A stretch of DNA of 64,000 nt from the NCBI GenBank assembly GCA_951804945.1, contig OX638154.1, positions 99,758,001 through 99,822,000 on the forward strand. Reading direction: 5' to 3'. Position numbers and translations under genes: made by a program. Of this stretch, positions 1 to 64,000 are shown in pieces; position 1 is the first letter of the stretch; each line of letters starts with the position of its first letter. The notes under the pieces are model-generated. The model ran no database searches. It saw only the letters and a list, made by a program, of their open reading frames with translations, and was not told the DNA's origin. This DNA is from Podarcis cretensis (Eukaryota).

Positions 1-987
1 GCCAATAGACAAGGGCCACCTTCAAGGAAAAGGGCTGTGCTAGAATTCTTCTTCCTGCCATCTGCTGTCCTTTATTTGAGGAATCTTATTCATGGAGCAT
101 TTCATCACTCGAACCGCCACCTGCCACTGGAAGTGCTGCAGTCCAGACTCAAGTTGCCACCTCAGTGAAAGCTAGACTTTTGCTTTATGTATTTAATAGG
201 ACACCAGGGTCTTGTGGCTTTGCTGGTCTGATTTATGTAGAAGCTGAACATTCTACAACCCGCAGCCCATAGAGAGATATGGAAACACTGCTTTTAAATA
301 AATGAAATTATGTACACAAAGCCCAGGTTATAACTCAGATCAGCAAAAGAGAGCGGGGGGGTGGGGTGGGGTGGAGTCTGCTGCTTCCTACAATTGACAA
401 GCAAATCATAAGCTGCTTTCTAAACTCCCTCAATTGCAGTGGACAGACAGCTGGATATTGAACTTCTCAAAAACACCATATAACTAAATAACTAGCAGCG
501 CATTTCATGCTCTTTTGCCTCACAGAATGTTCAGGATTTTTGTGTGCATGGGCTTAGCCTATTCTGAGCTGTGCCAACAAGAATCAAAATAGTTTGTTTT
601 ACATTGTATTGGGGCAAAAGGTTGTTCTTGTCTAAGTATATGCACCACTGGGTGGGGGGGGGACACACACACCATATAACTGCCAAGTATTAAATTATGG
701 ATTATTGCAGCTTCAATATAGGATAAGTCCTGATTTGAGTGTGTAGGTTGGAAACCGTTAGATGGTTAACACATGTTGCATATTTTACTTCAGATTACTT
801 CATCTAGATAACATTGTTTTAGTCTGGGGTGGAGGGACTATAGAAATAATATACTATTGTGATTGCCTTTGCCTATTCTAGGATCCTGGTCCCTCCCTAT
901 TTAAGGGCCTAGTTTGAAGAACAAATAGTGCAGTTTTTGTGTTGATTTGCTTTTTAATAGTACCTTGATCTCATTTTGTACACACAG

Positions 988-1105
988 GTTCCCTCAGCAC
1001 TCAGTGTGACAACTATGGGCGGTGCAGTTGTAAGCCTGGTGTGATGGGCGACAAATGTGATAGATGTCAGCCCGGCTTCCACTCTCTCACAGAGGCTGGT
1101 TGCAG
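988..1105 (+). CDS. LAMC1: Laminin gamma-1 exon 6 (LE repeat, [40 protein letters not shown]); upstream exons lie outside the window
   Basis: cacacag|GT acceptor, AG|gtaaac donor; 118 nt; laminin EGF-like Cys spacing. Confidence 0.96.
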
Positions 1106-1370
1106 GTAAACGTTGACTGACCCTAGATCAATATATAGATGAAAGTAGTGGCTGTGACAGAATGTGCAACAGGGATGAGGAACCTCCTGGTGTTGCTGGG
1201 CTGCAGCTCTCATCATTCCTGACCGCTGGCCAAGATGGCTGGGGGCTGGTGAGAGTTGTGGTCCATCCATATCTGCAGGGCCTCAGGTCCCCTTCCTGAT
1301 ATATTACCTGGAAACTTGGTTTCCTTCTTCTCCTCAGTGCTCTGACTGGACTGCTTTGCTTCTCTTCCAG

Positions 1371-1469
1371 GCGGTGTTCTTGCAATCCTGCTGGCAGTAT
1401 GGACGAGTGCAACATGGACACAGGCCGTTGTACCTGCAAAGACAACGCTGAGGGCTTCAACTGTGAAAG
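1371..1469 (+). CDS. LAMC1: LAMC1 exon 7 (RCSCNPAGSMDECNMDTGRCTCKDNAEGFNCER)
   Basis: ttccag| acceptor, AG|gtagtg donor; 99 nt; in phase with flanking exons. Confidence 0.96.
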
Positions 1470-2438
1470 GTAGTGTGGTTTGCATTACGTCACAGGATTT
1501 TGAATGTGGGACTTGACCCACTTGTTGCTCTTTGCCTTTCTGCGCTTTGTAGGGCTCAGAGCAGTGTACAAGAGGGATGATCCCTTTTTTATCCTTACAA
1601 AAAATCCATGATGCAGATCAAGCTTAGGAGATGGCTGCTTTTTGAAAGGCTTCCTAATGAATCTGATGGTTGAGAGCAGCTCCTGACGTTTCAGTCCATT
1701 TCTCACAAAGAGCAGGTGGGGTAATAAATTGGCACCTGTCCTGGGATTGAGTGAAAAGATTTCACCTGAGAATGTTGGGCTCAGTTTTTGTTGGGGAGAT
1801 GGAAGAGAAATTTGGGCCACTGAAATGAGGCCATTTTGCCAATTGAGAATTAAATTGGTAGAGATTCACTTGGCAGCAGTGGCTTTTTTTACCCTTCTCA
1901 ACTTGCAGCAGTTCTTATGCTGTTAGTGAGAACAAGCCCTTTAGGGCTCAGTAACGTTTGTTGTGGAACGCGCTGTTGTTATCCTAGCAAAAGCACAGGG
2001 TGAATTTGATTATCTATGACAGGTGCATGTCTTTAGACACCCCCTTGTATCCTTGTGCAGAGGTTGGGTCGCAGCTCTCCAACAGAACATGGATATAGCC
2101 ATGGAAATAACAATTGCCGTATAAAGTGGGGAATGGTTCTGAGTAGGGATTAGAGTCCAGCTTTTCCGGGTCAAAGACCAGCATCTATCTGCTGCACCAC
2201 AGAAGAAAGACAATCTCTAGCAATACTTTTTCAGGATGCTGGCTGTTATTTTACCAGAATGGAAGACTTACTCAAATTTAGTGTGAAGTTCTGCCACAAA
2301 GTGGTCTAGCTTGACTGTAAGAAATATTGTGGATGCAGCTCTGTGGCCCAGTTAAATGAAACTCTTAAAGATGTGAAGGCAGAAGATCAATGTGGGAGAT
2401 GGATTAGAAGTGCTTAGTGGTTTTTTACTTTATTTTAG

Positions 2439-2575
2439 GTGTAAACCTGGCTTTTTTAACCTGGATCCCGCCAACCCAAGGGGATGCACTCCCTGCTTTT
2501 GTTTTGGGCACTCATCTGTCTGTACCAATGCTGTTGGATACAGCATCTACCGAATTACCTCCAGCTTTCAGTATG
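2439..2575 (+). CDS. LAMC1: LAMC1 exon 8 ([45 protein letters not shown])
   Basis: ttttag| acceptor, G|gtaagt donor; 137 nt; inside ORF 2392..2625. Confidence 0.97.
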
Positions 2576-2818
2576 GTAAGTGCAAGTTTCAATCTAACTT
2601 GAACAACTCCTGCCCTATACCTTAAAAGCTTTAACATTTTCTTTTCACAAGATAGAGACTGCTGCCTGATTCCAGCTGCACTGCAGTAGAACATGGTTTG
2701 TGTTGCAGAAAATATAAATTAAATTATAAAATGATAAGGTTACATCAAGAAAAGCACAGGCTATGCAGCAAATTAGTTTGGCAGTGCTTAAGTTGCAGTT
2801 TCTTTTTGTGGCTTTCAG

Positions 2819-2941
2819 GAGAGGAGGACTGGCATGCAGAACAGCAAGATGGCTCTGAAATCTCAGTTCAGTGGATTAGTGAGACTCAAGAAATATCTGT
2901 GATCTCAGAAACTCCCTTTCCCATCTACTTCATTGCACCAG
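2819..2941 (+). CDS. LAMC1: LAMC1 exon 9 (L4 domain start, EEDWHAEQQDGSEISVQW...PIYFIAP)
   Basis: tttcag| acceptor, G|gtatat donor; 123 nt. Confidence 0.96.
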
Positions 2942-3056
2942 GTATATAACAAGAGTGGCATGGTTATTTGCATGGACCAGTAGCGTGCTAATATTTACAA
3001 CTAAACTCCCTGCCTTTACCATTCCTTGGATGTGGACTTTGTTGCTTCCCTTTCAG

Positions 3057-3246
3057 GCAAGTTCCTTGGGAATCAAATCTTGAGTTACGGCCAAAACGTG
3101 ACATTCTCTTTTCGGGTCGATAGGCGGGACACACGCCTTTCTGCGGAGGACATAGTGCTTGAAGGTGCTGGCCTGAGAGTATCCGTACCTCTGATTGCTC
3201 AAGGCAACTCCTATCCCAGTGAGAGCACCCTGAAGTATGCCTTCAG
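3057..3246 (+). CDS. LAMC1: LAMC1 exon 10 (L4 domain, KFLGNQILSYGQNVTFSFRVDRRDTRLSAED...KYAFR)
   Basis: tttcag| acceptor, AG|gtgagg donor; 190 nt. Confidence 0.97.
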
Positions 3247-4435
3247 GTGAGGGCATGTGTATTGTGTTTTTCTAATCTGGGGAAGTTCAAGGTTGATTGA
3301 AGGAGCAGCAAATGGCTTTAACCAGAATCTAACGCAGCACAAAATGTTTCTTTAAAGAGAGTGCAGTTTTGGATTGGAATTCTAGCTGTGGCCAGCTATG
3401 AATTACTTAGCTTAAATCATTGATAAAAGCTGCCTGCAAAAACTCTGGGAACAATGAGATTGTGTTTTTTCCCCCAACAATTTGAAGTTGGCTCATAATT
3501 ATTGTGCATGCATGTCTCTGTTCTAGATGTAGGCATGTTATTCCCAATGCCACTTGGCAGGCAGTATCCTGCATATTAAGAGGGGGGTTTTTCCTTGTAT
3601 CTGAGTGGATGAAGAATACCTATTTTAATACAGCTCTATGCACCGTTTTTTAAAAAGTAATTTGTATTAAAAATAATGCTACTTTAAAAATGTCTGCTGC
3701 CAATTTAATTATGCAGTAGATTTTTAACTGATTACTCTAACCAATTGTCTGATGTTTGTAGCCCAAACAATATGGCAGCATCACTTAAGAGAGCTACACT
3801 TTCGAGGCTAAAAAGTGTGAAGCTCTGATTTTTTTGGGGAAAGGAGGGGTTATGATCCAGCCAGAGTTGAGCACTTTTGAAATCCTGTTAATTGGGGAGA
3901 GTTAAGAGTTAATTGGGGAGAGTTAAGAGTGCACCCAACTTTTCCCTTTCAACCCGTGTGTCTGCAGGTGCTTGCTTCATTTTTTGTGGGATCATGTCTA
4001 AATTTTGTTTGAGGACACACGTTCATATTTTCAGCTTAAAATGGACTGAGTGTTTTATCCCACATGGTTATTAATAAAAGGTTAATTCAGACTGTATTCT
4101 AAAAACATTCTTAAAAACATTATAGCTTCATCCTGTATTGGTTTGTTGTTTTTCCTGTCCTTCCTCTGAATAGCTCAGGGCAGCTTATGTTTTAGACCCA
4201 GCTTTGATTCAACAGAACTAGCCCCCTGGGTCTTCAGACCACCTTCTCTGACTATCTCAATGTGGATAGTTTCTTGTCCTATTTATGGATGCATTTTGTT
4301 TCCAGCTCTTCAGGGCTGCCACCTTTCTTTCTCTTCACTGCCAATATAATGTTAAAAATGCAACTGGAACAAAGCATGCAAAATAGACCTGTCCTTGTGT
4401 GCATCGTTCCCCCTCAGGCTGAACCATTTGCTGTG

Positions 4436-4758
4436 CTAGGGCTTGCCGATCAGAAGGTCAGCGGTTCAAATCCCCACAACGGGGTGAGCTCTCGTTGCTT
4501 GGTCCCTGCTCCTGCCAACCTAGCAATTCGAAAGCACGTCAAAGTGCAAGTAGATAAATAGGTATTGCTCCAGGGGGAAGGTAAACGGCGTTTCCGTGTG
4601 CTGCTCTGGTTTGCCAGAAGCGGCTTAGTCATTCTGGCCACATGACCCGGAAGCTGTACGCCAGCTCCCTTGGCCAATAAAGTGAAATGAGCGCCGCAAC
4701 CCCAGAGTCATCCGCAACTGGACCTAATGGTCAGGGATCCCTTTACCCTTTACCTTTA
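4436..4758 (+). mobile_element. Sauria SINE, 5'-truncated
   Basis: B-box GGTTCAAATCC, body CGAAAGCACGTCAAAGTGCAAGTAGATAAATAGG, (ACCTTT)-type tail; homologous to three other copies in the window. Confidence 0.88.
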
Positions 4759-5199
4759 CACACTCTAATAGCTTTTTAAACATAGCTGTTACAACTTGAC
4801 AGTGGTGCCTATTTGAATGGGATGATGGAGGGATAGTGGGCTGCATGGCAGCTGCTGTGTGGGACTTTTGGGTGTTAATGGCTCTGGAAATCTTGGCTGG
4901 GCAGGCTAGAATGAGTGTGACCTCCTTCAAGCACTGCTGGCATGCCACTGCCAGGTGGGGGGGGGGGCAAAGAATGGGAAGTTGCTCCAGAACCTCTTAG
5001 CCTGGTGGGATGGAAAGGGAGAAACAGCCTAACCCTTTGCACTAATCCCTGGGTAGAGGCAAGTGCCCCCCGCCCCCCGCAAAATAATAATACAGCAACA
5101 CTGCACAGTTTCTTGAGTTGTCCTGTAGAAGGGGAATGACTAATCTCACAAGTGAATGCTTTAGAGGTTGAAAAGTGATGCATGTTTCTTCTCTGTTAG

Positions 5200-5312
5200 A
5201 CTCCATGAAGCTGCAGATTATCCCTGGAGACCTTCTCTTACCCCGTTTGAGTTCCAGAAGCTGCTGCACAACTTAACAGCAATCAAGATCCGTGGGACCT
5301 ACAGTGAGAGGA
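5200..5312 (+). CDS. LAMC1: LAMC1 exon 11 (LHEAADYPWRPSLTPFEFQKLLHNLTAIKIRGTYSER)
   Basis: tgttag| acceptor, A|gtaagt donor; 113 nt. Confidence 0.97.
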
Positions 5313-7132
5313 GTAAGTTGCCCCAGTGGTTGGATGATCGGGCTGAATGGGTGTCAAGCACGTTAGCCTCTTTGCATCAAGAAGGAGAGGAAAGAGGCCA
5401 GAGACTGGGAATTGCAAGCCTTCCAGATCTCGCTGGACTGCAGCTTCCACTGTCCCTGAGAACTGGGCCGGCTGACTGGGGCGGACGGGAGTTTGAGTCC
5501 AGCTGCATCTGATGGGACACAAGTTCCTCATCCCTGGAATATTGTCATTCAACTATTGTTGGATGATGGTAAATGTAGATTTGCTAAATTGCGGATATTT
5601 TCCAGTAATGTTTAAGTTTAGAAGAGTGCCAGAGGAAAATTCTTAACATTTTTCAGTAAATCTCAGAGCTGAATGAGCACTTATAATAAATGTCCAAATG
5701 CTGTTGTCACTGACCAGCAAATTACATTTTCCTGAGAATTTAACAGATCATCTTGATTTTGCCAACACCTCCCTGCTTTCCCATGTAAATTGCAGAACTT
5801 TCTGAATTATGTATTCATTAACCACCTGACAGAAGTTGCCCATAATGTAAAGCTATTCTGATACAATGCAGAAAGCATCTGTTAAATATGTCTAAAATGT
5901 ATGGAATTTGCAGAAGCATTGGTAAGTTACGTATGCTTTGGTGAATAGCTTTGCTGAAAGGGGGGAGGGAGAAATGCAGGAAAATTGTGGTGTAATTAAC
6001 ATTCCTTTCATTGCAAACATGCAGGGACACCTAGGGCTGTGGCTGAAGTCAGAGTTCGCTACTCAAAATGTAAACATCCTTCCATCAAAATATAGTCCCA
6101 TAAAATTGTTTTATACATGAAGCAGAGCCCTTCCTAAGGGCAATTTTAGGGCATGACTTTCAGCAATGAGCCAGTTAGAGGAGCTCTGGAGTTTTGCTGG
6201 GAGCTCTCACAACAAATGTTTATAAAGGATGAATTAAAAAGTTAGGCTGGGCCAAGAGATCAGCCAGTCCATCTGCGAAGGGGCGGTAGCTGTGGGGGCT
6301 CTTTCCTGACCATATAAGCCGAAGGAATGGTGTGTGCAAATACATTTTATGGTAGTGAAAGCTGCATTCTTTACCCACTCCCATGCTTTTACAAGGAGGG
6401 TTTTTTGGCAAGTTGCCATCTCTGCTTGCCTGTTAGCTCTGCTGTGCAAAGGCATCTCCCTGCTTTGGTCTCTCAGCATCACATGGAGGCCCAGGGCAGA
6501 TGTAGGGCTGCTTCCCTGAGCACCTGCACTTGCAGATCAGGAGCCAGCCGCAGAGATGCACCTTCCCTCCTGCCATCTCTGGAGCAGTTCCACTTGCCAG
6601 CATTAACTGTGGTTTCATATTACATGTGCCTGCATGCAAATCAGGAACTAGAGAATAAAAGCTATGGTTTTGAGCAGATTTGTGAAGCATAGATATGAGG
6701 GACCTTTGCTTCACATCTCATGCAAAATGATAAGCAGGATAGGAGGCAGAACTGGTCTAGGGAGTGCAGGAGGAAGTGGGATGGAGTGTTCCTGGCCCCT
6801 GGTGCAGTTGGTAGCAAACAAGTTGTTTTTTCTGCACATTACATAATGGGTCCCTTGTGCTCATAAGATTTACCAACCTTGTGGACTGTATCAGGAACAA
6901 ATTCGTATCACAGAGCCTGAATGGTATTGAAGAGGGATCTAGTCCCGTTCCCTTTCCTCAGTCAGGAGCCTATGCAAACTAATGCATTTGAGTGGCACAA
7001 ATAGAGTGCAACTGACTGTGCACTGTAGCCACATATAATTCGGCTGGTTGAAGTAAATAAAGCTTTGTTGTAGGCTGCCCAGAATGGCTGAGGAAACCCA
7101 GCCAGATGCGTGGGGTGTTATCGTTGTTGCTG

Positions 7133-7181
<49 letters not shown>

Positions 7182-7200
7182 ATCATCACCATCACCATCA
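7133..7200. repeat. (TTG)n microsatellite followed by (ATC/ACC)n, probably an element tail
   Basis: Read directly; source of the poly-Asn pseudo-ORF 6939..7217. Confidence 0.95.
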
Positions 7201-7496
7201 TGCGGTGTAGGCCACATTCTTATGGCTGCTAGTCAGATTCACCTGAGAGAAAAATAGTTCCTGGCCTTAAATATGGTCGTCATTTAGACTCTCCAAGAAT
7301 GAGCTAATACTCCACCCACAGAGAACTCTCAGAATCAGTTTTTTTTTTTTTAAATGTTATACACACACACACACACGTACGTATACAGCATCAGTAAAAA
7401 ATATAAGGTTTATAGTTCAACTTGGGACTTGGCTACTTTAGTAAAGAAAAAGTGTTTTATATGTGTTATAACACTGTGACACCAGATGACACTGGT

Positions 7497-7629
7497 GCAT
7501 AGGCAAACTCGGCCCTCTAGATGTTTTGGGACTACAACTCCCATCATCCCTAGCTAACAGAACCAGTGGTCAGGGATGATGGAAGTTGTAGTCCCCAATC
7601 ATGTGGAGGGCCGAGTTTGCCTATGCCTG
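7497..7629. mobile_element. Palindromic hAT-type MITE (GGGACTACAA..CCCATCA family)
   Basis: Near-complete fold-back GCATAGGCAAACTCGGCCCTC...GAGGGCCGAGTTTGCCTATGC; sister copy at 13834. Confidence 0.85.
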
Positions 7630-8182
7630 GTCTAGAACCAGCCTTGCAGTACACAAAATGTATAATTTGACATGGATGAATTAGAAAGGTTTTTTTAAAC
7701 CAAAACCTAATAATTTGATTTATTTATATGCTATCTTCTAAGCAGAAACACATGGAAGATAATTTTGTTGACATTTAAACCATATGTTCACCTAGTGCAA
7801 CAGTGCTGCCAATAGTTACGGTCATTTCTAATCCCTCATAGGAAGGTTTGTAAAACAACCAAGGAATTAAGAATTGACTACGGGAGTCAAAAGTGTGGTG
7901 AAAGGAGCCACAGAATTTGCTGGTGGGGAAGTTGAAAGGATGGAGCTGGTTCCTTCCCTCCTCACTCTCATCCCACACGAGTCCTGGCCAGGGCCTTAGG
8001 GAGAAGGTCACCTAGAGAGTCACATCTGTCAGGCCCACAGCTGGAAATCTTGAACATGTGAACATGTGTTTTGTCTTGGACAGGATTCAGGCCCTTTGCT
8101 TCGAAAGCTGTTCTAAGCTTCTACACTGCTAATAGTTAATGATAGTCCCATTTGCCTGTATGAACCACATCTTTTCTTCCAG

Positions 8183-8404
8183 GTGCTGGATATTTGGATG
8201 ATGTCACTATTGTGAGCGCTCGGCCTGGGTCTGGAACACCAGCAACTTGGGTGGAGAGCTGTACGTGTCCCACAGGATACCTGGGGCAGTTCTGTGAACG
8301 ATGTGCCCAGGGCTACAGGAGGGAGACCCCTAATCTTGGGCCCTATAGTCCGTGTGTGCCTTGCTTCTGCAATGGGCACAGTGAAACGTGCAACCCTGAA
8401 TCGG
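8183..8404 (+). CDS. LAMC1: LAMC1 exon 12 (AGYLDDVTIVSARPG...CNGHSETCNPES)
   Basis: ttccag| acceptor, G|gtaaga donor; 222 nt. Confidence 0.97.
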
Positions 8405-9306
8405 GTAAGAGAGAGTGCTCAGATGCAGATGGTGTTGGGGTTTTAACTTTTTATTTTTGAGAATATGATGCTAGCCCAGGAAGTCTCATTGAATTGATAG
8501 CATTGGCAGCTGACCTGAGATTGAAAAAAGTACTTATTCACACAGCATGTAGTTGTCCTATGGCAGTTTCTCCCACAAGAGGGAGCGATGCCCACCAGCC
8601 TGGAATGTTGGTTCCTAGGAACTGCGCATGGGGACCCAGGAGCTGTTTGTGGGCTTTGCGCAAGCTTCTGGCTGGCCACTGGGAGAACAGGAAGCTGGGC
8701 TAGATGGGTCCCCTTTGGCCTGATCCAGCAGCCAGGCTCTTACACACTTACAGGCTCTTAGGTTCTTATGAGAACATTCTCTTATGAGAACGTTCTCTTA
8801 TGAGAACGTATTCATGCCACCCAACAACTGCTTTCCCAGGTGCATTGGTAGTACCTGATCACAGCAAAGAACAAGCCAGTAGCTCCCTCTTCTGGCAAGG
8901 TGCCTGTATCTGTTTCTCAGTCTCTAATTTGAGGCCTGTGGCACTTTACATAGATTTAAGCCAAGCAGCCAGAGTTGAAAGTTCTTCAGGACCATGACAG
9001 TGTTCACAGAGGAAATTCCCCTCTTCCTCATTGAGTTTTACTTTTCAGTTCTCTCTCCCTCCCCGCCCCCTTTGGTAATACTGTTCTTGGAATGGCAAGC
9101 GGTCAATGGAAAGACAAAGCCATAAGCGAAAAAATAAATCCAGCCCTGTGCCTTGTCCACACAGTAAAGTTTAAGCACATAATGTTTCTGGAAAAGGCCA
9201 TGTGCTGAGAAATTAGTCTGGGCCAGGAGAGATTCCGGTAAAGCAGTTGCCCACTGGCTGCATAGACTTGGGGAATAAACCGCCCTCTTTCTCCCACCTG
9301 AAACAG

Positions 9307-9495
9307 GAGCCTGTGACTGCAGGGACAACACAGCAGGTCCTCACTGTGAGAAGTGCAGCGATGGCTATTATGGAGACGCAACCACAGGCAGCTCTTCCGA
9401 CTGCCAGCCGTGTCCGTGTCCAGGGGGATCAAGCTGTGCCATAGTGCCCAAAACCAAGGAGGTGGTGTGCACCAGTTGCCCAGCTGGCACTACAG
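9307..9495 (+). CDS. LAMC1: LAMC1 exon 13 (ACDCRDNTAGPHCEKCSDGYYGDATTGSSSDCQPCPCPGGSSCAIVPKTKEVVCTSCPAGTT)
   Basis: aaacag| acceptor, G|gtatgc donor; 189 nt; translated by hand (not in the ORF track). Confidence 0.96.
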
Positions 9496-9749
9496 GTATG
9501 CTGCCATACATGAAGCTTCAGTTATGCGTATTCACATGCTACTTGCCAGAGGTCTCTTAAGGTGGGGAAATGGTCGAATGATGTTCCATACACTTTATTA
9601 CTTTTTTTAATACAGGGGTAGGGAACTTTTTACAGCTCAAGTTCCACATACCTTCACTGACAACTATCTGGGGGGTTGGCAGGGTCCAGAATGTGAAGGG
9701 AGCAATAGATGATGATGATTTATTTGATTTATATACTGCTCTTTTATCA

Positions 9750-10005
9750 GGGCCAGTGTGGTGCAGTGGTTAAGAGCGATAGACTTGCAATCTGGGGAAC
9801 CGGGTTCGCGTCTCCGCTCCTCCACCTGCAGCTGCTGGGTGACCTTGGGCTAGTCACACTTCTCTGAAGTCTCTCAGCCCCACTCACCTCACAGAGTGTT
9901 TGTTGTGGGGGAGGAAGGGAAAGGAGAATGCTAGCCGCTTTGAGACTCCTGAAGGGGAGTGATAAAGTGGGATATCAAATCCAAACTCTTCTTCTCTTCT
10001 TCTTC
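9750..10005 (+). mobile_element. tRNA-derived SINE, Squam3-like, with (CTT)n tail
   Basis: A box TGGTGCAGTGG, B box GGTTCGCGTCT, L2-like 3' end GCCGCTTTGAG...GGGATAT, (TCT)n tail. Confidence 0.8.
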
Positions 10006-10336
10006 AAAAGATCCCAAGCCAGTATATAACATTAAAAACACATTTTACAGGACATAAAAATAAAAACATAGACAAAGCTATGTTTATGATAATGAAATAA
10101 TCATCATAAAAGGTGCCCCCCCCACACCTTTAACAGACCATAGACTATATAATGGCCAAAGACCTGGGTGAAAGGATTGTTTTCATCTGGCTCCTAAGAC
10201 ATGCAGTGATGACGTCAGGGAAGTCACCACCAAAAAGGCCCGTTTCCATTTTGCCACCCTCTGAACCCCTCAGGGAGGGGGATATTGACAAGGACCTCCA
10301 ATGACAAGCACATGCTCTTACTTTTGTACATAAAAC

Positions 10337-11048
10337 CATAGAATCTTAGAATTGGAAGGGTCATCTCATCGAACCATCTGCAATGCAGGAAGCGCAACTG
10401 AAGCTCCCGGGACAGATGGCCATCCAACCTCTGCTTAAACCACCAAGGAAGGAGAGTCCACCACCTCTCCTGGGAGTCTGTTCCACTGCTGAACTCCTCT
10501 TACTGTCAGCTTTTCTGAATGTTTAGTCGGAATCTCCTTTCTTGGAACTTGAAGCCATTGCCTGGAGTCCTGCCCTCAGGAGCAGGAGAAAACAAGAATG
10601 CTTCCTCTTCTGTTTGACAGTCCTTCAGATATTTGAAGATGGCTATTATATCTCCCTCAGTCTCTTCTTTTCCAGGCTAAATATCCCCAACTCCTTCAAC
10701 CATTCCTCATAAGGCTTGGTTTCCAGACCCTCGATCATCTTGGTCACCCTCCTCTGCACATGGTCCAGCTTGTCAGCATCCTTCTTAAACTGTGGTGCCC
10801 AGAATTGGACACAGTATTCCAGATGTGGTCTGACCAAGGCAGAATAGAGCTGTACTACTACTTCCCTTGATCTGGACATTAGATTTCTGATGATGCAGTC
10901 TAGAATAGCATTCGCTTTTTTTGCTGCTGCATCACACTGTTGACTCATGTTAAGCTTGTGGTTCACCCCTAGATCCTTTTCATGTGTACTGCTAGTAAGC
11001 CAAGTGTCCCCCATCCTATGTTTGTGCATCTGGTTCTTCCTGCCTGGG
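10337..11048 (-). mobile_element. CR1 LINE 3' fragment (ORF2 C-terminus plus 3' UTR)
   Basis: ORF 10646..11197 contains [24 protein letters not shown], the CR1 ORF2 signature. Confidence 0.93.
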
Positions 11049-11214
11049 TATTGATTGACTGGGGAAATGGACTTTGCAGCCCATCTGAGGGTGATACCTT
11101 TGCTTAAGAACTGTGGATAATAGGTATCCAGGAAAGCTGAAGACAAACAAACACAAAAGAGGAACTGTCCCATTTGGTCACTGGCCTCATTGACCATTAC
11201 AGCAAGTAGAAGAC

Positions 11215-11250
<36 letters not shown>

Positions 11251-11731
11251 TCTCCTTCCTGTCTCAGTGAATTGCAAGGCAGTTTAGAATTGGCCCCCAG
11301 ATGAACTATTGGCTGATTCATCTGAGGAGAAGGCAGCCCCCCAAATAATTGTGCAACTTGTCTGCATTCCATGAATGAGCTTGTAAGAGTTGTGCAAGCC
11401 AACACAAAAAAATGTTTTCGATCTTAGTGTTGGCGGCTCCTTTGTATTTCTTATCAGCCCTAATAGCTATGATGCACCTGGACTCCTGTTTCTTTGAAGT
11501 TCAAGTCCCCCCCCCCCATTAATCTTTAGTTCTACCATATCAATTAATGGATAGATGAAAATAACGATAGCTTTCTGTACGGTGTCTGTGGCAGTTGCGA
11601 GAAGCCATTTGTCTGAATGTGCTCAAGAGGAGAGGAGAGGAGAGAGCCGTCTCCCGTCCCTTTCTAAAGATTCTCCCAACTGAAATACATTTTCTGTCCA
11701 CACAAGAACTAAAACATTCAAACATAAAACT

Positions 11732-11844
11732 CAGGGGTGTAGCCAGGAGCGGCGGTGGCGGGGGGGGGGGGGAGCAGCTGCCCCCCTAAATCAATACTAA
11801 TCTGAGGTTCTGCCCTCTTAACAAAAATCCTGGTTACGCCAATG
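11732..11844. mobile_element. hAT MITE
   Basis: Imperfect TIR CAGGGGTGTAGCCAGGA / TCCTGGTTACGCCAATG; perfect 8-bp TSD ATAAAACT (11724-31, 11845-52). Confidence 0.85.
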
Positions 11845-12820
11845 ATAAAACTCCTAGTCTATTGTGCCCTATAATACAAATATGAAACTAAAAGTGAACC
11901 TGTCCCGGTATCATCCTGACACTCCTCTACCCAAATGCTCGGCTGTTTATTTCTCCTTAGCATTTCCTGTTTTGCACTCTTTTGGTCTTTGTATGGATTA
12001 TAAATTTGATTATACCTGTTTGCTCTCCATCATGTTTCAGCAAATTCCTTTTCAGTTTAAGGTTTTTACCGTGGAAATGTTGCTTCACTTTTCAGCTCTG
12101 CTTTCTTTCTTTTAACTCCTTGATTTTTCAAGTCATGGGGTAAGGCTTCCCCCTTGTCAAGATGGCATATTTCTTCCTTCTCATCTTGTATTTTGCCCAA
12201 CCCCTTTATAGCTCTTAACTTTGGAATTTGTTGCCAGCCATAGTCTATTCAACTTAAATTTCTTCCCCTTTTCAAAAAGCATCTAAGTCTGCCCACAGAG
12301 CTGTCTTCTTTGTGCCATTTGCAACCATTCTTTGACATCAGTCTGCTGTTGCTTTTTCCTTTTGTAAGAAAATGACCAAGAAAGATGTTTTTAGCTTACA
12401 TTTAGTTTACTCACACATTGGATTTCCCCCAAAAATTCCTTTCTTCCTCCTGTCCCTTTTGGTTTTTCTCTTTTATTCCTCCTGCCTTCCCCATATTACC
12501 TTCACTCTTTTATAAGCCTTCAAGAAGGACCTTGTGCTTAAATCTCGGAACAATGCCTTCTCTGTTTTCAGTTCTTTACAAGTTGGCTTGTCTTAGTAGT
12601 ATACTATTTAATAATAGTATTTTATTCAGAGAGTTGGTGGCTGAATTTGGAAGCATGGTTTATTGAGATGGGAATGAGCCTGTGAAAATCTCAAGTTCTC
12701 TCTTGCTTCCCAGCCCTAGTGGAGAAGCCACGGGGGAGCTGTCATTTCCATTTTTGGTTAACCGGATTCAGCCAAACCATAAAAATTGCTACTGAACCCT
12801 AAACTGTGTTCAGTCTTAAC

Positions 12821-13150
12821 CAGGGCTTTTTTTTCATCCGGAAGTCACCGGAACAGAGTTCCGCAACCTCTTTGGTGCATTGCGGCACCTCATTGTAGCG
12901 CACTGGCAGCTGTCTAGCAGCACGTTGCCCAGAGCTGCGTGTCGGAGGCTTTGGGCTGCATGCCCCTCATGGCTGTGGGGCAGAGTGTTGGAAGCGGCGT
13001 TGTAATGCGGCCACAGTGATGCTAGCAGTGGGACAATTGGGCAGAGAAGCGCCCCCCCCCTAAAAAAAGGCTCTCTTAGGGTTGTCCATCAGAAAAGCTC
13101 AACAACGTTTTGGGAGTCCCTGCACCTGTTTTTTCTAGGGAAAAACACTG
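12821..13150. mobile_element. hAT non-autonomous element
   Basis: TIR CAGGGCTTTTT / AAAAACACTG; perfect 8-bp TSD GTCTTAAC (12813-20, 13151-58). Confidence 0.85.
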
Positions 13151-13833
13151 GTCTTAACCATGGTTTGCAACTAGCTTTTTTTTTTAACAAAGTAAGTTTT
13201 TTTAAAAAAATAATAATAATCAGATGTCAAAGCAAGCTACGATTTATAAAAAATGGAAGTGAAAGCCTTCAAACCTTGTGGTTACACCGGGGGGGGGGGG
13301 GCAATGAACCCAAGACTACCACAGGCTCATTTCCATCCCAGTGAACTACAGCTCATCATGTCAGTTGAATAACTCCAGTGTGACACGATGGTTTGATTGT
13401 TGGATTTGGACATGAAAAACAAATTTTCATATCCACAGTGCTTTACTTTCTCCCAGCATTGTTGTGAGGCTAAAGTACTCCTCTGAGCTCTTTGGAGGAA
13501 AAAACAACATGCAGGTATAATAAACAAATGGGACCAGCAACAAAATTTTGCAGTGTGGCCTAAAGAAAGTATTTCTGTTCCAGGTTCCAGCCAAGCATCA
13601 TGTCCAAGCATGGCATTTCACACTCTTCCGTTTTTCCTTTCCATGTCTCACTGCACATGCTGTTGCTACTGAACACACTTAGAGCTCATAGGACTGTTGG
13701 GAGGTGGTTTGACCCCTGGAGTCTTTCTTTTTGAAATGCATTTCTTAAAATCTTGGGATTCTTCCAGCATCCCTCTTGTTTCAGTGGCTTCATTTTGGCT
13801 ACAGTTCTGTTAGTATTCATCATCTGAGTTTTC

Positions 13834-13963
13834 TGGCCAAACTTGGCCCTCCAGCTGTTTTGGGACTACAATTCCCATCACCCCTGACCACTGGTCCTGT
13901 TAGCTTGGGATGATGGAAGTTGTAGTCCCAAAACAGCTGGAGGGCCAAGTTTGGCCATGCCTG
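13834..13963. mobile_element. Palindromic hAT-type MITE, same family as 7497-7629
   Basis: Fold-back TGGCCAAACTTGGCCCTCCAGCTGTTTTGGGACTACAA...TTGTAGTCCCAAAACAGCTGGAGGGCCAAGTTTGGCCA. Confidence 0.85.
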
Positions 13964-14145
13964 GATTAAGTGATAAATGCAAGATCAATTTTCATTACTT
14001 GACTGAATTGCGTGTTGGTGTTGGTGTGGATTAGAGTTCTGAAATTATAAACGTTTGGTTTCACTCATCCTGATATTTTTTAGGCTATAAAAGAACAGCA
14101 TCCAAGAAAATTCATTTTGCTTTCTAATGTGCTTTGCCCTTGTAG

Positions 14146-14391
14146 GCAAACGGTGTGAATTGTGCGATGATGGCTATTTTGGAGATCCTCTTGGTGAGAA
14201 TGGCCCCGCCAGGCTTTGCCGCCTCTGCCAGTGCAGTGACAACATTGACCCCAATGCTGTTGGGAATTGCAACCGCTTGACGGGCGAATGTCTGAAGTGC
14301 ATCTATAATACGGCTGGTTTCTACTGTGACCGGTGCAAAGATGGATTCTATGGGAATCCCTTGGCTCAGAATACAGAGGACAAGTGCAAAG
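14146..14391 (+). CDS. LAMC1: LAMC1 exon 14 (LE repeats including the nidogen-binding NIDPNAV loop at 14241-14261)
   Basis: ttgtag| acceptor, G|gtatgt donor; 246 nt; [16 protein letters not shown]...[27 protein letters not shown]. Confidence 0.98.
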
Positions 14392-14817
14392 GTATGTGTC
14401 TGTAATACGTTCTTTCTTACAATCCAGTGTTCTAGGTTAGAACACAAGACACTCCCCATCTCCTAGGCACTTGTAATCATTGTGGTGAAACTGAACATAA
14501 TCTTTCTTCTTGAACTTGTAAAGAATAGTTGCTTGCCCTTTGCAGGGAGGCATCCCCGGATTTATGTATTGCAACATTTTGAATAATAAAACACCTGAAA
14601 TACAAAATAGTACTTTTGCACTTTCCCCCATTGAGGGTGCACCCTTCACACATCCCACTAAGGGGAGATGGTGAGACTTCTGTTTCCAACATGGTACAGA
14701 AGCACTGAAAACACAAAGTGCCTTGGGCTTCCTGCGACTTCAACTAGTCCACAGCTGTTCTCCGAACCCTTTCTTATTAGAAAATACGCGTTGATGGGTC
14801 CACTTTTGCTCCTGCAG

Positions 14818-14971
14818 CTTGCAACTGTAATCCTTACGGCACGGTGAACTTACAGACCAACTGCAATCAAGTAACGGGGCAGTGTGAGTGCCTTCCGCAC
14901 GTCACAGAAAGGGACTGCAGCTCTTGTCAGCCTGGCTTCTACAACCTGCAGAGCAGACGGGGCTGTGAGAG
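14818..14971 (+). CDS. LAMC1: LAMC1 exon 15 (ACNCNPYGTVNLQTNCNQVTGQCECLPHVTERDCSSCQPGFYNLQSRRGCER)
   Basis: ctgcag| acceptor, AG|gtgagc donor; 154 nt. Confidence 0.96.
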
Positions 14972-15674
14972 GTGAGCTGTGTCCCACTGCTCTCAGCTTG
15001 TCACAAGAACTCTTTGGGGGAAGCTTAGGAGAGCAGTGGTGGCAAAAAAGGGGCCTATAACTCCTTCCCAGAAGATCAGTATGGTGGCACCCTCCCTTCA
15101 TATACCTACTTAAAATCCCACCTTTTCTTTGAAGACATTACTTAACCTTTTAGTCCCTCTTCCTTCATAAACTGCCTTAATAGCTACACTTTGGCCAGTT
15201 CCCCCCTTCCCTTGCTTTTTCCTAGGCTGATAATAATAACCGGCTGAAATTTTGGGACATTGCTAATTACTATTGCAGGTGGCAGTAACTACATTGTAGG
15301 TCTGTTTCTGTGACCCTGGGGTGGATCTCAATCCAGTTCTTAGGAGGGAAGAAGTTGCTCCTCAAATAGTAGACTAGCATTTAGAAGGCTGCCTTATTGA
15401 GCTAGCAGTCTTCCACTTTGTGAGAGTTTTTTGGATGTGTCTAAGGCTTATATTTTTATGGAAAGCAGGCAAATGGACTTTATCTTGTATTTCATATTGG
15501 CACTTTTTGATGCAGCATTATTTCAGACTTCTCATGGCGAATGTGACTTGCATTGCGCTGTACCCAAATCAAACATGATGGTCATGTGCAGTCTTACTGC
15601 TTTAACTATGTGCCTTAATGCTAAAAAATGTGTCCTTTTTCTTCTTCCTCCTCCTCCTCCTCCTCCTCTGGTAG

Positions 15675-15817
15675 GTGTAACTGCCATCCCTTGGGTTCCA
15701 CTAATGGCCACTGTGAAATACAGACAGGGCAATGTGAATGCCAGCCAGGCATTACTGGGCAGCGTTGCGAGAGATGTGAGGCAAACCATTTTGGATTTGG
15801 TCCTGAAGGCTGCAAAC
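15675..15817 (+). CDS. LAMC1: LAMC1 exon 16 (CNCHPLGSTNGHCEIQTGQCECQPGITGQRCERCEANHFGFGPEGCK)
   Basis: tggtag| acceptor after a (CCT)n tract, C|gtaagc donor; 143 nt. Confidence 0.96.
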
Positions 15818-17916
15818 GTAAGCAAGGGGGCAGGGAACATGGTTTTTCTTTCCCATCATTTTCTCTTACATTTGTTTATCACCATTTTTTCTTCTCTGTT
15901 GAAAATGTGTTTCGTTGCTCACCACTATTCGTGTGTTTATGGACTTGGACATCACAAGAGGCTCTTTGCGTCACCCTCCCCATTTTTTTCTTTTGTCTGT
16001 CTGCTTCCTGCATGTTGTGTGAGTTTCAAGTCTATTGAGGATGTTTTTTGCAGTTGTGTGAGTCTTAACTTTCTCCCTCTAGGGCATTATGATTGCATAT
16101 ACTTGTAGACCATCTGCTGCTCGTTGTCATAAACACTTGCTCTGAGTTTTGTCCCAGAACTGACCTGTTTTCTGGCTGTTACACTCCTACGCCTCTACTC
16201 TGGAATGTGGCCTTTAGCTGCTAACTTGAGCTTGAGAACATGCAAAGTGTGTCAGATTGGGACATACATTCCTACTTATCTAAACCCTCCCATCTCTGGT
16301 TCCCTAATATCTCAAATGTAAAGTGAATCTAAGCGTTGGTTTGATACAGTGCCCCAGTGAACATGCATCTGTGGTTCCCTGCAAACCGTGGCTTGCAGAT
16401 TGGAAGCTGGCCTCAGGAGTATTGCTGTATTCCCACCTTCCCTCTGCAGAGCTGTCTTCCCTTTGCAGCATTATCCATAGTTTTATGTTGAATAAGTAAA
16501 CATCCGATTGAGAGATGAAAATCATTGTTTGGAAAGTGCTTGGGACCCAGTATTTGTGTTGGTGAGCATATAATGCTGATTCTGCCTGGCAAGGAGAGGT
16601 TAGAGAATAGGGAAGGAAGGGGGACAAGGAGGCATTCATTTCAGTTTGCAAGCCATGATTTCTGGGGAGCCACCATTTGACCTACTGCATGTGCACAGCT
16701 CTGCTGGCAAGTGTCACTTGAAGTGTGACTACGTCTACAAGAGTAGAGAATTTGTGCCAAGCTTTTTGCATAGTTAAGCATGAATGGATTTCGTATTATT
16801 AAGGTGTGACATGAGAAGCAGACCTCAAAGCTCCTTCGTAGGGTCTTGTTCTTGCAAACAGCAGATGAGGTGGTAAGTCTATGTTCGTAAGAATGTAATG
16901 CTTACTAAATGAGTAGCTGTTTTAGTTTTGCTAGTAGCTCAATGTCTAAGTGCATTGAAAGATGCAAAATTATGTGGTTTTGCCTACCATTTTCATCTTG
17001 CAGGTGTATGTTGTATAATATGTACGTTTGTAGATCACCCAGAAATACTCTCTCACAGCCCAGATGGAGCAAGTAAGGCTCACTGAGGTCCATGGGCAGA
17101 GTTTATATGTAAGTTTGCACACTTGCATCTTGATATTAAAAGACATATCAGATATGGGATATTAACACAATACCTTTCGAAAAAGTCTTTGCTTCGCAGA
17201 CCAGACAAATCCCATCATCACTGGTATTTTCACAGAATGGACACACCTTTCAAACCTCCACCTTTTTGGCCCACTTTTGCCCTTAGGCGGGATGAAAGTG
17301 TGTGCTTATTTGGATCAGCATAGAGTACTGACATGCACACTGGGTTTCTCTTGGTCTTAATGAAAACCGGACTTGGAGGCATCTACAAAATGAGAAGCAG
17401 GCTGAAAGAAAAAGTTTGTTGCTTTCTTTGCTTTGTGTCGAGGACAAAGTTGACTTGGAAGGTTGTGCTTACACTTGAAGGAATAGCCACAATGCCATAC
17501 AACCTATTTCATGTGATAATGAGCACACCAATAATTGGTTAGATGGGTCTTTCACAAAAGGTGCGAACTAGCAGATTTACTCACAATTGATCCCTTAGGC
17601 TTCAGCGAGTCTTAACTTGCTCAAGCTGAGCTATCATGAAAGTGATTGCAAACTTTCATATGCATACGACTTACAGATCCAGTCAGCTGTAGTCATAAAT
17701 GTACAGTTTCCACATCACACTAGACAACAAAGATTCCTTTATGCCTTAAAGACCTACAAATGTTAGTTTTGTTAATCCTGTGGCACTTTAAAGATGTTCG
17801 TTGGTCTTCAAGGTATAACAAAACTGTTTAAGTTCGTCCTGAAATATATTCATCCAAATCCCCTTTTCTCATTTTCCTCTTCCTCATAATTATTTTTAAA
17901 TCTTGTCTTTCTGCAG

Positions 17917-18095
17917 CTTGTGACTGTGACCCTGAAGGTTCTCGATCTCTTCAGTGCAAAGAGGATGGCCGCTGTGAGTGCAAAGAAGGTTTTGTTGGGA
18001 ACCGCTGTGACCAGTGTGAAGAGAACTATTTCTACAATCGATCTTGGCCAGGCTGTCAAGAATGCCCTGCATGCTACAGATTGGTGAAAGATAAG
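17917..18095 (+). CDS. LAMC1: LAMC1 exon 17 (last LE repeat, PCDCDPEGSRSLQCKEDGRCECKEGFVGNRCDQCEENYFYNRSWPGCQECPACYRLVKDK)
   Basis: ctgcag| acceptor, AAG|gtcagg donor; 179 nt. Confidence 0.97.
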
Positions 18096-19381
18096 GTCAG
18101 GCTTGTAAAACTGTGTGTTTTTGTCAGTTCAGCTAAGTTTGCAAATCATGGTTGTAAATGACCTTTGGTTGTATTAATCATATTTTGTTTGGGTGGTCAT
18201 GTAATTTATTAACCTGGAGAAATGAAGGGAGAGGGGGACATTGCTCCAGAGAGGGGAGAGTAGTGGGAGGAAAGCCCATTCTCAAGGCTGGCTCCAGATT
18301 TACAGCCTGTTGATCTGCACTGGCTGCGTTTGTACATTATGCTGAGCCATGTTTTTTTCTCATCATGGAGTCATTGCACAGATGAGCAAACAAGCCATGG
18401 CTTGCTTCTCCAAAACTTGGTTTGTTTTCCAGCTGCTTTGCCTTGTGCCTCTATCTTGGCAAGCATGTGGCGTGGGGTAGCTAAACAAACAATGCTTAAG
18501 AAGGGCTGTTGGATTTGGAAGTAATGCCAAACCATTGTTTTAAGCCACGGCTTCACATAGTGGTTTGTTGATAGAAAGCAAACCATGGTTAAGTCAGCTG
18601 GATTGAGTTGGGTTTGAAAGTCTCTTAAAATACACACTTCCAAATGTGTAGGAGCCAGAGGATGATAATGTACCAATTTGTACATAGTCTGGGATGTGTG
18701 GATAAGGTCTGTTTATGTTAGAATTTTCAAAATGCGAGTTCTCCAAATAGCCCTAATTGCAAGGCAAGGGGAGCGTGGTGCAGACCTCTCAACACCTTGT
18801 CTTTCTTGACTGCTTTGACCTGTCCAGAGGGGATTGACTAGTTGGGTCCAGTGTGCGGCGAATGCATCACACCGTTGTGCAGGGTGTGGGGTTTTCTCCC
18901 CTTAAAAAGGCAGTGACAATCCCCCCCACCCCGCTTCCTCAAAAAAAGTCCACAGTGGACCCATAACTTTTATTGCAAAGTGTTCCTTGGTTTACAATGC
19001 AGCTTCAGAAGTTGTTGGAAGATACCAGTTATATCACCCAGGCATTTGGAGAAGTCTGCCAAATTGTTATCCATCCGGTTGAGTTTAACTGCTTGTTCTT
19101 TTAATATGTTCTTTAATATGTTAGGAACACTGTCAAAACCTTTGCAGATTATTTCCCACACAAGCATGAGTACTAAAAACTGGCAAATACGACAACCTTA
19201 GGCTTCTCCAGCTTAATTGGAAACATGTGCTAACACAGAGAGATTGTCGCCATGTGAAGTCCTATACTTAATTGTAGAGAGAGATCTGTAGATGAGGACT
19301 GAGTGATTCCTACTGGAGTCTCAAACACTTGGCAAGTGGAAACATCTTTCCTCATCCCTCCTTTCTGTCATTTCTGTTTAG

Positions 19382-19538
19382 GTGGCAGAACAGCGGGAGA
19401 GATTGCAGGAGCTTGAAAATCTTATAGCCAACATAGGAACAGGTGAAGAAACTATAACTGATCAGGCTTTTGAAGACAGGCTGAAAGAAGCTGAACGAGA
19501 TGTCATGGACTTGCTTCAGGATGCCCAAAACAGCAAAG
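19382..19538 (+). CDS. LAMC1: LAMC1 exon 18 (coiled coil, VAEQRERLQELENLIANIG...DAQNSK)
   Basis: gtttag| acceptor, G|gtgggg donor; 157 nt. Confidence 0.96.
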
Positions 19539-19735
19539 GTGGGGGGGACAGATTTCTTTCTGAATACCCTTGTTTCCCCAGGATTGTCGCATGTTATTGA
19601 TTGGGCTTTTGTATTTGGGGTGGGGGGTTTAGTAATTCTGTCACTGCAGCAACTGAGGAGCTGAGATTGTCGCTCCCTAGCTGTTCCCCAAAGATGTGCT
19701 GCATTTGTTTCTGCTTCTAGAAATTATGTTCCATT

Positions 19736-19872
19736 GGGATAGCTCAGCTGATAGAGCATGAGACTGTTAATCTCAGGTTCATGGGTTCGAGCCCCACATT
19801 GGGCAGTAGTTTCCTGCATTGCAGGGGGTTGGACTAGATGACCTTCACGGTCCCTTCCGACGCTGCAATTCT
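19736..19872 (+). mobile_element. SINE with tRNA-Lys-derived head and CR1-derived tail
   Basis: TAGCTCAG..TAGAGCATGAGACT.TTAATCTCAGG..TGGGTTCGAGCCCCAC fused to the CR1 3' end GCAGGGGGTTGGACTAGATGACC. Confidence 0.8.
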
Positions 19873-20869
19873 CTAGTTCTGTGGTTTCGCCACGCTGGGA
19901 TCATATGATGAGGTGGGCTAGAAATTCTCTTACAAATAAATTATAAATAAATATTTCAAAAGAGATGTGATCTTCTGAAAGTAATAACATTGAAGTAGTT
20001 AGGTTTTAGTGTTTGATGACGATAGCAGTGGTGTATTCTTTTGTGATTAAAAATGGAAACCAAATTTAAAAGTCTCTTTCCTAAAAGTTTAATCCAAAGT
20101 ATACAGGTTCTTTTTCTGGATTTCCCAAATCAGAAAATAGCTTAATTTGTTCAACAAGCAATTGTGAAAGAATTTTGTAACTCAAAGCAGGGGTTTCCAG
20201 GGGTCTTGGTGGGGTTTTTTTGGGTTTTTTAACTCCACCCTGTGTGCAGTAGAAAGAAGCTGTACCATGGTTCCTGTCATAATTTGTTATCTGCAAGTGT
20301 TTTGTCCCTGCCCAAAGGAATGTTTAATCTGAAAGTGAAAGAGTGAAAGATAGTGAAAGAGACAGCTGGGGAGAAAGGAAAGGGTAACAAGGGATGAATA
20401 TAACCAACTACAGTTAAAACTTTGTGTCAGTCAGGGATTAGGAAGAACCAAGGGCTTCATGAGAAGAGATGAGTTCAGAGGAAGAACTTGAAGAAATTCT
20501 GGTTGACGCTCTGCTTTTGCTGTGTGTGGTCCTAATTGAGAAGTGCTGCCCTCTTAAGAACACCTTTTATTGATTTTAAAGTTCACCTCCATGAAGTTCC
20601 TCTCTAAAATCCTCTGCCCAAGATTCTTTCAGTTTGACCATTTCCATATCCTTGGGAAATGCCCAAATGCTGCCAAAGTCTTGGGAGTTTTTGCAACCAC
20701 CTTTCTTTACATTCCTGTTCACACTTTTTTTCCTTTTTTTTTTTTTTTTTTTTAGTAAAAGCAATTATCAGTAAAAGCATGTGGACACAATGCCTTATTC
20801 TTGTTCATGCATCATCTTTTTGTGCAATTAGTTCAGTCTGTACATGTTGCTTGGCTTGGTCTGTTCCAG

Positions 20870-21075
20870 ATGTAGACCAGGGCTTGATGGATCGCTTGCA
20901 GGAGATCAACAGAACTCTGTCCGGCCAACTTGGTCGGTTGAGGAACATCCAGAACACGGTGGAAGAGACAGAGAATCTGGCTGAGCGGGCCCAAGCCCGG
21001 GTGGACAGCACACAGGAACTGATTGAAACAGCTTCAGATATGCTGCAGAGAGCAAAGGCGGCAGTTGCTAATGTG
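20870..21075 (+). CDS. LAMC1: LAMC1 exon 19 (DVDQGLMDRLQEINRTL...AKAAVANV)
   Basis: ttccag| acceptor, GTG|gtgagt donor; 206 nt. Confidence 0.96.
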
Positions 21076-21426
21076 GTGAGTGGTTCTTGTGTTCCTTTTT
21101 GAAAGAGCTAAAATTACTGAATTTGAGTGCCTTGAATATTTGAGATATTGGCAACCTTGTGCTGAGTTCCTCTTTCTCTCTCTCAAATGTTGAGTCACGA
21201 ATAAGTGTTTTCTTGGGCCTCACTGTGTATTTCCATACCTACACAGACCAGGGGAAGAGGGAGAACCACACAAGACTTGCCTGTATCAGCAAGGGCCCCA
21301 TATTTCTCACCGTGTCTAGCTCCAGGCAGTACTTTAGACCCAGTCGTAATCTGAGAAGGCAAGTAGCGACTGCTCATTTGTTTAAAAATATAAAAGCCCT
21401 TAAAAGTCTGTTTGGTTCTTCTCCAG

Positions 21427-21506
21427 TCTATTACTCCACCAGAATCAACCAGCGACCCCAACAACATGACTCGCCTGGCAGAAGAAGCCCGCCAGCTGGC
21501 TGCTCG
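21427..21506 (+). CDS. LAMC1: LAMC1 exon 20 (SITPPESTSDPNNMTRLAEEARQLAAR)
   Basis: ctccag| acceptor, CG|gtaagg donor; 80 nt. Confidence 0.95.
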
Positions 21507-23370
21507 GTAAGGCCCATGGCATCTTTAGCATACCTTCTGCACTTTTAACTCTCTTGGTGTTGGTGAATACCATGCGCTTCCTTCATGAAGGATCCCACGT
21601 GATGGAACCGCCTCCTCATGGAGGTTCACTCGTCCCACTCCATGATTTATTTTTGCCAGCAAGTGAAGACCACTTTCTTTACACAGGTATTTGAGGAAGG
21701 AGATTGAGCAGAAATTGAGAATTTTTAGGACAGCTGCCGGTTGTACTTTTGGACTGATGGATTAGCTGCTTTGTGATGGTGCTGCATTTTAGCCTGTTTT
21801 CCTTGTTTTCTCCATTTGTTCTGAGCATGGAAAGGGCAGTTTTATAAATGTAATAAATAATATAGCAACACATTGTCAAGAAACACAAGGCTGCCCCTCC
21901 TCAAGTCACTTTCATCTTCCCCTCTTGCAGCATACTTTAAGATTACACCTACCACCCTCCCTTTTACTGTTCTTCACACTTGAACCACCAGCCCAGCCCC
22001 TCTCTCCTTTGGGGGAACTGTTCCCTCCCTGCTCCCATTCTATCCCCCATTTGTTCTTAGCTTTCCATTTTGCCCTAAGGTGAATAGAACAAGGGAGGCT
22101 CATAATGGAGCAGTCTCAGCATAGCCATAAACTGCTTGAATGGCGCTGCTTCTAATTATTTAACTGAGGGTTGCATCTTAACAAGGCATATTTATCTTTT
22201 CTACAGTACTGAATGCACAGTGCATACTTAAGCACTGTTTAGGTTACAAAGGGGTGCTTGCATGTATAAATAGCAGATTCTACTTTTGAAATGCATGGTG
22301 TGCAGTTTCTCATTGTGCTTCTTTTAAGGAGAAGAAAAACCTACAAAAAGCATACATTAAAGCATAACTAATGTGTTACGTATATACCGGTATTTTGTGT
22401 ATGTATATCTGTACGTAAATTCAAAATGCTTTGTAAGAACTGGCCCTGAAGGGTGCAGTCTCGGCCAGATAAGCGAGTATATTACCTGTCTGCTCAAAGC
22501 AAGTATGCCATCAGTTTGTCCTCTTCCCCCACCTTCTGTTCTGATAACACTGGCAAGTATCTGCTAGCTCAGTCTGTTGTATGTCTCTTTCCTTCCCCTC
22601 CCCACCCCGTTCCCGCTTTTATATTAGTCACTTCCTGTTTGAACAGTCTTGTTGAGTAATGGGAAAACAGGCAATTATTTGGGAGAGACCAGGATCTGAA
22701 TCCCCTTACATGAACAGAGACTGTTGGTTAACCAACTCACAAAACAATGGAAGTCCTTCATCCACCACAGGCCCATGAAAAGCTGGAGTGCTTCAACCAC
22801 TTCTTTAAGTTCCTCCCCTTTTAATTTTAATCTGGGTTCTCTGAATCTTTCCCTCCCACGCACCCCTTAAAGAAAAGAAAAAAAACTAGCTGGAAAACAG
22901 TGGGTTTCTACAAGCTTTTGAAAGAGAGCTATTGTGTCAGTCCTTTGCGAGAAGTGGAGAGGCAGCCACCTCTAGCTATTGTGAATGGCCAGCCAGTGGC
23001 ATTGACAGCATGGATCTTTGACACTTCTGAAGAGGAACGGGAGGATCCAGGAGTCATGCCTCTACTCCTGCCTGCCTCTCCTATGTTGTGCTGCTACTTG
23101 GCTAGAGAATACACCAGCAGAAAACATGGAGTATTGTCTTTATGCAGCAGCACACTTGAGGTGCACTTGACCAAGAGGCTGGCTATTGCTGTTTTAGGAA
23201 TAGGCTGTGTTGGCTACATTCTCAGGGACAATTCAGGCAGTGTTCCTGAAACTGAAGATTTATGGCATGTTTTAATTCTCTTTGAAAATGATGCCTAGGG
23301 TCTAACTCCGACTATAATGTTTGGAGAGAAAACAATGGCGGTTCTCTAACCATTTCGTTTTGCTCTCTAG

Positions 23371-23508
23371 GCACAAGCAAGAAGCAGATGACATTGTTCG
23401 TGTAGCTAAAGAAGCAAATGATACGTCGACACAAGCATATAAGCTGCTCTTGGAGACACTGGCAGGGGAGAATCAGACCATGAATGACATTGGTGACCTT
23501 AATAGGAA
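23371..23508 (+). CDS. LAMC1: LAMC1 exon 21 (HKQEADDIVRVAKEANDTSTQAYKLLLETLAGENQTMNDIGDLNRK)
   Basis: ctctag| acceptor, AA|gtaagt donor; 138 nt. Confidence 0.96.
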
Positions 23509-23923
23509 GTAAGTATGAAGTGAAGACACAAATTGAGATGCTTTATTTTTAAAATGTTTCAACTGTCCAACATGCTGCAGTGATCATAAGAAGCAGAATA
23601 GCTAAAATAGTTACTGTTTATGCAAAAACAGATGACAGGAATTTATATCCAGGAGCCTAAGGCATAAAACCTTTATCAGTATTAGGCTTAGGGAAGTTTT
23701 TATGTGCACATACGAAGCGTATATCTACAATTGTAAGGTGTGAATGAGACCAAAGTGTCTTTAAAGAAATATGGTTCATTCACATACATTCCAAGGATTT
23801 ACTGTAGCTCCCCATTCAGTGTACAGTTTGTGGCATACCTGGATTTGCTACTGCTATTTGTGTGGAATGGCCTTGCTAGATGCAGAACTAGCAACGAAGG
23901 TGCAGGGTTAAAAGCTAAAGGAT

Positions 23924-24308
23924 GTGGAGCTGGCAAAGCTGAAGGGGAAGATTCGGAATCGCCGTGATGAACTGTTCCAAAAGGATTGGGGCAAATTTAT
24001 ACTTTATATGAAAGAAAATTGCAAACAGTTGAAAACGTTTGTAGGTTTAAGTTGAAATGTTTGGTAATGGGAAATTAAGAAGCTGATTTACTTATAAGAA
24101 GGTGATTGCTTTAAGAATGATATAAGGTAAAAAAGTGAAACATAGGAATGTGAAGAAATTGATAAAGTGATATGGAAGTCTGTTAAAGGGAGGGAAGGAG
24201 GTTGATGCTTTATTTAAGTAATGCTTTAAGTTATAAATTCTTTGATTTTTGATTCTGAAATGTAATAAAATATGGAAAACTTAATAAAAATTATATTAAA
24301 AAATAAAT
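23924..24308 (+). mobile_element. 5'-truncated L1-clade LINE (ORF2 C-terminus VELAKLKGKIRNRRDELFQKDWGKFILYMKENCKQLKTFVGLS*, 3' UTR, A-rich tail)
   Basis: 14-bp TSD AAAAGCTAAAGGAT (23910-23 and 24309-22) at a TT/AAAA site; AATAAA before the tail. Confidence 0.85.
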
Positions 24309-24748
24309 AAAAGCTAAAGGATTAAAACAAGGCGGCATTAAAGAACTTAAAAGTTTGGCTGAATACAGCAGTTTTAACTTGGTGCTGGAAATGGCAAAGT
24401 TCAGTTATCAGATATGCTTCTTTTGAGGAAACTGACCTGTACTCCTAGGGAAGAGAAACTCAGATTTTAGTTCTCATAACTGGAGTCCTGGTTCAGACAC
24501 CCTCTCCACACTCCGCCACCACCCCAAAGATCAATTTTAAAGCATGGGTCAGGGCCAGGCCACTTGGGGATACTTAAAATGACCTGTGCCTTTTAAATGG
24601 AAGCTGACTGGTTGCTTGTTCAGCTGTCCATCCATAGGTGCAGTGTATTCCCGGCCAGTTTCAATATTTAATTCAGTGATTTGTGTGTATTTGCATTGAA
24701 CTGTTTAATTGTTTATCTGAAAGCATCTCTGAAATTGTTTATCTGAAA

Positions 24749-24887
24749 CCATTGGTATCTGAAGAAGCGTGCATGCACACGAAAGCTCATACCAATAACT
24801 AACTTAGTTGGTCTCTAAGGTGCTATTGGAAGGAATTTTTTTATTTTGTTTTGACTATGGCAGACCAACACGGCTACCTACCTGTTA
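24749..24887 (+). mobile_element. Penelope-like element pseudo-LTR fragment
   Basis: Hammerhead motif followed by GTTGGTCTCTAAGGTGCTA...CAGACCAACACGGCTACC; 16-bp TSD CTGAAAGCATCTCTGA (24717-32, 24888-903). Confidence 0.82.
24751..24796 (+). ncRNA. Minimal type I hammerhead ribozyme motif
   Basis: Stem I ATTGGTAT/ATACCAAT, core CTGAAGA, stem II GCGTGCATGCACAC, GAAA, palindromic AGCT stem III, predicted cut after C24788. Confidence 0.8.
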
Positions 24888-24914
24888 CTGAAAGCATCTC
24901 TGATTAACTTTATT

Positions 24915-25125
24915 AGAAAGGCTGCCCTATGCTGCAAAACCATTGATCCATCAAGTTCAGTATGATTTGTTCTGACTGGCACCAGCTCTTTTTAGTCTTT
25001 TTAGACTGCTCCAGGCACCAGTCTTTCCCAGCTCTGTTCCCTAAGATCTAAGTTAAAAGATGTCAGAGATTAAATGAGGGACTCATTTGCGTGCAAAAGT
25101 TTGTTCAGCTACTGAGCTGCAGGCC
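24915..25125 (-). mobile_element. Degenerate tRNA-derived SINE (related copies at about 29625-29740 +, 30238-30440 +, 44335-44495 +)
   Basis: Reverse strand reads GCAGCTCAGTAGCTGAACA..TTTGCACGCA like the + copies (AGCTCAGTGGCAGAGCA..TTTGCATG); boundaries approximate. Confidence 0.55.
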
Positions 25126-25256
25126 CTTTTCATCTGCTGCAGCCATACCCACCTACCCACTCCTTGAGCACAGGACCTGTTGCATCCAAAGCAGAAATAG
25201 TACCTTGAGCCAACAGGCCAAAGAGGAACAATAGTAAGGTTGTCTTTGGTTCCTAG

Positions 25257-25401
25257 GTATAACCAGGCAAAAGACATTTCCCGAGATCTAGAAAAGCAGG
25301 CAAACAAAGTCCATGCAGATGCTGAGGAGGCTGGGAATAAGGCCCTGCAGATCTATGCCAACCTCACCAGTCTGCCATCTATAGACTCTGAGGAGCTAGA
25401 G
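25257..25401 (+). CDS. LAMC1: LAMC1 exon 22 (YNQAKDISRDLEKQANKVHADAEEAGNKALQIYANLTSLPSIDSEELE)
   Basis: tcctag| acceptor, GAG|gtatgt donor; 145 nt. Confidence 0.96.
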
Positions 25402-26251
25402 GTATGTTTTTTATTGTCATCTTACTATTTTTGAAATATATACAACAACCAAACATAGTCAACACTAGCAATATCATGGCTGATCCCTAAGGGGGATAGA
25501 TTTCAAAGGTGCAATAGGACATGTATATTCATTTTTAAAGTTCTTCAGTCCAGAAAGTGTTTCCACAAGTTATAATGCATTCAAGATTATCCCATTGCAT
25601 ATAAGAAATGAACAGCTGCCAGGTGGCATAGGACATCGGATCCAGTTTGCCTCTGGCCACCCCTATTTGGCAAGTCAACTTTTCTACAAGTGCAACTATT
25701 CTTGTGTCTTCTTGGAGTCTTGATAAGCTAGTTGTGGTGTGGCAGCATGTGGCTATCTCCAAACATGCTGCCATAATCAGTAAAATTAGCATCACTTTAT
25801 AGCTTGTGTTGATTAAGAGTAATCTAAAAACACCTAATAAAAGGAGACAGGTTGCATCTCTTTCCGAGCTAGAGATATGCTGAGTTGGGCTTTGTGTAGA
25901 GTTTGTTGGAAGAGCTTTAAAGCACCAATAAAACTGAAACTTCTTTAGCTTTTGTAGGTGACACCAGAGATAAATGGTTCAAGCTGTTGATGTCAGCTAA
26001 GAGATTATTTGTTTAATGCTTTTTGAAATACTTATATTTGTGTTGAGGCACTTCTGGGTACTTCAGGATGTGCTGCAGATAGCACTGCGGTATCTGATCC
26101 TGGTTTGAGGTCTTTTAAAGGGTGGTTTTGATCCAGCTCATCAGATACCATGTTTGTAAATTCAGACCCTTGGAAATGTGCCATAAAATGTATAATACAC
26201 AGTCGCTGCATTCACAAAAGCCATTTCTCTTCCTGTTTTCTCCATGTGCAG

Positions 26252-26401
26252 AATGAGGCGAATAAGATCAAGAAGGAAGCCAGAGAACTTGATCAACTCA
26301 TTAACAGGAAGCTGAAGGATTATGAGGACCTAAGAGAAGACATGAAAGGGAAAGAGCTGGAAGTACAGAACCTTTTGGAGAAGGGCAAGACTGAACAGCA
26401 G
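26252..26401 (+). CDS. LAMC1: LAMC1 exon 23 (NEANKIKKEARELDQLINRKLKDYEDLREDMKGKELEVQNLLEKGKTEQQ)
   Basis: gtgcag| acceptor, CAG|gtcagt donor; 150 nt. Confidence 0.97.
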
Positions 26402-27504
26402 GTCAGTTCTACTTGTATGTAAGCTCTTGCCCTGACAAAAGCCATAAATGCAGGTTAAAACAGGGGTGGCTTAACTGCTCTCAACCTTTGAAAACTTGTG
26501 TTAACCAATTCATGGAGAGGTATGGTGGACACATGTTTAGGGCTTTTTTTGATCATGTGTTCTGCACCATGCGCAGGACAGAGCTAGGTGCAAAGTGTTC
26601 ATGGAGAGACAGCATGGGCCCCAGAGCCTGGGGAAAATGGCCTGGAGACGAGGAAAGGACGGGGGGAGAGAGAGTAGGCAGTAAGGGAGAAACAATTTGC
26701 TGTAAAAGGCAAGTGAAGGTTTTAGTGTCCAAGCCAAAAGAGACCATAGTGGTGTGAATACACACCTGTTAGTAAAGCAGAATCAGCAGTCAAAAACAGA
26801 GTTGGGACGGATGAAGGACCTTTCCCATTCTTTAGCATCTTTGTCCTTAAAATATATGAACTGTTTTAAAAGGTTTAGATTTTGTTCTTGTGCAAATGTA
26901 CTTTCCAACCTATACTGTTTAACTTCCTTGTAAGCTGCTTTAGTCACATGATAATCAGAGACTCTTAGGGTCAGTATGGTTTAGAGGCCACTTCCTCTGT
27001 TGTGTCTGATTACATCCTCCTTGAAATCCACTGAAGAAAGAAGCATTGTCAGTGGCTCTGTCCTCTCTGCTATAGAACTCACTCCCACTGAAGACTCACG
27101 AAATCCAGGCCTGAGTGTATTTCAGAAGCCTTGCAAAGCTGCCTTGTGGGGCTAGAATTAAGGTGGGGAAAGCTTAGGAAAATTTCACTGCTTTGCTAGG
27201 GACTTGACTCCTGCCCCTGCCCCTTTGGGGAAACATTGAAGCTGATCAGAGTGGGAGGGGTACAAATAGAAGAACAACAACAACTCTCAGACTGTGGCAG
27301 GAATCCACCCAGCACTCATGGGAAAATGTGGTGTGATCTCTTAGAGTAATCAAGTGAAACTTTTAACACATGGCAAGATAAAAGTCTGTAATTTTATTAA
27401 GACAAGTTACTTGTTGTTTAATGTTGTTACAATTGTTTTCTCAGAATTTGTCTTCTGTACCATGAAGATAAATAAAAGCAGTATTTTTTTAAATAATAAT
27501 AATA

Positions 27505-28334
27505 AACTTCAAAACGACCTTGACAGATTAGAGAACTGGGCCAAAACAAACAAGATGAACTTTAACAGGGAGAAATGTAAAGTATTGCACTTGGGCAAAA
27601 AAAAAAAATGAGAGGCACAAATACAAGATGGGTGACACCTGGCTTGAGAGCAGTACATGTGAAAAGGATCTAGGAGCCTTGGTTGACCACAAACTTGACA
27701 TGAGCCAACAGTGTGATGCAGCAGCTAAAAAAGCCAATGCAATTCTGGGCTGCATCAATAGGAGTATTGCATCTAGATCAAGGGAAGTAATAGTGCCACT
27801 GTATTCTGCTCTGGTCAGACCTCACCTGGAGTACTGTGTCCAGTTCTGGGCACCACAGTTCAAGAAGGACACTGACAAACTGGAACGTGTCCAGAGGAGG
27901 GCAACCAAAATGGTCAAAGGCCTGGAAACGATGCCTTATGAGGAACGGCTAAGGGAGCTGGGCATGTTTAGCCTGGAGAAGAGGAGGTTAAGGGGTGATA
28001 TGATAGCCATGTTCAAATATATAAAAGGATGTCACATAGAGGAGGGAGAAAGGTTGTTTTCTGCTGCTCCAGAGAAGCGGACACGGAGCAATGGATCCAA
28101 ACTACAAGAAAGAAGATTCCACCTAAACATTAGGAAGAACTTCCTGACAGTAAGAGCTGTTTGACAGTGGAATTTGCTGCCAAGGAGTGTGGTGGAGTCT
28201 CCTTCTTTGGAGGTCTTTAAGCAGAGGCTTGACAACCATATGTCAGGAGTGCTCTGATGGTGTTTCCTGCTTGGCAGGGGGTTGGACTCGATGGCCCTTG
28301 TGGTCTCTTCCAACTCTATGATTCTATGATTCTA
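27505..28334 (+). mobile_element. Young CR1 LINE 3' fragment
   Basis: [30 protein letters not shown], then ORF 27628..28164 with [11 protein letters not shown]; frameshift in the A-run near 27600, CGA>TGA stop at 28162; (ATTCTATG)n tail. Confidence 0.96.
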
Positions 28335-28453
28335 AATGGCCTAAATGGAAATTCAGTAGAAACTGTCTGTGCATGATACACGCTATATGAAGGCATTGTA
28401 GAGAGAGGCAGAGAGCGTGTGGATGACCTGCTGTCTTGTGTGTGCTTGCACAG

Positions 28454-28568
28454 ACTGCTGATCAGCTTTTGGCTCGAGCAGATGCTGCCAAGGCTCTGGC
28501 TGAAGAAGCCGCCAAGAAGGGGAGCAACACCCTCCAGGAGGCCAATGACATTCTCAGCAACTTGAAAG
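28454..28568 (+). CDS. LAMC1: LAMC1 exon 24 (TADQLLARADAAKALAEEAAKKGSNTLQEANDILSNLK)
   Basis: gcacag| acceptor, G|gtaggc donor; 115 nt. Confidence 0.97.
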
Positions 28569-29418
28569 GTAGGCGGCAGCATGACTTCCTGATGAGTCAA
28601 TTTGCAGAATGGCAGGCTGACCTCCCTGAGTGACTCAGCCCTCTCTTGGGGGGGAAGTGGGCCAGAATCAGAATATGGTTCCACAGGACGCGTTTTCCTA
28701 TTACTACTGACTGTACTGCTGTAATCATGTCAGTATTATCCCAGTGAAACGTGTATGTTCAGGACTGAGCGTACGCCCTGATTTTGTGGAAGTGCAGAAG
28801 TTAGCTTCCTGGGAGAGCCATATGTCAGTGGTGTGAGCATATGCATGGAAACCTGGAGGGCAGGCTTCGTAACTGGGCACAGATTTGAACTTTGGTCTCG
28901 GTCAAAAACTCCAACCACTGTAGCAGGATTCCCAAGGTGCAATACATTTCAGCCCTTGCACATGTTTCCTTCTGACAAATTTACTGTAGTCGTTTACATG
29001 ACAAGACAGAAAAGGATAAGATAATCACTTGTGAGGATCTTTTGTAAGCCCCTCTGAAAGCTTCTCAGGGTCAACAGCTTATTATAAATGGGAGAGGGGG
29101 GAGACACCAGTTTCTTCTCACCCACTTGCATTCCAGCATTCGAAGACCTTTGATACAAAACAGTGTTTCATGGCGGGTCTGTCTGTCAGTGGCTGTTAGC
29201 GACAGTTGCTATTTGGACCTTGCCTGTTTGGAAGCAATATGCCTCTGAATATCAGATCCTAGGGACAAGCGGGGGGGGGGGGGGAGTGTTGCTTTCATGT
29301 CTTGCCTATGGGCTTCCCAGAGGCATTTGATTGACCACGGTTAGAAATAGAAGGCTGAGTTAGATGGATTTTTGTTTGATCCAGTGGGGCTTCCTTACGT
29401 TTCCCCCCCCCCCTCCAG

Positions 29419-29618
29419 ACTTCGACAAGAGAGTGAATGATAACAAGACTGCAGCTCAGGAGGCTCTAAGGAGAATTCCTGCCATTACCCAGACCATCTT
29501 GGAGGCCAACAATAAGACACGGCAGGCGGAACTGGCACTAGGCAACGCTGCTGCGGATGCCAGAGAAGCAAAGAACAAAGCTGCTGATTCTGAGAGAATT
29601 GCTAATTCTGTGCAGAAG
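29419..29618 (+). CDS. LAMC1: LAMC1 exon 25 (DFDKRVNDNKTAAQEALRRIPAI...ERIANSVQK)
   Basis: poly-C tract then ctccag| acceptor, AAG|gtgagc donor; 200 nt. Confidence 0.97.
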
Positions 29619-30677
29619 GTGAGCCTTGTGCATCAGTGGTAGAGTACATCCTTTGTATAAGGCTCCATGTTCGATCTCTAGTGAATACTGGGCTAGCTGG
29701 ACCATTGATCCGAAGCAACATATTGAGGAGCTTCATTTGTTCAAAAGTATTTTTTGGTGGTACAGTTTTTCCTGAATTATCTGTCTTCAGACCACAGATG
29801 TGAATAACATGTCTGAACAGTTCATGAAATGAACTCTCAGGACACAGAATACTAGCATGTCAGGGCAAAAGTTCCCAACTTGCTGGTTTTCATGTGTGTG
29901 GAATTTACTTTCTCCATTTTCCAAACACACCATGCCTCCTGTTCACAGCCTGAAGTGGCAACAGCACTTCATTCACAGCCATTCACATAATTATTCTGCA
30001 TAAATAGATCAGCTCTTGGCAATATGTAATAGACAAGAAGCTGTCTTTGATGAGACCAACGGCTGTTTTAGCATTAGTGGAAGTCAAAAGCTGACATTTC
30101 TCTACTGGCAAGCAGTTGGTAAAGAAGCCTGCTCAGTTGTCTTGCTCTTAATGCTGCCCAGAACAGAGAGAGCTTTCCTATAACATTAAAGGGCCAAATA
30201 CCAGGGCAGGGTGTTCTTTCGTACCCTGTTGAGAAACACAGCTCAGTGGCAGAGCACACGATTTGCATGTGGAAAACCCCTGGTATTAATCCGTTGTGGC
30301 TCCAGGTAAAGATGGTTATGAAGGCTGGGAATGATCCCTGCATGAGTCACTAGAAAGGTACACCCTGGCACATTGGAACAAGTACTAGACTGTGTGGATC
30401 CACCGATCGGTCTAACTGTACGGGGCAACCTCACATAGACACATATAATCAATATTAGTACTTCAAATGAAGTTTTAAGATGAGGCTTTAAGAGCAGTGA
30501 AGGAATTAACTGGAGGGGAAACACGTACGAGTCTGCATTGACTTCATTTGGGTCTCAGGAACAAACTGCATGTATGTTTGGACCAACTGTGCAGGCTCTT
30601 CATCCTTTCATATATACTTGCTTTGTTCAGGTATTTTTATTTATTTTTTATATGGTTTTGGTCTCTGCCCGTTCTAG

Positions 30678-30836
30678 AATGCTGCTTCAACAAAAGCTGA
30701 TGCTGACAAGACCTTCTCCACTGTTGCTGAGCTGGACAAAGAAGTGGGCGACATGTTGCAGCAGCTGGATGCAGCAGAGAAAGAGCTGAAGGCCAAACAG
30801 GAAAGCGCTGATCAAGATATGATGATGGCAGGAATG
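30678..30836 (+). CDS. LAMC1: LAMC1 exon 26 (NAASTKADADKTFSTVAELDKEVGDMLQQLDAAEKELKAKQESADQDMMMAGM)
   Basis: ttctag| acceptor, ATG|gtgagt donor; 159 nt. Confidence 0.97.
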
Positions 30837-30924
30837 GTGAGTTACTTTGTCTGCTTCAAAAAAAACAACCTTTGATTTTGGGGGGTTAGATTGGCATATT
30901 GTTAATCTGCAATATCAGCATATA

Positions 30925-31841
30925 CAGTGGAACCTCAGGCTAAGTACTTAATTGGTTCCGGAAGTCCGTTCTTAACCTGAACCGTTCTTAATCTGAAGCA
31001 CACTTTCCCATTGAAAGTAATGGAAAAGTGGATTGATCCGTTCTAGACAATGAAAAATACCCCCTAAAACAGCAATTTAACACAAATTTTACTCTCTAAC
31101 GAGACTATTGATCCATAAAATGAAGGCAATAATCAATGTACTGTACTATAAAATAAATAAGACAGTATTGTAGATTGAAAACAAAAAACATTTTTTCCCC
31201 TTACCTGCACTGATGATTGCCATTGTTTGAATGGGTTGACCATTTCTGCAGTCACACAATCAACCAGTAGCTGAACTGGGCTCCACACGATCCCCAAAAC
31301 AATGGCAGAAGGCAGAGTCCCCCAGAAGTCCCCCAAATGAAGGAGCAAAGCAAAGACAAAGGCACAGGGCAGACTCACATAAACAAATCCCAAAATCCCT
31401 TGCAGAATCCCAAAATTTTCCACTCCCCCCCACAGGGTAGGTGGGCTTACCTGGCTAGGTGCCCCCCATCTTGCTACAGCTGGGGGGTGGGGCAAGGGTT
31501 GGTCAAGGGCTTTTCGGCCCAGGCTCACCTTTGTTTTCTTAATAGCTTCACTGCTCTTGGTCTTCATTAGGGAAGTGTTCCTTACCTAACTTTGGGGCTG
31601 GGATGCAATCTGCTGGGCATCCTGCAGATGTTGGGGCCTGGCTCCTGGCATTCGCAGAGGTCTCAGAGAGCTCCTGCTGCTAGAGCCCAGTCGCGGAGCC
31701 TCCGTAGGCCCTGCGGATGTCCAGGCTTGGCTCTGGGCAGTGGCGAGGCCTCCGAGAGCTCGGAACACTCACTTCTGGGTTAAAAACGTTTGTAACCCGA
31801 AAAAACGTAACTCGAGGCATTTGTAACCAGAGGCACCACTG
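30925..31841. mobile_element. Tc1/mariner (Tigger/pogo-like) non-autonomous element
   Basis: TA|CAGTGGAACCTC ... GAGGCACCACTG|TG terminal inverted repeats; subterminal AACCYGA repeats; no transposase ORF. Confidence 0.75.
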
Positions 31842-32221
31842 TGTGTTGGTTTTTTTAAAAGAGACTTTACAAAACCCATGCATGGGTGCCTGCCCTTCAA
31901 AGAAGTCTCATGCCATTTGGAAAATCATTTCCTTCTTTTCTCTTTCCCATCCTCTCACCTTTGTCTTCCTGGGCGACTCCCTTGTCTTCCAGCAAAAATG
32001 ACATTGCATGATGCTGCAGTGTTCGAGACAGAGTTGACACATGCATGCTCATTACTCAGTGACTTAGGTGTGTAGAGTTACTCACTGCAAATTAAACACC
32101 ACAGGTAGTGTCTTATTAGCTGGTTCATTTGGTCAGCCACAAGTAATTGATATGGAATTACACACATGCATATGTGAATTCAATTGTAATATCCATTTGA
32201 ATTTATTTTTTAATTCCCCAG

Positions 32222-32321
32222 GCTTCAGAGGCAGCTCAGGAAGCAGAAGCCAATGCAAGGAAAGCAAAGACCTCTGTTAGCAGCTTGCTGAGCATGATTA
32301 ATGACCTCCTTGAGAAGCTGG
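32222..32321 (+). CDS. LAMC1: LAMC1 exon 27 (ASEAAQEAEANARKAKTSVSSLLSMINDLLEKL)
   Basis: ccccag| acceptor, G|gtatgt donor; 100 nt. Confidence 0.96.
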
Positions 32322-32509
32322 GTATGTATCTTCAGCTGGTAAACTGCTAGAGAGATTGACCTTCTCACCCTGAATAGTGTGGCATTTGGGGTATTGCCTT
32401 GTGACGTGAATACCCCTTTCCTGTTTGTTTGTTCTTTCAAGCCATTGCTATACCTGGCTAACATAAGTTTGTGTAGCTGGGCACCTAGTCTAATAATTTT
32501 GTGGACTTA

Positions 32510-32777
32510 CTCAAAGGACTTCACAAGAGACAAGGGCCCTGCAGGACTTGACATCTTTCCGCAGGGCCTGCAAGACAGAGCTGTTCCACCTGGCATTTGG
32601 TCAGGGCGCAGCCTGACCCCCTCCTCTGGCAATCTTTACAAAGCTTTAGTTTATGGTTGCCATCAATTTTGATTTTAATTCATTTTTATAATGTTTTATA
32701 ATGTCACACTGTTTTAATGTTGTTAGCCGCCCTGAGCCCGGCTTCGGCTGGGGAGGGCGGGATATAAATAAAATTTA

Positions 32778-32808
<31 letters not shown>
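32510..32808 (+). mobile_element. L2-type LINE 3' end with (TTA)n tail
   Basis: TTCCGCAGGGCCTGCAAGACAGAGCTGTTC..., GTTAGCCGCCCTGAGCCC...GGGCGGGATATAAATAAA, then (TTA)n. Confidence 0.75.
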
Positions 32809-33990
32809 CAATAAAATGCTTATCAACAATAGTGTACAGTGACTTGAGTTGACAAAGCTGAAATTATGATAAACAAGTGGGGCTTAATGTAAAACTGCAC
32901 ACATATTTATTTTACATATTAAGATATGTATCTGTCTGGCATCTGTCAGAAAGTCCATTCCCTGTATTCAATACAATCTGGCTTTCTAAAACAAAACCTA
33001 GATGGACAAATCTATGAATGTGCAATGACTGACTCCCACTCCCAGCACTGTCTATTGACTGCACCACATTGTTGTTTTACTCTTAGTGGCATGTTGTTGT
33101 GAGGGCAAAACCTGCCAGCTACCCCTGACAATGGGTGTCCAGGCCTCCACTGTCAGGGATTCCATACAGGGTAGTGATGTTTTTGTGTTCAAATCACCGA
33201 AAGTTGTACAGCACCCCCTTGGGAGCCCTTGCAGTATGCAAGACTTCACTCTGCAAATCGACATGCTTGCCAGGTTAACGGGTTCACTGATAGCTAGATT
33301 ACCGTAGTGGGTGCATATAGCACTAGGGTGGTTCTGTCCCCGTTTGCTCCACTCGCCAACCCATCCACAGGACACTTTATTTGCTGAATTGGCTGCCCAG
33401 TCAAGGACTATCCCAGCTCCTCCCTTCTTTTTGCAGCCACATTTTGCATCTGTTTTCACAACAGTAATTTCTTGTATAGTTTACTGCTTCGTAAGTCCAT
33501 AGACTTGGCCTGTAAAAAAGAACGGGTGGGCTGAATGATTAAGTGCAGGGAATGAGCAATCAGTCGTTTATGTTGTTTAATTTTGGCATTGTAAAAAGGA
33601 GGGAAAAAAATAGTTAAGGATGGATGTGTATAGAGAACTTTTTCTCAAACAGCGGAAATAAAGTTCAAATAACATTTAAATTTCACAATGTAAAATATTT
33701 GTACATAATGTGAATTTCTGGGTGTGCAGTTTAAGAGACACTGAACTCAGTGTTACACATTTCTGAATTTTGATACACAACTTATCTCTCAAATTTAAAC
33801 AATTTGAATGCAATAGTTAGAGGAATTTTAGAGATGATTTGGCAAGCTAGGAAGATCAGGTTTTTGAATTATTTTGCTTTTTTAATCTCTTTCTCTTTTG
33901 CATTTGACCAGTGGAAATTATTTCTGTATCAGAATGAAGTGGGCCTTAATTTTAAAAAAATTCTAATTTTATATGTTGCTCCCATTACAG

Positions 33991-34247
33991 GGCGTGTGGA
34001 ACCTGTGGACTTGAGCAAACTGAATGAGATTGAGGATACTTTGAACACTGCCAAAAACCAGATGAGGGACAACGATTTGGACCGGAAAGTCTCCGATCTG
34101 GAGAAGGCAGCTGAAAAGCAAGCCAGTGCCATCAATGAATATGACAGGGACATTAACACCATTAGGAAAGACATTAGCAATTTAGAGGACATCAAGAAGA
34201 CATTACCAACTGGCTGTTTCAACACCCCCTCTATTGAAAAACCCTAA
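33991..34247 (+). CDS. LAMC1: LAMC1 terminal exon 28 coding part (...RKDISNLEDIKKTLPTGCFNTPSIEKP*)
   Basis: ttacag| acceptor; TAA at 34245-34247; diagnostic gamma-1 C-terminus GCFNTPSIEKP with the integrin-engaging Glu third from the end. Confidence 0.98.
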
Positions 34248-37200
34248 GGATGAGCTAAAGGCAGGGGGGCGTTCCCTCAATGACTGGTGGAGCAGTTCTT
34301 TTGGCTGTGGAGTGCCTTAATTCCTAGGTTACCTTCTTCAGGACCCCCACCTCATCTCCCACACAGCTATCAGTTCTTTCTTTCCCAATTCAAGGGAGAA
34401 AATTGCAAGTTTCTGAATGAACGCAAATTAATTATCCAGTCTTTGGGCATCAGAAGGGTTTAAAGATATTAAATGTATACACTTCCTTGCTCAAAACACT
34501 CCATTTTCTCCTCTTCTCCCAGAAAAGACTCCCCTTTGATTTGCATAATGATGTGAAATATTATGGACTGTTGTGCTGAATTACAGAAAGGGCTATGAGA
34601 ACTGATACATAGTGGGGGCAATCACAGGCTTCTCCTTTTTTCATCCCCCATCTCTCTCTCCCGTACCCCATCTCACAATTTCTCTGTTCTTTTTGTTTCT
34701 ATGAAGGAAAAGGTTTGGCTACCAAAGTATTAAATTGTAATGGCCAGTATAGCTACAGTTTGTAAGAAACGCTGATGGCCTTCAGAATCAGAAAAGAAGA
34801 AAAAGTCAACTTAATTCATATATTAGTGGCCAATTAAACTACCACTTTGGTAGCCAGCTGCCAATTTTAAAGAAACTTTCTAGAGTGCAATATGTATATG
34901 TATATCTTGATTCTGAGAAACAGTTTCTCAGAAATGCTTTTGGGGAGTCATGAGGAAGGAGGGGTGTGTTAGGTCTCCATGGTGCTATACCTTGGCCTGC
35001 CTTCGACTTCTGAGAACACAGGCAGAAATTTTAATTCTTCAAGATGGAAGAATCTACTTGTGATCAGAATTGTTCCTGTCACCAGCCAGTCACTAGTAAT
35101 ATTCAAGAGGTATCTTCCAGGGACAGATAATTTAATATCAGCAGATTCTGTCTTTCTCTCTTGGGGGCGGAGGAAGCCCCTGAATCAGACTCTTTCTTTT
35201 CTTCCCTTTTTTGAAAGAAACATCCACTATCCAGAGAGTACTCTTTTTTTTGCTAGACTCGCCTGTGAAATTTGAAGTCAACATAATCCTCTCTGGCAGA
35301 AAATAAACTCGAATGTTTGCAGAGTTCTCTTTCTGCAGGTTGAACATATCATTTTGCCATGGTAGGTTTACCTCTTGTGTAAAAGAGGAGTAATCACAAC
35401 ATATAGCTGACCCATCTTTCTAGGAACAATAATTGTTCAGGCCTAATTCTAGGGGTAAATAACTCCCAAGAGTTCACAGTATTTACTAACTGAGCTGGTG
35501 GTGGCGTGGTATGAATTTCTGCCCTGCTCAGAATGCCCCCTCTCCCACTTTGATTATGCTTCCTTGTGGGGAGAAGATACCTCCTTCCATGTTGTCTCTC
35601 TTCTCCACCCCCCTCTCCCTTTTAATCCTGAACTGGAGGAAATTATCTGCCTCTGCAGTTTCCTCAAGAGAGAAGTCTGATGCTTCCACCCCCTGCCTTT
35701 GAGATCTGCATATACCCACCCTGAAACACTATGCAACTTTGTACGTTTGCGTAGAGGGGAAGAAATTTATTATCTGACACACACACTGGTGCTATTAATT
35801 ATTTCAAATTTATATTTTTGTGTGAATGTGGGATTTTGTGTCTTTTTTTATCATGATTATAGTGTGAGGAAAAGTCTGTTTCTCTCTCTCTTGCCCCCTC
35901 CAGCCTTCCCCCCTGTAAATATGCTTGGCCTTGCTTCCCGAGTGGCCCTGTTCTCTCACTGCTTCCTCTTCACCGCCACACTGCCCTCATCCTCTCCTCC
36001 AGGTTAGTATTCCTCTGGCAGTGAGGGGCAGGGTGGGCGAGGGTCAGGTATTTTCTCTGCCCATCCTCACCTCTGCCCTCGTACTGGTGGCTAATATTGT
36101 GTTCCATATCTGCATTGCCAGCTGAGAGGCAAGTTCCCCTCCTCCTCGTCTAAAGCCACTTGTCACCTTAAGGAGTCAGAGGGGTGTAGCTCACGATGCC
36201 TTAGGCCATTTTGGGTGATGCTTTGCCCTGGGAGACTCTCTCTGGGCTGAAATGGGGAGCAGGCCTCCAACTTGTGTGCCTCCTCTGCCCCACACCTCCT
36301 TCCTCCACTGTGAGCAGAAATGGGAGAACCAGAATATCACCCATTCGGGCAGATCCAGAGACCCACAGGCCTGAGGCCTCCTCCCCAGGTCTCCTGCTTG
36401 GGGGTGAAGGCATCACCCAAACTGGCCCTTTGTTTGTGGTCTTGATATTCTGAATGGTTATAGGCTTCCTGCTGGCTTTGAAGAGGAAATGCGACTTGGG
36501 CCTACTTCTTACTCAGGTGGTTTAACCTAGGTCTGAGCTGGTACCATTTCTCCATGCAGTTTGGTTTTTGTTTTTCAAGAGAAAAACCTTTCTCTCAGAC
36601 ATGGCTAGTTGTCTACATGTAGGGAAATTAAGGAACATTCAGTCATGGGAGCCATTGACTGAAGGGGTGCCAGCCGGCCACATACTTTCCACCGCAGGAC
36701 CAAGCGCTGGACCATTACTGTAGATTCAGTAGCAGGTCTCTGTGAATACAGGTAGGCAGGCAAAACCCCCTTGGCTTTGGTTTTTACAGCACCTCCAGGG
36801 CCAGAGAGAGAAGTTCCAGCCAGATCTTAATTTTATCCAAGCAACTTCTTCAACAGTTTACATAAAGCCGACTTGCATGCATGCAGGCAAACAGAACCGA
36901 AAGCCATGAACTGGAAATGGCTTTTTGCTGTGTCATGTCGCACTTGACTAGAAGGGGATGATTACAGTTCGTAGTGTGTTTCTAGTCCTTTCCTTGCCTT
37001 TCTAGTATTTCCCCCCTTTTCTCTTAAACAGGTTTTAACAGATTTTTTTTTATTTTTAAATAAATAAATAAAAAGGCCTTTATAAGAATTTACGAATATT
37101 GCGTTAACAGCTATTATCACGTTTGTATAGGTCCAAGTTATTTCTTTGCATAACAAAATGATGCAACAGCTGTTCACGGGAGACACCTGCTGAAGAGTTC

Positions 37201-37390
37201 CCTTCATTTTATTTTTTATTCTCAACTGTGAGCACCTCAAAAAGTGCCTTCACTCCAGTTTTAGACTTAAATCTGTGGTCTTGCTGTCTGGGGGCAGTGA
37301 ACAAAAACAACAAAAATGCAACACTTGGCAGTTTTATGTATAAAACAGTATTTCTTATTTATAATAAAGACTGAATATTTGTAACCCCTC
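34248..37390 (+). other. LAMC1: LAMC1 3' UTR (~3.1 kb, end approximate)
   Basis: No recognisable TE after the stop codon; miRNA seed matches and AU-rich blocks; ends near AATAAA 37363-37368. Confidence 0.75.
37363..37368 (+). terminator. Probable LAMC1 polyadenylation signal AATAAA
   Basis: TGTA element upstream; U/GU-rich and (TG)n sequence downstream; other AATAAA hexamers occur near 35302 and 37060-37072. Confidence 0.7.
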
Positions 37391-37414
37391 ATATGCTGGG
37401 TTCTTGAGTATTTA

Positions 37415-37415
<1 letters not shown>

Positions 37416-37499
<84 letters not shown>
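37416..37499. repeat. Compound (TG)n(AG)n microsatellite
   Basis: Read directly; source of the CVCVCERERER pseudo-ORF. Confidence 0.97.
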
Positions 37500-37500
<1 letters not shown>

Positions 37501-40500
37501 ACCAGCTGTCCAAATATATTTGCTTTTCCTATCGGATTTGAATATGGGGGTGGAACGGTCTCATTTTACCTTACCACCTTTTTGTGGAAGGAAACCTGAG
37601 CTAAAAAGGATTTTAGCATGGAACTTCATCCAATTTCTAAATGGCTTCAAGATTTAATTTCACATTTTGAAAATATCCCCCTCTGTAGTGGCTAAAATGC
37701 TCACTTTGAATTCTAGAGACTTCTCGAATAACTGGAGATTTCAGTGACTGATTCACCATGACCTCTAAAACTTTTTCCTGGGTATCATTTATATTTTATT
37801 AAGAAAATTTCATTTATAAGAAGATAAGATTGAGGAAAAAGAAAAAAGTGGGTGAGAATTTTAAAAAGGAACAATACTGGGTAACCATAACCAGCTCAGA
37901 CCCCACCAGCATATATTTGATAGGAATCTTTTACCACAGTGTTCACATCATTGTGCAGTTCTTAACACTGAATCTCATCTCTCATTGGCTATTCACTTAG
38001 CTTAGATCATTTTGGATCTGTTCACAGTCTGCTTTAGAATGTGTCATCCTAAATAACTCCAAATTATCTAAAAACTCATTCCTTACCTCTAACACAGGGT
38101 TTATGAATAAGTTGCAATACAGATCCTTGAGAAATCCCACTATTTCCTTCCCTCCACTTGTCAAAAGTTGGTCACTTAGTCCTACCCATTACTTTTGTGA
38201 AAGGCAATGTCCTCTCATTCTGTGGCTGCTAAATTTACTTAACGAGTCCAATAAGAGTCCTTCCCGTAAAATTCCTACTTGGACAGGATTGGGCACAACA
38301 GCTGAACAATATGGATCCAAGCAGAGCTAGGCTTTTCAAAGTTGCAGCCGTGTTGAGAAATTACCAATTATTATTTTACACTTTTTTGAGCTCCTCCTGT
38401 TAGAATTTCAGTCCTCCCCTGGGGAATATTTAGAAAATTAGCCTCCCCAATTTTGCCATCTATGAATGCAATTGTGGGTCTAGTTTAATGCTGTTGGTTT
38501 TTCTTCCTTACAGTTCCCTTCTCTTAGCCCATTGCTCCCTTCATCCCCTAAAAGAGTGTTATTCAACATGACATGAGCCAGAATTTCTCTTAAAATATTT
38601 TTTTCTGAGGAAAAAGCTGTTGAAGAATTTCAGCTCCCCTTCCCAAGCTGTCGCCCAGTTAACAGCATCATTATAAGCAAAATGTGATCCTTTGATTAAT
38701 CAAACTGACGAAGCTCTGTGGCCTTACTGAAAACATTTGTGTCTGCTGGAGAATTATTTTTAGCGATGATTATCTTGCTTGCTTTACATGAGCAGATGAT
38801 GGGGTAGTATCACCCCAGAAAGAACTTCATTCTCACCCACAACCACAAAACCTTTGTCTAGACCTGCTGGAGTGTGTTATGAAAATAGTGTCTGTATAAT
38901 GCACTCTTGGTTAAAAGCTCATTCGGCAGCTCAGGAGTTGACAAAATCCCTCTCCGTATTAATCAGGAAATGCTAGGAATGTCATCAAGGAATTCCATTG
39001 ATGCTCACTTCCTGACAGTTACAACAAAGAGGCTAAAAGGGCCGAGTAAAAGAAAAGAAAATTGAATGTGTGTGCAGAGGGGCAAATAAATTGATTCTTT
39101 AATCTTGAGAGGGAAGGAAGGAGGGGTCCGTTTTGCAGGAAGGGGCAGCAGACTGGACAGGCCAGATGTGACTGTACTTCCCTGCCTCGCTGACACCTCA
39201 GCCACAGTCTCGCCAGGTATGCATCACCTAGCTTGCTCAACGGAACTGAGCAGCAGGGTGTGGCCCTTCACTGATCTGCCGCAGCCCTGGAGGGTGTGGA
39301 ATTTTATTTTAACCTAAGCTTCAGGGAAGGAGTGCTTGAGACAACTTTATCTGAGTGGAGAGGTAGTCACCAACTAGGTAGTGATAGCTTCCAGGCAAAA
39401 GTATTTTTAGCCACAGTTTGTAATCTGCTTCTACTGCCTCTTTGGTCCCACAGCAACAGTATTTACACTTTTTAATACTGCCACGCACCTTCTTTATCTG
39501 TTAGGCATTTCCTGCATCAGCGGTAGCTAAGCTGTGGCCCTCCAAATAGTGTTGGACTGCCATTTGTTTCATCTTCAACTGTTGGCCATGCTGGCTGGTG
39601 GACTGTTGCAGATTGTAGGGCACCGACATCTGGCAAGGGACAAGTTATTACATGGAGAGTATTTCCACTTGAGAAGAACACATTAATCCTGCAAGAATCC
39701 TTTTTGATCATTCAAACATTCAAAGTGCTTATCAGCTTGTATGTATGTCATCCCAGTAGGCCTTACAATGGCCTTGTAAAGTAGATTCATATTATCATCC
39801 AATGTTGCAGATTTTGGGGATAGGAGATAGGAGAAGATTTGCAGTGATTTGCATGTCATGTTGGGAGAAGTCACACTTAGCTGCAGCTTTCCAGGGCAGG
39901 AAAGTAATGTACATTCTATGAAATTATAGTTTGTTGTTGGGGGTTTTTGCCAAAGTTGTCGAGCTTTTTTGTTGTTGTGGAAAATCGGCGGGGGGGGACA
40001 GTGCTTAGCTGAACTTGTCTTTCTGGTAGCCCCACGACTCTGGAACTCATTGTCAGCTGACCTCCAAAAAGTTACCTCACACCAGTTTCCCCCCAAAAGA
40101 TCTTGAAGGCCCATCTATTTCAGACGGCATACACATGGGTTCTTTGGGGCATATGCATTTGTGAAGCCTGTGTTTGAGCTGAAGGCTTAATGCAATTTAT
40201 GATTACATTTATCAATGTTGTAGGGGTTATTTTTCTTTTAGAAGTTACATTTTTCCATCTGTGTCCATATTAAAGTCTCTACTATGATCACATATTAGAC
40301 CAATATCCCATTTGTTCATATCCAGTCCATCTATTTGGTTCCATTTCTTACTGTATTCCACTTCCTGTTGGAGTATTCCATTTTGATTTTCCATTACATA
40401 TCCATAAGTTCATGTCCAGTTCTGCATATCCAGTTCCATATCCTGTTGCATCCCATTTCCTCTTGTTTTTACAATGGTATCCTGATCTCTTCCACTTTCA

Positions 40501-40528
40501 TTTTTTCCCATCTATTTCTAGAGGAAAT

Positions 40529-40877
40529 AAGGTAAAGGTAAAGGACCCCTAACAGTTAAGTCCAGTCGTGAATGACTCTGGGATTGCAGTGCTCATCTCG
40601 CTTTACTGGCGGAGAGAGCCGACGTACAGCTTCCGGGTCATGTGGCCAGCATGAATAAGCTGCTTCTGGCAAAACCAGAGCAGCACACAGAAACATCATT
40701 TACCTTCCCGCCGGAGCGGTACCTATTTATCTACTTGCACTGTGATGTGCTTTCGAACTGCTAGGATGGCAGGAGCTGGGACTGAGCAACGGGAGCTCAC
40801 CCCGTTGTGGGGATTTGAACCGCCAACCTTCTGATCGGCAGGCTCAGTGGTTTAGACCACATTGCCACCTGCGTCCC
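40529..40877 (-). mobile_element. Full-length Sauria SINE
   Basis: (AAAGGT)n tail at left, 5' head GGGACGCAGGTGGC at right; AGAGGAAATA duplicated on both sides. Confidence 0.9.
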
Positions 40878-41984
40878 TACCAGAGGAAATACCATAGCTT
40901 TAGTAGCAACGTTCTTTGGGTACGTTCCAGATTGTAAGCAGAATCCTTTCTGTCTGCTAAAGCTAAAGAAAGACCAGGACTGAAATCCCAAAGCTTTTTT
41001 TCCTTTCATCTCTATCAACACCCTATCCAGATATATCTCCAAATCATCATTTGTAATCTTATCTTCTACATCTCCTCCAAATCCTTGAATGGAGATCATT
41101 TCCAATTCCATTTCCACATAGCCATCTGATTCCTTCAGTTTGCTTATTTCTTGATCCAGTCCTGCCACTTTTCATCAGTTTGTTCTGGAGTCTCTGTGCA
41201 TGCTTCATTTCCATTTTTAACTTCATAAGCCTGTTTCTCCTCTAGCTTATTATTCCCATCGTTATCTTCATCCTCATCAAACATTGTTCTGAACATTTTT
41301 AGCTCTTCAACAGACACCTGTCTATGGGACCATTGTTTTAATTTTGTGTTTGCCCAGAAACGTGAAACTGTTTGCTGCTGCCCATCTCTACTGCCTCAGT
41401 CTTCTACTGCCTGGTATTGCCATGACCTGGAGGCAAAGGACCTGACAAACCATAGCAAAGCATGGTGATGATCTCACCCCATGTTTTTTTCTGAGCCTCC
41501 CAGCAGTGAGCAACCACAGAACATTACGCAGTCTGAACCAGCATCATCAGCTTAAGGCCGAGGAAGCTGCCAGACAGCTCAAGAGATTATGAGAAACACC
41601 TGAGCTTTAATTACCTACAATTAGAGGTTGGAATCAGAGGCAGTAAGCTAGGAGATAAGAAAGGCCTTGTACATATGTCACTTTTAAGTAAGTTCTGAAC
41701 TCCATATCCCTATATGCATATGTATAGGCTGTGGGTCCCCCCCCCCACTAATGTTTTATCACTAAACAAGCAGCTTAGGAAGGAGTTCCTGTTAAGGATG
41801 GGCCAAACAGAAAGGCAACAAAGTGCCCTGCTTCCTCAACCTCTTAGCAAGCATTGTTATCAATGTATGTGGATAGAGGTGCTCTGATAGACATGATGTA
41901 CTGAAACTGGCATAAAGCTTTGAGAATGTCCATTGCCAAACAAACTTTGCAGCCATGGTAAAAGTAGACAGTTCCTCTTCTGAG

Positions 41985-42310
41985 TGGGTAACTAATTAAA
42001 GAACAGGAAGCAGTGGTTAAGAGGGACGGTGCACAGTTTTTACAACAGAGGAAACTAAATTTTGGATTTCCTAAGGACTTTTACTGGAAGCAGGGACCAT
42101 AATTTTTTCACAAATACCTGGAGAGTGGCACCACGTGTGAGCAATTAACTAGAAGCTACGGGAGATCTTGAACACATGTCACTGAATGTTTGCAGAGGAC
42201 ATCAAAATTACTCAGGATGGTGCATCTCAAAGCAAAATTTGAAGAGATCCTAATTGATTTCTCTAAAATTGGTGAATGGATAAGAAAAATGGCAGGTGAG
42301 AGTCAATTGA
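41985..42310 (+). mobile_element. Old degenerate CR1-like RT fragment
   Basis: TTTGCAGAGGACATCAAAATTA resembles the FADDTKL motif; upstream resembles KDRKQ.V; many stops. Confidence 0.5.
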
Positions 42311-43373
42311 TCTGATTAACAGTAGATGTTTTCAGACTTATTCAGTGGGGCCACAGAGTTTCTCAGAAGCTTACCAGGATGGCTTCTATTAGAAAACCAA
42401 GAATAGTGGATAAGCTTCTGTACCACACTTGGTCTCCCCAACACTACACAGCCATGGGAGAATGTTTGGTGTGTTCAACACGGCATCCTCAGCTTATGCA
42501 CAATTAATGGTGAGGCGCACTGTTCCTAGTCAGCTATGCCCTGTGTGAAAAACTGTTTGTGGTCTATAGGAAAAGCTCCAGAATTCTCTGCAGCACACAA
42601 AGCTCAGTAGGATAAATCACTTTTTATATGGAAAGCAGGAAGTTTGAAGACCACTGAGCTAAAGCAAATAACACCTCCTGAACGGTATTGTTTTGTCTGC
42701 TTGAGTTTGGTGCAAAATATGAGCTGCTTTGTTTGTAGAAGGCTGGTGTTGGGTATAGAGTTGTGAGTATAGTAAATTCAGTTAACCTGAATTTAAACAT
42801 GTACATTCCAGAATACTTTAATCAGGATTAAGTCTTAGCTCATCTTCACATCTGTTCCTCTTTTTCATCATAGATTCAAAATATGTCAGACATAAAGCAG
42901 TCCCTCTCAAGCTGTTTTGATTGGTGTGTTTTCTGGGTGTTGCTAAATAATAGTAATAATTATAATGCTAACAAATTCTTTGCAAGTATTCTAATTGGGC
43001 TAAGGTGAGTGGGAACATGCCCATTTCATTCTGGAACGTGGCACAGGTTTAACAAAAGTGGTGTTACCTGAGGGTAAAACCAGCTACTTAATGAAGTTGT
43101 GTTTTACATTAATGAGTTTACAGAACAAGCCCTGCGGTGAGTCTGGCCTTGGGTTTGCCCTGTAAGCGATTTTAATGTGGAAGATCAATAATTAAATTGT
43201 TCTTTCTGTCCTCCTGCCACCCATCCCACTCCCTCTTGGCCTTCTGCCAGGGGCTTTGGCTGCTGTGTTCTGCAGAGATCCGCCCCTACGAATGGCTAAG
43301 AAGAAACTGTTAAGTGTCTCCCTGAACTGTACATGGGCTGGGCCCTCTTTTTTTTTTTTTTTTATTTGCAAGG

Positions 43374-43448
43374 TGAGTCAGACTGAAGGCAAGTTCTCTT
43401 ATTCCTGTCTAGAGTGATTCAGGCAGAGGAGGTGATAAAAAGCACCTG
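43374..43448 (+). promoter_or_regulatory. LAMC2: LAMC2 proximal promoter: AP-1 TGAGTCA (43374-80), ETS core TTCCTG (43402-07), AP-1-like TGATTCA (43415-21), TATA-like GATAAAA (43434-40), E-box CACCTG (43443-48)
   Basis: Motifs read directly 150-220 nt upstream of the ATG; order matches the recalled mammalian LAMC2 promoter with two AP-1 sites. Confidence 0.8.
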
Positions 43449-43593
43449 GAACAAGAAACAGAGGCCCGGGTGGAATTGTCCGCAGCTGCACGTCTACCAC
43501 CACACAGCTTTGTCCCTTGATCTTGAGGCTTTTGCTTGGAAGAGTTGGATCTGAGCACTTTCTGGACAACACAGCCCTCCAAACCTCCCTGGA

Positions 43594-43678
43594 ATGCCTC
43601 AGCACTGGCTGGTGACTGTCAGCTGCCTTGCAATCACTCTCCTCCTCCCGTCAGCTGTTGGCATTCAAAGAAGAGAAG
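43594..43678 (+). CDS. LAMC2: Laminin gamma-2 exon 1, signal peptide (MPQHWLVTVSCLAITLLLPSAVGIQRRE)
   Basis: ATG, hydrophobic signal peptide ending ..RRE like mammalian MPALW..LLLPAARATSRRE; G|gtgagg phase-1 donor matches the exon 2 phase. Confidence 0.92.
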
Positions 43679-45402
43679 GTGAGGCAAACGAGCGTGAAAT
43701 CTTTCCACTTTAGTTTTTGGAAGTGGGCTTCATTTTGCAGTCTTCTGTCTCTCCCTGACACTTGTTTTTGTGTCAGGTGCACTGTGGGCCAGCTGCTGAG
43801 CAGCCCCTTGTTGTGTGAGAGAAGAAGCTAAGCTGAAGACTCTTTCTCTTTATGAGCATGTGGAATGTCTTGGGAACTGGGCAGTAACGTTTTCAGCATG
43901 TGAGCGATAATGGAGGATGGGACCAGATCTTCGTCATCTAAGCTTCCTTCCTTAGGTCTGGCCCATGTTTCTCCTCCAAAGCCTTCTAGTTAGAGGTAGA
44001 TGGTGAAGCGCACACTGGGGTCGCCTAGCAACTGTGAGCTTGCTCATGTATTATCTGTATCCTGATTGGGTGTCTGGGCTGAGATATGGTCACACCCGGT
44101 AATCGGTCAGTGATGAGGACAAATGTCCTATCAGTCTAGTGGATAAGTCCACTATAGGTCTTTTAGTAAGAAGGTGACAAGTGGATGAATGTTGATCCCC
44201 AGTAAATTTAGATTCATTCAGGGACTTTTGAAAATGCTGTCCTTAGTGTTTTACTTCAATCTCCAGATGGAATATACATTCAAATGAGACATGTTTATTC
44301 CAATACTTTTTATATGCTTCCTAGGGCAATGGGGAGGGGCTTTGGTTCAGTAGTAGAACATCTGCTTTGCATACAGAAGATATTGAGTTTCATTCCTTAG
44401 CATCTCCAGGCATGATTGGGAATGTCTCCAGTCTAAAATCCTGAAGAGTGAAAAGAGCTAGATAGAGCAACGGTCTTACTCTATATAAGGCAGTTGTTGC
44501 AGTGGAAGAAACTGAGGGTGGGGATGGTAATTTTTAAAATAATTGTTTTACTAAATTGTTTTAGATCTTGAGCTAGAAACAGAAATTCAGCTTTCAAAGT
44601 ATATACAGTACATCATGCAAGTATATACAGTCCCTGTGTGCACTTGATCAACAGTGTTGGTGTTAATTCTTCACTTTTTGACGTTAGCAGGGTGGTTTCT
44701 GTGATGTAATTCTCTCAGCATATCTACCAGTGTCTTCAAAATTAATTCTATGCATTTGACACTTTTCATAAACTCACTGTGGGCTAACATGTCAGAGTTC
44801 TTAACTTTGAGTTAGTACCACTCATATGTTTGGCCACACATTTATATCAGTTTTACACCAGTGTTCCTATGGTGCCTTCCTTTAAGGAATCCTGTGAATT
44901 GTAGTTTGAAGAGAATGATGAGAATTTCTTATAAATCCCTAAACATTCATATATAGCCACGTAGAGAACAAGAATGAAGACAACTATAATTTGTTATATA
45001 TAACAATTGTTTATAGACAAGGGGTGATTCCACACTAGATGTTTCAGTGTGGGACTGCCACGCTCTGTTCATTCACTTTCTATTTCATTCATTCATTTTA
45101 TTTGTATACCACTTTTCAACACTCTGGGAATGGCTTCAACAGGCCTGCTAAACCAGGTGAGAGTAGCCAAGGGGTCTCAAATCCCCACTGAGTTAGGGAC
45201 CTGCATGCAAAGACAGGCTCCGGTGGATTGAGTGGACAAGACTAATGGCGCCTCCAACAGTCAAGAAGGTGGTTTCTGTGTGTGCTGTATAGAGGGAAGT
45301 GAGCAAATGGGGCGCATCCACCTAGGAGAAAGAAAACTCTGACCTTCAACCTCTGCTGCTTTGCAGGATATTTTTGGGAGAAGAAAAGGCTAAGGAGTAA
45401 AC

Positions 45403-46447
45403 TATGGTTACCAGATGTCCCTGTTTCCTGGGGACAGTCCCCGGATTTACAAATCTGTCCCTGGACAAAATACGTCCCTGGAATGTCCCCGGATTTCATA
45501 TAATGTCCCCGGATTTATATTTTAAGTGTTGTAGATTTATTAGTAGGGAATGAATGTTGCATGATTGGTTCAACGGCACAAGACACAATATATAGGGACT
45601 TCCAGGAAGGCAAAATGGCAGGTGCCACGGCAGCGAGCAGCTTCTGAAGCCAGCCAGAGCCAACTGCACTATCAGGCTGGCTCCAGGCTGCTAAGACTGC
45701 CGCTGCCGCTGCCGAGGGGGAACCGGGGATGCCCGGCATGTCAACTGGGGGAACCGCTGACACACACACCCAATGACCCAAATTGAGCTGGGAGCGAGAG
45801 TGTCCGGCCACCTGGACGACTGCCCAGTGACGCTCCGGAGCCGACACAGGGAGAAGGAGGAAAGGAGAAGGAGAAGGGAGAGAGAGAGAGAGAGGAAGGA
45901 GAAAAAAAGAGGGGAGCCCTGACCTTGCCATGCTGCTGCCGCCACCACTGAGGAAGAGAGGTAGCAGAGCACCGGGAGGGCAAGGACACATGGCCGAGCC
46001 GAGGCCTGACCGAGCCTACACCATGGCAGGTAGCGCTCCAAGAGATGGTTCCACGGAGCAATGGTTCCAAACTACAAGAAAGAAGATTCCACCTAAACAT
46101 TAGGAAGAACTTCCTGACAGTAAGAGCTGTTCGACAGTGGAATTTGCTGCCAAGGAGTGTGGTGGAGTCTCCTTCTTTGGAGGTCTTTAAGCAGAGGCTT
46201 GACAACCATATGTCAGGAGTGCTCTGATGGTGTTTCCTGCTTGGCAGGGGGTTGGACTCGATGGCCCTTGTGGTCTCTTCCAACTCTATGATTCTAGATC
46301 ATGCCGGGGCCCAGAGGAAGGCCACGTGACAGAGGAGACCCAGAAGAGAACATATTACTTCTTAATTTTTTAAAAAAAGATTTTTTTGTTTTAAAAAAAA
46401 ATTAAAAATTTGTCCCCGGATTATTTGAAAAAAATCTGGTAACCTTA
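45403..46447. mobile_element. hAT non-autonomous transposon with GC-rich interior
   Basis: TIR TATGGTTACCAGAT / ATCTGGTAACCTTA; perfect 8-bp TSD GAGTAAAC (45395-402, 46448-55); subterminal TGTCCCCGGA repeats. Confidence 0.9.
46052..46296 (+). mobile_element. Short CR1 3' end nested inside the hAT element
   Basis: Two mismatches in ~245 nt versus 28082-28326. Confidence 0.95.
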
Positions 46448-47155
46448 GAGTAAACCCTGCACAAATCTGGAGTGGAGTCCCTAAGACGGTTGGCTGGCAC
46501 CTTGCACCCCTCCTTCCAGCAACTCCTGGAGTCCAGCATCTTGCTCTGCTTTCCTTTGGACCACATCGGTGAGGCTGAGAGGGGGTCTTGTCATCTGGGC
46601 AGCCCAAGACCTCCAGACACACTACCTAGGCTTGCATCCTGGGGAAGTCACTTCAGTGCTGGTAACTCAGTGGTTTGACGTCACCCCCAGAGGCACACTC
46701 CATTATCTCTTGAGATAGCCAGATGCTAACAACATACATGGCACATACATGTGCAAATCTACACACACACATCCATACACAGCTGCCACAGGAAAAAATA
46801 GATCTCAGGGGAGAGGAAATTATAACCAACACTGAACTCATAGAGCATGAGGAATCATAGATGCCAGTAGTGAACTTATTATCCCAAATGTAGATGTTTA
46901 TCTAGCCCACATGGCACCATCCATGGTAAAGAGGGAAGTATCAGCCTTGGGAAGACCTCAAGGTTTGCAGAAGTGCAAAAAATATTTAGGGGGAAAACTG
47001 ATATATTTAGCAATGGTAATGTGAGGAGGGAGTACAGTCCAACCCAGTGAAGAGTGAACTTGCTGTGTGGTTACAGAACACTGACTTCTTTTGTGTTCTA
47101 GAGTTGGAATGTTTGCAAATGGGAGGTCTAAGATGACCAATCTGGACAGGGAACA

Positions 47156-47518
47156 CAGACCCTTTGTGTCACTATTTTCCAGAGACAGTCCTGGATTTAG
47201 AGAAGCCATCCTGGTTTCTGATTTGGTCCTGGAATGTCCTGCTTTTTCTTAGGACATCACTATTTTCATCAGAGAAATGTTGGAGGGTATGGTAGGATGT
47301 CCCTGTTTTCATCAGAGGGTATGGAGTTATGTAACCCCTGAGCCAAGGAGATAACTAGACAGCCCTCTATAGTTTTATTATGTTTTTATATACATGTTGG
47401 AAGCCGCCAAGAGTGGCTGGGGCACCCCCATCAGATGAGTGGGGCAAAAATGACAAGGTATGGTCATTTTGTATGGTTTCATGTCCCTATTTTCATCAGA
47501 GAAATTTTGGAGGGAATG
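47156..47518. mobile_element. Non-autonomous DNA transposon, TIR CA(G/T)ACCCTCCAA type, 6-bp TSD
   Basis: CAGACCCT...TTGGAGGGAATG flanked by GGAACA/GGAGCA; inverted sister copy at 58236-58998. Confidence 0.72.
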
Positions 47519-50132
47519 GGAGCAAGCTCTTGAAGCAAGAAGCAGGGAAAACAGGCGTGAATAGGAAGGAGTGGAAAAGGGGACAGAATAAGGGGCTTAA
47601 CGCTTAATATTATCTAAACTAGGAAAGAACCTTGAAATGACAGGAGTTACCTTTTCTTTTTGCCCACCCAACACAAACAAAGGAGCTTGTGACCACCTTC
47701 AGTTGTTTTACTACATCAAAATTCAGTTGGTTTAAGTTCGGATGTTCCAGGTGCACTGAAGTGAAAGTAGCACTAAATAACAGCCTGCTTGTGTCTGACA
47801 TCTTTGGCTTTGACAGCTTCAGGTCTATAAATGCATCAGTCCTTCTCACTGAATGAGCAGAAGGGAAAGCACTGACCCCAGAACACTGCCCCGCATTAAA
47901 AAATGGAAGGTAAAAAAGGCAGCATTCCCACTTGCCTGCCAAGATGTTTAGTGCCTTAGTAGCAATGTGGGAAGCTGACGGTGTAGTACCCAATTCATCT
48001 TTCCACATTATCCCCCAAAAAAGGGGGGGGGGGGAATAAGGCAAGTTCCTTTACATCTTACTTCAGAAGGCTCTTTTCCCATAGCGGCAGAGCAGGCACG
48101 GCTGATCCCCTTCTTTTGGAGCTTGGCTGCAAGGCCTGAGAACAAAATGGTGATCCCTCATTCCACATACAGAAGCCAAGCATACTGGCCGTTGCATCTT
48201 ACTTCAGTCTTAGTTCAGCACTGGAGGCAGGACATTGTCATCTGCTGCACCTGAGGGCAGAGGGCTGGCTGAGGAGGTGCAGGTCACATCCAGCTCTGTC
48301 CTCCAACACATTGCTGCTGACCTGTCCCCTCCCAGCACCTGTATCTTGCTTACCCTTCCAGGATTAATTTGGTCCCCAATTCTTCCTTTCTCTCAAATCC
48401 ATCAGTTTATATTCACCTCATTCTGAGAGACCAGCGGGGAGGGGAGTCTGTCGCAGCAGCAGGGGGAGACACGTGTCTCTTCACCAGCCTCTCGGCCTCA
48501 CTTCTCTCCTGCTCCACCTTCTGAGTCTGAAATTCCCTCCGCCACAGACTCTTCTTGCTCACTAAGCCCTGTTACCCCTTCAGTTTCTGACACCTCCCCC
48601 CCCCCCCAGTCTTTCCTCTCTTTCTTCTCCATGTGACTGCTCCTTGTTGTCCCACCACCACTCCCTGGGCTCTGAGCCTTCCTTCCCTTGGGGTTCCCCA
48701 GCTGGTTCCTCTGTGTCCAACCAGTCCCGGACATATCTAAAGTTTTATTGTGAAAGCCCATCTCAGCACTGAGAATCTCATTCAGAAAAGCTATGCGAAG
48801 AAACTTCACAGGCATCAGCACTGGGAAGAAGTGTGACATTACCTTGTGTAAACACATGCAGTTACAGACACGCTTATCGTGATGTAATTGTCTCCAAAGA
48901 GGCTATTGACAGACACAAAGCATTGAGAAAACAACAGCAGCAGCAGAATCAAGGCAAGACTGGATGATGTAATCTGTAAGCAAGTTGAGCTATTGGCTAT
49001 GAAAATTGCTATGCGGTGCTAATTACATGTGTTGGTCAATCTAATCAGTAGTCATTGCCATATTAGGCTTTTTTAAGTTAGGAAAAATAAATGTGCAAAG
49101 AGTGTCAAGGTCTTTCTCTCACTGGGAGGGTAAATCTGTATCTGAATTTCACCACTCCGGAAGGAAAGTGAAGACTCACAGGACTAAATGCTCTTTCATA
49201 CAAAAGAATTCCTTCTACATAGGAAAATAACAGACGGTACTAGATAAGTTTAAAGAAGCCTTCAGTCATGGGATTCTCTGCATCTGCAGGCTGAATTGGT
49301 GCAACTCTTTCCCCCCACAATATATTTACCACCCCCTCAGTGAGAACTAAGATGCTGTGGTTTAAAGTGGTCTTTATATAAAATAGCAACTGAGACACAA
49401 CATGAGAGTCAGTTAATTTAGATATGACACAGAATTTAACAAAGTAAGCTTTGCTATGGTTTAGCTTGACAGCTACATTTACGAAATGTGGTTTGTGATT
49501 GGCTGGCAAATCAGAAAGCTGGTTTTGAGCTGGCATTGCAAACCATGATTTTCTTATTTATGGCTTGGTGTGATGTCTGAATGGACCAATGCTGAACAGA
49601 TTAATCTGTGATTAGTGCACTGCAAACCATCGTTTAGAATGCTATCTGTGAACTTAGTCAATTTCTTCATCTTGTGTAAATACCCACCTCCCTTAAACAG
49701 AAGGAAGACAAAGACCAGTGTTCTTTCTTGGTATTTGTTTAGATTCAGTAATCATTACTTTTGCCTTAGGCATAAGCTTTGAAGCCAAAGTCCCCCTCTC
49801 CCCACACCAAATAACCACCTAGAGAGCGTTTGTGTTCCACCAGCAAGTGGGGGAAGAGCTGCAGCAGATATTGATGTGGGGAGGGGGAGTCTACTTTCTC
49901 TGTCCTGTACTAGTCCACCACTGAAAGTCCCTCGCTCCAAACACTGCTTTTCCCTAACAGAAGTAGCCTTCTTCTTCACACACACACCCCAAGCTCCTAA
50001 GAAGGGAGAGAATCTCTGGTCCAGTCAGGGTGGAAGAATGAGGAGAAGTTTTCCCACTCTTGCTTGCTGCCTTCCCAGTAAGAACTGTCTCACCCGTGCC
50101 AGTAATTATTTAAGAAAACAATATGCATAGCC

Positions 50133-50807
50133 TGTTGGCATCTGTCTGTCTCAAGAGACAATGGAGTATGCTTCTGGGGGTGAAATCATACCACTGTGTT
50201 ACCAGCCCTGGTGACCTCCCCGGGGCATAAGCCTGGGCAGTGTGTCTAGAGGTCCTGGCCCACCCAGATGACAAGGAACACCGCCCCCCCGATGTGGTCC
50301 AAAGGAAAGCAGAGCAATACATTTCACACCAGCTTGGCTGCAGGAGTTGCCAGAAGGAGGCATACAAGATGCCATCCAACTGACTTGGGGACTCCATTCC
50401 AGATTTGTGTAGGGTTTACTCCTTAGCCTTTTCTTCTCCCAAAATATCCCACAAAGCAGCAGAGGTTTAAGGTCAGAGTTTTCTTTCTCCTAGATGGGCC
50501 ACCTTCCCAGGTGGATGAGCCTCACCTGCTCCTCACTTCCCTCTACACAGCACATTTAGAAACTGCCTTCTTGACTGTTAGACCCATTGGTCTCACCCTC
50601 CCAATCCACTTTGCCTGCAGGGGAAGTCCCTAACTCACTGAGGGTTTGAGACCCATCAGCTACTCTCACAAGTGGTATCACCTCTGGTGGGATACATGTC
50701 ATGCTCTTTCTGGGGTAGTTTATCCACCTATAGTCTCCAGCCTGCACTCAGCTCTCACCTGTGGCTCCTTGCCGCTCTCAGCATGCAGCAGTGCTCACAC
50801 TCCAGGA
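50133..50807 (-). mobile_element. ORF-less RTE-derived retroposon, copy B, with inverted 5' segment (50672-50807)
   Basis: Homologous to copy A; carries the uninterrupted site GGGTTTACTCCTTAGCC near 50412-50428. Confidence 0.75.
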
Positions 50808-52980
50808 ATACATAGCTATATGCTCCATAATTAAGGAAACATCTAGTTCAGCCCTCAGTAACCTGTGTAACGTAGACACTTGTCTCAATCACACACCACA
50901 GTTTTCAGTGTATGCCTAAAAAGGCAATGCCCTACTTGGGTTTAAGGTTTAAGAAGCCGCACCACGTCTTCCTGTCCTCTGAGTCATTTTGAGACATGCT
51001 GAGATGATTTTTTTTTTTAAAATAGAATGTGGAGGAACACACACCCAGAATTCCTTGCAGCATGCTATTTGAGCCTGAGATACTGGGAAAGCAGGGAATG
51101 ACCCACTTCTGCGGTAATGGGAGGGCTCCCACACAAGCTAACTTCAGGCGTGGCTAGATGGGGCATTGAAGGAGCCTGGGAAAGCAAAGGAGGCTGTTGA
51201 CGGGCACATGGGCTGAGGCTCTGCCTGGGGGGCGGGGGGTGCTGATTAAATTCCAGGTGCTTCTGAGTGAGCGTTGAAGGGTATGAGATCAGCTCTACTT
51301 GGCTTGGCAGCCTTGGCAGACCCAGCATCCGGCTGATGCCTTGGAAGCTCTCAGGTGCTCGGAATGCAAGTGTCGTGCCTGAACCTGATCGTATGTGTTG
51401 GCAGCCAAGCTGAGGATTAGCAGGAGCAGCTGTGGAGAGCAGCTCTTGGTGTTTCATAGACTAGCAAAAGCACTGTAACACCCATGATAATTCTGCAAAC
51501 TTGGTAGGTGACGGAGATGTGATTCTTAAGTATATGGTTCTCCGTAGTATTCATTACAAAGAGGTTGGCTATGAAAATTTCCCTCTGCTTTCTTCTGGGC
51601 TTGTTGGTACTCTGCACACAAACATGGGGGGGGGGGGAGAGGCAATCTAAATCCTGTGCTTGGAAAACAGAAATTCAGTACTAAAAATAAAGAGCATTAA
51701 TAAAATGTTGGTAGATCCATAAAATTCACCTTAACGCCTTAGGGCACAGCTACACTGCCAACCTGTACTGGTTTATACTTGTTCATGTTTCACGGCTTCT
51801 CCCAAATAGCTCTGGGAAACGTAGTTTGGCCCCCTGCAGCCTTCTAGCAGGCCTTGCAGCTCCGCCTTTCCTGGTACATTAGCTTAGGGAAGGAAATCCT
51901 TCAGGTACAGGCTAAACACTTTGCTTTCTAATGGTTGCTTCTCTCTGGGTTTGCTGCTGTTTTGTTCGTGGGGTCCAGATGTTATTATAGAGGGTCCTGA
52001 GTGTAGGAAGAGAGAGAAATTCAAGTCCGTGAATTCTCCAAGGTCTAAAGATAGAATATCCACAGTGCCTGGGAGTCTCTCCTAGGGGAGCCAGATTTTC
52101 CTTGTTACAGAGCAGGTCATGGGGCTCACTCTCCTTTCTTAGATAAGTCCTGTCAATGGAAGAAACTGGGAAACAAGTTGCTTGCCATAGAAACAGGGGG
52201 GCTTTTGATAGGGGACTGAGGGAACACCTCCCCTGTTGTTTCAGCATGAGAATCTTTTTGAATACAGTATAAATATAAAATTCATGTTCTGTTTTATTTT
52301 AACCCAGATTGATTAGTGCATATAGATTACAGTATTTTAAAATGTAGTCCTGCTGCAACAGCTGTGGAGAATGACACCATCGGTCCACTGGCGCACTTTT
52401 CAAAGTACCAGAGCAGGCTGCCGACCCCTCTCCTCCTGGCACAGCTGCTTCTGGTTTTTCCTCATCAGCTACTTTCTCTTTCTGCTTCTGAGGCATCTAA
52501 TCATAAGCTTGCATTTTTATTAAAGCTTATATGTTTAATCAGGGCTTGTATTTTAAGAATGAGTTTAAAAATGTTCTGTTTCATGCCAGGCAGAAGACCA
52601 TGCCTAAAAACCTTGGCAAGATATTTTTACTCCTAGACAAGGGGCCCCCCTGATTTATAGCAGAAAACAATTCTCAAAGTCGTAAAAACGGAATTACAGG
52701 CTGACAGCCAAGGTTACACTGACCCTACAAATTAAGGGTGGATAAATAGTAAAATGAGCCATATCTTCTTCCTAAGGTTAAGAAGGTCAAGAGCAGTGAA
52801 AAAGCATCTAGCTGGCAGAAACAGAACATTTTCTGGGAAATCTTTTCTAAAGCTGTTTGTTTCTTAAACTAAGATCCTTTTAAGATTTCTTTTCCTTTTA
52901 AAAGGTTATTTATGTATTAAATATATTAGTTTAAATATAATTATGCAAAGGATTTAAGAAATGCTAGATTCTTATTTCAT

Positions 52981-53112
52981 ATAGTTGGAAGAGATCACAG
53001 GGGCCATCAGCCATCAGCCCCCCCCCCCTTGCCAGACAGGAGACGCCATCGAGCACTCCTGATATATGGTTGTCAGGCCTTTTGTTTAGAAACCTTCAAA
53101 TGAAGGAGATCT
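52981..53112 (-). mobile_element. CR1 3' end fragment (a second short CR1 tail lies at about 54158-54240)
   Basis: Reverse complement resembles the 3' UTR at 28200-28320. Confidence 0.7.
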
Positions 53113-53244
53113 CTCAATGTTGATGTGAACTCAATCCTTGACATGCATAAGATAAAAATTCAAGATTAATTATCTGTTTTGGAAGGCAATAGGGCAAGGA
53201 GGGCAAGAGGTGAGCTGGTAATTAAGATTCCTTGTTGAGACACA

Positions 53245-53602
53245 TGTAAGATATATTACTACTTATTTGTCATTTATAGATAGAAGAATATATAGCTTTT
53301 TGATTTCCATAAAAGGGCAAGAAGGAAATGGGTGTATCTTTTGTGATTGGCTCTAGCAAACAGCCAATAGGAATTTCAACCAGGCTGATTGGACAGAGGC
53401 AGCCACAGGAGGAGCAAGGGGGCTGGATTAAGGAAATATAAGTGCTGGCCAGAATGGCAAGAGGCCAGGCCAGAGCTTGGTAACCATATACCACTGTGCC
53501 TCATATTTATTTGTCTGACAAATAAATTACTATTTTAATTTCTCTATTGCTGCGTTGAATATTTCATTCCAGCTAAGCGTTAACCACAAGCAGGGTGCTA
53601 CA
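53245..53602 (+). mobile_element. Possible solo LTR
   Basis: TGTA...TACA ends, three CCAAT/ATTGG boxes, TATAAG at 53437, AATAAA at 53521; no clean TSD. Confidence 0.5.
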
Positions 53603-54542
53603 CTTCCAGGCCAAGACACTTTAAAGACTAACATATGTATTGGAACAGAGACCCCTTTGTAGGATGCAATGCCAACACTGCTTTTGGATATCAGCACCAA
53701 CTTGCTATTTTTATTTTTAAATTTTATGATAGGCTGTTATTGTAAAATATGGTATAGACATTTTTATAATAAACAAAATGTATAGGAAGAGATGGAAAGT
53801 GGGATTTGTTCTCTGGACAATGCTTCTTTGCTGAGCTTGTTCATGACTCTAACCTTGAGTTATGAGTTGTTGGTTTTGCTTATGCATATGCTGTGAGGTG
53901 GGATTAATGATATTACTAATAAGAGTGACAAGAGTTTCCTGGTTCCATATTAATTCCTCATCTGTGTTTTTTTCCTTCCATCACTAATATTCTTGCTGTT
54001 TTAGCTCCCATTTCATTTTGGCTGAAAGGGAGTTGAATTGCTGGTGTTAAATTGAAAGGGCAATGGAGCAGAGTGAGAGAAATGAAGACTAAGAGAAGGC
54101 ATGGCAGTGCCTTAAGCCCAACCTACTCCATTTGAAATAACCACAGGGCACAGTTCTTATAGAATGGTAAAGTTGGAAAGGGATCCTGAGGGCCATCTAG
54201 TCCAACCCCCTGCAAGACAGGAATCTCAGCCAAAGCATTCACATTAACTAAAGCATCTTAGGTTGCAGTGGTTTGCTTTTAAAAACCCAAATATAGAAAA
54301 CTAGCATGCTGCGGAAGCTGGCCTGTCAACACTGGAAACAATGGACCAGCCAGTTTTCTGTGATGAGGGAATCAGGCTAATGTTGCATGACTAGTCACTG
54401 CAGCTTGCGTAGCTTGGATCTGAGCTTATCAACAGGGTGGCCTTTAAATGTATATCATCAAGTAAAAATGGCGAGCCAATTTCTGGAACTGCCAAATGGG
54501 TTGTTGTTCTTGAATGGTGTGAACTATTCTCTTTGCTTTCAG

Positions 54543-54731
54543 CCTGCCATTGCAATGGGAAATCCAGGCAGTGCATGTTCGACATGGAGCTGCTCAGACG
54601 AACAGGAAATGGATACCGGTGCCTCAACTGTGCCGAAAACACAGAGGGAAATAATTGTGAGCGGTGTAAGGAGGGCTTCTACCGCCAGGAACCTCGAGGA
54701 CGTTGTGTATCCTGCAGCTGCAACCCCAAAG
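54543..54731 (+). CDS. LAMC2: LAMC2 exon 2 ([63 protein letters not shown])
   Basis: tttcag| acceptor, G|gtatgc donor; 189 nt; [17 protein letters not shown] is characteristic of gamma-2. Confidence 0.96.
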
Positions 54732-56383
54732 GTATGCAGGGACTGAGGGGCAGGTGGGAAAGCCCCTCACCCCCAATCTTATGGGACTGCAGTGTCTGTT
54801 GAGGTTCTACTGCTGCATATCTCTGTCTACACTCAACCCAAATATGTTGGCAAAATAAGCCAAATGTTCTGGCACCCTTAAAGCCACTCACTACGTGGAG
54901 AATTGGGGTTCCAGTGCATACCCTGAGTTGGGTTCCTCTGAATGAGATCAGGGAGAGGAGAAGCCAAAAGCAGCCGTTCTCCTGAACACAATCAAGGGGC
55001 ACTTCCAGACTGTTACTGTTTTCAGGTGGAAATCCAGCTTGCACAATCATAGTTGGCTAAGAAGTCTTGTGCAACAAACTGCTTGCCTGAAAGATTGGAC
55101 TTTCTGCAATAAGGAAAGTGAAGGTGGAATCCACTGGGAAATGTGGAGTGGCACTTGCTTTGCCATAACATCATCTAACCACCCTGCGAATAAGTGAAGA
55201 TGAATGCTCAATACATTACCTGTTTGGAAGCATGCCAGGTCTGTAGGACTCCAAAAACTTGTTTTTGTTATTGTGGAATGGGGACCCGAAGGTACGCCTC
55301 AAGGCCTCAGTGAGGTTTATAATGCTAACCACAATGCACTTCTATCCTATTGTTGTTTTCAATTAGATACCACATTCTGATGTGTTTTTCCCAAAACCAG
55401 CTTCAATCTGAATGTGAAGCAAAACAAAACAACCTAGCTGTGTTCTAAGCCGGTAATGCGTACAGAGCCTACGTAGCTTGAATTTTCTTGGTTATTTGGG
55501 CCAGAAGGAAAAATAGTCAGCATCAGCCTCCCTTTTGGCAAAGTTTACTATGTAGTCACTTTGTGCATTGATTGTTCCTGTGGAGCAGAAATAGCACTAG
55601 ATATCTTTGGTCAGCTGTGAGGCAAAAATGGTGCCAGTGATGTACATCTGCTAAAGTGTTACATCTAGAGATCTGCATAATATAATGTGCTGATCCCAGC
55701 ACAGGTTTAGCATATCTTAGAAATATGAATTTCTTCTATCTAAAGAACAAAGCTCTGCCTCTCCTCCATTCCAGCCTAGCTGTTTTCCTAGAGGGAATCA
55801 TTAGCACATCCTTTCTCCTCAGCTGCTTTAGAACAAAGAGCTAGTAATACACCCAAAATGGAGACCTGTAATACAATTATTTCTCATGTGATCTAAGTTA
55901 AATACTTCATGACAGATCCAGCGGAGATACAGCCCTACTTAAACCATTGGCTATTAGGCTCTCTGCATCTCCAATGTTTAGCTCAGAGGAATTGAGCTTT
56001 TAGCAGTACACATCCATACATATACAGAGTTATTTAATTGTACGTTGAACTATCAAATAACTTAACAGGTTTTGTCTGTGCAAATAGAAGATTGCTGCTT
56101 TTTGCTTCCCCTTATTTGAGCTGTATGAACTTTAGGACAGCCTTTCTAGGTCCTTTTCCCTTCTGGAAGAAAGCAATGGAGACTTAGGGCCAAAAGTAAT
56201 TGTGATGCTGATCATGCCACTTGCAGGCATGTCAGTTGATTTTTATCAAGACCACAGGATGCAGGGACATTTAGTCCTTTCCTCTCCTCCTGTGGTCCTG
56301 ACAAAAGTAGTCTGGTCCTGCTATTACCTCTGGGAAAGAAGCCTTCATTGGCAGCAGTGGATACTTCCCTCCAGGGGCTCATG

Positions 56384-56418
<35 letters not shown>

Positions 56419-56457
56419 CGCTCGTGCGTGCGTGCGTGACAGAAAGAGAGAGAGAGT
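56384..56457. repeat. (GT)n(GC)n(GTGC)n(GA)n compound microsatellite
   Basis: Read directly. Confidence 0.95.
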
Positions 56458-57014
56458 GAGTTGTGGGGAGTGATTTTCATCAGACCTGAAGCAAAGGAGG
56501 AAAGTGTTACCCATCTCCTCCCCACATACCAGTCCCAACAAAAATCCCCAACAAAAATTTATTAATTTTGTTCTAAAAACTGATGTGATTACAAGTTTAG
56601 CATCATTTCTAGTTTGGCCCTTGCTTTGCCTTTGTAATAATCAGTTTATTTACAAATTTATAGATTGGGTAGATATTTTGGGGGCAGAGGAACCTCCAAG
56701 CAATAGAGTCTACCAATTCAAACCTGAACCATTGCCACTTTTCTGGCAATATTCCACAAAACCAGGTTTCAGCCTATCTCATACTGCAGAAGAGCATCAT
56801 ATTTGTACATGCCAAAGCAACTTTTTAGACGAAGTGTGCCTGAGTAGTTCAGCAATGTGCCAGTCATGACAAACCAAGCAGGAGAGGAACTTTGCACAAT
56901 GGAACTGAATGACTACTGCAGCAACTCTCCTTGAGTTTCCTTGGAATTGCTATAAACCTGATGAGAATCATAAATATTGACCCGATTGCTGTCTCTACTA
57001 CTCCTTCTTCACAG

Positions 57015-57150
57015 GTTCTTTCAGTGTACAGTGTGATAACCAGGGACGATGCCACTGCAAACCTGGTGTGACAGGTGATAAATGTGACCGATGCCAGGAC
57101 AATTTCCATTCCTTCTCAGAATCTGGCTGCAGAGCTGCTGGGCAAATACA
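57015..57150 (+). CDS. LAMC2: LAMC2 exon 3 ([46 protein letters not shown])
   Basis: tcacag| acceptor, CA|gtaagt donor; 136 nt; paralogous to LAMC1 exon 6. Confidence 0.95.
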
Positions 57151-57240
57151 GTAAGTGCTGTCGGGTCGGTGGAGCTGTTTGTTGCTGGCTAATGTGTTCC
57201 AGTGGAGCTTCATTTGAAAATGGTCCTTTGGTTTTCTCAG

Positions 57241-57333
57241 GAATTGTGATTGTGATCCAGCTGGCAGCACGGGCCAGTGTGTTTCAGGACGTTGCATCTG
57301 CAAGGCAGCTGCTGAAGGAGAGCGATGTAGCAG
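57241..57333 (+). CDS. LAMC2: LAMC2 exon 4 ([31 protein letters not shown])
   Basis: tctcag| acceptor, AG|gtgtgt donor; 93 nt; preceded by a 90-nt intron. Confidence 0.93.
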
Positions 57334-57861
57334 GTGTGTGCACAAAGATTGTGTGGCTAAATGTTTTGATGGTGCTCAGAGTTGTCATGATCAAGGAATC
57401 CACTTGGTAGCTCAAGTTGCTCTTTCACTTAGCATACAAACCCAACAGAAATGTAGCTTTCTCTCTGACTCAGAAATGGAGGCTATGTGGATTGAGTTCA
57501 GTGTGCAAGCATGGAATGTGGAATCTAGTGCCAGTGTTTTGGATACTGAGAACTTCAGTTTCCACTGAGAAAGCAATGTGTCTTCTGTAATATTTGGAAA
57601 TGTAGGTCTGTGGTGTCTGGTTGGCCAGAAGAGAGCTTCAGAAGCCAGGAAGGGGGCTTTCAGTCAGTGCACAGCTATACAACTTTCAGCCTTCGTCCTT
57701 GCACTTCCCCACCCATCCTCCTGCCTCTTCTGCCCACTTAACCCCAATCTCCATTCCATTCGTATTATTCCTTCCATTTCATTCTTGCCTTTTGCCGTGT
57801 GCTGGTTCAAACATTATTATATATATATTTTTGCATTTGTATTAGTTGCTTTGGCATGTAT

Positions 57862-58023
57862 GGGGTGTTAAGGGAGGGGTAGTACCTCTGGAGGATACGT
57901 CACACTCCTTCTTGGTCCACCTGTGATTCCCAGCTTGCACTCACCTCTCACCTGTGGCTTCTAGAAGCTATCAGCATGCGTCAGGAACAACTTTGACTGA
58001 CCAGCTAAACCAGGTGAGGGTAG
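57862..58023 (+). mobile_element. 5' end fragment of the RTE-derived retroposon, copy C
   Basis: Shares GCACTCA.CTCTCACCTGTGGCT..TCAGCATGC with copy B and GCTAAACCAGGTGAG.GTAG with copy A. Confidence 0.7.
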
Positions 58024-58235
58024 GTTTGGTCCTGCTCATACCAAACCCACAGACACTAGACATGCTGACCAGAGGGGAAAGCTACCGGTAGTTGACGGCA
58101 AACCCAATCTAAGCCAGTTCAGTGCATGGTGGGCTAGTAAAACAGGCTGACTTTGGAATGTGGGCACTGCTATGCCATTAGTTGTGGTAGTGATGATGAC
58201 TGGAATTTTCTGTGCTAATCTGGATAGGAGCATAG

Positions 58236-58998
58236 CATGCCCTCCAACATTTCTTTGATGAAAATAGGGACGTCCCATTCCATAATGATAATTTTAATAT
58301 TTATACCCCACACATCTTACGGGGTTGCCCCAGCCATTCTGGGCAGCATTCAATATATATAAAACATTAAATGTTAAAAAAACCTTCCCTATACAGGATT
58401 GCCTTTATGAAGCTCGGGGGTCAGATAATTCCATACCCTCCAACATTTCCCCAATGAAAATAAAGGTAAAGGTAAAGGTACCCCTGCCCGTACGGGCCAG
58501 TCTTGACAGACTCTGGGGTTGTGCGCCCATCTCACTTAAGAGGCCAGGGGCCAGCGCTGTCCGGAGACACTTCCGGGTCACGTGGCCAGCGTGACATCGC
58601 TGCTCTGGCAAGCCAGAGCCGCACACGGAAACGCCGTTTACCTTCCCGCTGGTAAGCGGTCCCTATTTATCTACTTGCACCTGGAGGTGCTTTCGAACTG
58701 CTAGGTTGGCAGGCGCTGGGACCGAGCAGCGGGAGTGCACCCCGCCGCAGGGATTCGAACCGCCGACCTTTCGATCGGCAAGCCCTAGGCGCTGAGGCTT
58801 TAACCCACAGCGCCACCTGCGTCCCGAGGTGCCTTTATGAAGCTCGGGGGTCAGATAATTCCATACCCTCCAACATTTCCCCAATGAAAATAGGGACGTT
58901 CTAAGGGAAAGCAGGACATTCCAGGATCAAATCAGAAACTAAGACAGCTTCTCTAAATCAGGGACGTCCCTGGAAAATTGGGACACTTGAAGGGTCTG
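58236..58998. mobile_element. Non-autonomous DNA transposon (6-bp TSD family) interrupted by a Sauria SINE
   Basis: CATGCCCTCCAA ... TTGAAGGGTCTG with perfect GCATAG on both sides (58230-35, 58999-59004). Confidence 0.8.
58463..58825 (-). mobile_element. Full-length, CpG-intact (young) Sauria SINE
   Basis: (AAAGGT)n tail, B-box GGTTCGAATCCC on the minus strand, head GGGACGCAGGTGGCGCTG; 63-bp flanking duplication. Confidence 0.93.
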
Positions 58999-59293
58999 GC
59001 ATAGTGGTACCCCACAATGGGCCACTGACAAATAATTAATGGAAAGTAAAAAAGCATAACACTTTTATTTCTGATTTAATGGCAGCCCTGACTCACGTCA
59101 CTGTTTGAGTCCATGCTGAGGCCAAAATGGCATGTGCACAAGTTGCACTGAGCTCAGCACATCACCTTACATTAAAAAGCACATCCAGCCCACATTTAAA
59201 TCTCATGACACCCCACAAAGAATCCTGTGAACTGCAGTTTGTTGCTGAGAATTATAGCTCTGTGTGGGAAACTACAGTTCCTCGGATGCATTT

Positions 59294-59846
59294 GGGTGTG
59301 GGTGGCGCTGTAGTCTAAACCACTGAGCCTCTTGGGCTTGCTGATCAGAAGGTCGGCGGTTCAAATCCCTGTGACGGGCAGTGGCGTAGCGTGGGGGGTG
59401 CAGGGGGGGCCGGCCGCACTGGGCGCAACATCTGGGGTTAGGGCAAATCCACGGTTTAGGGGGCGCAAATCCACGGGTTAGGGGGCGCAAATTACTTGCC
59501 TTGCCCCGGGTGCTGACAACCCACGCTACGCCACTGGTGACGGGGTGAGCTCCCGTTCCTCGGTCCCAGCTCCTGCCAACCTAGCAGTTCGAAAGCACGT
59601 CAAAGTGCAAGTAGATAAATAGGTACCACTGTGATGGGAAGGTAAAGGCATTTCCGTGTGCTCTGATTTCTGTCATGATGTTCCGTTGCACCAGAAGTGG
59701 TTTAGTCATGCTGGCCACATGACCCAGAAAACTGTCTGTGGACAAACGTCGGCTCCCTCAGCCTGAAAGCAAGATGAGCGCCACAACCCCATAGTTGCCT
59801 TTGACTGGATTTAACCAACCAGGGGTCCTTAACTTTTTTTACTTTA
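59294..59846 (+). mobile_element. Sauria SINE interrupted by a hAT MITE
   Basis: GGTGGCGCTGTAGTCTAAACCACTGAGCC head; body resumes at 59545. Confidence 0.88.
59379..59536. mobile_element. 158-bp hAT MITE
   Basis: Perfect 17-bp TIR CAGTGGCGTAGCGTGGG; perfect 8-bp TSD GTGACGGG; internal GGCGCAA repeats. Confidence 0.92.
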
Positions 59847-60220
59847 ACTGTGTGTTTGATGTGCTTTAAATGAATAGTGTGTATCTACTCTCAAATCCAC
59901 AATTTCACCAGATTATAGCACAGGCTAGAATCCTGTTTCTGTACCTTCTGGAGCAGTTACCTCGGTGCCTTTGTGTGTGTGGTGAGTGCCAGTCTTTCTG
60001 TCATGAAGTCATCACTTGAACAAGAATGGTAGCACAGGATTTGTAGTAATGGCTGACATCAGAGCCATCAAGTTTTTATTGACTGGAGGGTGCAGCTATC
60101 CTGTCACAACAGATAAAGCAGAGGTATCCGGATTGGAAATTCAGTATGTCAGCTTTCTGTGTGTGAATATGAATGCACAAGAGAATAATTGTGTGGTGTG
60201 TTAATTTATCTCTTGCACAG

Positions 60221-60357
60221 TTGCAAGCAGGGCTATTACAACCTAGATGCCGGAAACCCAGAGGGCTGTTCTCGATGCTTCTGTCATGGGCACTCAACAG
60301 CATGTTCCAGCGCAGAAAATTATAGCATCCATAAAATCACCTCCACCTTCGAGCAAG
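60221..60357 (+). CDS. LAMC2: LAMC2 exon 5 ([45 protein letters not shown])
   Basis: gcacag| acceptor, G|gtaaaa donor; 137 nt, same length as paralogous LAMC1 exon 8. Confidence 0.96.
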
Positions 60358-60445
60358 GTAAAATACCTCACTGGGGTTTGCCTTTTCTCTTTTTCATGAT
60401 CAATGCACTTGGTGTTACACTGAACTTTCAATTTTACATTTTCTA

Positions 60446-61367
60446 AGATGGAAGCCTGGCTTGGTTTGGAAAATGAAGGATGGAAAGATCACCCTGTGTG
60501 GAGATCAAATGACTTTTGGGATACAAATCTGAGCCAGGTGGAGGCTGGAGCTTTTGGGGCCTTTGGATTTGGAAGGAGTGTGAAACAAGATATGGAATAT
60601 CCTATAGGCCCTGCTTTTGACTATGGAAGTCTGGCAGGAAAGAATATGATTACCGTTGGGTTGGAGCCTCCCCGAGATCTGGTTTTTAACACCAAAGACT
60701 ACCAAAATGACTGGCAGAGGGGGCATGAAAGAGACTTAAGAGCCTCGGACTTAAGATCTCCGGGTTGATGGTTTTTCGAGATTGATGGAACTATTGCTAG
60801 GGGCCGAAACCGGGGAGGGGAGCTGGTTAAAGAAAATTGGGAATTTAAAGTGTATATATTATAATTTGTTTTTTTTTCTTTTAATGAGAGATGGGAAAAT
60901 CGTGGAATGGAATCTTTTTTTGACCCGAGGGGAAACGTCTTAAGAATAAGTTCAGATATATAAGTTTTAATGAGAAATAAGATTAAATAAAGTAAAAGTG
61001 GATGGTTAATTGGTGAAAGAAAGAATGGGAAATTACAGTATATTAAGATAAGATATAAGGATAAAAATAAGATGAAGGATTTGCTGAAATATCTATATGG
61101 ATTAGAATACAAAGAGGGGAGGTGTGAGGAAGTCAAGGAGATAAGTTAAGAAAGGGAGTTATATTAAGGTTTAACTTGTTCTTTTGGGGGTTTTTTTTTG
61201 GATTGTATCTTTTTTTTCTTTTTTTCTTTTTTTCTTAGTTGTTTTTGTCTTGCTTTTGCTATTTTTCTATTTCTATTTTTATTTTTTGGATATGTTTTGT
61301 TTTTGTATATTGTGTTCTTTTTTGTAACCTTTTAAAATTTGAATAAATATTATGGGGGGGGGGGAAA
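60446..61367 (+). mobile_element. L1-tailed retroposon with a non-RT ORF (HAL1-like), 5'-truncated
   Basis: 17-bp TSD CAATTTTACATTTTCTA (60429-45, 61368-84); ORF 60448..60768; AATAAA then G11A3 tail. Confidence 0.8.
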
Positions 61368-62493
61368 CAATTTTACATTTTCTATTGATGCAGGGAAACA
61401 TTAGCTGCCTCCATTACCAGACTGCAGTTTGTTTGCTGGTGGTGAGGTTTGCCAAATGGAGAAGCAGAGCAATAGGACTAAACAATCGCTTTATTTCTTA
61501 AAATCAGCAGCATAATATTATGTCAGTTACATGATCTGGGAAGACTTGGGTCATCTTTATGCAAAATACCTAAGAAAGTGGTTCCACTTATATTCTTTCT
61601 GAACCAGCAAAGCAGCTGGGAAATGGCAAAGGAGCTGAATCAGTGATGAAGTCATAATGTAAAGGAAGAAGACAAATGGATCTGAGTCTTTGTGTGGAAT
61701 GCAAAAATACTTAGCACTGGCCTTGGGTCAAAATTGCTAACTTTCTTCCAGTTTATACAATCAGAAAGTTTAGAATAGCTTTTCTAGGATCAGAAGAGTT
61801 TTAAGGAGATGCAACTGGAATGACAGAAACATTATTTAGCATGGTGGGTGCACAGCTTTCTCTTGTCCTCCCATGGCCATCTTTGGTCAAACAGGTTGTG
61901 GAGGTTTCTGATGCAGTATAGAAACATGTTGGCACAGATGATAATCAGTGTTTGCACATAATGGACAATGCTGGCTCTGGCACACGACCTTCATCTCTCT
62001 AGAAAACTGTTGTGTTTCTCCAGCTCTGGAATGCACATTGCAGGTGTAGAGTGCATGTCAGAAATGCCCCACCCAAAAGTATTGCAGATAGAAAATGAGC
62101 ATATTGGGGAGAAGGCTAGGTTGATTCTCCACCCCCACCCCAACATGCTAGTTTTCTAGGTGTGGGGGAGGTTTCTTTTCATGGGTCAATATTCAAGTGC
62201 TCAGCACTCTCCCCAGCAACTTGAAGTACTTGCTACAGTCCAGAAAGCTTTACTGCCTGATTCTTCTTGCTGTAAAAATGGGTCCTGTGACCTCTTGTGA
62301 TACAGTGCTTTCCTAAGCATATGACATCACTAGTCTGCCATGAGCTTGGAGACATGGCATATCCTTCCTTTGGACTGTGTAATATGAAAAGAGCTGTTTG
62401 TTGCTTCTTTCCTTCAGTCATATTTCCTGAATCGTTGGGTATGGTTGGATTTCCAGCTCATTTTAATTAGCTGTTGGTTTCCTTGTATTCCAG

Positions 62494-62613
62494 GTGATGA
62501 AGGATGGCAAGCTCAAGGAAATGGGTCTCCTTTGCAGCTCCAGTGGTCTTCACATTATAAAGAAGTTTATGTGGCAGCAAGAAGGCCAGATCCTATCTAT
62601 TTCATGGCTCCAG
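62494..62613 (+). CDS. LAMC2: LAMC2 exon 6 (GDEGWQAQGNGSPLQLQWSSHYKEVYVAARRPDPIYFMAP); gene continues beyond the window
   Basis: ttccag| acceptor, G|gtgtgt donor; 120 nt; L4 domain start. Confidence 0.94.
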
Positions 62614-62892
62614 GTGTGTGTTTCCATATCCCATGCTGAACAGGGGCAGCCACAAGGACTATTGAACTTCACTATTTATTTGCCACTATTATCAAATGTC
62701 TCACATATTGATGCCTGTTGGTCCACTTGCATGCAGAAATCCTAGTACAGATTCTTGCTGGCTTGCAGACAATTCTAACACTCTTAATTCTGGATAATTT
62801 CCTTCTGCCCCATTTTAAATGTGTGTTGAAAGTGTGCTTACAAGACTAGGTTGAATTTCCAGAAAACATGGCATGGTTTTATGACAACAGAT

Positions 62893-63143
62893 CAGAGGTA
62901 GGCAACCAAAGGCCTGTGGGCCGTATGTGGCCCAATCGCCTTCTAAATCTGGCCCGCAGACGGTCCAAGAATCAGCATGTTTTTGCATGAGTAGAATGTG
63001 TCCTTTTATTTAAAATGCATCTCTGGGTTATTTGTGGGGCATAGGAATTTGTTCATCCCCCCACCCAAAAAATATAGTCTGGCCTCACATGGTCTGAGGG
63101 ACAGTGGACCAGCCCACAGCTGAAAAAAGGTTGCTGACCCCTG
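62893..63143. mobile_element. hAT-Charlie MITE, OC1-like
   Basis: TIR CAGAGGTAGGCAACC / GGTTGCTGACCCCTG; TSD CAACAGAT/CAATAGAT. Confidence 0.78.
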
Positions 63144-63221
63144 CAATAGATCCATTCATTATATCCTACCCCCACCCATAAATCCTGAAATCCATGGCTG
63201 GAATGTCACTTTCCTCATGTC

Positions 63222-63608
63222 TAGAATCATGGAATTGTAGATGACCCAAGGGTCATCTAGTCCAGCCCCCCGCAATGCAGGAATCTCAGCTAGAGCATCC
63301 CTGACAGTTGGCCATCCAACCTCTGCTTAAAAACCTCCAAGGATGGAGAGGATGGAGAGTCCACCTCCTCTCGTGGGAGTCTGTTCCCCTGCCAAACAGC
63401 TCTTACTGTCAGTAAGTGTTTCTGAATATTCAGAATCTCCTTTCTTATACTTTGAAGCCATTGCAGAAGAAAACAAGCATGCTCCTTTCTCCATGTGACG
63501 GCCCTTAAGATATGGCTATCATATCTCAGTCTCCTCTTTTCCAAGCTAAACATATCCAGCTCCTTCAAGCACTCCTCATAAAGCTAAGTTTCCAGACCCT
63601 TGATAATC
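63222..63608 (-). mobile_element. CR1 3' fragment
   Basis: Minus [17 protein letters not shown]...LTVRAV...[11 protein letters not shown]; same subfamily tail as the 10337 copy. Confidence 0.9.
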
Positions 63609-64000
63609 TTTTTTTTTTAAATTATATTTATTCAAAATTTAAAAATAACAAAAAGAAGAAAAGAAAATTACAAAATACAAAAATCAAAATACAAAATACA
63701 AAATACAGAAAAACATAACAACACCAAAAAAGAAAGATAAAAATAGAAAAAACGAATTAATCATTTGCATAACTTTCTTCCTTTACTTATTTTCTTGACC
63801 TCCTCTCACCTCCCAATTTTGTATTCTAATTCAGATCGTTGTTTCAGCAAATCCTTCCAACCTTATTTTCATTTAAGTAGTTTAACATAACATATTACAA
63901 TTTAACATCCTCTCTTTTCATCAATTTCTCAACTCGTCTTTACTTAGTCCTTTGTGTCATTTCAACCAAAACCACCTAATTTTCTTTTTCCAACATCTTT
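63609..64000 (-). mobile_element. L1-type 3' UTR with poly(A), running off the window
   Basis: T-run and TTTATT at left; reverse strand GAAGGATTTGCTGAAA..TTAGAATACAAA..GGGAGGTG.GAGGA.GTCAAG matches 61075-61137. Confidence 0.8.

Follow-up and report, generated by a model that had tools for sequence, protein, structure and literature searches.

Three sequences in the window (the whole stretch of 64,000 nucleotides that was analysed) are best explained as defunct copies of an RTE retrotransposon that was not autonomous and in which the first 193 nt, the head, match the fold of HDV-like ribozymes and likely cut the RNA of the master element just before nt 1, a reading to which we give a probability of about 0.7. 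The master would have been co-transcribed from a host promoter, its RNA would have cut itself at G1, the predicted cleavage site, out of a read-through transcript, and the freed RNA would have been copied by the reverse transcriptase of an autonomous partner via their shared 3' end. In the lineage of this element, the L3 loop would have gained 21 nt after its U20-G25 core, and duplication of the P1 5' strand would have moved the start 9 nt upstream.

The copies and their family

Copies A, B and C (Table 1) are decayed copies of one ORF-less element. The motifs cited in the first-pass annotation were all found where it had placed them: in copy C, GGGGTG at 57862, CTCTCACCTG at 57945 and GCTAAAC-CAGGTGAGGG at 58004-58020; in copy B, those at 50752-50803; and in copy A, those at 45120-45163, including C45148. 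Copies A and B do stop at a common point, element nt 742, which lies at 46730 and 50134, respectively. As was also proposed, no copy in the window is complete: none of the three passes the HDV descriptor, even with one P1 mismatch, and with the fold lost they are predicted not to cut. By alignment to the consensus, copy C has lost P3' and P1' through a 14-nt deletion. The head of copy B retains J1/2, P2, the P3 5' strand, an L3 with a decayed hairpin, a broken P3' and P1', and lies on the strand opposite to its body, a twin-priming-like 5' inversion. Copy A is split by what appears to be a hAT-like DNA transposon, inserted later than the copy itself, within which 46052-46296 is presumably a CR1-like 3' fragment.

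Table 1. Features of the window, numbered from its first nucleotide
Feature	Positions	Strand	Description
Copy A, 5' piece	45119..45402	+	Element nt 149-455, 5'-truncated; 78% to consensus; ribozyme 3' third and 5' UTR body
Copy A, ribozyme remnant	45119..45163	+	P1' 45119-45125; P1.1' GG 45126-45127; P4; J4/2 with catalytic-C position 45148; P2' 45152-45163
Insertion within copy A	45403..46447	.	1,045 bp; terminal inverted repeats; 8-bp duplication GAGTAAAC
Copy A, 3' piece	46448..46730	+	Element nt 448-742; 81% to consensus; short AAC tail after
Copy B, body	50134..50669	-	Element nt 187-742; 83% to consensus
Copy B, inverted head	50671..50808	+	Element nt 23-160; 83% to consensus
Copy B, left target-site duplication	50808..50816	-	Partner 50123-50131; 8/9 bases identical
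Laminin-EGF exon, plus-strand host gene	54521..54748	+	Pfam PF00053, E 2.9e-8; laminin and netrin matches
Copy C	57853..58023	+	Element nt 1-196 only; 77% to consensus over nt 5-196
Copy C, first P1 5' strand	57853..57859	+	Decayed; first G is family 5' end and predicted cut site
Copy C, second P1 5' strand	57862..57868	+	Same sequence as family's first; site originally taken as P1
Copy C, P2-L3	57945..57982	+	P2 5' strand 57945-57955; P3 5' strand 57956-57958; L3 core 57959-57964; start of L3 hairpin insert 57965-57982
Copy C, J4/2 and P2'	58004..58020	+	Catalytic-C position 58005

The proposal of a multi-copy, non-autonomous, ORF-less family of about 0.8 kb is borne out by a consensus of 742 bp plus an (AAC)n tail, built from 60 loci, in which the longest ATG ORF has 83 aa; a longer form of the element measures about 890 bp. 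About 1,600-2,100 ribozyme heads are present in the genome, about 87% identical to the consensus, and a mid-UTR pattern search aimed at sister families returned 25 copies, all of the same family. Target-site duplications of 8-12 bp flank 16 of 50 full-length copies, versus 7 of 292 mismatched pairings. The starts mapped for these 16 fall at nt 0-2 in seven cases, at nt 5-10 in five and upstream in four. Nucleotide 1 is G in 33 of 52 heads, versus 2 of 52 at position -1, and in the same 52 heads no conserved sequence lies 5' of the start, no base exceeding 25/52 in any of the 12 upstream columns. The 5' end itself had to be moved: it had been put at GGGGTG, 57862, but family homology begins 9 nt further upstream, at 57853, with a second GGGGTGT. 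Extension of elements 5' of GGGGTG had been named as an observation against the model and is, formally, seen at 57862; since the added 9 nt open with an identical P1 strand, however, the predicted cut site shifts and the model survives. As anticipated, nothing points to a Pol III promoter: a B box is absent from the first 300 nt, and loose A-box matches occur only at nt 194 and 256.

The predicted fold of the head

The nested double-pseudoknot order of HDV (P1, P2, P3, P1.1, P4) holds for the consensus, which passes the descriptor with a relaxed L3; none of 3,000 dinucleotide shuffles matches, nor do the reverse strand of the consensus and the element body. The consensus fold comprises a 7-bp P1, a P2 of 10-11 bp, a 3-bp P3, L3 UCCUAG, P1.1 of CC/GG, GAA(A), P4 and GCUAA. 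P1 pairs GGGGTGT (nt 1-7) with ACACCCC (nt 149-155), so that a G1-Y pair opens the helix at the family start; the second P1 5' strand, at nt 10, closes a helix of J1/2 in the predicted fold and offers an alternative P1 register. The P1.1 C-G pairs and the U-G reverse wobble positions of L3 are present, in UCCUAG, which we take to span U20-G25 in HDV numbering, and in the GG after P1'. The predicted catalytic C of J4/2 (G-CUAA), nt 178, is kept in 65 of 73 genomic heads, the core in 4 of 73. Two details of the original fold required revision. A P3 of TGG/TCA depended on mutations of copy B and was one base out of register; in the family, P3 is GGC/GCC and the 7-nt P1' ACACCCC comes next. The J1/2 of about 77 nt had been taken from copy C, where deletions have shortened it; in the consensus J1/2 has 96 nt. 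The head also departs from a published HDV-like descriptor with C at L3 position 24 and J4/2 CRRA (PMC6326823), having A and CUAA, respectively.

HDV-like ribozymes occur at the 5' ends of RTE, R2, R4 and L1Tc/Ingi retrotransposons, according to passages of PMC5786205, PMC6765202 and PMC3774820 that cite Ruminski et al. 2011. Like these, the head lies at the 5' end of its element, arranges its helices as a nested double pseudoknot, has a J1/2 that is long and structured, and shows the U-G core, the CC/GG P1.1 and the catalytic-C position after P4. Unlike them, its predicted fold has a 28-nt L3 with a predicted 6-bp hairpin, and two tandem identical P1 5' strands.

The L3 is extended, as had been proposed, relative to the 7-8 nt that are typical of, though not proven essential for, HDV-like ribozymes, and when the descriptor is limited to a 3-nt L3 insert the consensus no longer matches. 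The insert, of 21 nt, follows the UCCUAG core and is an 18-nt palindrome broken by one A, and its hairpin is predicted to carry the loop GCAUGC and to leave P3 and P1.1 intact. A search of the literature returned no helix inserted in L3; an earlier description is possible, including in Repbase or Dfam.

An Rfam scan of positions 44000-60000 with E up to 10 returned no ribozyme family. Conservation among heads is even across the ribozyme parts (0.90-0.94). RNA reads from four runs, at 85% likeness to one well-preserved genomic copy (L034), show no pile-up of starts, with a depth at nt 1 of about 0-3 reads; the reads matched to this copy derive from many copies and from both strands.

The RTE partner and related ribozymes

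The RTE origin that had been suggested is supported by an autonomous partner, an old RTE LINE, in the same genome. Both parts of the element are seen at partner loci, in keeping with the idea that the 5' UTR and 3' end of a LINE were joined: its last ~100 nt lie downstream on the same strand at 14 of 29 other RT loci, and its 5' part lies upstream at 19 of 30 ORF-start loci, four ORF-start loci extending into the ribozyme, hairpin included. The locus L243 likewise shows homology to the 5' part. The closest intact proteins are single endonuclease-RT ORFs of ~1,040 aa, with no RNase H domain listed, and the UTR, compared by eye, matches both RTE-12_AMi and the 5' UTR domain conserved in RTEs (PMC5786205 supplement). 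Judged by protein similarity and this UTR match, the partner appears to belong to the RTE clade. For the same reasons Vingi was rejected as the parent; bipartite derivatives are reported for Vingi too, and the 5' piece of Vingi-2_Gav ends GCTAA in the excerpt compared. Matches from a PF14529 search for the partner, which we take to be CR1- and L2-like families, were not the parent either.

In excerpts from the supplements of PMC5786205 and PMC4844689, the RTE-12_AMi, RTE-3_BF and AviRTE group shares with the element's family the mid-UTR conserved domain, a long 5' UTR, a single ORF and a short 3' UTR; the comparison with RTE-12_AMi covers a 104-nt piece only, and the consensus 5' ends of AviRTE (first ~400 nt per record, by eye) do not resemble the head. 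Bipartite non-autonomous LINEs include, in passages of PMC5786205 and PMC3414825, RTESINE1/2, WALLSI3, Bov-A, RIME, NARTc and R2 internal-deletion elements. Like those described there, the element combines a 5' UTR with the parent's 3' end, has no ORF and no Pol III head, and keeps the parent's 5' end; unlike them, it undergoes 5' inversions and is long (742 and ~890 bp), since the parent has a UTR of about 1 kb.

Related RTEs in metagenome contigs have canonical HDV-like ribozymes in the corresponding position. Descriptor matches lie 825-970 nt before the ORF in 3 of 27 relatives, whereas none of the 27 reverse strands and none of 540 shuffles matches; the other 24 upstream regions, many truncated or distant, had no match, and a fourth ribozyme-bearing relative (L321) was found by hand. 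The closest relative, L322, aligns with the head from end to end apart from a 21-nt gap in L3, with compensatory changes in P2 (C-G to G-C) and P4 (G-C to C-G). The covariation expected of the stems is absent from the genomic copies (0.104 vs 0.111 shuffled, 48 copies), but it is seen in P1, P2, P3 and P4 among the related RTEs. The J4/2 CUAA is common to L320, L321 and L322, and the A before the L3 G recurs in L322. L3 has 7 nt in each of the five relatives that were read (L317, L320, L321, L322 and L327), and the hairpin pattern had no match in the metagenome contigs; because the closest relative aligns throughout but has a 7-nt L3, the insert appears to be lineage-specific. RTE relatives were absent from viral contigs, and six came from prokaryotic assemblies.

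Alternative readings and implications

It is unlikely, though with some points in its favour, that the fold is a relic, active in the RTE ancestor and crippled here by the L3 insert, with the 5' end set by an internal promoter as in Pr77 of L1Tc, both promoter and ribozyme according to passages of PMC3383444. The short L3 of all the relatives read fits such a history, and a palindromic insert can come from fold-back copying without selection. Folding is also a concern: in nested, pseudoknot-free prediction P1 has a pairing probability of 0, and a competing structure reaches -85.6 kcal/mol, versus -72.0 for the ribozyme and a further -16.8 for P2, with no pseudoknot penalty yet applied, so that misfolding of the head is plausible. 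Yet, across autonomous, long and short forms, the master retained 7/7 base pairs of P1 and both of P1.1, together with P3, U20, G25 and the catalytic C, and the first G of the perfect P1 strand is the family start.

Less probable still is the use of both identical P1 strands, yielding RNAs from nt 1 or from nt 10, the latter being the older register. Both registers pass the descriptor, in L322 GGGGTGT occurs once, and the purine run behind it resembles that after the element's second repeat, and a perfect 9-bp duplication at one locus (L052) ends at nt 10. Against this, just one of the 16 mapped starts is at nt 10, a P1 that begins at nt 10 is less stable by 8 kcal/mol (-63.8 vs -72.0, constrained fold), and ordinary 5' truncation accounts for single cases. 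That the helices of a G/C-rich repeat fell into place by chance, or that this is the head of a Pol III SINE, is barely credible: the fold was first pieced together from three decayed copies and the descriptor was loosened to admit the long L3, but the shuffles gave no match, the related RTEs have homologous ribozymes with different stem sequences, whose compensatory changes already refute this account unless L322 is misassembled, and there is neither a B box nor, in Rfam over the three window copies, a tRNA or any other match.

Both the ribozymes of RTEs and their bipartite derivatives belong to known kinds. The preferred reading, self-cleavage by the master, would gain wider meaning from the L3, regarded as a tight, short part of HDV-like ribozymes. 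The chances are about even that the HDV-like ribozyme was active while bearing a helix in L3, next to its catalytic core, and that an RTE and its short derivatives spread it through the genome of a vertebrate. If so, L3 would be a new site for a peripheral domain, and vertebrate RTE ribozymes would be under-counted, because descriptors with a short L3 cannot detect them. The element head with its 21-nt insert and L322 without it, their cores otherwise nearly the same, form a natural pair; were the insert tolerated, search descriptors would need widening and L3 could be used for grafting domains. That the hairpin might also pair two RNAs, being palindromic with the loop GCAUGC, is a long shot.

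Passages of PMC5786205 raise the open idea that RTE, R2 and Ingi owe their bipartite derivatives to a ribozyme that sets the 5' end, for which the element is a vertebrate case. RTE 5' processing is of practical interest as well, since RTE UTRs are used for gene insertion (PMC13708176). Pairing between 5' UTR and 3' end was rejected as a determinant of the junction: the helix occurs in the consensus and in copy B, but is the best duplex there in only 2 of 7 relatives. For the host locus, copies A, B and C are inert debris; A and C lie in the sense orientation of the laminin-EGF host gene.

Copies in the window and size of the family

The feature noted in the window is real, and the ribozyme-like motifs claimed for copies A, B and C, three decayed copies of one ORF-less RTE-derived element, were all found where the first-pass annotation had placed them. 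Self-comparison of the window showed copy B not to be collinear, with its body in minus orientation and its head (the ribozyme-like 5' part, first 193 nt) on the plus strand. To judge by its other repeats, the genome is probably that of a lizard. None of the three can fold, because A is missing the 5' two thirds of its head, C is missing P3' and P1', and the B head is inverted and cut at nt 160 with P3' broken. A and C are in sense orientation relative to a laminin gene exon, which is probably an early LAMC2 exon. Inversions of 5' ends of the twin-priming type occur at window 50134-50808 (B), L014, L186, L197, L265, L268 and L082; in both B and L082 the inverted part runs to nt 160 and the element continues from nt 187-189. 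According to PMC4245944, such inversions in human cells occur almost only with L1.

DNA searches of the same genome gave first-look candidates numbering 1,519 (C head), 2,569 (A body) and 1,874 (3' end); 40 from each set were scored. The consensus, built from 60 loci, is 742 bp long and ends in an (AAC)n tail, with a mean identity of 86.9% (68 alignments > 500 nt); a longer form of ~890 bp has two additional segments. A 19-nt J4/2-P2' motif has 469 exact occurrences in the genome (reversed control, 0) and is exact in 22/73 heads, or in 6 of the 27 outside the selection of the two head queries, so that the genome holds about 1,600-2,100 heads. The longest ATG ORF is 83 aa and no B box was found in the consensus, in line with the proposal of an ORF-less multicopy family that does not use a Pol III promoter.

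Ends and parent of the element

The 5' end had been placed at 57862. Across 52 heads, conservation begins with GGGGTGT, 9 nt 5' of that GGGGTG, and is absent from the 12 columns upstream. Among 36 full-length copies, 13 had target-site duplications scoring at least 8 (null 0/105); a larger overlapping set had them in 16/50 (null 7/292), these 16 copies starting at nt 0-2 (seven), at nt 5-10 (five) or upstream (four). The element thus begins at window 57853, and its ends are ragged.

One copy (L060/L206) continues into an RT fragment, and a search with this fragment reached 29 other loci, and in 14 of them the final ~100 nt of the element follow downstream in the same orientation; two further RT loci matching the 3' end on the opposite strand were left out of this count. 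The 5' part lies upstream in 19 of 30 loci selected by ORF-proximal UTR, four of the 30 extending into the ribozyme and displaying the L3 hairpin, and L243 contains UTR, endonuclease, RT and 3' end. These loci support the suggested RTE origin and the joining of 5' UTR to 3' end. Membership of the parent in RTE rests on similarity: at the protein level, the best full-length relatives each consist of one endonuclease-RT ORF of ~1,040 aa (identity 59-65% over the query), and visual comparison matches the UTR to RTE-12_AMi 134-237 as well as to the conserved RTE 5' UTR domain of PMC5786205. Unrelated to the element are a very young LINE family (L099, L101, L108-L110, L114-L120) with intact 1,114-aa frames and copies > 99% identical, and its sister family with a 1,121-aa frame.

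Predicted ribozyme fold and homologous heads

Folded after restoration of CpGs, the consensus head is predicted to take an arrangement that follows the HDV layout.

Predicted fold of the consensus head, and other features of the element and window
Feature	Position	Description
P1	nt 1-7 with nt 149-155	
J1/2		96 nt, long helix predicted
P2	nt 104-114 with nt 182-193	one bulge
P3		GGC/GCC
L3		UCCUAG, then AA, 6-bp hairpin, G
P1.1		CC/GG
P1.1' to J4/2		GAA(A), P4, GCUAA
Junction pairing	element nt 652-700; window 50134-50236 (-), 46628-46730 (+)	predicted in consensus and copy B
Laminin-EGF exon	window 54521-54748 (+)	

Our descriptor matches the consensus with P1 starting at either nt 1 or nt 10, matches none of 3,000 shuffles, and fails on the consensus if L3 is held short, in keeping with the extended L3 originally proposed. 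The head departs from the HDV-like descriptor of PMC6326823 in two bases, having A at L3 position 24 and U following the catalytic C, and otherwise agrees with it. Nested folding favours a structure without P1. Among the dead genomic copies no covariation was found and conservation is flat across the ribozyme parts, a pattern to be expected if the copies decayed neutrally from a single master. The core is retained in 4/73 heads (L034, with P1 from nt 1; L047, L008 and L037, from nt 10), and a 22-nt P3'-P1'-P1.1' motif survives unchanged in six copies.

Covariation of the stems came instead from relatives. An alignment of 18 protein relatives yielded 80 metagenome loci, and 27, in which the match begins near the ORF start with at least 360 nt upstream, were scanned. 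The descriptor matched the forward strand of three upstream regions, 825-970 nt before the ORF, and none of the 27 reverse strands or 540 shuffles. L321 fits the fold by hand, its J1/2 of 279 nt being beyond the descriptor limit, and L327 has the core, with no P1 partner found. P1 and P3 of the relatives differ in sequence and keep their pairing. The closest head, L322, is identical in P1, P3 and J4/2, has one compensatory change in P2 and one in P4, and carries a single GGGGTGT. In four of five heads compared, those of L317, L321, L322 and this genome's family, a bulge or mismatch directly follows the P2 pair adjoining P3. In RTEs on metagenome contigs, non-coding 5' UTR identity to the element is 77-81% over about 270-310 nt (L316:136-437; L322:1856-2034 and 2138-2406), a hint of horizontal transfer or strong constraint.

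L3 is 7 nt in all five relatives, leaving a 21-nt gap in L322 against the family, so that the simplest reading is gain of the hairpin in this lineage. The hairpin sequence forms an 18-nt palindrome broken by a single A, a pattern suggestive of fold-back copying; judging by HDV structures, its insertion point would face away from the core. A literature search, with three key papers beyond its reach, found no helix inserted in L3; L3 spacing can deviate in one R2 (PMC6765202, PMC3774820). A palindromic L3 gives dimers in CPEB3 crystals, as described in bioRxiv 10.1101/2022.09.22.508989, and by analogy dimer formation might occur here, as a lead only.

Possible mechanism and neighbouring features

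For the element family, the analysis shows the structure, partner, ends, a fold in the consensus and homologous ribozymes. A master RNA would be produced by read-through transcription, would cleave itself just before G1 and would be mobilised in trans. In four sets of RNA reads, family sequence occurs on both strands, with no start pile-up at the low depth there. PMC5786205 lists RTE among clades with 5' ribozymes and RTE, Ingi, Vingi and R2 as clades with bipartite derivatives; PMC6765202 and PMC3774820 describe the release role, and the comparison also drew on PMC4844689, PMC13708176, PMC4035085 and PMC4870747.

Just ahead of the junction, the 5' UTR segment is predicted to base-pair with the 3' end that follows, giving a hairpin closed over the junction. 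The best 3'-end duplex falls on the homologous UTR segment in two of seven relatives (L316, L321), partial support for such 5'-3' pairing.

Elsewhere in the window, a DNA-transposon-like insertion with an 8-bp duplication (45403-46447) contains a CR1-like 3' fragment (46052-46296), which shares 99% identity with 28082-28326. A tRNA-like match at 44336-44408 (+), scoring 29 bits, equal to the Rfam gathering score, is probably a SINE head or pseudogene.
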